Origin: Eubacteriales bacterium
GTDB taxonomy: Bacteria; Bacillota; Clostridia; Oscillospirales; CAG-272
Reading direction: 5' to 3'
Length of the DNA stretch: 36,049 nucleotides
Assembly: GCA_045643765.1 (NCBI GenBank)
Contig: JAZRFS010000193.1
Location: 1 to 36,049 of the forward strand
Shown here: positions 1 through 36,049 of the stretch, piece by piece
Layout of the letters: the number at the start of each line of letters is the position of its first letter
Numbering within the stretch: position 1 is the stretch's first letter
Translations under genes and position numbers: made by a program
Notes under the pieces: generated by a model
Databases searched by the model: none
What the model saw: the letters and a program-made list of their open reading frames with translations, nothing else
What the model was told of the DNA's origin: nothing

Positions 1-717
1 GCTGCCGATGTTGGCAAATTCCTTTGCCCCCGAGAAATCAAGCTTTGCTTTGGCAAAGACCTTGATGCCCTCTTTTGCAAGCAGAAACAGCGACACGGCA
101 AGCAGCAAGGCATTGACAATGATATTGGAATAACCGATACCGTTGACGCCGAGATTTGCCGATACGGGCAGAGTGGAAACGAGGAAGGTGTCAGACACAA
201 GGCACAGCACAAGGCGTGCGCCGGTGAGCGCATAGAGGTACTTGCTCTTGTTCACCGTCACCAGCGCGACGAGCGCAAACTGCGTAAGAATGGCAAAAAT
301 GTTGGCAATGCTTTCAATGCGTATGTAGGATGCGGATGCTGCGATGATGCTTGCATCGGTTGCCATCAGCGTGAGCAACGGCTCGGCGAAGATCAGCACA
401 ACGGCAGAAAGAACGGCGTACACACCAAGGGAAATGAGCATACCCGTGCGCACACGGTTGGAAAATTCGCTCTTGTCGTCCTTCACCTTGCCGACAAAGT
501 AGAACAACGGCAAAATGATGGCTTCGTTGAGGATCTCATAGAACAAGTTGACCCACGAGAGCTGCCCTGCGATGGAAAACGACCATTCACCGGGCAACTG
601 TCCAAGAAAGAACACGCGCACGGTGGTGTAGATCGTCGGCGCAAGCCCGAGGACGAGCAGCGCGGCGAAAAGCTTGTAGTTGATGTTTTTAAACGAGGTG
701 GTTAGTTTTTTAAACAT
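1..717 (-). CDS. MATE/MOP-family efflux transporter, N-terminal part (gene runs off the left edge of the window)
   Basis: The minus-strand frame is open from the window edge to ATG at 715-717; it is not in the ORF track because it is truncated. An AAGGAG RBS lies 7 nt upstream. My translation MFKKLTTSFKNINYKLFAALLVLGLAPTIYTTVRVFFLGQLPGEWSFSIAGQLSWVNLFYEILNEAIILPLFYF... is a series of hydrophobic helices typical of MATE N-termini. Confidence 0.7.
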   Translation of the reverse strand, partial: MFKKLTTSFKNINYKLFAALLVLGLAPTIYTTVRVFFLGQLPGEWSFSIAGQLSWVNLFYEILNEAIILPLFYFVGKVKDDKSEFSNRVRTGMLISLGVYAVLSAVVLIFAEPLLTLMATDASIIAASASYIRIESIANIFAILTQFALVALVTVNKSKYLYALTGARLVLCLVSDTFLVSTLPVSANLGVNGIGYSNIIVNALLLAVSLFLLAKEGIKVFAKAKLDFSGAKEFANIGS

Positions 718-736
718 TTTTGATCTCCTTTCAAGG

Positions 737-1072
737 TCAAAGCTCCACCACGGTCACACCGTGGTTGGAAACACGAAGCAGAGGCTCTAAATCTCGGCAT
801 TTATTTTTAAGGGCAAGGGCATCAAAATTGAACAGAGTGAAGTCCTCACCGAAGATCACCTGCTTTACCTTGCCGCCACGCTCCTGGGCTTTGAGCCATT
901 GGCGCGCCTTCTGGCAGATGGCTCCACCCTTTCCCGTGCTGCCGTAGCCATGTACGATCAGCACCACGTCGTATTTATCGCGCTTCAAGCGCGTGATAGA
1001 GTCCTGTAAATAGCGCATCGCGTCTGCCACGATGGGCATGTCCTCTTTGATGTTGATTTCGGTATATCTCAT
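737..1072 (-). CDS. Stand-alone Smr (small MutS-related) domain protein, 111 aa, divergent N-terminal motif
   Basis: The ORF track protein contains VVLIVHGYGSTGKGGAICQKARQWL (Smr HGxG core) and a C-terminal NHGVTVVEL strand, and aligns by eye to E. coli SmrB/MutS2 Smr domains. A GGAGG RBS sits directly after the upstream rSAM stop. Confidence 0.75.
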   Translation of the reverse strand: MRYTEINIKEDMPIVADAMRYLQDSITRLKRDKYDVVLIVHGYGSTGKGGAICQKARQWLKAQERGGKVKQVIFGEDFTLFNFDALALKNKCRDLEPLLRVSNHGVTVVEL

Positions 1073-1081
1073 AAATCCTCC

Positions 1082-2455
1082 TCAAAAGATGATCTCAAAT
1101 GGCAGTTTTTCGGGTTCACAACACGCCACGTCATTTTCAAATTGCTCGTACGTATATCCTCTTTCGAAATATGAGACGGATTTCACGTCATAATAATCCT
1201 TTTGCGTCATCATCAAGCGAGAAATGGCACGGCAAATCTTTTTAGCAGCTTTGCTGTCTATTTCATCACTCAAATCAAGATCCACAAAACCATGGTCGTT
1301 CACAACATACCCATCCGGCACTCTCGCACCTTGCTCAAGCAGATCTTCCAGCAATCCGCTTCCCTTGTAATACACAAGACTGCTTGCCGCAACGCCTTTG
1401 ATAAGATGCCTGTGCTTTTTTAGCCAGCGCACCGTTTCCTCAACCGTTTCATTTGTTTCTCCTGCAAAAAGCAAAATGTTAAGCTTTACCCACACGTTAT
1501 GCTTTTGACATTCTTCTAAAATTTTCAGCGCCCTTTCAAGATATTTTCCCGGGCATTTCGTTTTGTTCATTTTCAAAAGCTGTGTCGGGCTCGCACTTTC
1601 CAATCCGATATCCAATATTTTCAATCCGGTGGCGGCAAGCTTGCCAATCATTTCTATCGGAACACTTTCCACTCTTGTGGTGCAGCGCCACGAAGTGATT
1701 TTTTGGCGCTTTTTCATCTCTTTTACAAGCTCTTCGCACCACGCCTTGTTAAAATGAAAATGAGGTGCTTCGAGATAAACCGAATAATTGCCGTATAGGT
1801 TATCTAAATAGTCGAGCTCTCGCATTACACTTTGAACCGATTTGTTTTGCAAGCGCTTGTTTTTGCCATCTGCACAAAAAGCACACCCCGAGCCACAGCC
1901 GCGCGAAACTTCAATGCTCGGCTGATAAAGCTTGTAGTCAAGCAACAGCTCGTAATTCAAATGTTCAAAGCAACACGTAGCACCGTCTTCCACAAGCTCG
2001 CTCTTTTCCGGGCAAAAGCGCTCTGCCATCTTCTTTTCTCCGAAGCCCTCAATGATCTCGTCTACGTATTTCAGTTTATCTTTCACCCATTCGGCGTTAT
2101 TGTCTACGACCCAACGCCCGCCAACGATGATCTTTTTTCCGTATTTCTCCTTGGCGATCCGGCAAAATTCCGCGCACCACGTTACGGAATAGTAGCTTGG
2201 AATCGACAGCAAAAAGCACTCACATTCCTCCGATATGTCAATGCCCTCTTTTTCTATCCTTTCAAAGAGCGCTGGAGGCGATTTCTGATCTCCTTGGACA
2301 ACAAGCACATTCAGCCCCAAATTGTCGTGCAGTATGGTGGCAAGACCCAAAAGTCCGTAATTCAAGTAACGAATACGGCCTTTTATGAGGTCCGTGCCTT
2401 TTTTGTAATCATACTGCCCCGCCGACACTGCAATAATTTTCTTAATAATAGACAT
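1082..2455 (-). CDS. B12-binding-domain radical SAM protein (class B rSAM), 457 aa
   Basis: The radical SAM CX3CX2C cluster motif is present in SRGCGSGCAFCADG. The N-terminal ~140 aa form a Rossmann-like region (KKIIVGGRWV) typical of the cobalamin-binding domain. No Cys-rich SPASM/twitch tail is present. AAGGAG RBS before the ATG. Confidence 0.88.
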   Translation of the reverse strand: MSIIKKIIAVSAGQYDYKKGTDLIKGRIRYLNYGLLGLATILHDNLGLNVLVVQGDQKSPPALFERIEKEGIDISEECECFLLSIPSYYSVTWCAEFCRIAKEKYGKKIIVGGRWVVDNNAEWVKDKLKYVDEIIEGFGEKKMAERFCPEKSELVEDGATCCFEHLNYELLLDYKLYQPSIEVSRGCGSGCAFCADGKNKRLQNKSVQSVMRELDYLDNLYGNYSVYLEAPHFHFNKAWCEELVKEMKKRQKITSWRCTTRVESVPIEMIGKLAATGLKILDIGLESASPTQLLKMNKTKCPGKYLERALKILEECQKHNVWVKLNILLFAGETNETVEETVRWLKKHRHLIKGVAASSLVYYKGSGLLEDLLEQGARVPDGYVVNDHGFVDLDLSDEIDSKAAKKICRAISRLMMTQKDYYDVKSVSYFERGYTYEQFENDVACCEPEKLPFEIIF

Positions 2456-2742
2456 TTTTCTCCTTTCTCAAAATAAGCTCACTAAAATTCAACAAAGACG
2501 TTCAAATCGACAGAAGAAAAAAGCAAACCTCCTTACGACAGATTGTGAAAAGGACAAAAAAAGTCTGCAATCCTTCGATCGCAGACGCTTAATACCAAAA
2601 ATGAAGACAGCTTCCCCATTGGTTAAATGCCTGCGACAAAAAGACTCAACAAAAGCATGGTGGAGATACTGCAAAGTCTGTCAGGTTTGCAGTAGTGCCT
2701 CCCGGATTGCCGAAGCAACCGCTTAAGTCGCTATTTACTTGT
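2456..2742 (-). promoter_or_regulatory. Long structured 5' leader of the rSAM-Smr operon (riboswitch-like or attenuator, class unassigned)
   Basis: About 290 nt separate the consensus promoter from the ATG. Closing helix: GCGAC (2727-2731) pairs with GTCGC (2633-2637). It encloses a UUCG-tetraloop hairpin (2705-2720) and a 7-bp hairpin CTGCAAA/TTTGCAG (2669-2692) extended by GGAGG/TCTCC. A terminator follows. Confidence 0.55.
2556..2588 (-). terminator. Intrinsic terminator inside the rSAM 5' leader (attenuator)
   Basis: Minus strand reads GTCTGC-gatcgaaggatt-GCAGAC followed by TTTTTTT. It lies ~100 nt upstream of the rSAM ATG and downstream of the promoter. Confidence 0.7.
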
Positions 2743-2748
2743 ACACTC

Positions 2749-2777
2749 ATTATAACACGAGCTTTTCCCCTTGTCAA
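2749..2777 (-). promoter_or_regulatory. Sigma-70/SigA-type promoter of the rSAM-Smr operon
   Basis: Minus strand reads TTGACA, a 17-nt spacer and TATAAT, with an extended TGn (gTGtTATAAT). Both hexamers match the consensus perfectly. Confidence 0.75.
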
Positions 2778-2950
2778 TACACTTTTGGAAAATTATGGAA
2801 ATTTTGTCGTTCGGTAGCCTTTACAACGACTGCTACGCGTACCTAAAAGAAAAAATGTCCGTCCCTTTTCTATCATTTTTCTGACATTTTTCCAAATAAA
2901 AGGGACGAAACGGGGTGATTTTGCCCATTTTTCGGAGTAAACTGTGACGA

Positions 2951-3028
2951 GGAGGGACAATATGGCGATGGTCGAAATCTCGTAGCTGTTAACGCGGCGC
3001 GTGGGTTCAAATCCCACCTTCTCCGCCA
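2951..3028 (+). tRNA. tRNA-Ser-like gene, apparently degenerate (possible CGA anticodon; D-arm region shortened)
   Basis: The 3' two-thirds is clearly tRNA-Ser-like: variable arm GCTG-TTAACG-CGGC, T-arm GTGGG-TTCAAAT-CCCAC, acceptor 3' strand CTTCTCC, discriminator G and encoded CCA (3026-3028). The 5' strand GGAGGGA pairs only imperfectly. The anticodon stem has a mismatch and I could not fold a normal D-arm by hand. Confidence 0.45.
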
Positions 3029-3034
3029 AGCACT

Positions 3035-3071
3035 GGCGCAGCACATTTTGTGTTGCGCCTTTTGCATTTTT
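3035..3071 (+). terminator. Intrinsic terminator downstream of the tRNA-Ser-like gene
   Basis: 10-bp stem GGCGCAGCAC-atttt-GTGTTGCGCC followed by TTTTGCATTTTT. Confidence 0.8.
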
Positions 3072-3091
3072 AAGACTAGATTTTGCCCGTA

Positions 3092-3120
3092 TTTACAAAT
3101 GCTAATATATGTGCTATAAT
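3092..3120 (+). promoter_or_regulatory. Promoter of the plus-strand four-gene operon
   Basis: TTTACA, a 17-nt spacer and TATAAT with an extended TGn (gTGcTATAAT). A second, similar -10 box (TGcTACAAT) lies at 3203-3212. Confidence 0.6.
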
Positions 3121-3242
3121 AACCTTACTCCCACTCTCACTTAACTTTTTGAAACTAATAACCCAAAATACATTTTGAGTGCATTCCATTATTTTTTTGC
3201 ATGTGCTACAATTTAGACACCGACAAAACAGGAGGCCCTCAA

Positions 3243-3560
3243 ATGACAATCAAAATTCTCTGCAAAATTACCGAACAAGGCACCCATTCCTTCTTCCTGA
3301 AAAAAGATCACACGGACTACTATCTTTTTTCTCAAAATTATCGCAAAGGCGTGCACAAGTATTACGCCCGTTCCGTTCCTTTCAACGAAGCAATTGACTT
3401 CTCCAGATCTAAGCAAGACTCCGCTATACTTCGCACTATGGAGAAAATCAGAACCCATGCAAAATATGTTGAAAAGCAGTACAACATCATTATTTGTCAA
3501 AAAAGCCAAAAACGTAGAAACATTCATCCATTTGATTTCAATGATCGTTTCTATGCTTAA
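3243..3560 (+). CDS. Small conserved hypothetical protein (105 aa from the RBS-supported ATG)
   Basis: An AGGAGG RBS 7 nt upstream of ATG 3243 makes the track start at 3201 unlikely. Sequence begins MTIKILCKITEQGTHSFFLKKDHTDYYLFSQNYRKGV..., with a basic tail KSQKRRN. I recognise no domain. Confidence 0.7.
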   Translation: MTIKILCKITEQGTHSFFLKKDHTDYYLFSQNYRKGVHKYYARSVPFNEAIDFSRSKQDSAILRTMEKIRTHAKYVEKQYNIIICQKSQKRRNIHPFDFNDRFYA

Positions 3561-3572
3561 TCGGAGGAAATC

Positions 3573-4688
3573 ATGGAAATACGAAATTTCATTTATAGCT
3601 TTTCATTAGATCCTAAAGCAACGGGAAGCAAAATCAAAAATCTCAGAAAATCTAAAAAAATGACAGCCGAAAAGCTCGCAGAAACATTACTTTGCTCCGT
3701 GAAAACCGTCTCTTCCTGGGAAACTGGCACACGTTTCCCCTCCCTAGATGCACTTGTGGATCTGGCCAACCTTTTTGACATAAGTGTTCACTCTTTGATG
3801 CTTCCGTTTGATAACTGTTCAGAATCCCCCATCAAAAGCCCTAATCCTAACGATTATTCCGTTTTTGACTCCGCTTATTCAATTGGCCTGACCGACGACG
3901 AGATAACTCAAACCCTTTTTATAAGAGAAGAATATTTGATCCAACGACTGCTTTGCGATGTATTTACCAACCAAAATCAATGCGAATTGGAAGCACTCGC
4001 CTATGCGTTACAACGCACACCCGTTCGTGAACTCCCCTCCCTAAAAAATAACACCGCCGATGCTTTTTGGAAATTTAAAAAAGAGCATTTTTATCATTCA
4101 CAAACGGCATCCATATTATTTAACCGCATTCTTCGCGGCGAATGCTTTCCTAACACCTTGAACGCGATGGATCTATTTGAAAAATGCGTGTTTTTAACTA
4201 TGCTTTGCTATTTCCCCGAATTTCGGAATTGGGACTGTGCAAAGATGCTATATGAAACCGGTGCACGCTTTATAGATTGTCAATTCTCCTCCAATGCCGA
4301 AAAAATTAAGCAGTTTTCCCTTAAGAAAGAGCAAGAGCGCCTATTTAACGTTCACGCCGCCACCATTACATCCGAAGAAGAACTATTATGCTTTTGGGGC
4401 CTAGACCCACATATGAGCGAAGAACGAAAAAACAAGTGGTTGGGCTGGTTAGAGACACCGAGATATAAAGACAATCCTGATTATTATGATAAAAAAATTC
4501 TCCGCATGGTCACTGATAATTGCGGAGACCCAGAAGAACGCAAAACGTTGGCAAAATATTATTCCGTTTTTGATTTCATCATTGACACCGTGGAAAGCCT
4601 GGATGATTTTGCGAAACGCCGCGTGGAAGCAGATATGTGCTTTGAAGAATATATTGAACTTTTGTTGGAAAGAGGTGCGGTCTCATGA
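3573..4688 (+). CDS. XRE-family HTH protein with a ~300-aa uncharacterised C-terminal domain (371 aa)
   Basis: N-terminal HTH_3 signature IKNLRKSKKMTAEKLAETLLCSVKTVSSWETGTRFPSLDALVDLANLFDISVHSLM. GGAGG RBS. The stop overlaps the next start (ATGA at 4685-4688). Confidence 0.85.
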   Translation: MEIRNFIYSFSLDPKATGSKIKNLRKSKKMTAEKLAETLLCSVKTVSSWETGTRFPSLDALVDLANLFDISVHSLMLPFDNCSESPIKSPNPNDYSVFDSAYSIGLTDDEITQTLFIREEYLIQRLLCDVFTNQNQCELEALAYALQRTPVRELPSLKNNTADAFWKFKKEHFYHSQTASILFNRILRGECFPNTLNAMDLFEKCVFLTMLCYFPEFRNWDCAKMLYETGARFIDCQFSSNAEKIKQFSLKKEQERLFNVHAATITSEEELLCFWGLDPHMSEERKNKWLGWLETPRYKDNPDYYDKKILRMVTDNCGDPEERKTLAKYYSVFDFIIDTVESLDDFAKRRVEADMCFEEYIELLLERGAVS

Positions 4689-5611
4689 TAAATAAAAAAG
4701 TTTTAAGTCATATGGCAACCGGGCGATTTATCAGAGAAAAACGCACAGAGTTGAATCTCACCCAGGACGAGCTCGCGCTAAAACTCGGTATCACCAAAAA
4801 CGCCATTTCCAACTGGGAAAACGCAAACGCATTGGTAGACGTGAAGTATCTGATCCCGCTCAGCAATATTTTCAGCGTTAAAGTTGATGAGCTCCTATTT
4901 CCGAATACCCTTACCCCAAACGAAAATTCTTATTCCGATATCAGCACGCAATTCATAAAAATGACCCGCTTTGAGATCACGGATCCCAAACTGTGCAAAA
5001 AATTATTGGATATGTTTGTGGATTGCAAGATACTTCTTACCAACCTGATAAAAGAATACCAGTCCACGCGCGACGAAAAGATACTGCTTCAAATTTTACA
5101 AGAAAACAAATTCGGTTTTGGTTTCTTCCGCTTTGAAGAACCACTTGACCGCGCAGCCCTGGAAAACACTTTAGACAAAACGTTCTCCGTAGAGGACCAA
5201 TTACAAACGATATGGGAGCCCTTCTTGTCTAGTAGTCAAGCCTATGCAGAAGAAATCAATGAAAAAGGCATTCATGTCTCTCGCATTTTTTTAGATGAAG
5301 ATTATGTATACAATTATATAGAAACAAAAGACGGACGCGGACACGGCATGTCTTCCAACATCGCTATGGCAAACTTTATCTTTGATTTTGGCAACGAACG
5401 AATTTTCAGAAAATTCATCTCCACTTTCAGCCAAAAATACAAAAATGACATTCTGTTTAATTTGCATTATTTCATTAAAGAAACCAGAACTCATGCAATT
5501 CCCACTCACCAGGAACGCAAGGCCATGAAATATCTGCTTCGTGCCGGAGCAGAGCTTTGGGTAGACGGCGAAAATCAAACAAAGAAGCTTATGCTGTACG
5601 TGTTCAATTAG
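4685..5611 (+). CDS. XRE-family HTH protein with a ~240-aa uncharacterised C-terminal domain (308 aa)
   Basis: HTH_3 signature IREKRTELNLTQDELALKLGITKNAISNWENANALVDVKYLIPLSNIFSVKVDELL. Translationally coupled to the upstream XRE gene. Confidence 0.85.
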   Translation: MINKKVLSHMATGRFIREKRTELNLTQDELALKLGITKNAISNWENANALVDVKYLIPLSNIFSVKVDELLFPNTLTPNENSYSDISTQFIKMTRFEITDPKLCKKLLDMFVDCKILLTNLIKEYQSTRDEKILLQILQENKFGFGFFRFEEPLDRAALENTLDKTFSVEDQLQTIWEPFLSSSQAYAEEINEKGIHVSRIFLDEDYVYNYIETKDGRGHGMSSNIAMANFIFDFGNERIFRKFISTFSQKYKNDILFNLHYFIKETRTHAIPTHQERKAMKYLLRAGAELWVDGENQTKKLMLYVFN

Positions 5612-5623
5612 GAGTTATGGTAC

Positions 5624-6538
5624 ATGAATAAAACAGACATTTTATTCCCCCTCCGCAAGCAGTACAATAGTCATTGTTGGCGTTGCAAAAGCCCCATTTC
5701 TTCCCTCTACTGTGAACAATGCAGTCACTGCAATTGGTATGTTTGCACCGTTTGTGGTTCTTGTTACTTAGGACAATGTACTTTTGCAACGTGTGGCTTT
5801 GATGAAAACGGTCTGCACCGCAATGGCACGAAATTTTCGGATAAAGGTTTTGATGTAAGAGGTTTCGACATCGAAGGTTTTGACCAATACGGTTATAATC
5901 AATACGGCTATGACCGCACCGGCTATGATAAACACGGTTATAACCGAAGCGGCTACGACCATGACGGGTTTGACAAATACGGTTACGATTGTGATGGATA
6001 TGACCGTAGCGGATTCGATTATGATGGCTATGATAGAGAGGGCTACAACAGCCGTGGATACGATCGCAACTTATTAAACCGCGATGGCTACAATCCAGCG
6101 GGTTTTGACAAAGACGGTTATGATAAAAACGGCTACAATAAGGATGGCTTTGATAGAAACGGTGTAAACCGTCAAGGCATTGACAAAAAAGGCCTTGATG
6201 CAGAATGGCGCAGTTTAATCAAGCGCAGGGTGGCTTATATAAGTGCAGGTAATAACATAAAAAAAGGAACTATAATTGACTGCTATATCCGAGCCCAAAC
6301 TTACTATGTTGACGTACAATTCGATGATGGTGTAATCTATCGCAAAATTGATTTCAACCACACTCGTTCCATAGGGATTTTAAAGTTTTTGATAAAGAAA
6401 TCAAAAGGCTACACTTATAAACAATTTGAAACCCCGCCCCATATGGGGCGTCTACTTTGTTTATTCTCCCTCCTCCAACACCTCGTCGGCGAGACTGCGC
6501 ATTGGAAGGTGCTGGCGGCATCCTACGTGGCACATTGA
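5624..6538 (+). CDS. Cys-rich zinc-ribbon protein with 24 G-[YF]-[DN]-x-x pentapeptide repeats and a small beta-rich C-terminal domain; the 3' tail is probably chimeric
   Basis: AGGAG RBS. The N-terminus has ten Cys in CxxC-type spacing (CWRC...CEQCSHC...CTVCGSC...C...C). Residues 75-194 are pentads in perfect register. The last ~36 aa read through the hairpin and antisense of an integrase remnant after an abrupt composition change at ~6430. Confidence 0.8.
   Translation: MNKTDILFPLRKQYNSHCWRCKSPISSLYCEQCSHCNWYVCTVCGSCYLGQCTFATCGFDENGLHRNGTKFSDKGFDVRGFDIEGFDQYGYNQYGYDRTGYDKHGYNRSGYDHDGFDKYGYDCDGYDRSGFDYDGYDREGYNSRGYDRNLLNRDGYNPAGFDKDGYDKNGYNKDGFDRNGVNRQGIDKKGLDAEWRSLIKRRVAYISAGNNIKKGTIIDCYIRAQTYYVDVQFDDGVIYRKIDFNHTRSIGILKFLIKKSKGYTYKQFETPPHMGRLLCLFSLLQHLVGETAHWKVLAASYVAH
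5846..6205 (+). repeat. Coding tandem repeat, 15-nt period (24 pentapeptide units)
   Basis: Units are GFDVR GFDIE GFDQY GYNQY GYDRT GYDKH GYNRS GYDHD GFDKY GYDCD GYDRS GFDYD GYDRE GYNSR GYDRN LLNRD GYNPA GFDKD GYDKN GYNKD GFDRN GVNRQ GIDKK GLDAE. Synonymous codons vary between units (ggt/ggc/gga/ggg, tat/tac, gat/gac). Confidence 0.9.
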
Positions 6539-6704
6539 GAAGATGTTCGCTGTGGCGGAGATGTTGCGGTGTCCAAGCCACTGTTGGATCAGCTTCATCT
6601 ATACGTCCTGCGCGACAAGGAGCGACGCGCAGGGCGTGGAAGCGCATGTGCTTGATGCCATTCTGCCGCAGAGGATGCTTGGTGTGATCACTCTGCCGCC
6701 GAAA
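6461..6704 (-). pseudogene. Tyrosine recombinase (phage-type integrase) C-terminal remnant, frameshifted with an internal stop
   Basis: Minus-strand frames read ...LRQNGIKHMRFHALR, then after a frameshift ASLLVAQDV*MKLIQQWLGHRNISATANIFSMCHV... This matches the integrase box II region (xFHDLRH...LLxxGVDxKxIQxxLGHxxIxTTxNIYxHV). The catalytic Tyr position is F, the N-terminal ~80% of the gene is missing, and its hairpin CGCCCC-atat-GGGGCG lies at 6435-6450. Confidence 0.6.
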
Positions 6705-6759
6705 CAGAAAAAACTATTTTTACCCCGCCAACAAACACATTTAATCAACATCAAAAAAA

Positions 6760-6788
6760 TTGCCATAATGACGGATTTGTGTTATAAT
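6760..6788 (+). promoter_or_regulatory. Promoter of the YwaF-like membrane protein gene
   Basis: TTGCCA, a 17-nt spacer and TATAAT with an extended TGn. Confidence 0.5.
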
Positions 6789-6831
6789 TAATTTATAATC
6801 GTTTCAAACCACACACATCAAGGAGAAAAAA

Positions 6832-7611
6832 ATGGGAACGCTTATCATCTTCAATCTTATTCTGATACTTATCATCGCTGCCACGCTTGTTGCCGTGAAA
6901 AAATGGTTTTGCGGCGAACGCGCAAAGCGCGTACTGCTGTTGGTCGCACCGCTTGTCACCATTGCCTTCCACTACAGCTCGTTTTTCTACCATTTGCTCT
7001 TTACGGGCGGCGGCATTGCGTATCTCGGCGAAACGCCGAACCTTATTTTGCCCATCTATCCGTGCAACGTGGTGATGTGGTGCGCCCTTTTCTACGGTCT
7101 GTTACGTGACAAGAACAGCAAATTCGCCCTTCTTCTTTCCGATTACGTATTCTGGTTCGGCATCGCCTCTACGCTTGTGGGTATGTTTGCAAACGTGGAC
7201 TTTATTGTAAATCCGACCTTGCGTGATTTTGAGGTGACAAAAAGCATCGTCGCGCACGCCACGCTTCTTTTCAACGTGCTGTTGATCCCCACCTTCGGGC
7301 TCCTTCGCCCCAATTTCTTCCGCAATATGCGTAATATGATCATCTCCGTATTGGCTATGCTCGTCATCGGAGTGTACTGTAATCTCATTTTTGAAGCGCT
7401 TGTATCCGCAGAGGCGGCATACGACGTCAACTCAATGTTCCTCATCCACTCGCCCTTTGAGGGGGTGCCCTTCCTGCGCTATCCCTTTATTGCCGCGCTC
7501 GGACTTGTTGTGTACCTTGTCATTTTCACGGTATGCGACATCCTCACCACGCCGCGCGGCGAGCGCTGGTTTAATCGGGCTTGTGCCGCGCTGCGCAAAA
7601 GCAAGGTCTGA
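6832..7611 (+). CDS. Polytopic integral membrane protein, YwaF/TIGR02206-like
   Basis: AAGGAG RBS. About 7 hydrophobic helices. The LPIYPCNVVMW motif resembles the LPLHLC motif of the YwaF family. Confidence 0.6.
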   Translation: MGTLIIFNLILILIIAATLVAVKKWFCGERAKRVLLLVAPLVTIAFHYSSFFYHLLFTGGGIAYLGETPNLILPIYPCNVVMWCALFYGLLRDKNSKFALLLSDYVFWFGIASTLVGMFANVDFIVNPTLRDFEVTKSIVAHATLLFNVLLIPTFGLLRPNFFRNMRNMIISVLAMLVIGVYCNLIFEALVSAEAAYDVNSMFLIHSPFEGVPFLRYPFIAALGLVVYLVIFTVCDILTTPRGERWFNRACAALRKSKV

Positions 7612-7625
7612 TTTTAAAACAGGCG

Positions 7626-7665
7626 AAAAAGCGCCCGGCGCTTTGGGCGCGGGGAGCTTTTTCGT
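7626..7665. terminator. Hairpin terminator between convergent genes (best on the minus strand)
   Basis: GCGCCC-ggcgcttt-GGGCGC. On the minus strand it is followed directly by TTTTTCGCC. On the plus strand the T-run is displaced. Confidence 0.6.
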
Positions 7666-7679
7666 TTCAATGTTCAAAA

Positions 7680-8186
7680 TCAAGCCAGGAAGCCTGCTTC
7701 CTTCAATGCCTTCTCTACGTTGTCCAGGGTCTCCTTCTTATCTGCCATTACGGTGTGGGAGTGCTTACCGCCCGTAATGCTCATCAGCTCGACGGAGGTG
7801 CCGTTGCGCACGCCATCCAGGAACTTGTCGATGTGGCGCTTGTTGTGGATATTCAAGGGAGCCGAGATCTTGCCGTAGACCTTATGCTCAACAAACACGT
7901 CCTTGACAATAGCGCCCTGCGCAATGATCAAAGCCAGCTCATCCTCGGTCTGCTCTTGCGTATGCGTGACGTTAAACACGCGCTCGAGAAGGGGGGTTGC
8001 CTTGAGCACGTAGCCGTAGTGCGTTGCCTGGATCTCGTAGCCCTGCTCGCGCAGCGTAGCGATATCCTGCACCACGATCTGTCTGGATACACCAAAGCGC
8101 GCGGAAAGCGCATCACCGGACACTGCGGCGTTGGCGTTAGCCAAAAGAACTGCCATTTCTTTTCTTCTGTTTTGTGCCTTCATCAT
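7680..8186 (-). CDS. niaR: NiaR/YrxA-type transcriptional repressor (HTH + 3H domain)
   Basis: MMKAQNRRKEMAVLLANANAAVSGDALSARFGVSRQIVVQDIATLREQGYEI is an HTH_11-like region. The C-terminal part with conserved His residues (HTQEQ..., GGKHSHTV) resembles a 3H domain. A GAGGTG RBS supports the ATG at 8186 rather than the track start at 8273. Confidence 0.75.
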   Translation of the reverse strand: MMKAQNRRKEMAVLLANANAAVSGDALSARFGVSRQIVVQDIATLREQGYEIQATHYGYVLKATPLLERVFNVTHTQEQTEDELALIIAQGAIVKDVFVEHKVYGKISAPLNIHNKRHIDKFLDGVRNGTSVELMSITGGKHSHTVMADKKETLDNVEKALKEAGFLA

Positions 8187-8390
8187 AGTGAAACACCTCG
8201 TATTCTTAAAGTTCAGGTAAACATAACATTCCAACTTTACTTTTATTATACACCATTCCACATTGTTTGTCAAGTATTTTGTAAAGCTTTTTGCGTTGTT
8301 TTTTGTAATATTTTCAACGTTTTTCGTTATTTACTTTTTTGCCATACTATTGTATAATAATGGTAATGATTGAAAAAGGGGGGCTCCCTT

Positions 8391-10271
8391 ATGCTGTTGA
8401 ACCGTCACGCACAGATCTTTATCCTGTTACCCGCTCTTCCAACGCCGCGCGAGCAATTCGCCGCCGAGGAGCTGAAAAAATATCTTTCCCTGATGCTGAG
8501 AGCCGACGCCGTACTCGGCGATGACGAGACCCGCCCCGCAGGACCTGCTTTTCTTGTTGGCGGTCCCGAGCGCAACAAGCAGACGGCGCGCTATCTCACG
8601 AAAGATGCCTTCCGCGCCGAGGTCACGGGCCCCGAGGGCATGCTGATCCGCGCGCTGGACGAGAACACGATCCTTTTGGCGGGCTCTTCCTGGCATGAGG
8701 GCGAGCGTGAGCGCGGCACGGTCTATGCCGTATATGAGTTTTTGGAGCGCTACTGCGGCTGTGTGCTGGCGGCCTACTCGCACCCCGATGCCGACGCCGG
8801 CGAGATCGTCCCCGTTTGCCAAAGCCTTTCCCTTTCCGACGTGGAATACTGCAAGCCCTGTGCCGACCGCCCCTACCGCACGGCGATCGTACAGTACGAG
8901 GACGTAGCGGGCAACCCCGAGCGCGGACTCAACATTCCCTTTTTCGATTGGCTGGTAAAAAACCGCTACAACCGCTTCCTCACCTGGACAAGTATTTACG
9001 AGCATTTCAAAGAAAACGGAATGCTGGCGGAGCTTGAGCGCCGCGGTCTTGCCCTTACGGTGGGACACCACGAGTCCTCGCGCCTGTTTCTACCCGCGCG
9101 AGGCAACAAATATTTCCCCGAGCATTACTTTGAAACGCACCCCGAATACTTCAAGCTGCAAGCCGACGGCACGCGCTTTGAAAATACCGATCCCTGGGGT
9201 CAGTGGGTCTATTGCAGCCGAAACGAGCAAGCTATCGCACAGGTTGCCGAAAACGTCATCGCGTGGGCAAAGCAAAACCCCGCCGCGGACGTGATCGCTC
9301 TCTGGCCCAACGACGGCATTTTCGAGCAATGCACCTGCCCCCTTTGCAGCCAATACACGAAAACGGAAAACTATTGTCACTTCATCAACGGCGTTGCCGA
9401 GCGCGTGAGCAAGGTGCTTCCGCACCTGCGCTTTGATATGTTGATCTACGTGGATCTGTGGGACTGCCCCGAGGGACTTACGCTTCACCCCTCGATCCTT
9501 GTGGATGAGGCAACCTGGCACAAATCGGGGCTTCGCACCACGGGTAAAAAGGATGGCACCTCGCTCACGGGCACACATTTTGAGGAAAATCTGCTCAAAT
9601 GGAAGCAAACGGGCGCCGAGGTCGTCTATTACGATTATTATATGGGCGTCTACAGTGTGCGGCAGCGTTGGCTCCCGATGGCAGACGAGATACAGGCAAT
9701 CTGGAGAAACTTCATCACCAAGGGCATTTCCGGTGCGGGCACGCAGATCGAATGCTTCAATCATTGGAACCATCTGCTCAACTTCTACACCTTCGCTCGC
9801 ACGGGCTACGACACCGCGCTCACCGTGCAGGACACAGTGGCGGCGATCGCCTCGCTTTGCGGCAAGGCGGCACCCGTGGTAAAGGAGATCCTTCTTGCGG
9901 GCGAGGACCTTGTGGACGGGCAGCTTCCGCTGCACAAATGCGCGACGATGCTGATGGAAAGCATCGACAAAGAGGCGATCTATGCGGCGTACGAGCGCGC
10001 GTTCGCGCTGGCAGACACGCCTCGCGCACGCAATAATCTGCGCCTTTTGCGCATGGTCTTCCGCTACTCCGATCTGGAGGTGCAGGAACCGGCCTCGCGC
10101 GACAAGGAATACCAGCGGATCAAGGAAAATTATCTGGACGCGGGCGGAGAGATGGGCTATATGACCCGCTTCGACAGCTTTTGGAAAAACGATCCCGGCT
10201 TTGGCGTTTCTTTCCCGCTTAAAAGCGACGAAAAGGATTTTGTAGCCGATAAATGGTATCTTTTTGAATGA
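8391..10271 (+). CDS. Putative glycoside-hydrolase-like protein (DUF4838-type architecture)
   Basis: A long ORF with GC-rich codon usage. A GGGGGG RBS 7 nt before ATG 8391 is preferred over the TTG at 8370. The family call rests on my recollection of DUF4838 proteins and no catalytic motif was verified. Confidence 0.55.
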   Translation: MLLNRHAQIFILLPALPTPREQFAAEELKKYLSLMLRADAVLGDDETRPAGPAFLVGGPERNKQTARYLTKDAFRAEVTGPEGMLIRALDENTILLAGSSWHEGERERGTVYAVYEFLERYCGCVLAAYSHPDADAGEIVPVCQSLSLSDVEYCKPCADRPYRTAIVQYEDVAGNPERGLNIPFFDWLVKNRYNRFLTWTSIYEHFKENGMLAELERRGLALTVGHHESSRLFLPARGNKYFPEHYFETHPEYFKLQADGTRFENTDPWGQWVYCSRNEQAIAQVAENVIAWAKQNPAADVIALWPNDGIFEQCTCPLCSQYTKTENYCHFINGVAERVSKVLPHLRFDMLIYVDLWDCPEGLTLHPSILVDEATWHKSGLRTTGKKDGTSLTGTHFEENLLKWKQTGAEVVYYDYYMGVYSVRQRWLPMADEIQAIWRNFITKGISGAGTQIECFNHWNHLLNFYTFARTGYDTALTVQDTVAAIASLCGKAAPVVKEILLAGEDLVDGQLPLHKCATMLMESIDKEAIYAAYERAFALADTPRARNNLRLLRMVFRYSDLEVQEPASRDKEYQRIKENYLDAGGEMGYMTRFDSFWKNDPGFGVSFPLKSDEKDFVADKWYLFE

Positions 10272-10279
10272 ATTTCACA

Positions 10280-10318
10280 CTCCCTCTTTTTGTAAAATAC
10301 AAAAGGGGGAGCTTTTTT
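10280..10318 (+). terminator. Intrinsic terminator
   Basis: CTCCCTCTTTTTGTA-aaa-TACAAAAGGGGGAG followed by CTTTTTT. Confidence 0.75.
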
Positions 10319-10329
10319 CAAATTTCCTC

Positions 10330-10358
10330 TTGACATCTCTACATATTTCTGTTATAAT
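10330..10358 (+). promoter_or_regulatory. Consensus promoter upstream of the Mn2+ riboswitch
   Basis: TTGACA, a 17-nt spacer and TATAAT with an extended TGn. Confidence 0.75.
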
Positions 10359-10363
10359 CTTGG

Positions 10364-10456
10364 CAGAATAAGGGAGTAGTCAGCACTCTTGTGATAAGGT
10401 CAACATCATGGAAAGATATTTCCTGGCTTTATCTTAAATGACGAGACTTATCTGCA
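10364..10456 (+). promoter_or_regulatory. yybP-ykoY (Mn2+) riboswitch aptamer
   Basis: AAGGGAGTAG, GGTCAACAT, hairpin CATGGAAAGATATTTCCTGG, GGCTTTATCTT and ATGACGAGACTTATC match the conserved blocks of yybP-ykoY RNAs (GGGGAGUAG / GUCAAU / GGCUUUGUUGACA / AGCAAGACC). The P1 3' strand overlaps the terminator 5' arm. The downstream genes are a P-type ATPase and MntP. Confidence 0.75.
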
Positions 10457-10480
10457 AAGGGGCAGATAGGTCTATTTTTT
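10447..10480 (+). terminator. Riboswitch expression-platform terminator
   Basis: CTTATCTGC-aaaggg-GCAGATAGG followed by TCTATTTTTT. Confidence 0.8.
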
Positions 10481-10554
10481 ATGCCCTTATTCCCCACCCT
10501 GTTTCCAAGCCCCGCGGGGGCAAACAATATATTCTTTTATAGGAGGAACACAAA

Positions 10555-13221
10555 TTGACAGCCCACGACAAGTCCACGGCAGACGTACTGCAAGACCTCG
10601 GCGTTGACAAAGCGCAAGGCCTTTCTGCCAAAGAGGTTGCCGCCCGTAAGGAAAAATACGGCGAGAACCGCTTGCAAGAGAAAAAGAAAAAGAGCACGTT
10701 CCAGCGTTTCCTTGACCAGTTCAAGGATGCCATGATCATCATCCTGCTCATCGCCGCTGCCGTCTCCTTCACCCTCATCTGCATCGAGAAAAACTGGGGC
10801 GAGCTTTTTGAGCCCGGCCTGATCCTGCTGATCGTTATCCTGAACGCCGTAATGGGCGTATATCAGGAGGGCAAGGCAGAAAAAGCGCTTGACGCCCTGA
10901 AAAACATGTCCGCACCGCACGCCCGCGTTATCCGCGACGGCGTTGAGCAGGTCGTTGACGCCGCCGAGCTTGTTCCCGGCGACATCATCAAGCTGGAGGC
11001 CGGTGACTTCGTTCCCGCCGACGCACGTCTTCTGCAGAGCGCCAGCCTGAAGTCCGAGGAAGCCGCCCTTACGGGTGAGTCTGTTCCCTCCGAGAAGGAC
11101 GCCACTGTTGTCGTAGACGAAAAGGCTCCCATCGGCGACCGCACCAATATGGTATTCTCCGGCTGCTCGATCACCTACGGTACCGCTATCGCCGTGGTTA
11201 CCGCTACGGGCATGGATACCGAGATGGGTAAGATCGCAGGTCTTTTGGACGGCGAGGGCGAAACGCAAACGCCCCTGCAGGCAAAGCTTGCTCAGCTTGG
11301 TAAGTACCTTGGCTTTATGGCTCTGGCTGCTTGTGCCGTCATTTTCGTGGTCGGTCTTCTCAACGGCCTTGAGATCCTTCATCTGTTTATGACCGCCGTT
11401 TCTCTTGCCGTTTCCGCTATTCCCGAGGGTCTGCCCGCGATCGTGACGATCGTGCTTTCCATCGGCGTACAGCGCATGGTTAAGAAGAACGCGCTTATCC
11501 GCCGTCTGCCCGCTGTGGAAACGCTGGGCGGCGCATCCGTCATCTGCTCGGATAAGACCGGTACCCTCACCCAGAACCGCATGACGCTGACCAAGGCGTA
11601 CGTGGACGGTGGCGAGATCGAGGCGATCTCTGCCAACAACTCCGAGGCTATCCGCAAGCTGCTCAACTACGGCACGCTTTGCTGCGACGGCTCGGTCAAC
11701 TTCACCGCCGAGGGCGAGCAGCACATCGGCGACCCCACCGAGACCGCCATCGTGGTGGCTTCTCACAAGAACGGCTTCGAGAAGGACGCGCTCAACGCAC
11801 AGTTCCCCCGTCTTGCCGAGATCCCCTTCGACTCTGACCGTAAGCTGATGTCCACCGTCAACGTGATCGACGGCAAGAAGATCGTTATCGTCAAGGGTGC
11901 TTTCGATATGATGGCTACCCGCTGCGTGAAGGGCGACCTTGAGGCCGCCAAGCGCGTGACCAACGAGATGAGCTCCGACGCCCTTCGCGTACTGGCTGTT
12001 GCTTACAAGGAAATCGACGCAGTTCCCGAAGTTCCCACCTCTGAGGAGCTGGAGAGCGGTCTTACCTTTATGGGTCTGGTCGGTATGATCGACCCGCCCC
12101 GTCCCGAGGCACGCGATGCCGTGGCTGTTTGCCGCCGCGCAGGCATCAAGGTTGTGATGATCACGGGTGACCACGTTGTCACCGCTTCCGCCATTGCCAA
12201 GGATCTGGGTATCCTGGTTGAGGGCGACCGCGCCATCACGGGTGCAGAGCTTGACGCCATGAGTGACGACGAGCTTGACGCCGTGGTTGCAGATATTTCC
12301 GTTTACGCCCGCGTATCCCCCGAGAACAAGATCCGCATCGTCAAGGCATGGCAGCGCAAGGGCCAGGTCGTTTCGATGACGGGTGACGGCGTGAATGACG
12401 CTCCCGCACTCAAGGCAGCTGATATCGGCTGTGCTATGGGTATCACCGGTACCGACGTTGCAAAGGGTGCCTCCGATATGACGCTGACCGACGACAACTT
12501 CGCCACCATCGTGGACGCTGTTGAGGAAGGTCGCGGCATCTACGCCAACATCAAGAAGGTGGTTGGCTTCCTGCTCAGCACCAACATCGGTGAGGTCTTC
12601 ACCGTATTCTTCGCCATGCTGATGTGGCACACCTCTCCCCTGCTTTCCATGCAGCTGCTCTGGATCAACCTTGTCACCGACTCCCTGCCCGCTATCGCGC
12701 TTGGTATGGAAGCCGTGGAAAAGGACGTCATGGACCGCAAGCCCAAGCCCAAGGACGAGGGTATCTTCGCCCACGGTCTCGGTGTACGCGTTGCCATTCA
12801 GGGCGTAATGTTCGCACTGCTCACCCTGATCGCATTCTGGGTTGGTACCGGTCTGGAACTCGTTCATATGTTCGACGGCGTTCTGCTTGACGAGGCACAC
12901 GAGCTTAACCTGATGGGCGGTCAGACGCTGGCATTCATGGTGCTTGCACTTTGCCAGATCGTACAGGCGTACAACATGCGCTCCGAGCATTCGCTGTTTA
13001 AGATCGGCCCGTTCAAGAACAGAAATCTCAACCTTGCCGCTCTTGCCTCCACCGCACTGATGGCATTCGTGCTGTTCGTGCCCGGCGTGCAGGACATCTT
13101 CAATCTGGTATATCTGACCTGGCAGCAGTACCTGATCGGCGTGGGTCTGATTTTCGTTCCCCTTTTCGTGATGGAATTCGCAAAGCTTTGCGGCTTCATC
13201 AAGCATCACGAGCAAAAGTAA
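10555..13221 (+). CDS. P-type cation-transporting ATPase, P2A (SERCA/PMCA-like; Ca2+/Mn2+)
   Basis: 888 aa. TTG start with an AGGAGG RBS 8 nt upstream. Motifs: DKTGTLT phosphorylation motif (CSDKTGTLTQN), TGES, MITGDH and VSMTGDGVNDAPALK. Cation_ATPase_N-like N-terminus. Confidence 0.92.
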   Translation: MTAHDKSTADVLQDLGVDKAQGLSAKEVAARKEKYGENRLQEKKKKSTFQRFLDQFKDAMIIILLIAAAVSFTLICIEKNWGELFEPGLILLIVILNAVMGVYQEGKAEKALDALKNMSAPHARVIRDGVEQVVDAAELVPGDIIKLEAGDFVPADARLLQSASLKSEEAALTGESVPSEKDATVVVDEKAPIGDRTNMVFSGCSITYGTAIAVVTATGMDTEMGKIAGLLDGEGETQTPLQAKLAQLGKYLGFMALAACAVIFVVGLLNGLEILHLFMTAVSLAVSAIPEGLPAIVTIVLSIGVQRMVKKNALIRRLPAVETLGGASVICSDKTGTLTQNRMTLTKAYVDGGEIEAISANNSEAIRKLLNYGTLCCDGSVNFTAEGEQHIGDPTETAIVVASHKNGFEKDALNAQFPRLAEIPFDSDRKLMSTVNVIDGKKIVIVKGAFDMMATRCVKGDLEAAKRVTNEMSSDALRVLAVAYKEIDAVPEVPTSEELESGLTFMGLVGMIDPPRPEARDAVAVCRRAGIKVVMITGDHVVTASAIAKDLGILVEGDRAITGAELDAMSDDELDAVVADISVYARVSPENKIRIVKAWQRKGQVVSMTGDGVNDAPALKAADIGCAMGITGTDVAKGASDMTLTDDNFATIVDAVEEGRGIYANIKKVVGFLLSTNIGEVFTVFFAMLMWHTSPLLSMQLLWINLVTDSLPAIALGMEAVEKDVMDRKPKPKDEGIFAHGLGVRVAIQGVMFALLTLIAFWVGTGLELVHMFDGVLLDEAHELNLMGGQTLAFMVLALCQIVQAYNMRSEHSLFKIGPFKNRNLNLAALASTALMAFVLFVPGVQDIFNLVYLTWQQYLIGVGLIFVPLFVMEFAKLCGFIKHHEQK

Positions 13222-13228
13222 AAACATT

Positions 13229-13256
13229 CACGGCAAGCGCGTTTGCGCTTGCCGTG
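13229..13256 (+). other. Perfect 12-bp intercistronic hairpin between the ATPase and mntP
   Basis: CACGGCAAGCGC-gttt-GCGCTTGCCGTG. It lacks a clear U-tract, so it may be a partial terminator or an mRNA-stability element. Confidence 0.4.
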
Positions 13257-13277
13257 ATATCTTGTAAGAGGTAAATT

Positions 13278-13907
13278 ATGATCACTTTTGAGCTCCTTCT
13301 CACAGCCGCAGGGCTTGGCGCAGGACTTGCTATGGACGCCTTCTCTATGTCCCTGGCAGACGGTCTGCACGAGCCGTCGATGCGACGCCGACGCATTTGC
13401 CTTTTGGCAGGCGTATTCGCCCTTTTCCAGTTTGCCATGCCGATGATCGGCTGGTTCTTCGTTTCCACGGCAGCCAGCTATTTCAGCGTCATTCAGCCCT
13501 TTATTCCCTTCATCGCACTGGCTCTGCTGCTCTATATCGGCGGCAAGATGCTTTGGGAGGGACTGCGCCCCTGCAAATGCGAGGAGGTAGAAACGCCTGA
13601 GGGTGACACCGTTACCGTATGCGAGTGTCCCGTTACCTATCTTAGCTTCGGCGCCCTGATCGTACAGGGCGTTGCCACCTCGATTGATGCACTTTCCGTA
13701 GGCTTCACCATCTCGGATTACAACTGGCTCCAAGCGCTTGTGGCGTGCCTTGTGATCGGTGTGCTGACCTTCGGCATCTGTGCCGCAGGCGTGGTGATCG
13801 GCAAGAAATTCGGCACCAAGCTGGAGCAAAAGGCGTCTGTCTTCGGTGGCGTGATCCTCATTGCCATCGGCATAAAGATCTTTATCGAGGGTGTCATTCT
13901 CGTCTGA
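13278..13907 (+). CDS. mntP: Manganese efflux pump MntP (DUF204 family)
   Basis: GLAMDAFSMSLADG and ATSIDALSVGF are duplicated MntP-type motifs. About 6 TM helices. AAGAGG RBS. Confidence 0.85.
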   Translation: MITFELLLTAAGLGAGLAMDAFSMSLADGLHEPSMRRRRICLLAGVFALFQFAMPMIGWFFVSTAASYFSVIQPFIPFIALALLLYIGGKMLWEGLRPCKCEEVETPEGDTVTVCECPVTYLSFGALIVQGVATSIDALSVGFTISDYNWLQALVACLVIGVLTFGICAAGVVIGKKFGTKLEQKASVFGGVILIAIGIKIFIEGVILV

Positions 13908-13910
13908 TAA

Positions 13911-13944
13911 AAAGAGGCAGCTTTACTGCCTCTTTTTATTTTTC
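13911..13944 (+). terminator. Intrinsic terminator
   Basis: AAGAGGCAG-cttta-CTGCCTCTT followed by TTTATTTTT. Confidence 0.8.
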
Positions 13945-13946
13945 AC

Positions 13947-13975
13947 TTGCAAATATACGCAATAAATATTATAAT
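13947..13975 (+). promoter_or_regulatory. Promoter of the SDR gene
   Basis: TTGCAA, a 17-nt spacer and TATAAT. Confidence 0.6.
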
Positions 13976-14001
13976 AGAATTATCGGAAATGAGGTGACAA
14001 A

Positions 14002-14880
14002 ATGGCGGTTAAAAAATGGCTTTTGAAAAACACTTCTTCGCTAAAGGACAAAACGGTAGCGATCACAGGCTCGACAGGAGCTCTGGGGCGCGCACTTTGT
14101 CACTATCTTGCGCAGCTTGGCGCATCGCTGATCCTGGTGGATCGCAATCCCGTGCGCTCGGCGGCGTTTCGCGACGAGCTGCTTTCACAGTTCCCTGCCA
14201 TCACGGTAAGCTGCATCACCGCGGATCTGGAAAGTATAGAGAGCGTGAAAAAGGCTGCTGACGACCTCTGCACGCGCCAAATTCACATATTTATTCACAA
14301 TGCGGGTGCCTACGCCATTCCCCGCCACAAATGCGATACGGGGCTTGACAACGTCTTTCAGATCAACTTTGTTTCCCCTTACTATCTCATCCGCCGATTG
14401 ATGCCGCATCTGCGCACGCGACAGGGGCGTGTGGTGATCGTCAGCAGCATCGCGCACAATTACGCGAAATCCGATCCCGAGGACGTGGATTTTTCCGCGA
14501 AAAAACGTGCGTCGCTTGTTTACGGCAACGCCAAGCGCTATCTCACCTATGCCCTCGCCGAGCTTTTCAAGGATGAACGGGACGTTTCTCTTTCCATCAC
14601 GCACCCCGGCATCAGCTTTACAGGCATTACATCGCACTATCCAAAGCCGATCTACGCCCTGATCAAATACCCGATGAAGCTGATCTTTATGAAGCCGAAA
14701 AAGGCCTGCCTTTCAACCTTGCGCGGGGTGTTTACCTGCACCGAGGACGGTCAGTGGCTGGAGCCGCGCCTTTTCGGGATCTGGGGCTTACCGAAAAAGC
14801 ACCCCTTGCGCACGGCAACCGACGAAGAGCGCGCACGCATCGCACAAACAGCAGAGCTGATCTTAGACAATATAAAATAA
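14002..14880 (+). CDS. SDR-family (short-chain dehydrogenase/reductase) oxidoreductase
   Basis: TGSTGALG matches the TGxxxGxG NAD(P)-binding motif, NAG motif in HNAGA, catalytic YGNAK (YxxxK). Confidence 0.85.
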   Translation: MAVKKWLLKNTSSLKDKTVAITGSTGALGRALCHYLAQLGASLILVDRNPVRSAAFRDELLSQFPAITVSCITADLESIESVKKAADDLCTRQIHIFIHNAGAYAIPRHKCDTGLDNVFQINFVSPYYLIRRLMPHLRTRQGRVVIVSSIAHNYAKSDPEDVDFSAKKRASLVYGNAKRYLTYALAELFKDERDVSLSITHPGISFTGITSHYPKPIYALIKYPMKLIFMKPKKACLSTLRGVFTCTEDGQWLEPRLFGIWGLPKKHPLRTATDEERARIAQTAELILDNIK

Positions 14881-14912
14881 AACAAGGGGGATCAATGATC
14901 CCCCTTGTTTTA
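14878..14912. terminator. Bidirectional hairpin terminator between convergent genes
   Basis: AACAAGGGGGATC-aat-GATCCCCCTTGTT, flanked by A-rich sequence on one side and T-rich sequence on the other. Confidence 0.75.
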
Positions 14913-15122
14913 TTCCTCGTAAATCAAAATGTCGCAAAGATCGTCGATGCGTGCCATACGCGACATTCTTTCCCCCGCCTCGTCCACAAAGGTCACACGA
15001 AGCCATTCCTCGTCCGCCCCCGTCACACGGCAGGGCAGCTCGGGACTGCCGGAAAGATACTCGTCGCTGTCTGTTCGCACCAGGCACTTGTGTCCGACCA
15101 GATCGCTGAGCAAATAAGACAT
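14910..15122 (-). CDS. Small hypothetical protein (70 aa from the RBS-supported ATG)
   Basis: A GGGGGG RBS precedes ATG 15122. Sequence begins MSYLLSDLVGHKCLVRTDSDEYL... No domain recognised. Confidence 0.5.
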   Translation of the reverse strand: MSYLLSDLVGHKCLVRTDSDEYLSGSPELPCRVTGADEEWLRVTFVDEAGERMSRMARIDDLCDILIYEE

Positions 15123-15187
15123 ATTGTTCCCCCCTTCCAAATTGCTTGATACCAGTTTTTGCATTTCAGGGGGATTTTATGCAAAAA

Positions 15188-15358
15188 TCATTCCGATTGC
15201 TGCATTTCCTCTTTTTGTTTTTCAAGCTCTTCTTTTTGTCTTTCCAGCTCGTTCCATTCGAGCAAGCGGCCAAAGCCTACGACCAGAGCCGTGCAAAACA
15301 GCAGCACGATCAGAATTCGGATGATCCATTGCAGTGGCGTGATCCTCTTTTTTGACAT
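15188..15358 (-). CDS. Short DivIC/FtsB-like septum-formation-initiator protein (56 aa; not in the ORF track because it is under 60 aa)
   Basis: My translation is MSKKRITPLQWIIRILIVLLFCTALVVGFGRLLEWNELERQKEELEKQKEEMQQSE, one TM helix followed by a coiled-coil heptad region. AGGAAG RBS 8 nt upstream. It sits downstream of yabP-yabQ, where divIC lies in Bacillus. Confidence 0.45.
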   Translation of the reverse strand: MSKKRITPLQWIIRILIVLLFCTALVVGFGRLLEWNELERQKEELEKQKEEMQQSE

Positions 15359-15977
15359 AATACGTCTTCCTTTCTTGAACGATCAGCCCACGCGATGCGA
15401 GGGCAAGCTGTGCGCGGCACAGGCGTTCGGACACCTGCTTGCGCCGTCTTTGACAGAGCGCTTGTACGCCCTTCTTTATAGGACAAAGCAAAAAGCGCAT
15501 CGCGAGCGATGCCACCTTACGCACGGGAAAGAAAGCCCCCGCGCGCGCATAAAAAAGCAGCACCGAAAGTCCGTAGGCGAAAAGCTCGTTCATCCGTGCG
15601 AACAAGCGAGCTGTTCCCACACGAAAAAATGCTAATCCAAGTAAAAAGAGCACGGGAACGGAAATGCGCCACGCACCCTCGTTATAGTCATACAGCAAAA
15701 GCAGCAATGCACACGTACAGCTAAGACAAAAAAAGAGGTCGCCACCAAAAGCCACTGCAAAGCACCAGCCCCTGCGCGCGCGGTGTCTGGGAAAGCCCAC
15801 AGGACGGCGCAAAAGCGGCAAGGGGCGCTCGTAGAGCGCACGCATACGCTCCGGCGGTAAGTATGCCCCAAGCACGGTGCGCAGCGCCAATAAAAGCTGA
15901 CGGAACAGCCCCGCACCAAGCCCCAGCGCAAAAACCGCCAGGAACATTTCGGCTTGTGTGGGCGGATAGATTTCCAT
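15222..15977 (-). CDS. yabQ: Spore cortex biosynthesis protein YabQ-like membrane protein
   Basis: Multi-TM protein immediately downstream of yabP, with an ATGA start/stop overlap at 15977. The last ~45 codons overlap the divIC-like ORF in another frame. Confidence 0.6.
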   Translation of the reverse strand: MEIYPPTQAEMFLAVFALGLGAGLFRQLLLALRTVLGAYLPPERMRALYERPLPLLRRPVGFPRHRARRGWCFAVAFGGDLFFCLSCTCALLLLLYDYNEGAWRISVPVLFLLGLAFFRVGTARLFARMNELFAYGLSVLLFYARAGAFFPVRKVASLAMRFLLCPIKKGVQALCQRRRKQVSERLCRAQLALASRGLIVQERKTYYVKKEDHATAMDHPNSDRAAVLHGSGRRLWPLARMERAGKTKRRA

Positions 15978-16258
15978 CAGCCGAAAAGCCTTGCCCGCAG
16001 ACCGCGCTTGGCGGGAGTGGTATCACTGTAACAGACAGCACAAATGCGCCCCGTGATTTCGACCTCTCCCTTAACAATATCCAGCGTGCCCACGTGCAGC
16101 TCCTCACCCTCTACGGTCATTTCCCCGCAATCGGTTTTCAGGATCACACAATGCTCGTCAAAGCTATCCACCTGCGTCACGCCCGCGATGCTTGCCTGCG
16201 TGCGCGCGAGAAGGGATAGGGTGTGCTTTTTGCTTTCCTGTAATGCTTTGTCCGCCAT
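15977..16258 (-). CDS. yabP: Sporulation protein YabP
   Basis: LSLLARTQASIAGVTQVDSFDEHCVILKTDCGEMTVEGEELHVGTLDIVKGEVEITGRI matches the YabP family pattern. Confidence 0.8.
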   Translation of the reverse strand: MADKALQESKKHTLSLLARTQASIAGVTQVDSFDEHCVILKTDCGEMTVEGEELHVGTLDIVKGEVEITGRICAVCYSDTTPAKRGLRARLFG

Positions 16259-16307
16259 ACTCTGCCCCCTTGCGTTTTTGCTACACTATATGCAAGGGGG
16301 ATGGATT

Positions 16308-16550
16308 TTATTCGATGACCTCGTAAAGCGCGGCGGCGTCTGCCTTACCCACGATTTCCTTAACCGAAAGCACACGCACCTTGAGAGTGCGTCCACCAAA
16401 TCCAACCTCAATGATATCGTTTTCCTTTACGTCGTAGGACGCCTTTGCGGGGCGACCGTTGACGGTGATACGGGAGGCGTCACACGCCTCGTTTGCGACG
16501 GTGCGGCGCTTGATGATACGGGAAACCTTCAAATACTTATCTAATCTCAT
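16308..16550 (-). CDS. S4-domain RNA-binding protein (YabO/Hsp15-like)
   Basis: [36 protein letters not shown] is a canonical S4 motif. Confidence 0.85.
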
Positions 16551-16560
16551 TTTTTACTCC

Positions 16561-16592
16561 AAAAAAACGGCGGGGTCAAAACCCCGCGGCGT
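16561..16592 (-). terminator. Intrinsic terminator after hup
   Basis: Minus strand reads ACGCCGCGGGG-ttttga-CCCCGCCGT followed by TTTTTTT. Confidence 0.8.
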
Positions 16593-16602
16593 TTTGTTTT
16601 TC

Positions 16603-16875
16603 TTACTGAATGGCGTCCTTCAGGGCCTTGCCTGCTACGAATGCAGGAGCCTTGCTGGCAGCGATCTCAATTGTCTCGCCGGTCTGGGGGTTCTTGCCGG
16701 TACGGGCAGCGCGTGCCTTCACAACAAAGTTACCAAAGCCGACAAGGGAAACCTTCTCACCAGCCTTGAGGGCGTCGGTGATGGAGTCGATAACGGCAGC
16801 AAGTGCTACCTCTGCGTCCTTCTTAGAAAGACCGCTCTTCGCTGCAACGGCCTGGATCAGTTCTGCTTTGTTCAT
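16603..16875 (-). CDS. hup: DNA-binding protein HU
   Basis: [67 protein letters not shown] is a textbook HU sequence. Confidence 0.95.
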
Positions 16876-16940
16876 AGGATTATACTTCCTTTCGTGATTT
16901 TATACGATAGGAAACGGGTTAATTTCCCTTCGTTGGTTAC

Positions 16941-16969
16941 ATTTTAACATATTGTTCGCAAAAAATCAA
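16941..16969 (-). promoter_or_regulatory. Promoter of hup
   Basis: Minus strand reads TTGATT, a 17-nt spacer and TAAAAT with an extended TGn. Confidence 0.5.
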
Positions 16970-17000
16970 TAGTTTTTTGGAGTTTTTTTGCGCCTTTCAC

Positions 17001-17816
17001 TCACTTTTTGATGATTTTTTTGCATTTTTGCCAAAAAACATCCAATTCCTCGTCGGAAAGCTCCTCAAAGTGCTTGCCGTCTGCATTTACGGCCTCTTCG
17101 ACGGCAGCAAAACGCGCAATAAATTTGTCGGTCGCGGCGGTGAGCGCCAGCTCGGCATTGACGTGCAGCTTTCTTGCAAGGCTCACGACCGTAAGCAGCA
17201 GATCTCCCATCTCCTCGGTAATCTGCGCCTCATCCCCCGTTACCATTGCGGCACGCACCTCGGCAAGCTCCTCCTCCACCTTTTTGGCAACGCTTTCGGC
17301 ATCCGGAAAGTCCAGCACCGACGCCTTTTTGCCCACCTTCTGAGCGCGCATCAACGCAGGAAACTGGCGCGGAATGGCGGTGAGCTTATCCGTGACGCTC
17401 TCGCGCTTCTTTTCCTCGCTTTTGATCACTTCCCAGTTGGATAGCACCTCGGCGCTGGTTTGTACCTTCACGTCACCAAAGACGTGAGGGTGACGGTGGA
17501 TCATCTTCTGACAAATGTCGTTTGCGATATCGTCAAAGGTACATCTGCCCTCCTCGCGCTCCATTTCGGCGTGCATCGCGACCTGCAACAGCACGTCGCC
17601 CAGCTCCTCACGCAAAAGAGCGGGATCCTTCTTGTCGATTGCCTCGATCACCTCGTAGGTCTCCTCGATAAAATCGGTGCGGATGCTCTCGTGCGTCTGC
17701 TCGCGATCCCACGGGCAACCGCCCGGGGCACGCAGGATCTCTACTATCTTGGCAAGATCCCTTGCATCGTATGCATTTTTTTGCAGAATTTCCTTGATTT
17801 TTTCCTTCGTATCCAT
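17001..17816 (-). CDS. mazG: Nucleoside triphosphate pyrophosphohydrolase MazG (YabN-like)
   Basis: CPWDREQTHESIRTDFIEETYEVIEAI and EELGDVLLQV are tandem MazG EExxE/D motifs. Confidence 0.9.
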   Translation of the reverse strand: MDTKEKIKEILQKNAYDARDLAKIVEILRAPGGCPWDREQTHESIRTDFIEETYEVIEAIDKKDPALLREELGDVLLQVAMHAEMEREEGRCTFDDIANDICQKMIHRHPHVFGDVKVQTSAEVLSNWEVIKSEEKKRESVTDKLTAIPRQFPALMRAQKVGKKASVLDFPDAESVAKKVEEELAEVRAAMVTGDEAQITEEMGDLLLTVVSLARKLHVNAELALTAATDKFIARFAAVEEAVNADGKHFEELSDEELDVFWQKCKKIIKK

Positions 17817-17827
17817 TTGTACAACCT

Positions 17828-19450
17828 CTATTTCAACAATTTACATTTTTCCAAGCAAGTACAGATCTTATCCCCTGCGGGAAGTGTAAGAAGATCGTTT
17901 TTTTCCACCGCACCGAACAGCAGCGCAAAAAACAGCACCACAGCGCCCACCGCAAAAAATACGGGAAGCATCACCCAAGCGCCTTCCCCCGCGTACAAGG
18001 ACAGCACGCGATAAAGCCCTATGCCAAGCAGCATAGCGGGCAACGTGGCAAAAAGCGGACGGAACAAGTCGCGCGGCACAATGACCGGAAACGGCAACAC
18101 GCGGGAAAGTGCGATCCACTCGATCAAAAGCACCGTAAGCGTACAGCAAAGCGTGCTGATCGGTGCACCGTGCAGATACACCCCCGGCAGCTCCAGCAAT
18201 ATGCTCTCACAAAGTAACTTGACGGTGGCGCCCACACCCGTTGCCAGTACAGGCAAAAGCGTATGTCCCGTGGCTTGCAGAGCGCCCCCGAGCACCGCGA
18301 TCAAGACGGCGGGCAGCACCGAAAGCGCCAGCACCGATAAAAGCGGCGCTGCCACAAGGATGGCTTGATCCTGCCCCGCAAAAATCAGCGACAGCAAGGG
18401 CTTTGCAAACACGCAAAGACCAAGCGAGGCGGGGATGCCCGCAAGTGTGCTGATCCGTATGGCACTCGAGAGCGCGGCGCGCGCCCCATCTGTATCCTTC
18501 CCCGTCACCGCGCCACCAAGCAAAGGCATCAACGCCAGGGTCACGGGTGCGAGCAGGGCGGGTACCAGATTATACAGCGGAATGGCAAGATTACCGTAGC
18601 TGCTGTACATCGCGTTGGCGACCTCGGCGGGAAAGCCTGCGTGCTGCAAGCGCGCGGAAATCAACACGGTATCAAGCAAGCTGACCGCACTCATCACACA
18701 GGCACCCAAGGTGATGGGAAAGCCCACGCGTAAAAGCTCGGAAAGCACAAGGCGGCGCGGGGGTAGTGTTCCCACGCGCGTTTTTCGCTCTTTAAACAGC
18801 GACAAGCAAAGCGGCACGACCAGTGACAGTGCCGAGAGCGCCATCCCCGCCGTGATGCCGAATACGGCGTATGCGGCAACGATAGATGCCGCATATCCCA
18901 GGTGCTTTGCCCACAAGGCAAATCCAAGCCCGAAGCAGAGCTTTCCCGCCGCCTCCAGTACCTCGCAAAGGGCAGTGGGTCCCATACGGCTGTGCCCTTG
19001 GAAATACCCCTTCCCCGCCCCGATAAAGGCAGCCAGAGCAAGCGAGGGCGCAATCGCCGCAAGCGCCGCTGAGGCGTCCTTCATAGAAAGCCTTTCGGCA
19101 AGTGGCGCGGCGGCGAGAAAAAGATACGTGCTGCCCGCAAGCCCCAGCGAAAGAAACAATACCAATGCCACGCGGAAAATCCGTCCCGTGGCACGCATCT
19201 CCCCGCGCGCAAGCGCACGGGAAATCTGCAACGAAAGCGCCGTGGGCAAGCCCGTAGCAGACAAAACGAACAACAGCGAATACACGTGATAGGCGGCAAG
19301 GAAATACGCCATGCCCTCCACGCCCACGATGAACAAAAGCGGGATTTTGTAGAACATCCCGACGACCTTTGAAAACAGGGCGGCCGGCATCAAGACCAGC
19401 ACGCCCCGTAACAGCTTTTTTTGCCCGGGAGCAGCCGCTTCGCGCGACAA
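17828..19450 (-). CDS. MOP-superfamily polysaccharide biosynthesis/flippase protein (SpoVB/YabM/MurJ-like)
   Basis: 540 aa with ~14 TM helices. The N-terminus LLRGVLVLMPAALFSKVVGMFYKIPLL is typical. TTG start with an AAGGGGTG RBS. Its position next to mazG matches yabM in Bacillus. Confidence 0.8.
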   Translation of the reverse strand: MSREAAAPGQKKLLRGVLVLMPAALFSKVVGMFYKIPLLFIVGVEGMAYFLAAYHVYSLLFVLSATGLPTALSLQISRALARGEMRATGRIFRVALVLFLSLGLAGSTYLFLAAAPLAERLSMKDASAALAAIAPSLALAAFIGAGKGYFQGHSRMGPTALCEVLEAAGKLCFGLGFALWAKHLGYAASIVAAYAVFGITAGMALSALSLVVPLCLSLFKERKTRVGTLPPRRLVLSELLRVGFPITLGACVMSAVSLLDTVLISARLQHAGFPAEVANAMYSSYGNLAIPLYNLVPALLAPVTLALMPLLGGAVTGKDTDGARAALSSAIRISTLAGIPASLGLCVFAKPLLSLIFAGQDQAILVAAPLLSVLALSVLPAVLIAVLGGALQATGHTLLPVLATGVGATVKLLCESILLELPGVYLHGAPISTLCCTLTVLLIEWIALSRVLPFPVIVPRDLFRPLFATLPAMLLGIGLYRVLSLYAGEGAWVMLPVFFAVGAVVLFFALLFGAVEKNDLLTLPAGDKICTCLEKCKLLK

Positions 19451-19476
19451 ATCGCATCACCCCTTATCAGGGGAGA

Positions 19477-20964
19477 TTACAGATCACGCTCCCCGTAAAA
19501 TTGTGCGATCTCCTCGGCCTGTGATACGCCCCCGTCCGACTCCAGATACTCGTAAGGATATTTGGGGTTGAACAGACGCTTGATAAAGGACTTTTCCCCG
19601 CTTTGCGGTGCGGCATAATCCACCAGCTTGGTGACAGCACCCGCGCCTGCGGCAAAGATCGAGTGCACCTCCTCCATCATATAGATGTTGTAAAGGCACT
19701 CCTTCCCTTCCTTGGCAAAGCCCACGTTTTCATAGTTGCCCACCATATTCTTCTGGCGGTACATATAGTAGGGTGCATATCCCGCCGCCGCGGCGGTGAT
19801 CTGCGAGTAGTCCACGCACTTGCCGGCGTCACCGCCGCGCAGATTATAAACGCGCTTGCCCTCTCGCAGGATCTCTGCGGATTTTTTCACGCAGAAGGTA
19901 TGCACCGTGATGTTCTCCGGCGCAAGGCGCAGGATCTCATCATAGCTTTCACAGAAGTTTTCGTAGGTATCACCCGGCAGACCGACAATGAGATCGGTAT
20001 TGATACAATCTATGCCTGCCTCGCGTGCAATATTATAGGAGCGGCGGAAATCCTCCGCAGAATGGCATCTGCCCACGCCCTTTAACACCTCGTCGCACAG
20101 GGTTTGCGGATTGACGCACACGCGCGTGACGCCGTATTTCTTGGCGATCTCCATCTTCCTCTTCGTGATGGTATCGGGACGTCCCGACTCCAGCGTATAT
20201 TCCTGCAACACCGTCACGTCTGTGCACTCTGCCACCGTAGAAAGCAGCGTTTCCAGCTGCTCCTCGGTAAGAATGGTGGGCGTACCGCCGCCGATATAGA
20301 CAGTCAGCACGCGCAATCCCAGCTCCTTGATAGTGGCAAACTTTTGTCTGACCTCACGGCAAAGCAAAGTCAGATAGTCGGGGATCAGCGACAGCAATCG
20401 CTTGGATGTATAAGATACGAACGAGCAGTAGGTGCAGCGCGTGGGACAGAACGGGATCGAGATATACACACTGCAATCCTTCTTGTCGGGCGTACCGATG
20501 ATCTTTTGTTCGCGGATCGCCACGTCGGTGGCAAGTGCTGCCTTTTTGGTCAGCACCTGATACTGCGAGGCAAGCTTTTTGCGCACCTGCGTTTTGCTCA
20601 TACCCTTGAGCAGCATCTCGGTTGCGACCTTGGAGGGGCGCACACCTGTCAGCATACCCCAGGACGGACGGTAATGCATCATCTCGCCCGCCGAGGAAAG
20701 CACGGCGTGCCCCACGGCGATTTTACGCGTACGGTCTGCGGTATTCTCTTCGTCAAAGGCATAGATCTTCGTGGCGTTCGTTTCCTTGCCGCGGTATTGC
20801 AGGCGCGCGGTGGCGCTGACCTCGGTTTCGGTCTCGGTCACGTCCATCCACATCACGGGCGCGCCCGGCTCTTCCTCGCCGGAAAACTTTTCGCCGGGGA
20901 AAAATATCATACACAACGTCTGCACGTAATACTCGTTGACGTTGCCAGTTACATAGAGCTTCAT
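19477..20964 (-). CDS. hemZ: HemN-family radical SAM protein, HemZ-like (coproporphyrinogen dehydrogenase-like)
   Basis: ISIPFCPTRCTYCSF is the CX3CX2C motif. GGGTPT motif present. About 495 aa with the characteristic extra N-terminal domain. Confidence 0.75.
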   Translation of the reverse strand: MKLYVTGNVNEYYVQTLCMIFFPGEKFSGEEEPGAPVMWMDVTETETEVSATARLQYRGKETNATKIYAFDEENTADRTRKIAVGHAVLSSAGEMMHYRPSWGMLTGVRPSKVATEMLLKGMSKTQVRKKLASQYQVLTKKAALATDVAIREQKIIGTPDKKDCSVYISIPFCPTRCTYCSFVSYTSKRLLSLIPDYLTLLCREVRQKFATIKELGLRVLTVYIGGGTPTILTEEQLETLLSTVAECTDVTVLQEYTLESGRPDTITKRKMEIAKKYGVTRVCVNPQTLCDEVLKGVGRCHSAEDFRRSYNIAREAGIDCINTDLIVGLPGDTYENFCESYDEILRLAPENITVHTFCVKKSAEILREGKRVYNLRGGDAGKCVDYSQITAAAAGYAPYYMYRQKNMVGNYENVGFAKEGKECLYNIYMMEEVHSIFAAGAGAVTKLVDYAAPQSGEKSFIKRLFNPKYPYEYLESDGGVSQAEEIAQFYGERDL

Positions 20965-20966
20965 TT

Positions 20967-21434
20967 TCAGCTCTCCTTCTTCGATTGTTTTAACACATCG
21001 GTATTCATCACAATGGTGATGGGACCGTCACCCGTAAGCCCCACCTGCATCTCGGCACCGAACTCACCCGTCTGCACAAGCGAAAGCTCGCGACGCAAAA
21101 GATCGGTAAAATACCCGTAAAGCTCGTTGGCGCGAGCAGACGCGGCAGCCCCCATAAAATCGGGGCGGTTGCCGCGGCGATAGTTAGCAAGCAGGGTGAA
21201 ATTCGATACAACGAGCGCGCCGCCGCCGATGTCGGTGACGCTGCGGTTCATCTTACCCTGCTCGTCCTCAAAAATGCGGCACTTCAGGATCTTTGCGGCA
21301 AGCATCTCGGCTTCCCTTTCCGTATCCCCTTCGGCAACACCGAGGAGAATGAGGAGCCCCTTGCCGATCTCGCCGACCACGCGCCCTTCCACCTCAACCG
21401 CGGCGCGCGAAGCGCGTTGCAAGACGGCGATCAC
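20967..21434 (-). CDS. dtd: D-aminoacyl-tRNA deacylase
   Basis: MIAVLQRASRAAVEVEGRVVGEIGKGLLILLGV...SNFTL...GNRP are canonical Dtd motifs. Confidence 0.92.
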   Translation of the reverse strand: MIAVLQRASRAAVEVEGRVVGEIGKGLLILLGVAEGDTEREAEMLAAKILKCRIFEDEQGKMNRSVTDIGGGALVVSNFTLLANYRRGNRPDFMGAAASARANELYGYFTDLLRRELSLVQTGEFGAEMQVGLTGDGPITIVMNTDVLKQSKKES

Positions 21435-23665
21435 GAGTAACCTCTGTCGATCGCAATCACGTCACGCAAGCCCTTAAGGCGAGCCACGATAGAGTGATAG
21501 TGATCCACGTTCTTACAGCTGATCTTGAGGTTGATGATCATCTGACCGTCGTTTTTCTTCTGGGTGTTGATCTGCAAAAGCAGCACCTTCATATCAGCAA
21601 GCGCCATCGTGATCTCGGCAAGAATGGTCAGGCTGCTGAACGCGTGGATCTGCACGAGTGCCTCGTACACGTCGTTCTCGCGTCCCTTGCCGCCGTTCTC
21701 CCAGTGCGCCTCGACCCAGCGGTCGGCGTTCTCGGTTTTCTTCATGCCCTCTTCTACGTTGGGACACTCTACCTTGTGAATGGAGATACCGAAGCCCTTG
21801 GTGATAAAGCCGATGACGTTATCACCCGGCAGCGGATTGCAGCACTTGGCGAACTTGACCGCACAGCCGTGCGCGCCGTCCACCACGATACCGCTGTTGT
21901 GCTTGATATGGCGGGGCGTAGGTGCTACGCGGATATCCTCGACCTCCAACGGCTTGGGTGCCTGCTCCTTTTCCTCGGGGCGCACCACCTTGTCAAACTC
22001 CTCGCGAAGACGCGTGGCAAGCTTGGACACGGTCACGCCGCCGAAGCCGATGGTGTTATACAGATCCTCGGCGCTGGCAAAGCCCGCGCGTGCGGCAAGT
22101 GCGCCAACGATCTCGGCGCGTTGAGTTTCCGTGGCGGGACGACCGAATTTCTTGCACTCCAGCTCGATCGCAGAACGCCCGACCACGATGTTTTCGTCGC
22201 GCTTTTCCTTTTTGAACCACTGACGGATCTTGGCGCGCGCGCCGCCCGTCTTGACGATGTTCAGCCAGTCGCGGCTGGGACCCTTACAGGAGTTGGAGGT
22301 GATGATCTCCACGATCTCGCCGCTGTTGGGCACGCGGTCGATGGACACGATCATACCGTTGATCTTGGCGCCCACCATCTTGTTGCCCACCGCCGAGTGA
22401 ATGGCGTAGGCGAAGTCAATGACCGTAGCGCCCTGCGGCAGCGTGATCACGTCGCCCTTGGGGGTAAATACGAAGGTTTCGTCCTGGAACACGTCGGTCT
22501 TAAACACGTTCATGAACTCGTCGGGATCGCGCGTTTCGCCCTCGCTTTCGATGAGGCGCGAAACCCACTCCAGCTTCTTGTCCATCTCCGCCTTACCCTC
22601 GGCACCCGACTTGTATTTCCAGTGCGCGGCGATTCCGTATTCTGCCACGCGGTGCATCTCGCGCGTACGGATCTGCACCTCAAAGGGGATACCGTAGCGG
22701 CCGATGACCGTGGTGTGCAGAGAGCGGTAAAGGTTGGGCTTGGGCGTGGAGATATAGTCCTTGAAGCGACCGGGCATCGAGTTATACATCTCGTGAATAA
22801 GACCAAGCGCGGTATAGCACTCCAGCTCGTTATCCACGATGATACGCAGCGCGTAAAAGTCATAGATCTCGTCAAAGCTCTTGTTTTGCGTATACATCTT
22901 CTTGTAGATGCTGTATACCGATTTGATGCGCCCCTCCAGGGTGAAGTCAATGTTGTTCTCGCGCATCTTGTCGCCGACCTCCTTGCGGATATGCTCCACA
23001 AAGTCGGTGTGGCGGCCGTATTTAGCCTCCACGTCGTCCTTGACCTCCTTATAGCCGTAGGGGTCAAGATAGCGCAAGCTGATATTCTCCAGCTCCTGCT
23101 TGATACGCTGGATACCAAGACGGTGCGCAAGCGGGGCGTACACGTGCATCGTTTCCAGCGCGGTGATGCGCTGCTTTTCCTCGGATTTCGCGTCCAGCGT
23201 GCGCATATTGTGCAGGCGGTCGCAAAGCTTGATGAAGATCACGCGCACGTCGCGCGCCATCGCAAGCAGCATCTTTCTAAGGGTTTCAATGTGGCTTTCT
23301 TCCTTGTCCTCGACCTGTAAAAACACGATTTTGGTAAGGCCGTCCACGATCAATGCCACATCGGCACCGAAGCGCTTTTCCAGCTCCTTTAAGTTGGTCT
23401 TGTCGGCGCAATCCTCCACGGTATCGTGCAAGAGTGCCGCACAGATCGAGTCGGTGTCAAGGCCGAGAGAAACCACGATCTGCGCCACCGCAAGGGGATG
23501 GGAAATATAGGGCTCGCCGCTCTGGCGCATCTGCCCCTCGTGCAGCATCGCAGCATACTCATACGCCGCGCGGATCTTTTCTAAGTTATAGTGATTGGAC
23601 GAAGCTGCAAGCGCGCCGAAAAGGTGCGCCTCTGCCGTAGCCGCAGTTTGTATTTCCTGTGACAT
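21431..23665 (-). CDS. relA: Bifunctional (p)ppGpp synthetase/hydrolase RelA/SpoT (Rel)
   Basis: HD domain (HPLAVAQIV..HDTVED), synthetase domain (YRSLHTTV), TGS and ACT-like regions. 744 aa. Confidence 0.95.
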   Translation of the reverse strand: MSQEIQTAATAEAHLFGALAASSNHYNLEKIRAAYEYAAMLHEGQMRQSGEPYISHPLAVAQIVVSLGLDTDSICAALLHDTVEDCADKTNLKELEKRFGADVALIVDGLTKIVFLQVEDKEESHIETLRKMLLAMARDVRVIFIKLCDRLHNMRTLDAKSEEKQRITALETMHVYAPLAHRLGIQRIKQELENISLRYLDPYGYKEVKDDVEAKYGRHTDFVEHIRKEVGDKMRENNIDFTLEGRIKSVYSIYKKMYTQNKSFDEIYDFYALRIIVDNELECYTALGLIHEMYNSMPGRFKDYISTPKPNLYRSLHTTVIGRYGIPFEVQIRTREMHRVAEYGIAAHWKYKSGAEGKAEMDKKLEWVSRLIESEGETRDPDEFMNVFKTDVFQDETFVFTPKGDVITLPQGATVIDFAYAIHSAVGNKMVGAKINGMIVSIDRVPNSGEIVEIITSNSCKGPSRDWLNIVKTGGARAKIRQWFKKEKRDENIVVGRSAIELECKKFGRPATETQRAEIVGALAARAGFASAEDLYNTIGFGGVTVSKLATRLREEFDKVVRPEEKEQAPKPLEVEDIRVAPTPRHIKHNSGIVVDGAHGCAVKFAKCCNPLPGDNVIGFITKGFGISIHKVECPNVEEGMKKTENADRWVEAHWENGGKGRENDVYEALVQIHAFSSLTILAEITMALADMKVLLLQINTQKKNDGQMIINLKISCKNVDHYHSIVARLKGLRDVIAIDRGYS

Positions 23666-23678
23666 ATTACCTCTCCTT

Positions 23679-25859
23679 TCACGCCTTACATTGACTTTTC
23701 AGCTTCTTGAGAAGATAAGACTTCTCAATGTTCGTTTTGGATGCGTTGAAGTAGATATCGAAGCGGTAAACACCTTCCTCGATCTCCTCCACGCCACAGA
23801 TCTTCAGCTCGTGGAAGATCTCCAGAATGTATTTCATCTTGCCGTAGTTGATGGGATGCGGTGCACCCGCATTCAGCATCGGCAAAAGGGCACGCTCCGT
23901 GAAAATATCCTTTCCCTGACGGAATTCACGGCGCAGCGCGGTATAGACGTGCGCAAAATCCTCGCGTGCGGGGATAAGATCCTCGGAAGCGGAGAATTCA
24001 GCGCCGGCACGCACCTCACGGTAACGCGCGATGTGTTCGTTACATTCACTCTCATAGCATTGCGAGGGCTTGAAATCCTGCACGATCAGCTGCACCGTGC
24101 GGATGTCGCGGAATTCGTTGATATCCACCGTACAAAGCAGATCGACACGATCCCCCTCCACGTACGGGAAACGGGAGCGGGGCGTGGAAAACAACATCGC
24201 CGTGTGGCTGATACCGCCCTTCCCCACCTGCAGCTTGAGATGCTTGCCGCCGCCAAGCTCGCTGACGCGCTCCAGCACAAGATCCCGCAGAATAAACTGC
24301 GGCACAGGATTGGCAACGCCAAAGGGCTCCATGCGGGAAAGCTCCTCGGCAAGCGGAATGCTGACGTCACGAACGTCCAGCTCAAGATCAGCCTCTACCT
24401 GGGCGCAGACGCCGCCGTCGGGCAGGCACTTTGCCGCGTGCGCATTGATGCGCGCGCGGAATTCATCCAGCTTATCGCGGCGGATGGTAAGTCCTGCCGC
24501 CAGCTCGTGTCCACCGAATTTTACAAGAAGATCCTCGCAGGCGGTCAGCGCCTCGACAAGGTTCATTCCCTTCACACTTCTACCCGAGCCCTTGCCCTGA
24601 TCGTCAGGGCTGTCAAACCCTGTGGTGGCACCGTCAAAGGATACCAGAATAGAGGGCAAGCCATAGCGCTCGGTAATGCGCGAGCACACGATACCGATGA
24701 TGCCCTGACGCCAGTGGTCGTCCTCCAGCACCAACACGCGCGTGGTGTCGGGATCAAACTCCTCCTCAATACGGCGATATGCCTGCTCGGCGATGGTATT
24801 CTCCTCGCTTTGGCGCAGACTGTTGATCTCACACAGCTCGGCAGCCATACGGTCCGCCTCCTCGGCAGTCTTTGCCAGAAGCAGCTCTACGGCAATCTTC
24901 GCCTCGCTCATTCTGCCCGCCGCGTTGATGCGGGGTGCCACGCCGAAGCCGATAAAGGTAGAGGTGATCTTGCGGCGTCTTTGCGGCTTACCGCTCGCAC
25001 CCGCAGAGGCTTTATCCAGAAGCGCGGCAAGTCCCACGCGCTCGGTGCGCTCGATCTGGCGCAAGCCAAGCGTCACGATCAGTCTGTTTTCGTCCGTGAT
25101 CGGCATCACGTCCGCGATCGTACCGATGGCAACAAGATCGGCAAAGCGCGCCGCCACGCGGCGTACGCCCTCGATCTCCGCTTCTCCCTTTTCCGCGCCA
25201 AGCGTCGCCTCAAAGGCGGCAATCAGCTTGAACACCACGCCGACGCCCGCCAGCTCCTTGAAGGGATAGGGACAGTCGGGGCGATGAGGATTAACCACAG
25301 CCACAGCATCGGGCAAAGTGGCACGGCATTCGTGGTGGTCGGTGATGACCATATCAATGCCGATCTCTTTGGCGTATTCCGCCTCTTCACAAGCCGTGAT
25401 GCCCGTATCCACCGTGATCACAAGGCTGACACCGTCGGATTGCAGCTTATCCAGCGCAGTACGGGACAAGCCGTAGCCCTCGCCAGAGCGGCTGGGGATA
25501 TAATATCCCACGTCGCCGCCCATACCCGTGAGGTACAGGTAAAGCATACTCACAGAGGTCACGCCATCCACGTCGTAGTCACCATAAATTACGATTTTTT
25601 CCTTATTCGCAAGTGCCGCGCGGATGCGTGCCACGGCGGGCACGACGTCCTTGAGCAAAAAGGGACTGTGAAAGGCTGTATCCTCGCAGCAAAGAAAGCG
25701 CTTTACCGCCTCGGCGGTACGCAGACCGCGGTGATACAGCAGGCGCGCGCAAACAAGCGAAAATCCCGTCTGCTCCTGAAGCGCCAGGATCTCGCTTTCA
25801 GGTGCGGTGTGATCCTCGCGCAGCACCCATATTTTTTCCTTTCGTCTTTGTTCCATCAC
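23679..25859 (-). CDS. recJ: Single-stranded-DNA-specific exonuclease RecJ
   Basis: DHH motifs (IYGDYDVDGVTS, ITVDTGI, VITDHH), DHHA1 domain and a C-terminal extension. 726 aa. Confidence 0.93.
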   Translation of the reverse strand: MMEQRRKEKIWVLREDHTAPESEILALQEQTGFSLVCARLLYHRGLRTAEAVKRFLCCEDTAFHSPFLLKDVVPAVARIRAALANKEKIVIYGDYDVDGVTSVSMLYLYLTGMGGDVGYYIPSRSGEGYGLSRTALDKLQSDGVSLVITVDTGITACEEAEYAKEIGIDMVITDHHECRATLPDAVAVVNPHRPDCPYPFKELAGVGVVFKLIAAFEATLGAEKGEAEIEGVRRVAARFADLVAIGTIADVMPITDENRLIVTLGLRQIERTERVGLAALLDKASAGASGKPQRRRKITSTFIGFGVAPRINAAGRMSEAKIAVELLLAKTAEEADRMAAELCEINSLRQSEENTIAEQAYRRIEEEFDPDTTRVLVLEDDHWRQGIIGIVCSRITERYGLPSILVSFDGATTGFDSPDDQGKGSGRSVKGMNLVEALTACEDLLVKFGGHELAAGLTIRRDKLDEFRARINAHAAKCLPDGGVCAQVEADLELDVRDVSIPLAEELSRMEPFGVANPVPQFILRDLVLERVSELGGGKHLKLQVGKGGISHTAMLFSTPRSRFPYVEGDRVDLLCTVDINEFRDIRTVQLIVQDFKPSQCYESECNEHIARYREVRAGAEFSASEDLIPAREDFAHVYTALRREFRQGKDIFTERALLPMLNAGAPHPINYGKMKYILEIFHELKICGVEEIEEGVYRFDIYFNASKTNIEKSYLLKKLKSQCKA

Positions 25860-27478
25860 ACGTTTCCTTCCTTTGGTTTGCGGTAGCGCGCCATCACGGC
25901 AAGCGCTGCGCGCAGCCCATCCAGAGCCGCGCTGGTAATGCCGCCCGCATAGCCTGCGCCCTCCCCCACCGGGTAAAGTCGCGCGTATGTAGGGGCTGTT
26001 CCGTCCGCGCCGCGCAGAATGCGCACAGGGGACGAGGTACGGCTCTCCACGCCCGTCAGCACTGCATCGGGCGCGGCATAGCCGCGAAGCTTTTTATCAA
26101 ACGAAACAAGTCCTTGCGCCAGCGTGTCGCACACGAAGGCGGGTAAAACCTCGTGCATATCGGCTGTACGCACACGACCGCCTCCATAGGTGGGCAGAAT
26201 GCGAGAGGGCTCGCTTCCCCACTTCCCCGCAAGGAAATCTCCCACCGTCTGCACGGGGGCAAAGTAATCTCCACCGCCTGCGCGATAGGCAGCGCGCTCG
26301 ATCGCACGCTGAAAATCAATGGCGCCCTGCACGGTGCCGCCCACGTCTGCGGGGCTCACCGAAACCGCTACCGCCGCATTGGAATTTCTTCCGTCACGCG
26401 CGTGATAGCTCATGCCGTTGACCACAACGCCACCCTCCTCGGACGCCGCTGCAACGATCTCGCCGCCGGGGCACATACAGAAGGTGTAAACACCGCGCGC
26501 TCCCGTCGTATCTGACAGCGCGTATTCCCCGGGACCAAGTGCGGGATGTCCCGCAAGATCACCGTAAAGCGCACGGTCAATATCCTCGCGCAGATGCTCG
26601 ATACGCACACCCACGGAAAAGGGCTTGGGCTCGATCATCATACCCTTGCGGATAAGCATTTCAAAGGTGTCACGTGCGCTGTGCCCGATTGCCAACAGCA
26701 CCACGCCTGCCTCAAGCTCCCCTTGCGAGGTGCGCACACGCACACCCTGTGCGGTAGGGGTAAAATCCTCTAATTTCGTGCGGTACCTGACAGTGCCGCC
26801 AAGCGCTTCAATGCGGTTCAGAACGTTCTGCACGACCTCGCGCAAAATATCCGTGCCCACATGGGGCTTCTGCTTTTGTTCGATCTCGGCAGGTGCACCG
26901 AATTCCACCAGACGAGAAAGCACGTAGTTACAAAGCGGATCATTCACGCGCGTGACAAGCTTGCCGTCCGAGAAGGTGCCGGCACCGCCCGCGCCGAACT
27001 GAATATTGCTTTCAACATCCATCTCCCCGCGCGCGCTGAAGCGCGCTACTGCACGCGCGCGTAAAGAAACGTCATCCCCGCGGTCGATGATAATGGGGGC
27101 ATAGCCCTGCTCTGCCAGCATCAGTGCAGCAAAAAGACCCGCGGGACCCATACCCACCACAAGCGGTCTTTTTTCCAACGGCTCCGCACCAAACGACACC
27201 TCCGGCACCGCATAGCAAAAGGGGCGTGCTCCCAGCTTTTGCAGGGTTTGCGCGCTCACGCGGATCGGCTCCTCGCTTGTGGCAAGCACCGAGCAGACCT
27301 TCAGCATTGCCTGCTTGCGACGTGCATCCAGCGATTTTTTGTATAAGCGAAAACGAAGCCGCGCGTCAAGACGCGCGGACTTCAGCTTTTTCTGTGCAAT
27401 TTTCAGGGCTTCCTCATCGGGGGCATCAAACGGGATGCGGATATCCGACAAGAGAAGTGCATCAATTTTTCCTTGCAT
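25856..27478 (-). CDS. FAD-dependent oxidoreductase (uncharacterised COG2509-type dehydrogenase)
   Basis: VVGMGPAGLFAAL is the GxGxxG dinucleotide-binding motif. 540 aa. 4-nt overlap with recJ. Confidence 0.8.
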   Translation of the reverse strand: MQGKIDALLLSDIRIPFDAPDEEALKIAQKKLKSARLDARLRFRLYKKSLDARRKQAMLKVCSVLATSEEPIRVSAQTLQKLGARPFCYAVPEVSFGAEPLEKRPLVVGMGPAGLFAALMLAEQGYAPIIIDRGDDVSLRARAVARFSARGEMDVESNIQFGAGGAGTFSDGKLVTRVNDPLCNYVLSRLVEFGAPAEIEQKQKPHVGTDILREVVQNVLNRIEALGGTVRYRTKLEDFTPTAQGVRVRTSQGELEAGVVLLAIGHSARDTFEMLIRKGMMIEPKPFSVGVRIEHLREDIDRALYGDLAGHPALGPGEYALSDTTGARGVYTFCMCPGGEIVAAASEEGGVVVNGMSYHARDGRNSNAAVAVSVSPADVGGTVQGAIDFQRAIERAAYRAGGGDYFAPVQTVGDFLAGKWGSEPSRILPTYGGGRVRTADMHEVLPAFVCDTLAQGLVSFDKKLRGYAAPDAVLTGVESRTSSPVRILRGADGTAPTYARLYPVGEGAGYAGGITSAALDGLRAALAVMARYRKPKEGNV

Positions 27479-27479
27479 C

Positions 27480-27893
27480 TTACTTCGCCTTTACGGTAAG
27501 GACTGCGCTGAACTCGCGGGTCACGTATACACCGTTCGGAAGCTGCAAAAGCGCCTCGTTCACAGAAGCAGAGCCACCCAAGGCACCCAGTACGTACAGG
27601 GCGTCTTCTGCGCTCAGCGTGATCACAAGCTCGTCAAGATTACGCAGATCGCAAACCTTTCCCTCTACCTCTACGCCATCCACGGAAAGGGTGCATTCGT
27701 ACCCTTCGGGAGCCACGATGCGGACGGGAATATAGTCGGTATCCTGCGTATTCATCACGCCGACCCAGACCACAAGCGCCAATAAAATGCAGACCAACGC
27801 GGCAATGATCGTACCATACACAGTATGGTGCGATGCACGCGCGCCTTGCGCTTGCTCTGCGTCTTTTTCCAACAAAATTTCTTTATCGTTCAT
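27480..27893 (-). CDS. Membrane-anchored protein downstream of cdaA (possible short CdaR/YbbR-like regulator)
   Basis: One TM helix (TIIAALVCILLALVVWVGV) followed by a beta-rich domain. 1-nt overlap with cdaA. The call rests on position and is tentative. Confidence 0.45.
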   Translation of the reverse strand: MNDKEILLEKDAEQAQGARASHHTVYGTIIAALVCILLALVVWVGVMNTQDTDYIPVRIVAPEGYECTLSVDGVEVEGKVCDLRNLDELVITLSAEDALYVLGALGGSASVNEALLQLPNGVYVTREFSAVLTVKAK

Positions 27894-28753
27894 TACAGTT
27901 CCTCGTTACGTTGTTGTGCGTTTCTCTGCATACCGAGAAGCTCGCCGAGCTTGCGGCGCAGGGAAACCGAAGTAAAGTTGCGATACAGCTCGCCGCCAAC
28001 GGCAAGCGAGATGATGCCCGTCTGCTCGGACACGATAATGATGACGGCATCGCTATCCTCCGAAGCGCCAACGGCGGCGCGGTGACGGGTTCCAAGATCC
28101 TTAATAGGCTCGGTATTCTGCGTCAGTGGCAGGTTGCATCCGGCAGCAAAAACATGTCCTTCACGAATAATGACCGCACCGTCGTGCAAAGGGGTCATAT
28201 TGAAGAAGATCGTCTGCAGAAGGCGCGCGCTGATGTCAGCGTTCAATCTTGTGCCGCTTTGCGCATACTCACCGATCTTGATCGAGCGCTCGATCGCAAT
28301 AATGGCGCCCGTTTTGGAGAAGGACATATGCTTCACCGCCAGAACAATTTCGTCAAGCCCGGCAGCGGTCAGTGCCGAGCGGCTTCTTGCCTCGGCTCTG
28401 ATGCCCTTTATGTTGCGGAAGGAGGTGGAGCCAAGTCGCTCGACCACCGAGCGGATCTCGGGCTGGAAGATCACCACCAGTGCCACAAGACCGTAGCCGA
28501 AGAAGGAGCCGAACAAATAGCGCAATCCATAGAAATCAAACAGCTCTGCCACGGCATACGCGCCGACCAGAAGCCCTAAGCCCCATAAAATACGACTGGC
28601 GCGTCTTTCGCGCACAAAACGGAACAGGGCGAAAAAGAGTGCTGCCAGAAGGGCGATATCCAGGGCGTCGCGCCAGGCAAAATCACGGAAGGGACCCACA
28701 AAATATTCAAAAGAGAAGCTGCTGGAAAACAGCCGATCAAAAAATTCTTTCAT
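27893..28753 (-). CDS. cdaA: Diadenylate cyclase CdaA
   Basis: Three N-terminal TM helices followed by a DisA_N domain: TPLHDGAVIIREGHVFAAGCNLPL and LGTRHRAAVGASEDSDAVIIIVSEQTG. Confidence 0.92.
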   Translation of the reverse strand: MKEFFDRLFSSSFSFEYFVGPFRDFAWRDALDIALLAALFFALFRFVRERRASRILWGLGLLVGAYAVAELFDFYGLRYLFGSFFGYGLVALVVIFQPEIRSVVERLGSTSFRNIKGIRAEARSRSALTAAGLDEIVLAVKHMSFSKTGAIIAIERSIKIGEYAQSGTRLNADISARLLQTIFFNMTPLHDGAVIIREGHVFAAGCNLPLTQNTEPIKDLGTRHRAAVGASEDSDAVIIIVSEQTGIISLAVGGELYRNFTSVSLRRKLGELLGMQRNAQQRNEEL

Positions 28754-29150
28754 TTCAAAATCCTCATATCAAAGCACCGAAATACGTGCCGCGTCATGGC
28801 AAAAAATGCCGAAATCATCAAACTTACTTTTGTTGCACCGCCACGTCTACCTGCGGTCAAGGTCAAAGAAAGGAGAGCGATAGACGCTCGATCCCACGCG
28901 CCGTGCGCGATTTTTATAACTCATTATAGCATATAACAATATGAAAAGTAAATAGTTTTTTTGAAATTTTTAAATATTTTTTTAATTTGCAAAAAAACTT
29001 GCCAAAAACACGCCCGCCTCCCTCCAGAACGCACCCCGTCACGGGGGTAAATGCGTTTTTTTGCATTTTTTTGAGCAAAATTCTTTTCTTTTTCAGTCGC
29101 TTGTGTTACAATAGAGGCACAACCCTTATTTTTGCAAAAGGAGAATGCCT

Positions 29151-30260
29151 ATGAACGCTTCTTTTTATATGCCCACGCGCGTATTTTTCGGCGAGCACGC
29201 GCTGGTGAAAAACAAAAACGCCATTGCGCTCGGCAAGCACGCGCTTATTGTCACGGGTGCCCATTCGGCAAAGGCTTCCGGCGCGTTGGACGAGGTCACC
29301 GCCGTTCTGAGGGACTTTGGCATCGGCTATACCGTTTTTGACAAAATCCGCGAAAATCCACCTCTTCTGACCTGTTTTGAGGGCGGAAAGCTGGCAAGCG
29401 AGATCGGCGCAGATTTCGTGATCGGGATCGGTGGCGGCTCTCCGCTGGACGCCGCAAAGGCGATCGCCGCTTTTGCGAGCAATCAAGGCATCGAGCCGAT
29501 GGACATTTATGACGAACAAAAGCGCCAAAATCCCACCCTGCCCATTATCGCCATTCCCACCACGGCAGGTACGGGCAGCGAAGTCAATTATTACAGTGTC
29601 CTGACGCTTCCCGACGGCGAGCGCAAAAAGACCTTTAAGGCAAGCGATGCGTGGCCGTGCGCAGCCTTCGTTGACCCCCGCTACACCTATTCTCTTTCAC
29701 ACAGCTCCACCGTGAGCACCGCGCTGGACGCGTTTGCCCACGCACTGGAAAGCTACCTTTCCCCGAAATCCACCGTTTTCTCCGAGCAAGCGGCACTTTT
29801 TGCCGCCAAAGAGCTCTGGGACGTGCTTTCGCAGGCTCCTGCCGTCTTCACCCCCGAGATGCGCGAGCAGCTGTTCGCCGCCGCCACTGCCGCCGGTATG
29901 GCGATCTCCGTGACGGGCACGGGCTTCCCGCATCCAATGGGTTATAGCATCACGCTGCTTGACGGTATTCCGCACGGCAAGGCCTGTGCCGTATTTGCGG
30001 GCGATTATATAGAATATAATGAAAAAACACAGGTGGGCAAGGAGCGTATCGCCGCCTTTGCCGCACACGTCGGCACCACCCCAAAACTGATGAAGGCACT
30101 TTTACCCGGGCTTGCCGGCGTTGAGCTTTCCTTCACTGAGGAAGAAATCGACCGCCGCGTGAAGCTCATCAGCGGCGCCGGCAACTACGTGAATAGCCCC
30201 TATGTGCTGTCCGTAGAGGAGATGTACGACATCTACCGTGACCATTTCCTCAAAAAATGA
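29151..30260 (+). CDS. Iron-containing (group III) alcohol dehydrogenase
   Basis: GIGGGSPLDAAKAIA motif and metal-binding His residues (HALESYL, HPMG). AAGGAG RBS spacing favours ATG 29151 over 29145. Confidence 0.88.
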   Translation: MNASFYMPTRVFFGEHALVKNKNAIALGKHALIVTGAHSAKASGALDEVTAVLRDFGIGYTVFDKIRENPPLLTCFEGGKLASEIGADFVIGIGGGSPLDAAKAIAAFASNQGIEPMDIYDEQKRQNPTLPIIAIPTTAGTGSEVNYYSVLTLPDGERKKTFKASDAWPCAAFVDPRYTYSLSHSSTVSTALDAFAHALESYLSPKSTVFSEQAALFAAKELWDVLSQAPAVFTPEMREQLFAAATAAGMAISVTGTGFPHPMGYSITLLDGIPHGKACAVFAGDYIEYNEKTQVGKERIAAFAAHVGTTPKLMKALLPGLAGVELSFTEEEIDRRVKLISGAGNYVNSPYVLSVEEMYDIYRDHFLKK

Positions 30261-30280
30261 CAAAACACTATAAAAAAGCA

Positions 30281-30318
30281 GAAGAAGCGGCACAAATCGT
30301 GCCGCTTCTTTGTTTTTC
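30281..30318 (+). terminator. Intrinsic terminator
   Basis: GAAGAAGCGGCAC-aaatc-GTGCCGCTTCTT followed by TGTTTTT. Confidence 0.8.
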
Positions 30319-30402
30319 TAATTTTTAAATTGACATTTTCCAAATTTGTGCATATTTTTTCCATTTTATCGCACACAAAAGCCACTTTGTTTTCCAAAAG
30401 CG

Positions 30403-30438
30403 CAAAAAAGAACGCGAGCCGTTCGACCCGCGTTCTTT
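30403..30438 (-). terminator. Intrinsic terminator after tRNA-Val
   Basis: Minus strand reads AAGAACGCGG-gtcgaacgg-CTCGCGTTCTT followed by TTTTGCG. Confidence 0.75.
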
Positions 30439-30443
30439 TGCGT

Positions 30444-30520
30444 TGGTGGAGACAGTTGGAATCGAACCAACGACCTCATGCATGTCAAGCATGCGCTCTA
30501 ACCATCTGGGCTATGCCTCC
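30444..30520 (-). tRNA. tRNA-Val (anticodon GAC)
   Basis: The reverse complement GGAGGCATAGCCCAGATGGTTAGAGCGCATGCTTGACATGCATGAGGTCGTTGGTTCGATTCCAACTGTCTCCACCA folds as a cloverleaf. Acceptor GGAGGCA/TGTCTCC, anticodon arm CATGC-TTGACAT-GCATG, T-arm GTTGG-TTCGATT-CCAAC, encoded CCA. Confidence 0.9.
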
Positions 30521-30629
30521 ATTTGCTGCAGCGATTGCCACAACAGATGATATTATAGCACATTCCTTTTCAAAATGCAACCCCTTTTTTGATATTTTTT
30601 CAAAAAATCTTTCCTTTTGGCGATTTTTC

Positions 30630-30658
30630 TTGACTTTTGCGCGCGCGATAGCTATAAT
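30630..30658 (+). promoter_or_regulatory. Promoter of rsmA
   Basis: TTGACT, a 17-nt spacer and TATAAT. Confidence 0.65.
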
Positions 30659-30692
30659 ATTATGAGTATAACGCAAAAAAGCGAGGACTTTT

Positions 30693-31568
30693 ATGAATTT
30701 ATGTGATCAAAAAACGGTGCGCTCTGTGATGCAGGCGTTCGGGCTGCGTTTCCGCAAGGAGTTCGGTCAGAACTTCCTTACCAATCGCTGTGTGGTTGAG
30801 GATATTGCCGACTACTGCACCGACAACGAGGAAGAAACCATCCTGGAGATCGGTCCCGGCATCGGTACGCTCACACGTGAGCTTTGCGCACGCTATAAAA
30901 ACGTGGTGGCGCTGGAGATCGACAAATCCCTCATCCCCGCGCTGAAATACACCCTGAACGAATTTCACAACGTCACCGTCATCAACGAGGATGTGATGAA
31001 GGCGGATCTTGACGCCCTGCTCGCCCCCTATTTTGAAAAGGGGCGCGTGTCCGTGTGCGCCAACCTTCCCTATTATATCACCACGCCCATTCTGATGAAG
31101 CTGCTGGAAAGCGGTCTTCCCTTCCACAATATCACGGTGATGATCCAATCCGAGGTGGCGGATCGCCTTTGCTCGCCCGTGGGCGGCAAGGATTGCGGCG
31201 CCATCACCGCGGTACTGAATTATTACGGCGTGGCAGAAAGATTGTTCGTCGTGCCCGCACACGACTTCCTGCCGCCCCCCTCGGTGAACTCCGCCGTGGT
31301 GCGCATTCGCTTGCACGATGAAAAGCCCTTCGTTCCCAAGAATGACGAGCTGTTCCGCAAGACCATCCGCGTGGCGTTTGAGCAACGCCGCAAGACGCTG
31401 CCCAACGCCTTGCAGGCGGGCTTTGGCAATCTTTCCAAGGAGGATTGCATCGCCGCCGTGGAACAGGCAGGCCTTCGCCCCGACATTCGCGGCGAGCGTC
31501 TTACAATGCAGGATTTCGTCACACTTTCGGATATTCTTGACGGGATGCTGACGGAGGCAAAGGCATGA
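30693..31568 (+). CDS. rsmA: 16S rRNA (adenine1518/1519-N6)-dimethyltransferase RsmA/KsgA
   Basis: KEFGQNFL, ILEIGPGIGTLT (SAM-binding) and ANLPYYITTPIL motifs. Confidence 0.95.
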   Translation: MNLCDQKTVRSVMQAFGLRFRKEFGQNFLTNRCVVEDIADYCTDNEEETILEIGPGIGTLTRELCARYKNVVALEIDKSLIPALKYTLNEFHNVTVINEDVMKADLDALLAPYFEKGRVSVCANLPYYITTPILMKLLESGLPFHNITVMIQSEVADRLCSPVGGKDCGAITAVLNYYGVAERLFVVPAHDFLPPPSVNSAVVRIRLHDEKPFVPKNDELFRKTIRVAFEQRRKTLPNALQAGFGNLSKEDCIAAVEQAGLRPDIRGERLTMQDFVTLSDILDGMLTEAKA

Positions 31569-32815
31569 CACAACGCTTCGCTCGCTTGAAGGCAGCGTGC
31601 TATGCTACCAACGTCACGATGTCGGTCGTCACCAATCTCGCGCCGCTCCTGTTCCTCACCTTTCGCGAGCTGTACGGCATCTCTTACTCCCTGCTTGGAC
31701 TTTTGGTGCTGATCAACTTTTTCACCCAGCTTACGATCGACCTGATCTTTTCCTTCTTCTCGCACAAATTCAACATTCCCTTGGCAGTCAAGCTCACCCC
31801 CGTGATTGCTTGCATAGGGCTTGCGCTATTCGCCGCCGCACCCGTTTTGTTCCCGAGCAACATCTATCTTGGACTGGTGCTTGGCACGGTCGTCTTTTCC
31901 GCATCGGGCGGCTTTGGCGAGGTACTGATCAGCCCCGTGATCGCGGCGATCCCCGCAGACGATCCCGAGCGGGAGCTGAGCAAGCTCCACTCGATCTACG
32001 CGTGGGGCGTGGTCTTCTTTGTGATCGCTGCAACGGTGCTTTTACTATTGCTTGGTCACGAAAACTGGCAGATCGTGTCGCTTATTTTTGCACTTGTGCC
32101 CCTTGTGGCTACAATCCTCTTTATGGGCGTAAAAATCCCGCAAATGGAAACGCCCACGCGTGTATCCGGTGTGCTTCAGCTCTTTAAAAACCGCGCGCTC
32201 TGGCTGTGCGTGCTTGCCATCTTCCTCGGCGGTGCTTCCGAGTGTATCATGGCGCAGTGGAGCTCGGGCTATCTGGAAATGGCACTCGGTATTCCTAAAA
32301 TCTGGGGCGACATCTGCGGTGTGGCAATATTTTCCGCAATGCTGGGACTTGGTCGCTCTCTTTACGGGAAATACGGCAAGCATGTAGAAAAAATTCTGCT
32401 GCTGGGTGCGGTCGGCGCGTGCGCGTGCTACCTCACTGCGGCGCTTTGCCCGATCCCTGTGATCGGCCTTGTTGCCTGCGCCCTTACGGGACTTTGCGTC
32501 TCAATGCTCTGGCCGGGTTCCTTGATCGTCGGCTCGGAGCGCTTTCCCACAAGCGGTGTGTTCATCTTTGCAATGATGGCTGCGGGCGGCGACCTCGGCG
32601 CCTCTGTTGGACCTCAGCTGCTCGGCATCGTGGCAGATACTGTCGGTGCCACCATTTTTGCCGCAGAGCTTGGTGCAACGCTTTCCCTTACCGCCGAGCA
32701 GATCGGCATGAAGGCGGGCATGCTTGTCGGTGCTCTCTTTCCGCTTTGCGCGATCTTCGTGTATATCAAGCTGTGTCGGGATGCGAAGAAAAAAGCGACG
32801 CAAAACAAAAATTAA
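31565..32815 (+). CDS. MFS-type transporter
   Basis: 416 aa with ~12 TM helices. ATGA overlap with rsmA. Confidence 0.75.
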   Translation: MTQRFARLKAACYATNVTMSVVTNLAPLLFLTFRELYGISYSLLGLLVLINFFTQLTIDLIFSFFSHKFNIPLAVKLTPVIACIGLALFAAAPVLFPSNIYLGLVLGTVVFSASGGFGEVLISPVIAAIPADDPERELSKLHSIYAWGVVFFVIAATVLLLLLGHENWQIVSLIFALVPLVATILFMGVKIPQMETPTRVSGVLQLFKNRALWLCVLAIFLGGASECIMAQWSSGYLEMALGIPKIWGDICGVAIFSAMLGLGRSLYGKYGKHVEKILLLGAVGACACYLTAALCPIPVIGLVACALTGLCVSMLWPGSLIVGSERFPTSGVFIFAMMAAGGDLGASVGPQLLGIVADTVGATIFAAELGATLSLTAEQIGMKAGMLVGALFPLCAIFVYIKLCRDAKKKATQNKN

Positions 32816-32829
32816 GCCTCAAACGGTAT

Positions 32830-32866
32830 AAAAAAGCGCGGTTTTCACCGCGCTTTTTTGTTTTTG
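32830..32866. terminator. Bidirectional terminator between convergent genes
   Basis: AAAAAGCGCGG-ttttca-CCGCGCTTTTTT. Confidence 0.8.
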
Positions 32867-34750
32867 TTACATCGTAGCAAGCGTTTCCACCTTGCCGTCC
32901 TTCACACGGATCTTGCGCAGCTCCATCGGGGCAAGCAAGAGTGCCTCGGGCTTGTCGGAAAGCGGCTCGATGACCGCCGTAGCGGGCATATCGTAGCTTG
33001 TATTGAGCAGGTAGATCACGTCATCCGCATAGCACGCGTAGCGCACCTCGGAGCCGGTAAGTACGCGCGGAGCATCTCCCGTAGCGCGCAGCATCTCGCG
33101 CACAAGGAAGCGATACAGCGGGTAAATGCCGTCATTGCCTGCATAATCCGTGGCGGTAAGGAACAGCGTGTGTCCCTTGCCGAGCGAATTTTCGATCACC
33201 GTGGCAGGCATTTCGACCTCCTCGGGCAAGAAGCCGTCCGCCAGCGCGGCGCACCGCTTACCGCTTGTCAGCTCGACCTCGGCATAATGTACGTTGCCGC
33301 AGGAATAGATCGGGTCGGCGGGCTTGAGGTTCGGGAAGGGATAGTGCATATTCTCGATCCCACTTTCCGCCCAGAAGCGATGGCCAAGTCCCGTATACTT
33401 AACGTGATCCGTCAGCTTGCAGCCAACCAGCTCACTGACATCGCCGCCGTTCGGGTACGTGGGCTTACCGCCACGCACGGGGTTGGTATTCAGATGTGCC
33501 GCAGTAATCAGCAGCTTGCCGCCATTTCTCACATACGTGACAAGGTTTTGATAAATTTCATCGGTCATCGTGTTCCAGCCGACAAAGATCAGGCAGTCAT
33601 AGCGCTGCATTGCCTCGGCCGAGGAGTTTGCGGGAATGACGTCGAAGGTTCCCTCGGGTGCTCCCGCGGAAACGTCAACACCGTCGCGCTCATAGCAATC
33701 CGGCTCGAACCAGTCGCGCTTTTTGTTGATCTCCTTGACGATCTTCCAGGCCTGCTCTGCCTCGCCGTAGGCCCATTCGTCCTTAAACTGGCTCCATACG
33801 TAGCCGCCGCCCCAGCCTCCGCTGTAGCTATCCAGATTGCCTTGGATAAAGGCAACACGGGCGCGCGGACCGCCTGCGGGGCGCTGATCCTTGATGAATT
33901 TGTCATAAAGGCGATATACGACCTCGCTGTTGGCCTTGGCGATCTCGTTCTCGGCCGGCAATTTCACACCGTAAGAAGCGATTTCGGAAATACCACTTTC
34001 CAAGCAGAACAGCTGCGAGCCCGCGAGATAGCAGTATTTATAGATCATCTCAAATCTCTTGCGCTTCAGCTCGTCGAAATGGCGCATGCCCGCGTACCAC
34101 TCGTGCGCGATGTACGTACCCCACAGGGGCGCATTTGTGGCGCGTGCCACACCGCGCAGGGCGGAAAGCACCAGCTCGGGGTTGGCACAGGGCGTTTCCG
34201 TGAACGGCAGGTCTACACCAACTTCCATATTGTAATTATTGAGCATCGTTGCTTCAACCGAGGCAATATGCGGAAGCCCCAACCATTTTGCCGTTTCGGC
34301 AAAGCCTTTGACGGTATCTAAGTAGGCATCCTTTGCCGCCTGCATATCGGCGGCATCCTGCGCGGGCATTATCTGTTTGCCCGTGCCGTAGTAGCCGGGG
34401 AGCTTGCAGGCATAGGAGCTACCCGTTTCGCCCAGCATATCGCCAAGGAAGTAATCCCCTGCAATTTCCTTGATTTTCGCTACCGTTTCGGGGGTAATGT
34501 GTGCGCGCTCGCCTTTGGGCGGGTTCTGAATGGCATACAAAAAGATGAAATGCATCTTCTGCTCCGTCATAAATTTCGCCCATTCCAGATAGTAATGCTC
34601 CTCTACCTTTTTGGAGCTGGGCGGACGGATGGTGATAAAATTGATACCGCGCTCGGCATACTCGCGCAGCTCAGCCATCACGCCATCCTTGTCGAAGCCG
34701 TGCTCGCCCACGTGGAAGCCGTACAAAATCTCATCATGTTGCTTGCTCAT
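32867..34750 (-). CDS. Uncharacterised protein, putative glycoside hydrolase (TIM-barrel plus GATase-like middle domain, GH42-like layout)
   Basis: A GGAGGA RBS 5-6 nt before ATG 34750 (MSKQHDEILYGF...) is preferred over the track start at 34837. The fold and family assignment is only by resemblance. Confidence 0.5.
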   Translation of the reverse strand: MSKQHDEILYGFHVGEHGFDKDGVMAELREYAERGINFITIRPPSSKKVEEHYYLEWAKFMTEQKMHFIFLYAIQNPPKGERAHITPETVAKIKEIAGDYFLGDMLGETGSSYACKLPGYYGTGKQIMPAQDAADMQAAKDAYLDTVKGFAETAKWLGLPHIASVEATMLNNYNMEVGVDLPFTETPCANPELVLSALRGVARATNAPLWGTYIAHEWYAGMRHFDELKRKRFEMIYKYCYLAGSQLFCLESGISEIASYGVKLPAENEIAKANSEVVYRLYDKFIKDQRPAGGPRARVAFIQGNLDSYSGGWGGGYVWSQFKDEWAYGEAEQAWKIVKEINKKRDWFEPDCYERDGVDVSAGAPEGTFDVIPANSSAEAMQRYDCLIFVGWNTMTDEIYQNLVTYVRNGGKLLITAAHLNTNPVRGGKPTYPNGGDVSELVGCKLTDHVKYTGLGHRFWAESGIENMHYPFPNLKPADPIYSCGNVHYAEVELTSGKRCAALADGFLPEEVEMPATVIENSLGKGHTLFLTATDYAGNDGIYPLYRFLVREMLRATGDAPRVLTGSEVRYACYADDVIYLLNTSYDMPATAVIEPLSDKPEALLLAPMELRKIRVKDGKVETLATM

Positions 34751-34761
34751 AACAATCCTCC

Positions 34762-35385
34762 TTATTTCAGATCCAATCCTTCCGCGGTCTTTTGCGGCAC
34801 ACAGCGGCCGGCCGTCAGCTCTACGATACGGGCGCAAAGTCCCTCGCCAAGCTCGGCAGGCAACGCCACGCTGATCGCAACGCGGTCGGTGAAATCCGTC
34901 CCCTCTTCTCTCGCACCAAGTCGAGGGAGCTCAGGTTGTATTTTTTGGTAGTCAGCATAGGTACAATCCAGCAAATAGTACCCAAACGGTACGTATTCCG
35001 CCACACCGGCGGCCGCAAGTCCTGCATGTGCGGCGGCACCGTAGGTGCGCGTAAGGCCTCCTGCGCCAAGCAGAATGCCACCGAAATAACGCGTGGTGGC
35101 GACCACCACGTCCTCAAGACCCGTGCGACGGATCGCCTCCAGCGTCGGCATGCCCGCCGTACCCGTGGGCTCACTGTCGTCCGAGTAGCGCGCCGCACCC
35201 TTGCGCAGCACGTAGGCAAAGACGGTATGTCGGGCATCGGGGTGCGCTTTTTTGCGCTCTTTTACAAAGGCGGCTGCCTCCTCCTCGGTTGCCACGCGTC
35301 TCACCGCGGTGATAAAGACCGAGCGCTTTTCCTCGATCTGTGCCTCAGCCTCCCTTGCTACGGTACGAAAAATATCACCACTCAT
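34762..35385 (-). CDS. yigZ: YigZ/IMPACT-family protein (UPF0029)
   Basis: EEKRSVFITAV...AHPDARHTVFAYVL...YSDDSEPTGTAGMP...VVVATTRYFGGILLGAGGL is the canonical YigZ pattern. Confidence 0.88.
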   Translation of the reverse strand: MSGDIFRTVAREAEAQIEEKRSVFITAVRRVATEEEAAAFVKERKKAHPDARHTVFAYVLRKGAARYSDDSEPTGTAGMPTLEAIRRTGLEDVVVATTRYFGGILLGAGGLTRTYGAAAHAGLAAAGVAEYVPFGYYLLDCTYADYQKIQPELPRLGAREEGTDFTDRVAISVALPAELGEGLCARIVELTAGRCVPQKTAEGLDLK

Positions 35386-36049
35386 TGTCCTTCTCCTTTG
35401 GCGGTGCCACGTCGTATTGCTTCAAGGGGCCGTAGGTCTTATCGTCCACCGTAGCCGTGACGCGCACGCCCTCGGGGCCGTACTCCACGTCCTCGACCGT
35501 CGCGTTTTCATAGAGCTTATTCATCAGTCCCTGCTTCGCGTTCGGGAAGAAAAAGGTCACGCGTTTTTTGCCCGCGTGCAGCATTTCCTCGACACGTTGC
35601 ATCAAAATATCTACACCCTGTCCCGAGGCGGCTGAGATATACACGCATACCCCATCGGGTCGGGTAAGCCCCGGCACAGCCGCACCGAGGTCGCATTTGT
35701 TGAACACGTAAAGCGTGGGCTTGCCACCCGCGCCAAGGCTTTCCAGAAGCTCCTCGGTCACGGCAAGCTGCGCCGCCGCCTCGGGATCGGAGGCATCGAT
35801 CACGATCATCAGAAGATCGGCGTAAACCGCCTCGTCCAGCGTGGAGCGGAACGCGTGAATGAGATGGTGGGGCAGGTTGCGGATAAACCCGACCGTGTCC
35901 GTGAGAAGCACGGTTTCCCCGCCCGGCAGCTGGCACTTGCGCGTGGTGGGATCCAGCGTGGCAAACAGCTGATCCTTCGCAAGAATGCCCGCATCGGTCA
36001 GGTAGTTTAAAAGAGTGGATTTCCCCGCGTTGGTATAGCCCACGATGGC
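35375..36049 (-). CDS. hflX: GTPase HflX, C-terminal part (gene continues beyond the right edge)
   Basis: AIVGYTNAGKSTLLN (G1), DTVGF (G3) and NKCD (G4). The frame is open to the window end. Confidence 0.9.
   Translation of the reverse strand, partial: AIVGYTNAGKSTLLNYLTDAGILAKDQLFATLDPTTRKCQLPGGETVLLTDTVGFIRNLPHHLIHAFRSTLDEAVYADLLMIVIDASDPEAAAQLAVTEELLESLGAGGKPTLYVFNKCDLGAAVPGLTRPDGVCVYISAASGQGVDILMQRVEEMLHAGKKRVTFFFPNAKQGLMNKLYENATVEDVEYGPEGVRVTATVDDKTYGPLKQYDVAPPKEKDNEW

Follow-up and report, generated by a model that had tools for sequence, protein, structure and literature searches.

A radical SAM enzyme from a family of defence islands and plasmids, coupled to a stand-alone Smr protein: a possible virus-defence module

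The window analysed here, a stretch of 36,049 nucleotides from an Eubacteriales bacterium, begins with three minus-strand genes packed head to tail. They encode a radical SAM enzyme of 457 amino acids (hereafter rSAM; 1082-2455), with a Rossmann domain (B12-binding-like) at its N-terminus, the radical SAM core with its CX3CX2C motif in the middle and a helical domain at its C-terminus, a stand-alone Smr-fold protein of 111 amino acids (737-1072; PF01713) from a subfamily with N-I-K and HGYGSTG motifs and without DxH, and the N-terminal 239 amino acids of a MATE efflux transporter (1-717), a gene that continues past the window end. The intergenic gaps are only 9 and 19 nt long. The TGA stop of rSAM (1084-1082) runs directly into GGAGG (1081-1077, minus strand), which we read as the ribosome-binding site of the Smr gene, whose ATG lies at 1072, and the 19 nt from the Smr stop to the MATE ATG (717) contain AAAGGAG. 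Membership of the MATE family follows from matches to MatE/PF01554 (5.5e-08) and to NF045539 MATE_efflux1 (1e-76); the score of the latter falls below its cut-off solely because the protein ends at the window edge.

A consensus sigma-70 promoter (2749-2777, minus strand; TTGACA-17-TATAAT, 12/12, with a TG extension) precedes the transcript of rSAM and Smr, and possibly of MATE, and the promoter region is kept at a related locus (L256). Between the promoter and rSAM lies a 5' leader of about 290 nt (2456-2748, minus strand), in which alignment with the L256 leader (68% identity over 259 nt) and a consensus fold revealed a conserved hairpin and an intrinsic terminator, the terminator-like hairpin at 2586-2563 being followed by a T-run. 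An Rfam scan of the leader, with gathering and E-value thresholds, matched no family. From its sequence the leader is a candidate attenuator or riboswitch, and the conserved upstream motif GUCGCAG(G/A)C could be the antiterminator. A previous sequence-only reading of this locus had pointed to the tight packing of the three genes and to a perfect promoter followed by an attenuator, and both descriptions were borne out.

The same reading placed the pair in an AT-rich island, which is accurate for one of the two genes. The AT-rich stretch spans 1082 to about 6800 (38-45% GC vs 52-60% elsewhere) and includes rSAM (44.5% GC; GC3 of 0.50), but Smr (52.1%; 0.65) and MATE (52.0%; 0.69) are host-like in both measures, and it is precisely between rSAM and Smr that the composition changes. 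The pair may therefore stem from an insertion at a tRNA-Ser/Smr locus. Upstream of rSAM, on the plus strand, we found a degenerate tRNA-Ser(CGA) (2938-3029), recognised by full-length alignment to the tRNA-Ser(CGA) genes of three other loci (L202, L205, L212), where they are divergent and upstream of Smr. The remnant keeps the anticodon loop, the variable arm, the T-arm and the CCA end, while the 5' acceptor strand and the D-arm are destroyed; it gives a weak match to a tmRNA/tRNA 3' end and is not called by ARAGORN. Transfer RNA loci are classic hotspots of island insertion, and the remnant is probably the right-hand edge of an inserted rSAM cassette. No att-like direct repeats bounding the island were found.

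Beyond the remnant and the terminator hairpin that follows it (3035-3059, plus strand), a divergent gene with a near-consensus promoter (3092-3120) encodes a protein of 119 amino acids (p100; 3201-3560, plus strand), whose function is not assigned. It is a recurrent neighbour of close rSAM homologues, with p100 homologues adjoining rSAM in L084 (E 4e-23) and L276 (E 9e-23). It is followed by two XRE-type HTH proteins of 371 and 308 amino acids (3573-5611, plus strand; PF01381 at 6e-10 and 2e-12), possible regulators or sensors of the island, whose PADLOC matches are confined to the HTH region, the C-terminal domains being unmatched. BLAST among these two proteins (orf371, orf308) and the proteins p589 and p765 of related loci detected no mutual homology. 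Other loci of the close clade, which we define as rSAM loci at at least 59% identity (about 10 loci, with about 38 more distant ones), have instead an XRE HTH protein of 73 amino acids directly upstream of rSAM.

The domain assignments of the sequence-only reading were upheld. HMM searches found PF04055 in rSAM and PF01713 in Smr, but did not detect the B12-binding domain PF02310 in the window rSAM. The PF04055 match (2.7e-18, residues 181-345, 67 bits vs a cut-off of 29.5 bits) includes CGSGCAFC (C187-x3-C191-x2-C194), which holds the sole invariant cysteines in the family alignment, and rSAM therefore lacks a SPASM/twitch tail: no C-terminal cysteines are conserved and PF13186 is unmatched. 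As there is also no plausible RiPP precursor open reading frame near the gene, the view that rSAM is not a RiPP maturase holds. The weak, sub-threshold matches of rSAM to class-B radical SAM families, RiPP methyltransferases among them, might still suggest such a maturase, or a methyltransferase of primary metabolism, and we regard either as extremely improbable. No NCBIfam equivalog is reached (the best match, HpnJ, scores 61 bits vs a cut-off of 578), and the nucleotide and defence neighbourhoods described below, with a patchy, transfer-driven distribution, fit neither.

The predicted model of rSAM (pLDDT 92) confirms the barrel fold and, by its fold neighbours, the enzyme has a class-B architecture: AprD4 is the best match (TM 0.66), and OxsB, MgmA, TsrM, RimO/MiaB and MtaB also appear. 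This supports the architectural half of the earlier label "cobalamin-type" and leaves the cofactor unproven. PF02310 is faint in some rSAM homologues and NCBI calls distant members "B12-binding domain-containing", but AprD4 is a cobalamin-independent enzyme, so that the B12-type label is unsafe for the family. Viperin models (NF038283, TIGR04278 and the PADLOC pVip) do not match the window rSAM, whereas true prokaryotic viperins (pVips) of related loci score 269 bits.

The uncharacterised family to which rSAM belongs comprises about 259 clusters at 50% identity in Clostridia, Spirochaetota, Proteobacteria, Paenibacillus and plasmids. Horizontal transfer has given the family a patchy distribution, and the window rSAM is itself horizontally acquired. 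The family had no match in a phage collection and, in viral contigs, only unrelated radical SAM proteins at 21% identity; a single-protein scan of genome contigs with the window rSAM gave no match. One family member (P0100) is a fusion whose C-terminal part is a P-loop domain; hhalign against the Tmk neighbours aligned only its Walker A motif, a PDB search gave only weak P-loop matches, and a full database search gave nothing.

The neighbours of this family are informative. Among the 147 nearest neighbours around 43 non-redundant rSAM loci, annotated with PADLOC and Pfam, PADLOC identified dGTPases (seven), the thymidylate-kinase-like PDC-M51B (six) and pVips (two), along with components of Lamassu, Gabija, Hachiman, PARIS, MADS and type I restriction-modification systems, and Pfam identified HD (eight), Thymidylate_kin (six), DCD (five) and NACHT (two) domains. 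The HD genes, of dGTPase type and 440-480 amino acids long, are the commonest neighbours. Matches reach 3e-73 for the PADLOC dGTPase model and 101 bits for the dCTP deaminase model TIGR02274 (cut-off 92.8). The associations take many forms: tmk, rSAM and dgt lie together on a Rhizobium plasmid, tmk adjoins rSAM on Sphingomonas and Burkholderia plasmids, ICE-like DNA carries operons of DCD, DCD-dUTPase-like and rSAM genes, the Mokosh gene MkoA adjoins rSAM in L084, and an HTH gene, rSAM and a pVip form one operon in L278. The family thus sits in defence islands and on plasmids beside nucleotide-pool enzymes, and this strengthens the defence-type role that had been suggested from the window, as does the operonic association of the Smr clade with pVips. 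We consider it probable that the family is a defence-type nucleotide enzyme, even though a partner gene of kinase, HD or DCD type is missing from the window itself.

The substrate could also be a macromolecule, with rSAM modifying tRNA, rRNA, a ribosomal protein or DNA, and Smr recruiting it to ribosomes or nucleic acid or sensing the result. The top fold matches of rSAM include MiaB, RimO and MtaB, and a likeness to MiaB and RimO in the predicted fold would fit an RNA or ribosomal-protein substrate equally well. Elsewhere in the family the partners can also be RNA-related: in L001 a gap of 6 nt separates rSAM from the end of a preceding RNase III gene, and another fusion (P0243) has a C-terminal part that, by eye, is possibly HEPN/Abi_2-like, with an RNAIAH motif. 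The binding of Smr domains to ribosomes (PMC10897456) points in the same direction. Yet the partners found most often, namely dTMP kinase, dGTPase and dCTP-deaminase-like proteins, work on free nucleotides, rSAM has neither conserved auxiliary-cluster cysteines nor a TRAM-like domain, and a sporadic distribution in islands and plasmids speaks against a housekeeping modification. We therefore judge a macromolecular target unlikely.

The second protein of the pair has a true Smr fold by its predicted model (pLDDT 89; PF01713 at 28.1 bits vs a gathering cut-off of 25.7). Foldseek matched it to the Smr domains of MutS2 with probability 1.0 (2zqe and 4och, target-normalised TM of 0.75-0.80, with 0.80 for 2zqe) and then, in order, to MutS2 on the disome, YdaL and SmrB, while the Smr profile, when compared with PDB sequences, returned only spurious matches to RSV F proteins. 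It has an insertion of about 25 amino acids at residues 75-100. The sequence-only reading regarded it as a nucleic-acid endonuclease, which now seems doubtful. Under the published criterion for catalytic Smr endonucleases (DxH plus HGxG; PMC10897456), the family keeps an invariant HGYGSTG but has E-I-N-I-K as motif I, and DxH is present in none of 79 members. The role of DxH, and the sensing of collisions by Smr domains that lack it, have been described (PMC10897456). With an Smr fold but no DxH, the protein more probably senses or binds ribosomes that have stalled or collided than acts as a nuclease.

How tightly the two genes belong together is less clear from their co-occurrence. Among the matches listed, Smr adjoins rSAM in 4 of the roughly 10 close-clade loci and in none of the 38 or so distant ones (4 of about 48 overall), and none of 80 species-level Smr loci has this rSAM. 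The proposed two-gene module is consequently a narrow one, with instances in part of the close clade; a pairing restricted to close relatives would speak against such a module, and in part this is what we found. The four loci nevertheless represent three architectures and both gene orders. Besides the window, the genes are separated by 0 nt in L081, overlap by 4 nt in L256 and are swapped in L257, where Smr lies between rSAM and p589, whose genes are direct neighbours in L081 and L258. In the library searched, we found no literature linking viperin or pVip with Smr domains or MutS2, none linking Smr domains with defence islands, nothing relevant on rSAM with thymidylate kinase in defence, and no paper describing an rSAM-Smr link.

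Export by the MATE pump of the product of a small-molecule pathway had been offered as another role for this operon, and gains no support. The order rSAM-Smr-MATE does recur in L256, with a MATE protein 89% identical to that of the window, and in L278 rSAM is preceded, at a distance of about 2 kb, by a gene with a weak MatE match. However, Smr adjoins MATE without rSAM in L179 and L191-L195, the GC content of MATE is that of the host, the window has no biosynthetic genes besides rSAM, and a transporter is missing from most loci of the rSAM family. MATE probably lies outside the function of rSAM, and a pathway with MATE export is very improbable. We rejected this explanation, like the RiPP and primary-metabolism ones, on the evidence of neighbourhoods, domains and distribution.

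Accidental adjacency has to be weighed more carefully. An AT-rich rSAM cassette may have landed between a tRNA-Ser(CGA) hotspot and a resident, housekeeping-type Smr(-MATE); rSAM would then act alone or with other island genes, and the cellular role of Smr would be unrelated. The compositional step at the rSAM/Smr junction argues for this, as does the same pattern in L081, where p50, p589 and rSAM have 37-40% GC, Smr 46% and the flanks 52-57%. The cassette also fills exactly the intergenic position between tRNA-Ser and Smr, with the remnant as its boundary, and 9 other genomes have an intact, divergently oriented tRNA-Ser(CGA) upstream of Smr. Elsewhere Smr genes of this family have a stable place in the chromosome, next to tRNA genes or downstream of a conserved gene pair, which we take to be indolepyruvate-oxidoreductase-like. 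This rSAM is absent from the 80 Smr loci. Upstream of a 95%-identical Smr (L176), the contig extends for 285 nt and has no rSAM, and none occurs within about 4 kb of a 79%-identical Smr with MATE (L179). Different, unrelated cargo is found upstream of Smr in other genomes, where a DNA methylase is accompanied by a DEDDh-like protein, an ABC ATPase is accompanied by a protein with a PHP domain, and an AAA_14 protein also occurs.

Several observations are nevertheless hard to reconcile with accident. The adjacency occurs in three architectures, with Smr placed in L257 between two genes that otherwise adjoin, and the junctions consist of gaps of 0-9 nt or 4-nt overlaps with embedded ribosome-binding sites. 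Moreover, in 9 species-level genomes a 765-amino-acid RNase III-domain protein, a pVip and Smr form operons with 4-nt overlaps, which are uniform in GC while their downstream flanks vary. The Smr proteins of the window, L081, L256 and L257 form one clade nested among these pVip-linked ones. That two unrelated radical SAM families of antiviral type came to lie beside a single Smr clade by chance is very improbable. We consider accidental adjacency possible but on balance doubtful, and the odds that Smr works with rSAM about even.

We therefore favour, with a probability of about 0.5, the reading in which rSAM is a nucleotide-modifying defence enzyme of viperin/OxsB-like type, co-expressed with Smr as a ribosome-collision accessory. 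Viperin converts CTP to ddhCTP, and OxsB/OxsA convert dAMP, dADP or dATP to oxetanocin; by the same logic, rSAM would act on a nucleotide or deoxynucleotide and produce an antiviral analogue. A cassette made of the consensus promoter, the terminator-containing leader and rSAM would have been inserted between tRNA-Ser(CGA) and the resident Smr-MATE genes, and Smr would as a consequence be transcribed with rSAM and translationally coupled to it, a coupling that we infer to have been selected. A chain-terminating nucleotide would yield truncated transcripts, and these would stall ribosomes. Smr would sense or bind such stalled or collided ribosomes, in the manner of SmrA or the Smr domain of MutS2, and might handle them by either rescuing host translation or signalling. 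A broader and more tentative proposal is that the rSAM family, with its class-B architecture, is a second, independent viperin-like maker of antiviral nucleotide or deoxynucleotide analogues and that a dedicated subfamily of stand-alone, DxH-less Smr proteins is accessory to both, tying immunity by chain terminators to the sensing or rescue of ribosomes that have stalled or collided.

The two genes may thus constitute a new virus-defence module. If so, rSAM would represent a new enzyme family, possibly with a new antiviral nucleotide chemistry, among the few defences that poison the polymerases of viruses, the products of which are pharmacologically interesting, as exemplified by ddhCTP and oxetanocin. 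It would also connect viperin-type immunity with the Smr factors of ribosome collision for the first time at the genomic level, and suggest ways in which cells tolerate the truncated transcripts caused by chain terminators or turn them to use. The association of rSAM with dTMP kinase, dGTPase and dCTP-deaminase-like enzymes and the existence of pVip-Smr operons are findings independent of the pairing in the window.

Among known systems, pVips (NF038283) resemble the rSAM family in being radical SAM enzymes of defence islands that lie beside nucleotide kinases; the two share the operon of L278, and one Smr clade is operonic with both. They are nevertheless unrelated, as rSAM has an N-terminal Rossmann domain and a class-B architecture, and among its partners enzymes of deoxynucleotides tend to prevail (dTMP kinase, dGTPase, dCTP-deaminase-like). 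OxsB (PDB 5UL2-4), another radical SAM enzyme of class-B architecture, is among the top fold and sequence matches of rSAM. With an HD-domain phosphohydrolase, OxsA, it acts on deoxyadenosine phosphates, and the product is an antiviral nucleoside analogue. However, OxsB is only about 15% identical to rSAM and longer (744 amino acids, owing to an additional domain at the N-terminus), the HD proteins that accompany the rSAM family are dGTPase-like, with 440-480 amino acids, rather than OxsA-like, and the window has no HD gene. AprD4 (PDB 6FD2), the best match of rSAM in structure and in PDB sequence, has the same length and three-domain layout, but is 13-14% identical. It is a radical sugar 1,2-diol dehydratase whose substrate is an aminoglycoside and which works together with a reductase, and genes for aminoglycosides are missing here.

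The window Smr has the fold and the HGxG motif of SmrB, the Smr domain of MutS2, SmrA/YdaL and Cue2, but its family has N-x-K/E in place of DxH, and it lacks the N-terminal hook, KOW or MutS module of known collision factors. The PADLOC candidate PDC-M51 combines a radical-SAM-like component A with a thymidylate-kinase-like component B; we found no papers that mention it. The rSAM family matches component A at 17-49 bits, the window rSAM weakly (3e-7, 27.6 bits), and with such low scores the family is related to it rather than identical. The divergent tmk neighbours of the family match component B at 1e-14, and the window has no gene for this component. Finally, anti-phage dGTPases and dCTP deaminases are single-gene defences that deplete dNTPs. 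Enzymes of these types are absent from the window but, at loci of the rSAM family, are coupled to rSAM, which suggests that they supply or process a substrate rather than simply deplete the pool.

The 457-aa radical SAM enzyme (rSAM) encoded at 1082-2455 (minus strand) comes from an uncharacterised family, and our results give reasonable support to the view that it has a defence-type role, most likely acting on (deoxy)nucleotides by analogy with viperin and OxsB. Its gene leads three packed minus-strand genes, arranged exactly as the sequence-only reading had described: after the rSAM TGA stop come GGAGG and the ATG of a 111-aa stand-alone Smr gene (737-1072, minus strand), with a 9-nt gap between the two genes, and 19 nt further, with AAAGGAG inside the spacing, a MATE efflux transporter gene starts at 717 and runs out of the window on the same strand. 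Pfam searches confirmed the domains proposed for the first two proteins, Radical_SAM (2.7e-18) and, narrowly above its gathering score of 25.7, Smr (28.1 bits); they also confirmed MatE in the third, which NCBIfam assigns to NF045539. The fold assignment of Smr is sound despite the weak score of the profile, because its predicted structure (pLDDT 89) best matches the Smr domains of MutS2 (2zqe, TM 0.80 normalised to the target), followed by MutS2 on a collided disome, YdaL and SmrB.

The model of rSAM (pLDDT 92), made up of a Rossmann N-domain, an rSAM barrel and a helical C-domain, best matches AprD4 (TM 0.66), then OxsB, MgmA, TsrM and RimO/MiaB, and a sequence search of the PDB agrees with these structural matches. 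NCBIfam has no equivalog for the protein, its best matches being class-B rSAMs that score far under their cut-offs. Where the sequence-only reading had suggested a B12-binding-like N-domain, the model shows the Rossmann fold and Pfam gave no match to PF02310 in the window rSAM; by its modelled architecture the enzyme would be of class-B type, and it is at most a candidate B12 enzyme. The only invariant cysteines in the family alignment are those of the CX3CX2C motif, as expected from the earlier remark that a SPASM/twitch cysteine tail is missing, and rSAM therefore lacks both a SPASM domain and an auxiliary cluster. Two candidate identities were rejected: a SPASM RiPP maturase, on these same features, and viperin.

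The operon has the perfect promoter that had been noticed in the sequence, matching the consensus at 12/12 positions (2777-2749, minus strand). It precedes a leader of ~290 nt (2456-2748, minus strand) that includes a terminator-like hairpin (2586-2563) and matches no Rfam family. A counterpart lies before the rSAM of a second locus (L256, 227-470), with 68% identity across 259 nt, so that the conserved leader RNA is defined by two copies, which have in common the promoter, a hairpin and the terminator. The leader motif GUCGCAG(G/A)C could be an antiterminator, pairing with the 5' arm of the terminator, GUCUGCGA.

A word-indexed search for the rSAM family returned 483 homologues, and an exhaustive one (E <= 1e-30) about 259 clusters at 50% identity. 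The members are scattered over Clostridia, Lachnospiraceae, Spirochaetales, Paenibacillus, Clostridium, Photobacterium, Pseudomonas, Bosea, Acetobacter, Aliarcobacter and others. Some members are plasmid-borne (in Sphingomonas, Burkholderia glumae, Pseudomonas and Rhizobium), six of the nine matching plasmid records being typed as conjugative, and the phage and viral collections that we searched held no family member. In Proteobacteria, as on plasmids, the rSAM gene has a divergent dTMP kinase gene directly beside it, and often also an adjacent gene for a dGTPase-type HD protein; a Rhizobium plasmid has tmk, rSAM and dgt together. In a Clostridia clade (48-56% identity), rSAM ends an operon that starts with a dCTP deaminase and a DCD/dUTPase-like protein, on ICE-like or defence-rich DNA. 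One locus (L278, 3672-7107) encodes in a single operon a 73-aa XRE HTH protein, an rSAM 64% identical to that of the window, a bona fide prokaryotic viperin (pVip, 323 bits against the clade HMM) and a 251-aa uncharacterised protein. Elsewhere an RNase III gene abuts rSAM (L001), or a Mokosh MkoA gene follows it (L084).

We also took a census of 43 non-redundant rSAM loci, covering their 147 nearest neighbours. Matches to the defence models of PADLOC included dGTPase (7), PDC-M51B (6) and pVip (2), along with Lamassu, Gabija, Hachiman, PARIS, MADS and type I R-M, and the Pfam matches included HD (8), Thymidylate_kin (6) and DCD (5). Family members themselves weakly match PDC-M51A, the rSAM-like component of a PADLOC candidate system whose B component is thymidylate-kinase-like. 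Some members carry additional C-terminal domains: a candidate P-loop domain (GEIGSGKN) in a 644-aa protein (P0100), which Paenibacillus encodes in an ORF of its own downstream (L014, 7456-7950), and, in a 768-aa protein (P0243), a domain of ~325 aa with an RNAIAH motif, which by eye we take to be a HEPN/Abi_2-like candidate. As to whether homologues lie beside defence genes or on mobile elements, which the sequence-only reading had asked, they have dGTPase and pVip neighbours and occur on plasmids and ICE-like DNA. Such neighbourhoods mark a conflict-associated enzyme that spreads by horizontal transfer and has ties to the (deoxy)nucleotide pool.

The Smr protein belongs to a family with at least 392 matching stretches in species-representative genomes and 347 close homologues, nearly all of 111-112 aa. 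HGYGSTG and a C-terminal N-x-G-V-T-V-V-E are retained throughout the family, and N-x-K/E stands at the position of the DxH of active Smr nucleases. DxH is required for mRNA cleavage by Smr domains, and those without it (MutS2, SmrA) are collision sensors, not nucleases (PMC10897456). In Oscillospiraceae and Acidobacteriota, the gene occupies conserved chromosomal contexts, often next to tRNA genes. Among loci L202-L255 such adjacency is very common, with a tRNA Gly-Arg-His-Gln-Lys cluster starting 70-130 nt downstream in 12 genomes and tRNA-Gln downstream in three.

The Smr clade closest to the window has variable neighbours, and is repeatedly found in operons with antiviral-type rSAMs of two unrelated families, a linkage that is reasonably supported. 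In nine species-level genomes (L180, L181, L183, L186, L187, L197, L260, L265 and L266), a 765-aa RNase III-domain protein, pVip and Smr follow each other with 4-nt overlaps. This pVip matches NF038283 with 269 bits and the PADLOC model with 9e-78. Its clade has 15 members: nine with Smr and six at other loci (L264, L268-L272), of which five have a fused C-terminal domain of ~95 aa, perhaps DUF2325-like as judged by eye, and one has neither. Every one of them is preceded by the ~765-aa protein, whose sole recognisable domain is RNase III. In two further genomes (L177; L178, 3986-8287), Smr is the first gene of an operon that also encodes two HAD hydrolases, one on either side of a viperin-like rSAM (83 bits, under the cut-off) and a WbmS-like deacetylase, as well as a glycosyltransferase. 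Such a gene content resembles a pathway for sugars or nucleotide sugars more than a classical pVip defence.

The sequence-only reading had proposed rSAM and Smr as an undescribed two-gene module, and their co-occurrence holds in part. Smr adjoins rSAM in four loci: the window itself, L081 (72% rSAM identity; rSAM then Smr, 0-nt gap), L256 (67%; rSAM, Smr and an 89% identical MATE, with a 4-nt overlap) and L257 (59%), where the order is swapped into a p589-like protein, Smr, rSAM and an ADP-ribosylglycohydrolase. It is absent beside rSAM in six loci of 61-75% identity (L083, L084, L258, L276, L278 and L279) and in all ~38 more distant ones, and none of 80 species loci surveyed from the Smr side has a window-type rSAM. 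In a neighbour-joining tree, the four rSAM-linked Smr make up a single clade inside the pVip-linked group, and a sister group that lacks rSAM partners stands apart from them. Arguments for a selected linkage are the tight coupling, the occurrence of three architectures, the swapped order in L257 and the parallel pVip-Smr operons. They also speak against accidental adjacency, whereby an rSAM cassette would have inserted beside a resident Smr gene, an explanation that we consider a serious rival, though less likely than the mechanism we favour. Smr loci without detectable rSAM argue for it: L179 (Smr then MATE) and L176 (Smr 95% identical, with no rSAM in the 285 nt upstream of Smr on its short contig).

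Accidental adjacency also draws on the composition of the region and on a tRNA remnant. MATE and Smr have 52% GC, rSAM 44.5%, the stretch from 2456 to ~6800 about 40% and the remaining window 52-60%; GC3 is 0.50 in rSAM, 0.65 in Smr and 0.69 in MATE, and the compositional boundary therefore lies between rSAM and Smr. A degenerate tRNA-Ser(CGA) (2938-3029, plus strand) separates the rSAM cassette from a second AT-rich block and aligns over its full length with genuine tRNA-Ser(CGA) genes. Intact in its 3' two-thirds, from the anticodon loop through variable arm and T-arm to the CCA end, it has a destroyed 5' acceptor strand and D-arm, and ARAGORN did not call it; the sole tRNA called in the window is an intact tRNA-Val(GAC) (30444-30520, minus strand). 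A terminator follows the remnant (3035-3059, plus strand), which probably marks an insertion or recombination scar. As nine other genomes have an intact, divergent tRNA-Ser(CGA) just upstream of Smr, the simplest reading is that a promoter-leader-rSAM cassette inserted into what used to be the spacer between tRNA-Ser and Smr.

The AT-rich block on the right of this remnant is driven by a near-consensus promoter (3092-3120, plus strand; TTTACA-17-TATAAT with TG) that points away from that of rSAM, and the block encodes orf119 (3201-3560, plus strand), two XRE-HTH proteins and a 304-aa Cys-rich protein (orf304, 5624-6538, plus strand). The latter has several CxxC pairs in its N-terminus, then ~20 short G[YF]D..xG[YF][DN] repeats (GYD/GFD), and no match in Pfam or PADLOC. 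The ~100-aa family of orf119 recurs next to close rSAM homologues (L084, 5072-5374; L276, 5510-5812), as do three sets of proteins without Pfam match: p73 (XRE HTH), the p247/p177 family and p589.

That Smr works with rSAM in the window is less certain than the defence role of rSAM or the operon linkage of the Smr clade. In the mechanism that we favour, rSAM would make a polymerase-poisoning nucleotide, and Smr, lacking the nuclease motif, would bind ribosomes stalled or collided on the resulting truncated transcripts, where it would rescue host translation or else signal. We give this mechanism as a whole about even odds (0.5).

Full-text literature searches returned no paper linking viperin with Smr, nothing on PDC-M51, and no description of rSAM with dTMP kinase as defence. 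The proposed Smr accessory of rSAM-based nucleotide-analogue immunity thus appears to be unreported in the literature searched. Smr is a member of the Smr family by fold, and differs from SmrB-type nucleases by motif. The nearest analogies to rSAM are pVip with a kinase, OxsB with the HD protein OxsA, AprD4 by fold, and PDC-M51, itself a candidate system; the known kind to which it would belong is rSAM-based nucleotide-analogue immunity.

Follow-up and report, generated by a model that had tools for sequence, protein, structure and literature searches.

In phage λ, the cI repressor is co-transcribed with the exclusion genes rexA and rexB, the second of which encodes a membrane protein, and prophages likewise have exclusion genes set between integrase and repressor; in SaPI/PICI elements, the C-terminal domain of the integrase-adjacent XRE repressor Stl may act as a sensor of foreign proteins. 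RosmerTA pairs one conserved helix-turn-helix (HTH) partner, the antitoxin RmrA, with many effectors, the variable RmrT toxins (PMC10440598). We describe a four-gene cassette (g1–g4) in a 36,049-nucleotide stretch of DNA from an Eubacteriales bacterium, hereafter the window, that resembles each of these systems in part. As in λ, HTH repressor-type genes stand with a proposed exclusion payload beside an att/int end, and one class of payload is, like RexB, a membrane protein; however, no S24 self-cleavage domain was found, all four genes are co-directional with no divergent cro, and no cassette was found in the phage genomes of IMG/VR or INPHARED. The likeness to Stl lies in a conserved HTH joined to a fast-diverging C-terminal domain, but the cassette has two co-directional putative repressors plus g1 and contains no replication, packaging or interference genes. 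With RosmerTA it shares a conserved partner (~370–400 aa, with an N-terminal XRE HTH), many unrelated effectors encoded downstream or upstream, and a location on mobile DNA, and after HTH_VI the best PADLOC matches of g2 and g3 are indeed RmrA models, covering residues 16–84 and 11–75, respectively—that is, the HTH. Unlike RosmerTA, however, the cassette has four genes instead of two, its core consists of three rather than one, its payloads include helicases, and g2 and g3 lack an ImmA/IrrE (M78) Zn-peptidase domain: no peptidase family in Pfam is matched by either protein or by 40 relatives, the HExxH motif is absent from both, family alignments contain no conserved His outside the HTH, and Foldseek returns no peptidase fold.

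The four genes lie on the forward strand of the window (g1, 105 aa, 3243–3560; g2, 371 aa, 3573–4688; g3, 308 aa, 4685–5611; g4, 304 aa as read, 5624–6538), with junctions of 12, −4 and 12 nt and AGGAGG-type ribosome-binding sites; an alternative start at 3201 would lengthen g1 to 119 aa but has no such site. A strong promoter, P1 (TTTACA-17-TGcTATAAT, 3092–3120, forward strand; 11/12 consensus positions and an extended −10), precedes them, and a hairpin terminator (6435–6450, forward strand), whose stem is kept with changed bases in a close relative, locus L004, ends the series. With its promoter region, four coupled genes and single terminator, g1–g4 is a genuine operon, in agreement with the single transcription unit proposed in the initial annotation, which was equally right about base composition: GC content is 0.39–0.43 in the four-gene block versus 0.50–0.61 across most of the window. 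Apart from HTH_3 in g2 and g3, none of the four proteins matches a Pfam, NCBIfam, PHROG or PADLOC domain, and g1–g3 are three previously undescribed genes. Immediately upstream is a 3′ fragment from a Ser-like tRNA with a long variable arm (2960–3033, forward strand), comprising the T-arm, the 3′ strand of the acceptor and CCA; Rfam detects a tmRNA/tRNA T-arm at 3000–3017, and ARAGORN finds no complete tRNA at 2960–3033. A hairpin terminator (3035–3059, forward strand; an 11-bp stem, then a T run), also present in L004, closes this fragment and shields the cassette from transcription upstream. The fragment, kept together with the cassette in L004, is probably the att-site remnant of an island. 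The earlier view that the cassette was borne on a decayed integrative element is supported. Downstream, on the reverse strand at 6461–6647, a possible and unconfirmed frameshifted remnant of a tyrosine-recombinase C-terminus was noted by eye from an LGHxxxxxTxxxF motif; the stretch is conserved in L004 and gave no match to Pfam, to PDB sequences with phmmer, or in tblastn with the integrase of a divergent locus, L150.

Across the loci recovered (~12, all metagenomic), g1, g2 and g3 occur together and in identical order every time, which rules against their being unlinked elsewhere. The fourth slot, by contrast, is filled by at least four unrelated proteins that vary by clade—most commonly a helicase, either HelD-like or of the UvrD type and bearing Top1 zinc ribbons, and otherwise a glycine-zipper membrane protein or the zinc-ribbon/GYD-pentad protein g4, the last found only in the window and in L004. 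Of the four-gene partnership suggested at the outset, then, the invariant trio stands, whereas membership of the repeat protein varies. Comparison of the window with L004, its closest relative, places a break at ~5650, at the g3/g4 junction, where identity rises abruptly to 97%: it is 55–80% for the trio versus 83–97% for g4, and at the nucleotide level 64–73% for g1–g3 versus 89% for g4. The fourth gene has had a recombination history separate from that of the trio. All cassette genes with measurable dS have dN/dS of 0.07–0.14 (g1 and g2 of the window against L004 yield no ratio because their synonymous sites are saturated), consistent with purifying selection wherever dS can be measured. The cassette was not found in GTDB species-representative genomes, IMG/VR viral contigs, phages or plasmids; IMG/VR holds no full-length relatives of its proteins, and INPHARED yielded a g1 pseudogene only, in a bacterial-looking scaffold. 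No structural phage genes were seen in the flanks of any locus, and no phage genes within ±8 kb. With no cassette in IMG/VR or in phage records, the anti-defence role raised initially is unsupported.

All trio loci also have in common a 150-nt leader in which two conserved boxes overlap a tandem pair of extended −10 promoters. The position and spacing of P1 are conserved in 11 of 11 aligned loci, and the putative second promoter, P2 (extended −10 TGCTACAAT, 3204–3212, forward strand), has a motif, TG-n-TA[CGT]AAT, that keeps a constant distance to the start codon in all loci, although a promoter scan requiring both hexamers did not list the site. Box A (ACTCCCACTCTCACTTAAC, 3127–3145, forward strand) lies at or just past the P1 start site, and its core, CTCCCAC, is invariant across all trio loci, L150 included, and unique within the window; box B (AAAATACATTTTGAGTGCATTCC, 3165–3187, forward strand) overlies the −35 region of P2, is conserved in all loci and is partly complementary to box A. 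Neither box was found at a g1 paralogue locus that lacks the XRE genes. Box A is a candidate operator or, alternatively, would form the 5′ side of a stem in the leader RNA; the complementarity of the two boxes could reflect such a stem instead of an operator role. The 9-bp pairing between them holds in 89% of cells with three compensatory pairs, and shuffles matched the observed pairing in 15–46 of 500 cases for three measures of two-sided change, in 26 of 500 for percent paired and in 80 of 500 for further pair types; the RNAalifold energy of the stem is just −3.5 kcal/mol.

Both XRE proteins carry HTH_3 at the N-terminus only (residues 21–72 of g2 and 16–70 of g3) ahead of a large C-terminal domain, and their genes overlap by 4 nt (g3 start, g2 stop), as expected of the coupled pair with extensive non-HTH regions recognized earlier. 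The C-terminal domains (~290 aa in g2, with 28 homologous clusters, and ~230 aa in g3, with 16 full-length clusters) match nothing in Pfam, PDB or BFVD despite confident AlphaFold models (pLDDT 88 and 89), and hhalign aligns g2 with g3 over the HTH only. The small g1 protein is the best-conserved member of the trio (mean column identity 73% across trio loci); it is conserved along its whole length, looks cytoplasmic and has a basic tail terminating in -YA. With 221 clusters at 50% identity among 1.84 billion proteins, all of ~100 aa, g1 belongs to a wider uncharacterised family, and neither Pfam nor PDB sequences gave a match to it.

The fourth protein of the window is modular. A predicted binuclear Cys-rich zinc module (nt 5672–5794, forward strand like the whole gene; residues 17–57, with 10 Cys and 2 His, 8 of the Cys invariant among relatives) is followed by 25 GYD-type pentads of the form G[YFLIV][DNH]xx (nt 5795–6205; residues 58–194) and by a small C-terminal beta domain (nt 6203–6400). 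The native part comprises 262 codons (5624–6411), the L004 orthologue stopping after 262 aa; in the window, the TAA of L004 has become TAC at 6409–6411, and the resulting 42-codon read-through extension (6412–6538) lies outside the native protein and crosses the terminator at 6435–6450. Because of this stop-loss extension, g4 may be a decaying protein in the window. Its description as a zinc/pentapeptide-repeat protein is borne out by the Cys module and the period-5 repeats, but not by family assignment, as no Pfam family is matched at E ≤ 0.1, the Pentapeptide families included. Full-length relatives of the GYD protein pair with a glycine-zipper membrane protein instead.

By analogy, the layout is that of mobile defence or exclusion cassettes, and from the architecture an abortive-infection or defence role is plausible. 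We tentatively favour, at somewhat less than an even chance, a reading in which small tRNA-targeting islands carry a sensor/regulator core that regulates itself and controls an exchangeable effector, the whole serving in defence or exclusion. Under this model, the operon would be held low through binding of g2 and g3 to box A, on the P1 start site, and to box B, on the −35 region of P2; g1 and the divergent C-terminal domains of the two XRE proteins would receive a signal, most likely from an incoming phage or another mobile element; and release of repression, or protein-protein activation directly, would deliver the payload—in the window the zinc-binding GYD-repeat protein, elsewhere an SF1 helicase or the glycine-zipper membrane protein. 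The cassette would then act like λ cI-rexAB or, with its conserved HTH partner and many effectors, like RosmerTA. Against this reading speaks the occurrence of g1 relatives without the XRE pair. A more specific proposal, possible but doubtful, is that the trio forms the core of undescribed anti-phage or anti-mobile-element immune cassettes, in which infection would be detected by a pair of sensor-repressors with a small cofactor, possibly labile, and any of several plug-in effectors then unleashed. If so, these effectors would include a HelD-like helicase, a UvrD-Top1-zinc-ribbon helicase, a glycine-zipper pore and a zinc-ribbon GYD-repeat protein, and the GYD-pentad array would represent a new, widespread repeat fold.

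A neighbouring integrase or tRNA is just as compatible with a role confined to the regulation of a mobile element. The cassette would on that account, which we consider rather unlikely, be a module that regulates immunity, maintenance or induction in a family of small integrative elements or satellites targeting tRNAs, with g2 and g3 as the element's repressors with Stl-like sensor domains, g1 as an accessory regulator and the fourth gene as an element function, such as a helicase for replication, or neutral cargo; in the window, this module would be the sole survivor of element decay. The intact integrase directly upstream of g1 in L150, the tRNA genes or fragments flanking cassettes in the window, L006, L104, L108 and L025, and the 39-nt direct repeats on both flanks of L109 are consistent with such an origin, and so is the combination of a conserved HTH, divergent C-terminal domains and saturated synonymous sites, as in heteroimmune repressor alleles. 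The predominance of helicases in the fourth slot also points this way, since the commonest payload might act in replicating the element and not in defence. Nevertheless, the operators are undiversified and the recognition helices invariant family-wide, unlike those of true heteroimmunity, and a replication initiator, relaxase, excisionase or packaging gene is not a regular feature of the loci. Only four genes are common to L104 and L105, whose common stretch begins 184 bp before g1 and ends with the stop codon of the fourth gene, and the IMG/VR search noted above returned no cassette. Because a glycine-zipper or GYD protein can replace the helicase, the fourth gene has no fixed element function. 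That the genes form no functional unit at all, being ordinary host regulators beside unrelated genes, is disfavoured and in our view very improbable: the family is small and known only from metagenomes, which would fit, but ~12 loci in otherwise unrelated surroundings agree in gene order, coupling and leader, and purifying selection appears to act on every gene with measurable dS.

Other alternatives centre on individual proteins. The likeness of g2 and g3 to RRNPP-type quorum regulators that sense peptides (Rgg, PlcR, ComR, PrgX, AimR-like)—an N-terminal HTH_3 with a mostly helical C-terminal domain of 230–290 aa, and ComR, PlcR, Rgg2 and PrgX as top Foldseek matches in PDB—is outweighed by the quality of those matches, with TM 0.16–0.23 and rmsd 15–21 Å, so that the HTH alone superposes. 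The HTH was likewise all that matched for g2 against PDB and BFVD (TM ≤ 0.23) and for g3 against PDB. No TPR match was obtained from Pfam in any of 40 family members, beta strands are present in the g2 and g3 models, the cassette is accompanied by no gene for a small secreted peptide, and inspection of g1 reveals no signal sequence; with neither a TPR superhelix nor an exported-peptide gene found, we rejected this reading as unsupported and give it hardly any credence. It also seems highly unlikely that g4 is an anti-defence DNA mimic under XRE control, folded as a pentapeptide beta-helix like Qnr or MfpA (PF00805). Its tandem five-residue repeats, rich in Asp/Asn and aromatic residues, and weak tblastn matches to phage genes annotated as pentapeptide proteins (25% identity, E ~1e-5) speak for the idea, but it is unsupported because no Pentapeptide HMM is matched; moreover, the consensus is G-[YF]-[DN]-x-x rather than A(D/N)LXX, secreted proteins, lipoproteins and proteins of virion size can carry GYD repeats as well, and phage collections do not contain the cassette. 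More weight attaches to a toxin-antitoxin-like addiction module, although this too is improbable, in which g1 would be a toxin or labile factor, the XRE proteins antitoxins or autorepressors, and the fourth gene an add-on. A small first gene followed by tightly coupled XRE genes, with boxes that look autoregulatory, recalls HigBA and MqsRA, where autoregulation is likewise likely; the g1 family is broad and swaps partners, and in L004 g1 adjoins an ADP-ribosylglycohydrolase gene. Family C-termini (-YA, -CA, -AA or -LAA) presumably resemble ClpXP degrons, a speculative point. Yet the MqsA-, HigA- and HipB-type matches are weak and confined to the generic HTH, g1 has no conserved catalytic-looking residues and is assigned to no toxin family by Pfam, NCBIfam or PADLOC (nor are 55 relatives by Pfam), and two large XRE antitoxins per 100-aa toxin, plus a fourth gene, would be unusual.

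Comparison with catalogued defence systems gave few further links. Apart from the generic HTH and the helicase core, no cassette component matches a PADLOC model; the payload helicases match GajB-like models, and weak matches connect the glycine-zipper protein with LeoBC and PDC-M09A and a neighbour of the L150 cassette with PDC-M09B. The g1 pseudogene noted above sits within a BREX / WYL / vWA-PP2C-kinase island.

The four genes under study form a compact forward-strand operon: g1 (3243-3560; 105 aa), g2 (3573-4688; 371 aa) and g3 (4685-5611; 308 aa), the last two each with an N-terminal HTH_3 domain, and g4 (5624-6538; 304 aa including a read-through end). g1 and g2 are 12 nt apart, g2 and g3 overlap by 4 nt, and g3 and g4 are again 12 nt apart; an AGGAGG-like ribosome-binding site (RBS) precedes each of the four ORFs. 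Upstream lie a strong hairpin terminator (3035-3059) and the putative promoter P1 (TTTACA-17-TATAAT with an upstream TG; 3092-3120); downstream of g4, its read-through end set aside, is a further hairpin (6435-6450). The initial annotation of a four-gene operon with a promoter, RBSs, and tight spacing was correct, as judged from the ORF coordinates, the 11/12 match of P1, and the hairpin at 6435-6450. Searches of g1-g4 against Pfam, NCBIfam, PHROGs, and PADLOC returned no match beyond the HTH of g2 and g3. The GC content of these genes is 0.39-0.43, as against 0.50-0.61 in most of the remaining window. The terminator lies just after the 3' fragment of a long-arm tRNA (T-arm 3000-3017; Rfam match), at which ARAGORN found no complete tRNA, and the integrase remnant proposed for the DNA downstream of g4 (6461-6647, reverse strand) gained no support from Pfam, PDB sequences, or tblastn. 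The sole complete tRNA gene of the window, tRNA-Val(GAC) (30444-30520, reverse strand), is unrelated to the Ser-like fragment beside the cassette. Upstream, genes for a B12-binding-type radical SAM protein (457 aa) and, after it, a small protein with an Smr domain (111 aa) occupy a reverse-strand region (737-2455) that is likewise AT-rich (GC 0.44); the radical SAM protein weakly matches PDC-M51A, a candidate system in PADLOC (E = 3e-7).

We conclude that these genes constitute a rare, mobile four-gene cassette, made up of an invariant leader, a three-gene core, and a swappable fourth gene. Clustering of homologues gave only 16 full-length clusters for g3 and 28 clusters for g2, every one of metagenomic origin. 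Every retrieved contig (comparison loci L004/5, L006, L007, L104-106, L107-109, L149, L150, L151-153, and L025, with L024 partial) has the trio g1-g3 in one gene order—a gene of ~102 aa, an XRE gene of 341-418 aa, and a second XRE gene of 276-320 aa that overlaps or abuts the first. In profile searches of 153 loci (L001-L153), the three families always occurred in each other's company, save for one g1 paralogue and one g1 pseudogene. In one genome from each of 185,579 GTDB species, the trio families yielded nothing beyond HTH-level similarity, and IMG/VR, INPHARED phages, and PLSDB plasmids gave HTH-level matches only, apart from that pseudogene; a literature search on two-XRE cassettes returned nothing relevant. 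Of the four-gene order of the window, the trio recurs elsewhere and the fourth gene is exchangeable. That the four genes are not a unit is unlikely, given a trio order that is constant in all retrieved contigs.

The exchange at the fourth position is extensive. A zinc-ribbon protein with GYD pentads (period-5 repeats, G-[YF]-[DN]-x-x) fills it only in the window and L004/5, L004 being the window's closest relative. The slot is taken in L007, L104-106, L149, and L150 by HelD-like SF1 helicases (918-958 aa) of two types that share 28% identity; in L006 and L151 by an unrelated UvrD helicase (1025 aa) with two Top1-type zinc ribbons, after which comes a MORN/TPR protein; and in L107-109 and L025 by a glycine-zipper, TPR-like protein of 454 aa that has an acidic tail and weak PADLOC matches to LeoBC and PDC-M09A. 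The 93% identity between L104 and L105 starts 184 bp upstream of g1 and ends with the stop of the fourth gene; outside these limits the two loci are unrelated. Between the window and L004, the flanking radical SAM gene is 92% identical at the nucleotide level and g4 83-97%, and the trio is only 55-80% identical, with saturated synonymous sites; identity jumps at ~5650, the g3/g4 junction, and the comparison of L104 with L007 has the same pattern. This break implies that core and payload differ in recombination history. Wherever an estimate of dS was obtained, dN/dS is 0.07-0.14 (in the window/L004 pair, saturation precluded a ratio for g1 and g2), and the genes measured are thus functional. 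A domain common to the various fourth-gene products that might adapt them to one core was rejected, as HMMs of the N- and C-terminal beta domains of the GYD protein matched neither the helicases nor the glycine-zipper proteins. The glycine-zipper payload of L107 (2454-3818) and the long GYD proteins (C-termini of P0002-P0004) end in similar acidic-aromatic tails, such as DDYDGWDYDDD and EENWDYDED, a resemblance that hints at an interaction motif common to payloads.

The leader is as constant as the core. Across 160 nt upstream of g1 aligned from 11 loci, the order is P1 with its extended -10, box A, box B, a second extended -10, and the RBS, and it is kept even in the divergent L150. In the window, box A (AACTCCCAC(G/T)C..GTTAAC; 3127-3145) lies immediately 3' of P1 and occurs only once within the whole stretch, box B (AAAAT(T)ACAYT.TG.GTGAGTT) spans 3165-3187, and the second extended -10, that of the putative promoter P2, is TGCTACAAT (3204-3212). 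The boxes thereby fall over the start site of P1 and the -35 region of P2, and each XRE protein has an invariant recognition helix (g2, S-x-K-x-x-SSWETG; g3, K-x-A-x-SNWEN); on these grounds we favor the boxes as candidate operators for autoregulation. The XRE-less locus of the g1 paralogue in L004 has tandem TGATATAAT promoters and no boxes, as would be expected if the boxes go with the XRE proteins. It is possible that the boxes instead form a stem in the leader RNA. They are partly complementary, with a 9-bp pairing in 89% of alignment cells and three compensatory pairs; the RNAalifold energy of this pairing is only -3.5 kcal/mol, and the covariation is borderline, given that the observed values were reached by 15-46 of 500 shuffles for three measures tracking two-sided change, by 26 of 500 for percent paired, and by 80 of 500 for further pair types. 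No Rfam family matched the leader as a structured RNA.

AlphaFold models of g2 and g3 are confident (pLDDT 88 and 89, respectively), and in Foldseek searches of the PDB and BFVD the HTH alone superposes, just as profile searches of PDB sequences gave HTH matches only. The best PDB matches are the RRNPP receptors ComR, PlcR, Rgg2, and PrgX, as would suit a cassette engaged in RRNPP signalling; we consider this unlikely and reject the RRNPP/TPR reading of both proteins because TM-scores reach only 0.16-0.23 and no TPR was matched. The C-terminal domains of g2 and g3 have no detectable relationship to each other, nor is g3 homologous to the glycine-zipper partner of g4 relatives. PADLOC also labeled g2 and g3 as RmrA, the antitoxin of RosmerTA that combines an HTH with an ImmA peptidase (PMC10440598); membership was rejected because the matches span the HTH alone, and neither protein has a peptidase motif. 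The first five residues of g2 (MEIRN; 3573-3587), ahead of the HTH, are invariant or nearly so in 24/24 relatives, which could reflect a translation-coupling constraint with g1 or an N-terminal functional motif. The wider g1 family comprises 221 clusters at 50% identity, all ~100 aa; it has no relative in Pfam or the PDB, and no source searched gives it a name (P0224, a 2439-aa apparent relative, was an RCC1-repeat false positive). Many members end in -YA, -CA, -AA, or -LAA, which we take, speculatively, to resemble C-terminal degrons.

In g4, residues 17-57 hold 10 Cys and 2 His, 25 pentads of the form G-[YFLIV]-[DNH]-x-x follow (residues 58-194), and the C-terminal domain is ~65 aa. The ORF is present as read to 6538; alignment with L004 identifies its final 42 codons as read-through from a TAA-to-TAC change at 6409-6411. 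Because the read-through (6409-6538) spans the gene's own terminator hairpin, transcripts ending there would lack a stop codon, and the stop loss may be a first step in the decay of the payload gene. Eight Cys are invariant in close relatives (P0002-P0008 and P0030), implying two Cys4 sites; the array of pentads and the beta domain at the C terminus are likewise common to these proteins, most of which have, in addition, a beta domain at the N terminus and an acidic-aromatic tail. In L001-L003, full-length g4 relatives follow a small HTH-like protein and a 340-aa glycine-zipper membrane protein in place of the trio. This three-gene unit (L001 6648-9344; L003 80-2584), whose membrane protein is 55% identical between L001 and L003, adjoins tRNA-Lys in L001 and DUF488 and DuOB genes in L003; the glycine-zipper proteins of L001 and L107 show no homology outside the Gly-rich segment. 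The pentads alone are very widespread (for example, L160 5688-10823, L155 380-1141, and proteins P0007-P0120), occurring in bacterial fusions to SWIM, DUF4145, Amidoligase_2, DZR (double-zinc-ribbon), and VirB10-like domains, in lipoproteins, secreted proteins, and fusions to signal peptides, in a 1711-aa viral-contig protein with several hundred residues of pentads, and in giant-virus MAG contigs. They match no Pfam family, Pentapeptide families included, and a literature search on them gave nothing relevant; we therefore flag the pentad as a common repeat of bacterial, phage, and giant-virus proteins for which we found no description. The same two results leave the idea of g4 as a DNA mimic, raised initially, without support so far, and an anti-defence DNA mimic is unlikely.

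Tentatively, we propose that the trio would act as an autoregulated sensor/regulator core, gating a swappable payload with a role in defence or exclusion. Such a regulator-gated payload would be analogous to λ cI-rexAB, and exchange of the fourth gene to the partner swapping of RosmerTA. The main rival, which we judge somewhat unlikely, is that small integrative elements of one family have the trio simply as their regulatory module and are served by the helicase. In the window, L004, L006 (Ser), L104 (Glu), and L108/L025 (Met), the cassette has a tRNA gene or fragment as its neighbor; in L150, an intact tyrosine integrase immediately precedes g1. The 39-nt direct repeats either side of the L109 cassette (97-135 and 4818-4856; 82% identity) and the duplicated tRNA-Ser fragments after that of L006 (7641-7694 and 7812-7865) would fit att sites duplicated by site-specific integration, although L109 and L006 lack an integrase. 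The flanks of cassette loci hold no phage structural, replication-initiator, or conjugation genes, their variable neighbors including Fic, FRG, an S24 peptidase with HTH_36, 23S_rRNA_IVP, and a PDC-M09B-like gene. A toxin-antitoxin-like module, suggested by a gene order with the would-be toxin first and by a promiscuous g1, appears improbable. If the gated-payload reading is true, it adds a new control core to modular bacterial conflict systems, one whose three components (g1 and the C-terminal domains of g2 and g3) belong to no known family and which comes from uncultured gut and rumen Clostridia, poorly covered by defence-system screens. One invariant leader and regulator set with four unrelated payloads amounts to a natural effector-swapping experiment. 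With its candidate operators, promoters, and proteins defined, the mechanism can be put to direct test.

The remaining g1 contexts lie outside the trio. In L004, seven extra genes (879-6024, reverse strand), which the window lacks at the corresponding place (2572-2946), separate the cassette from the radical SAM gene that flanks it in both loci. Among them is the g1 paralogue (101 aa; C-terminus -PLAA; 41% identity with g1), directly followed by an ADP-ribosylglycohydrolase gene, and the g1 family therefore also pairs with non-XRE partners; the others include a DEDDh exonuclease with a possible BRCT domain (marginal Pfam match, E = 0.1), a small HTH protein, and a membrane protein. The g1 pseudogene, broken by an in-frame stop, lies in L148 (MT835511.1, 17289-41561) inside a BREX / WYL / vWA-PP2C-kinase island that encodes BrxL, a WYL-WCX regulator, a vWA-PP2C-Ser/Thr kinase triad, and a large SF1 helicase; labeled 'Bacteriophage sp.' in GenBank, this sequence looks like a bacterial defence island.
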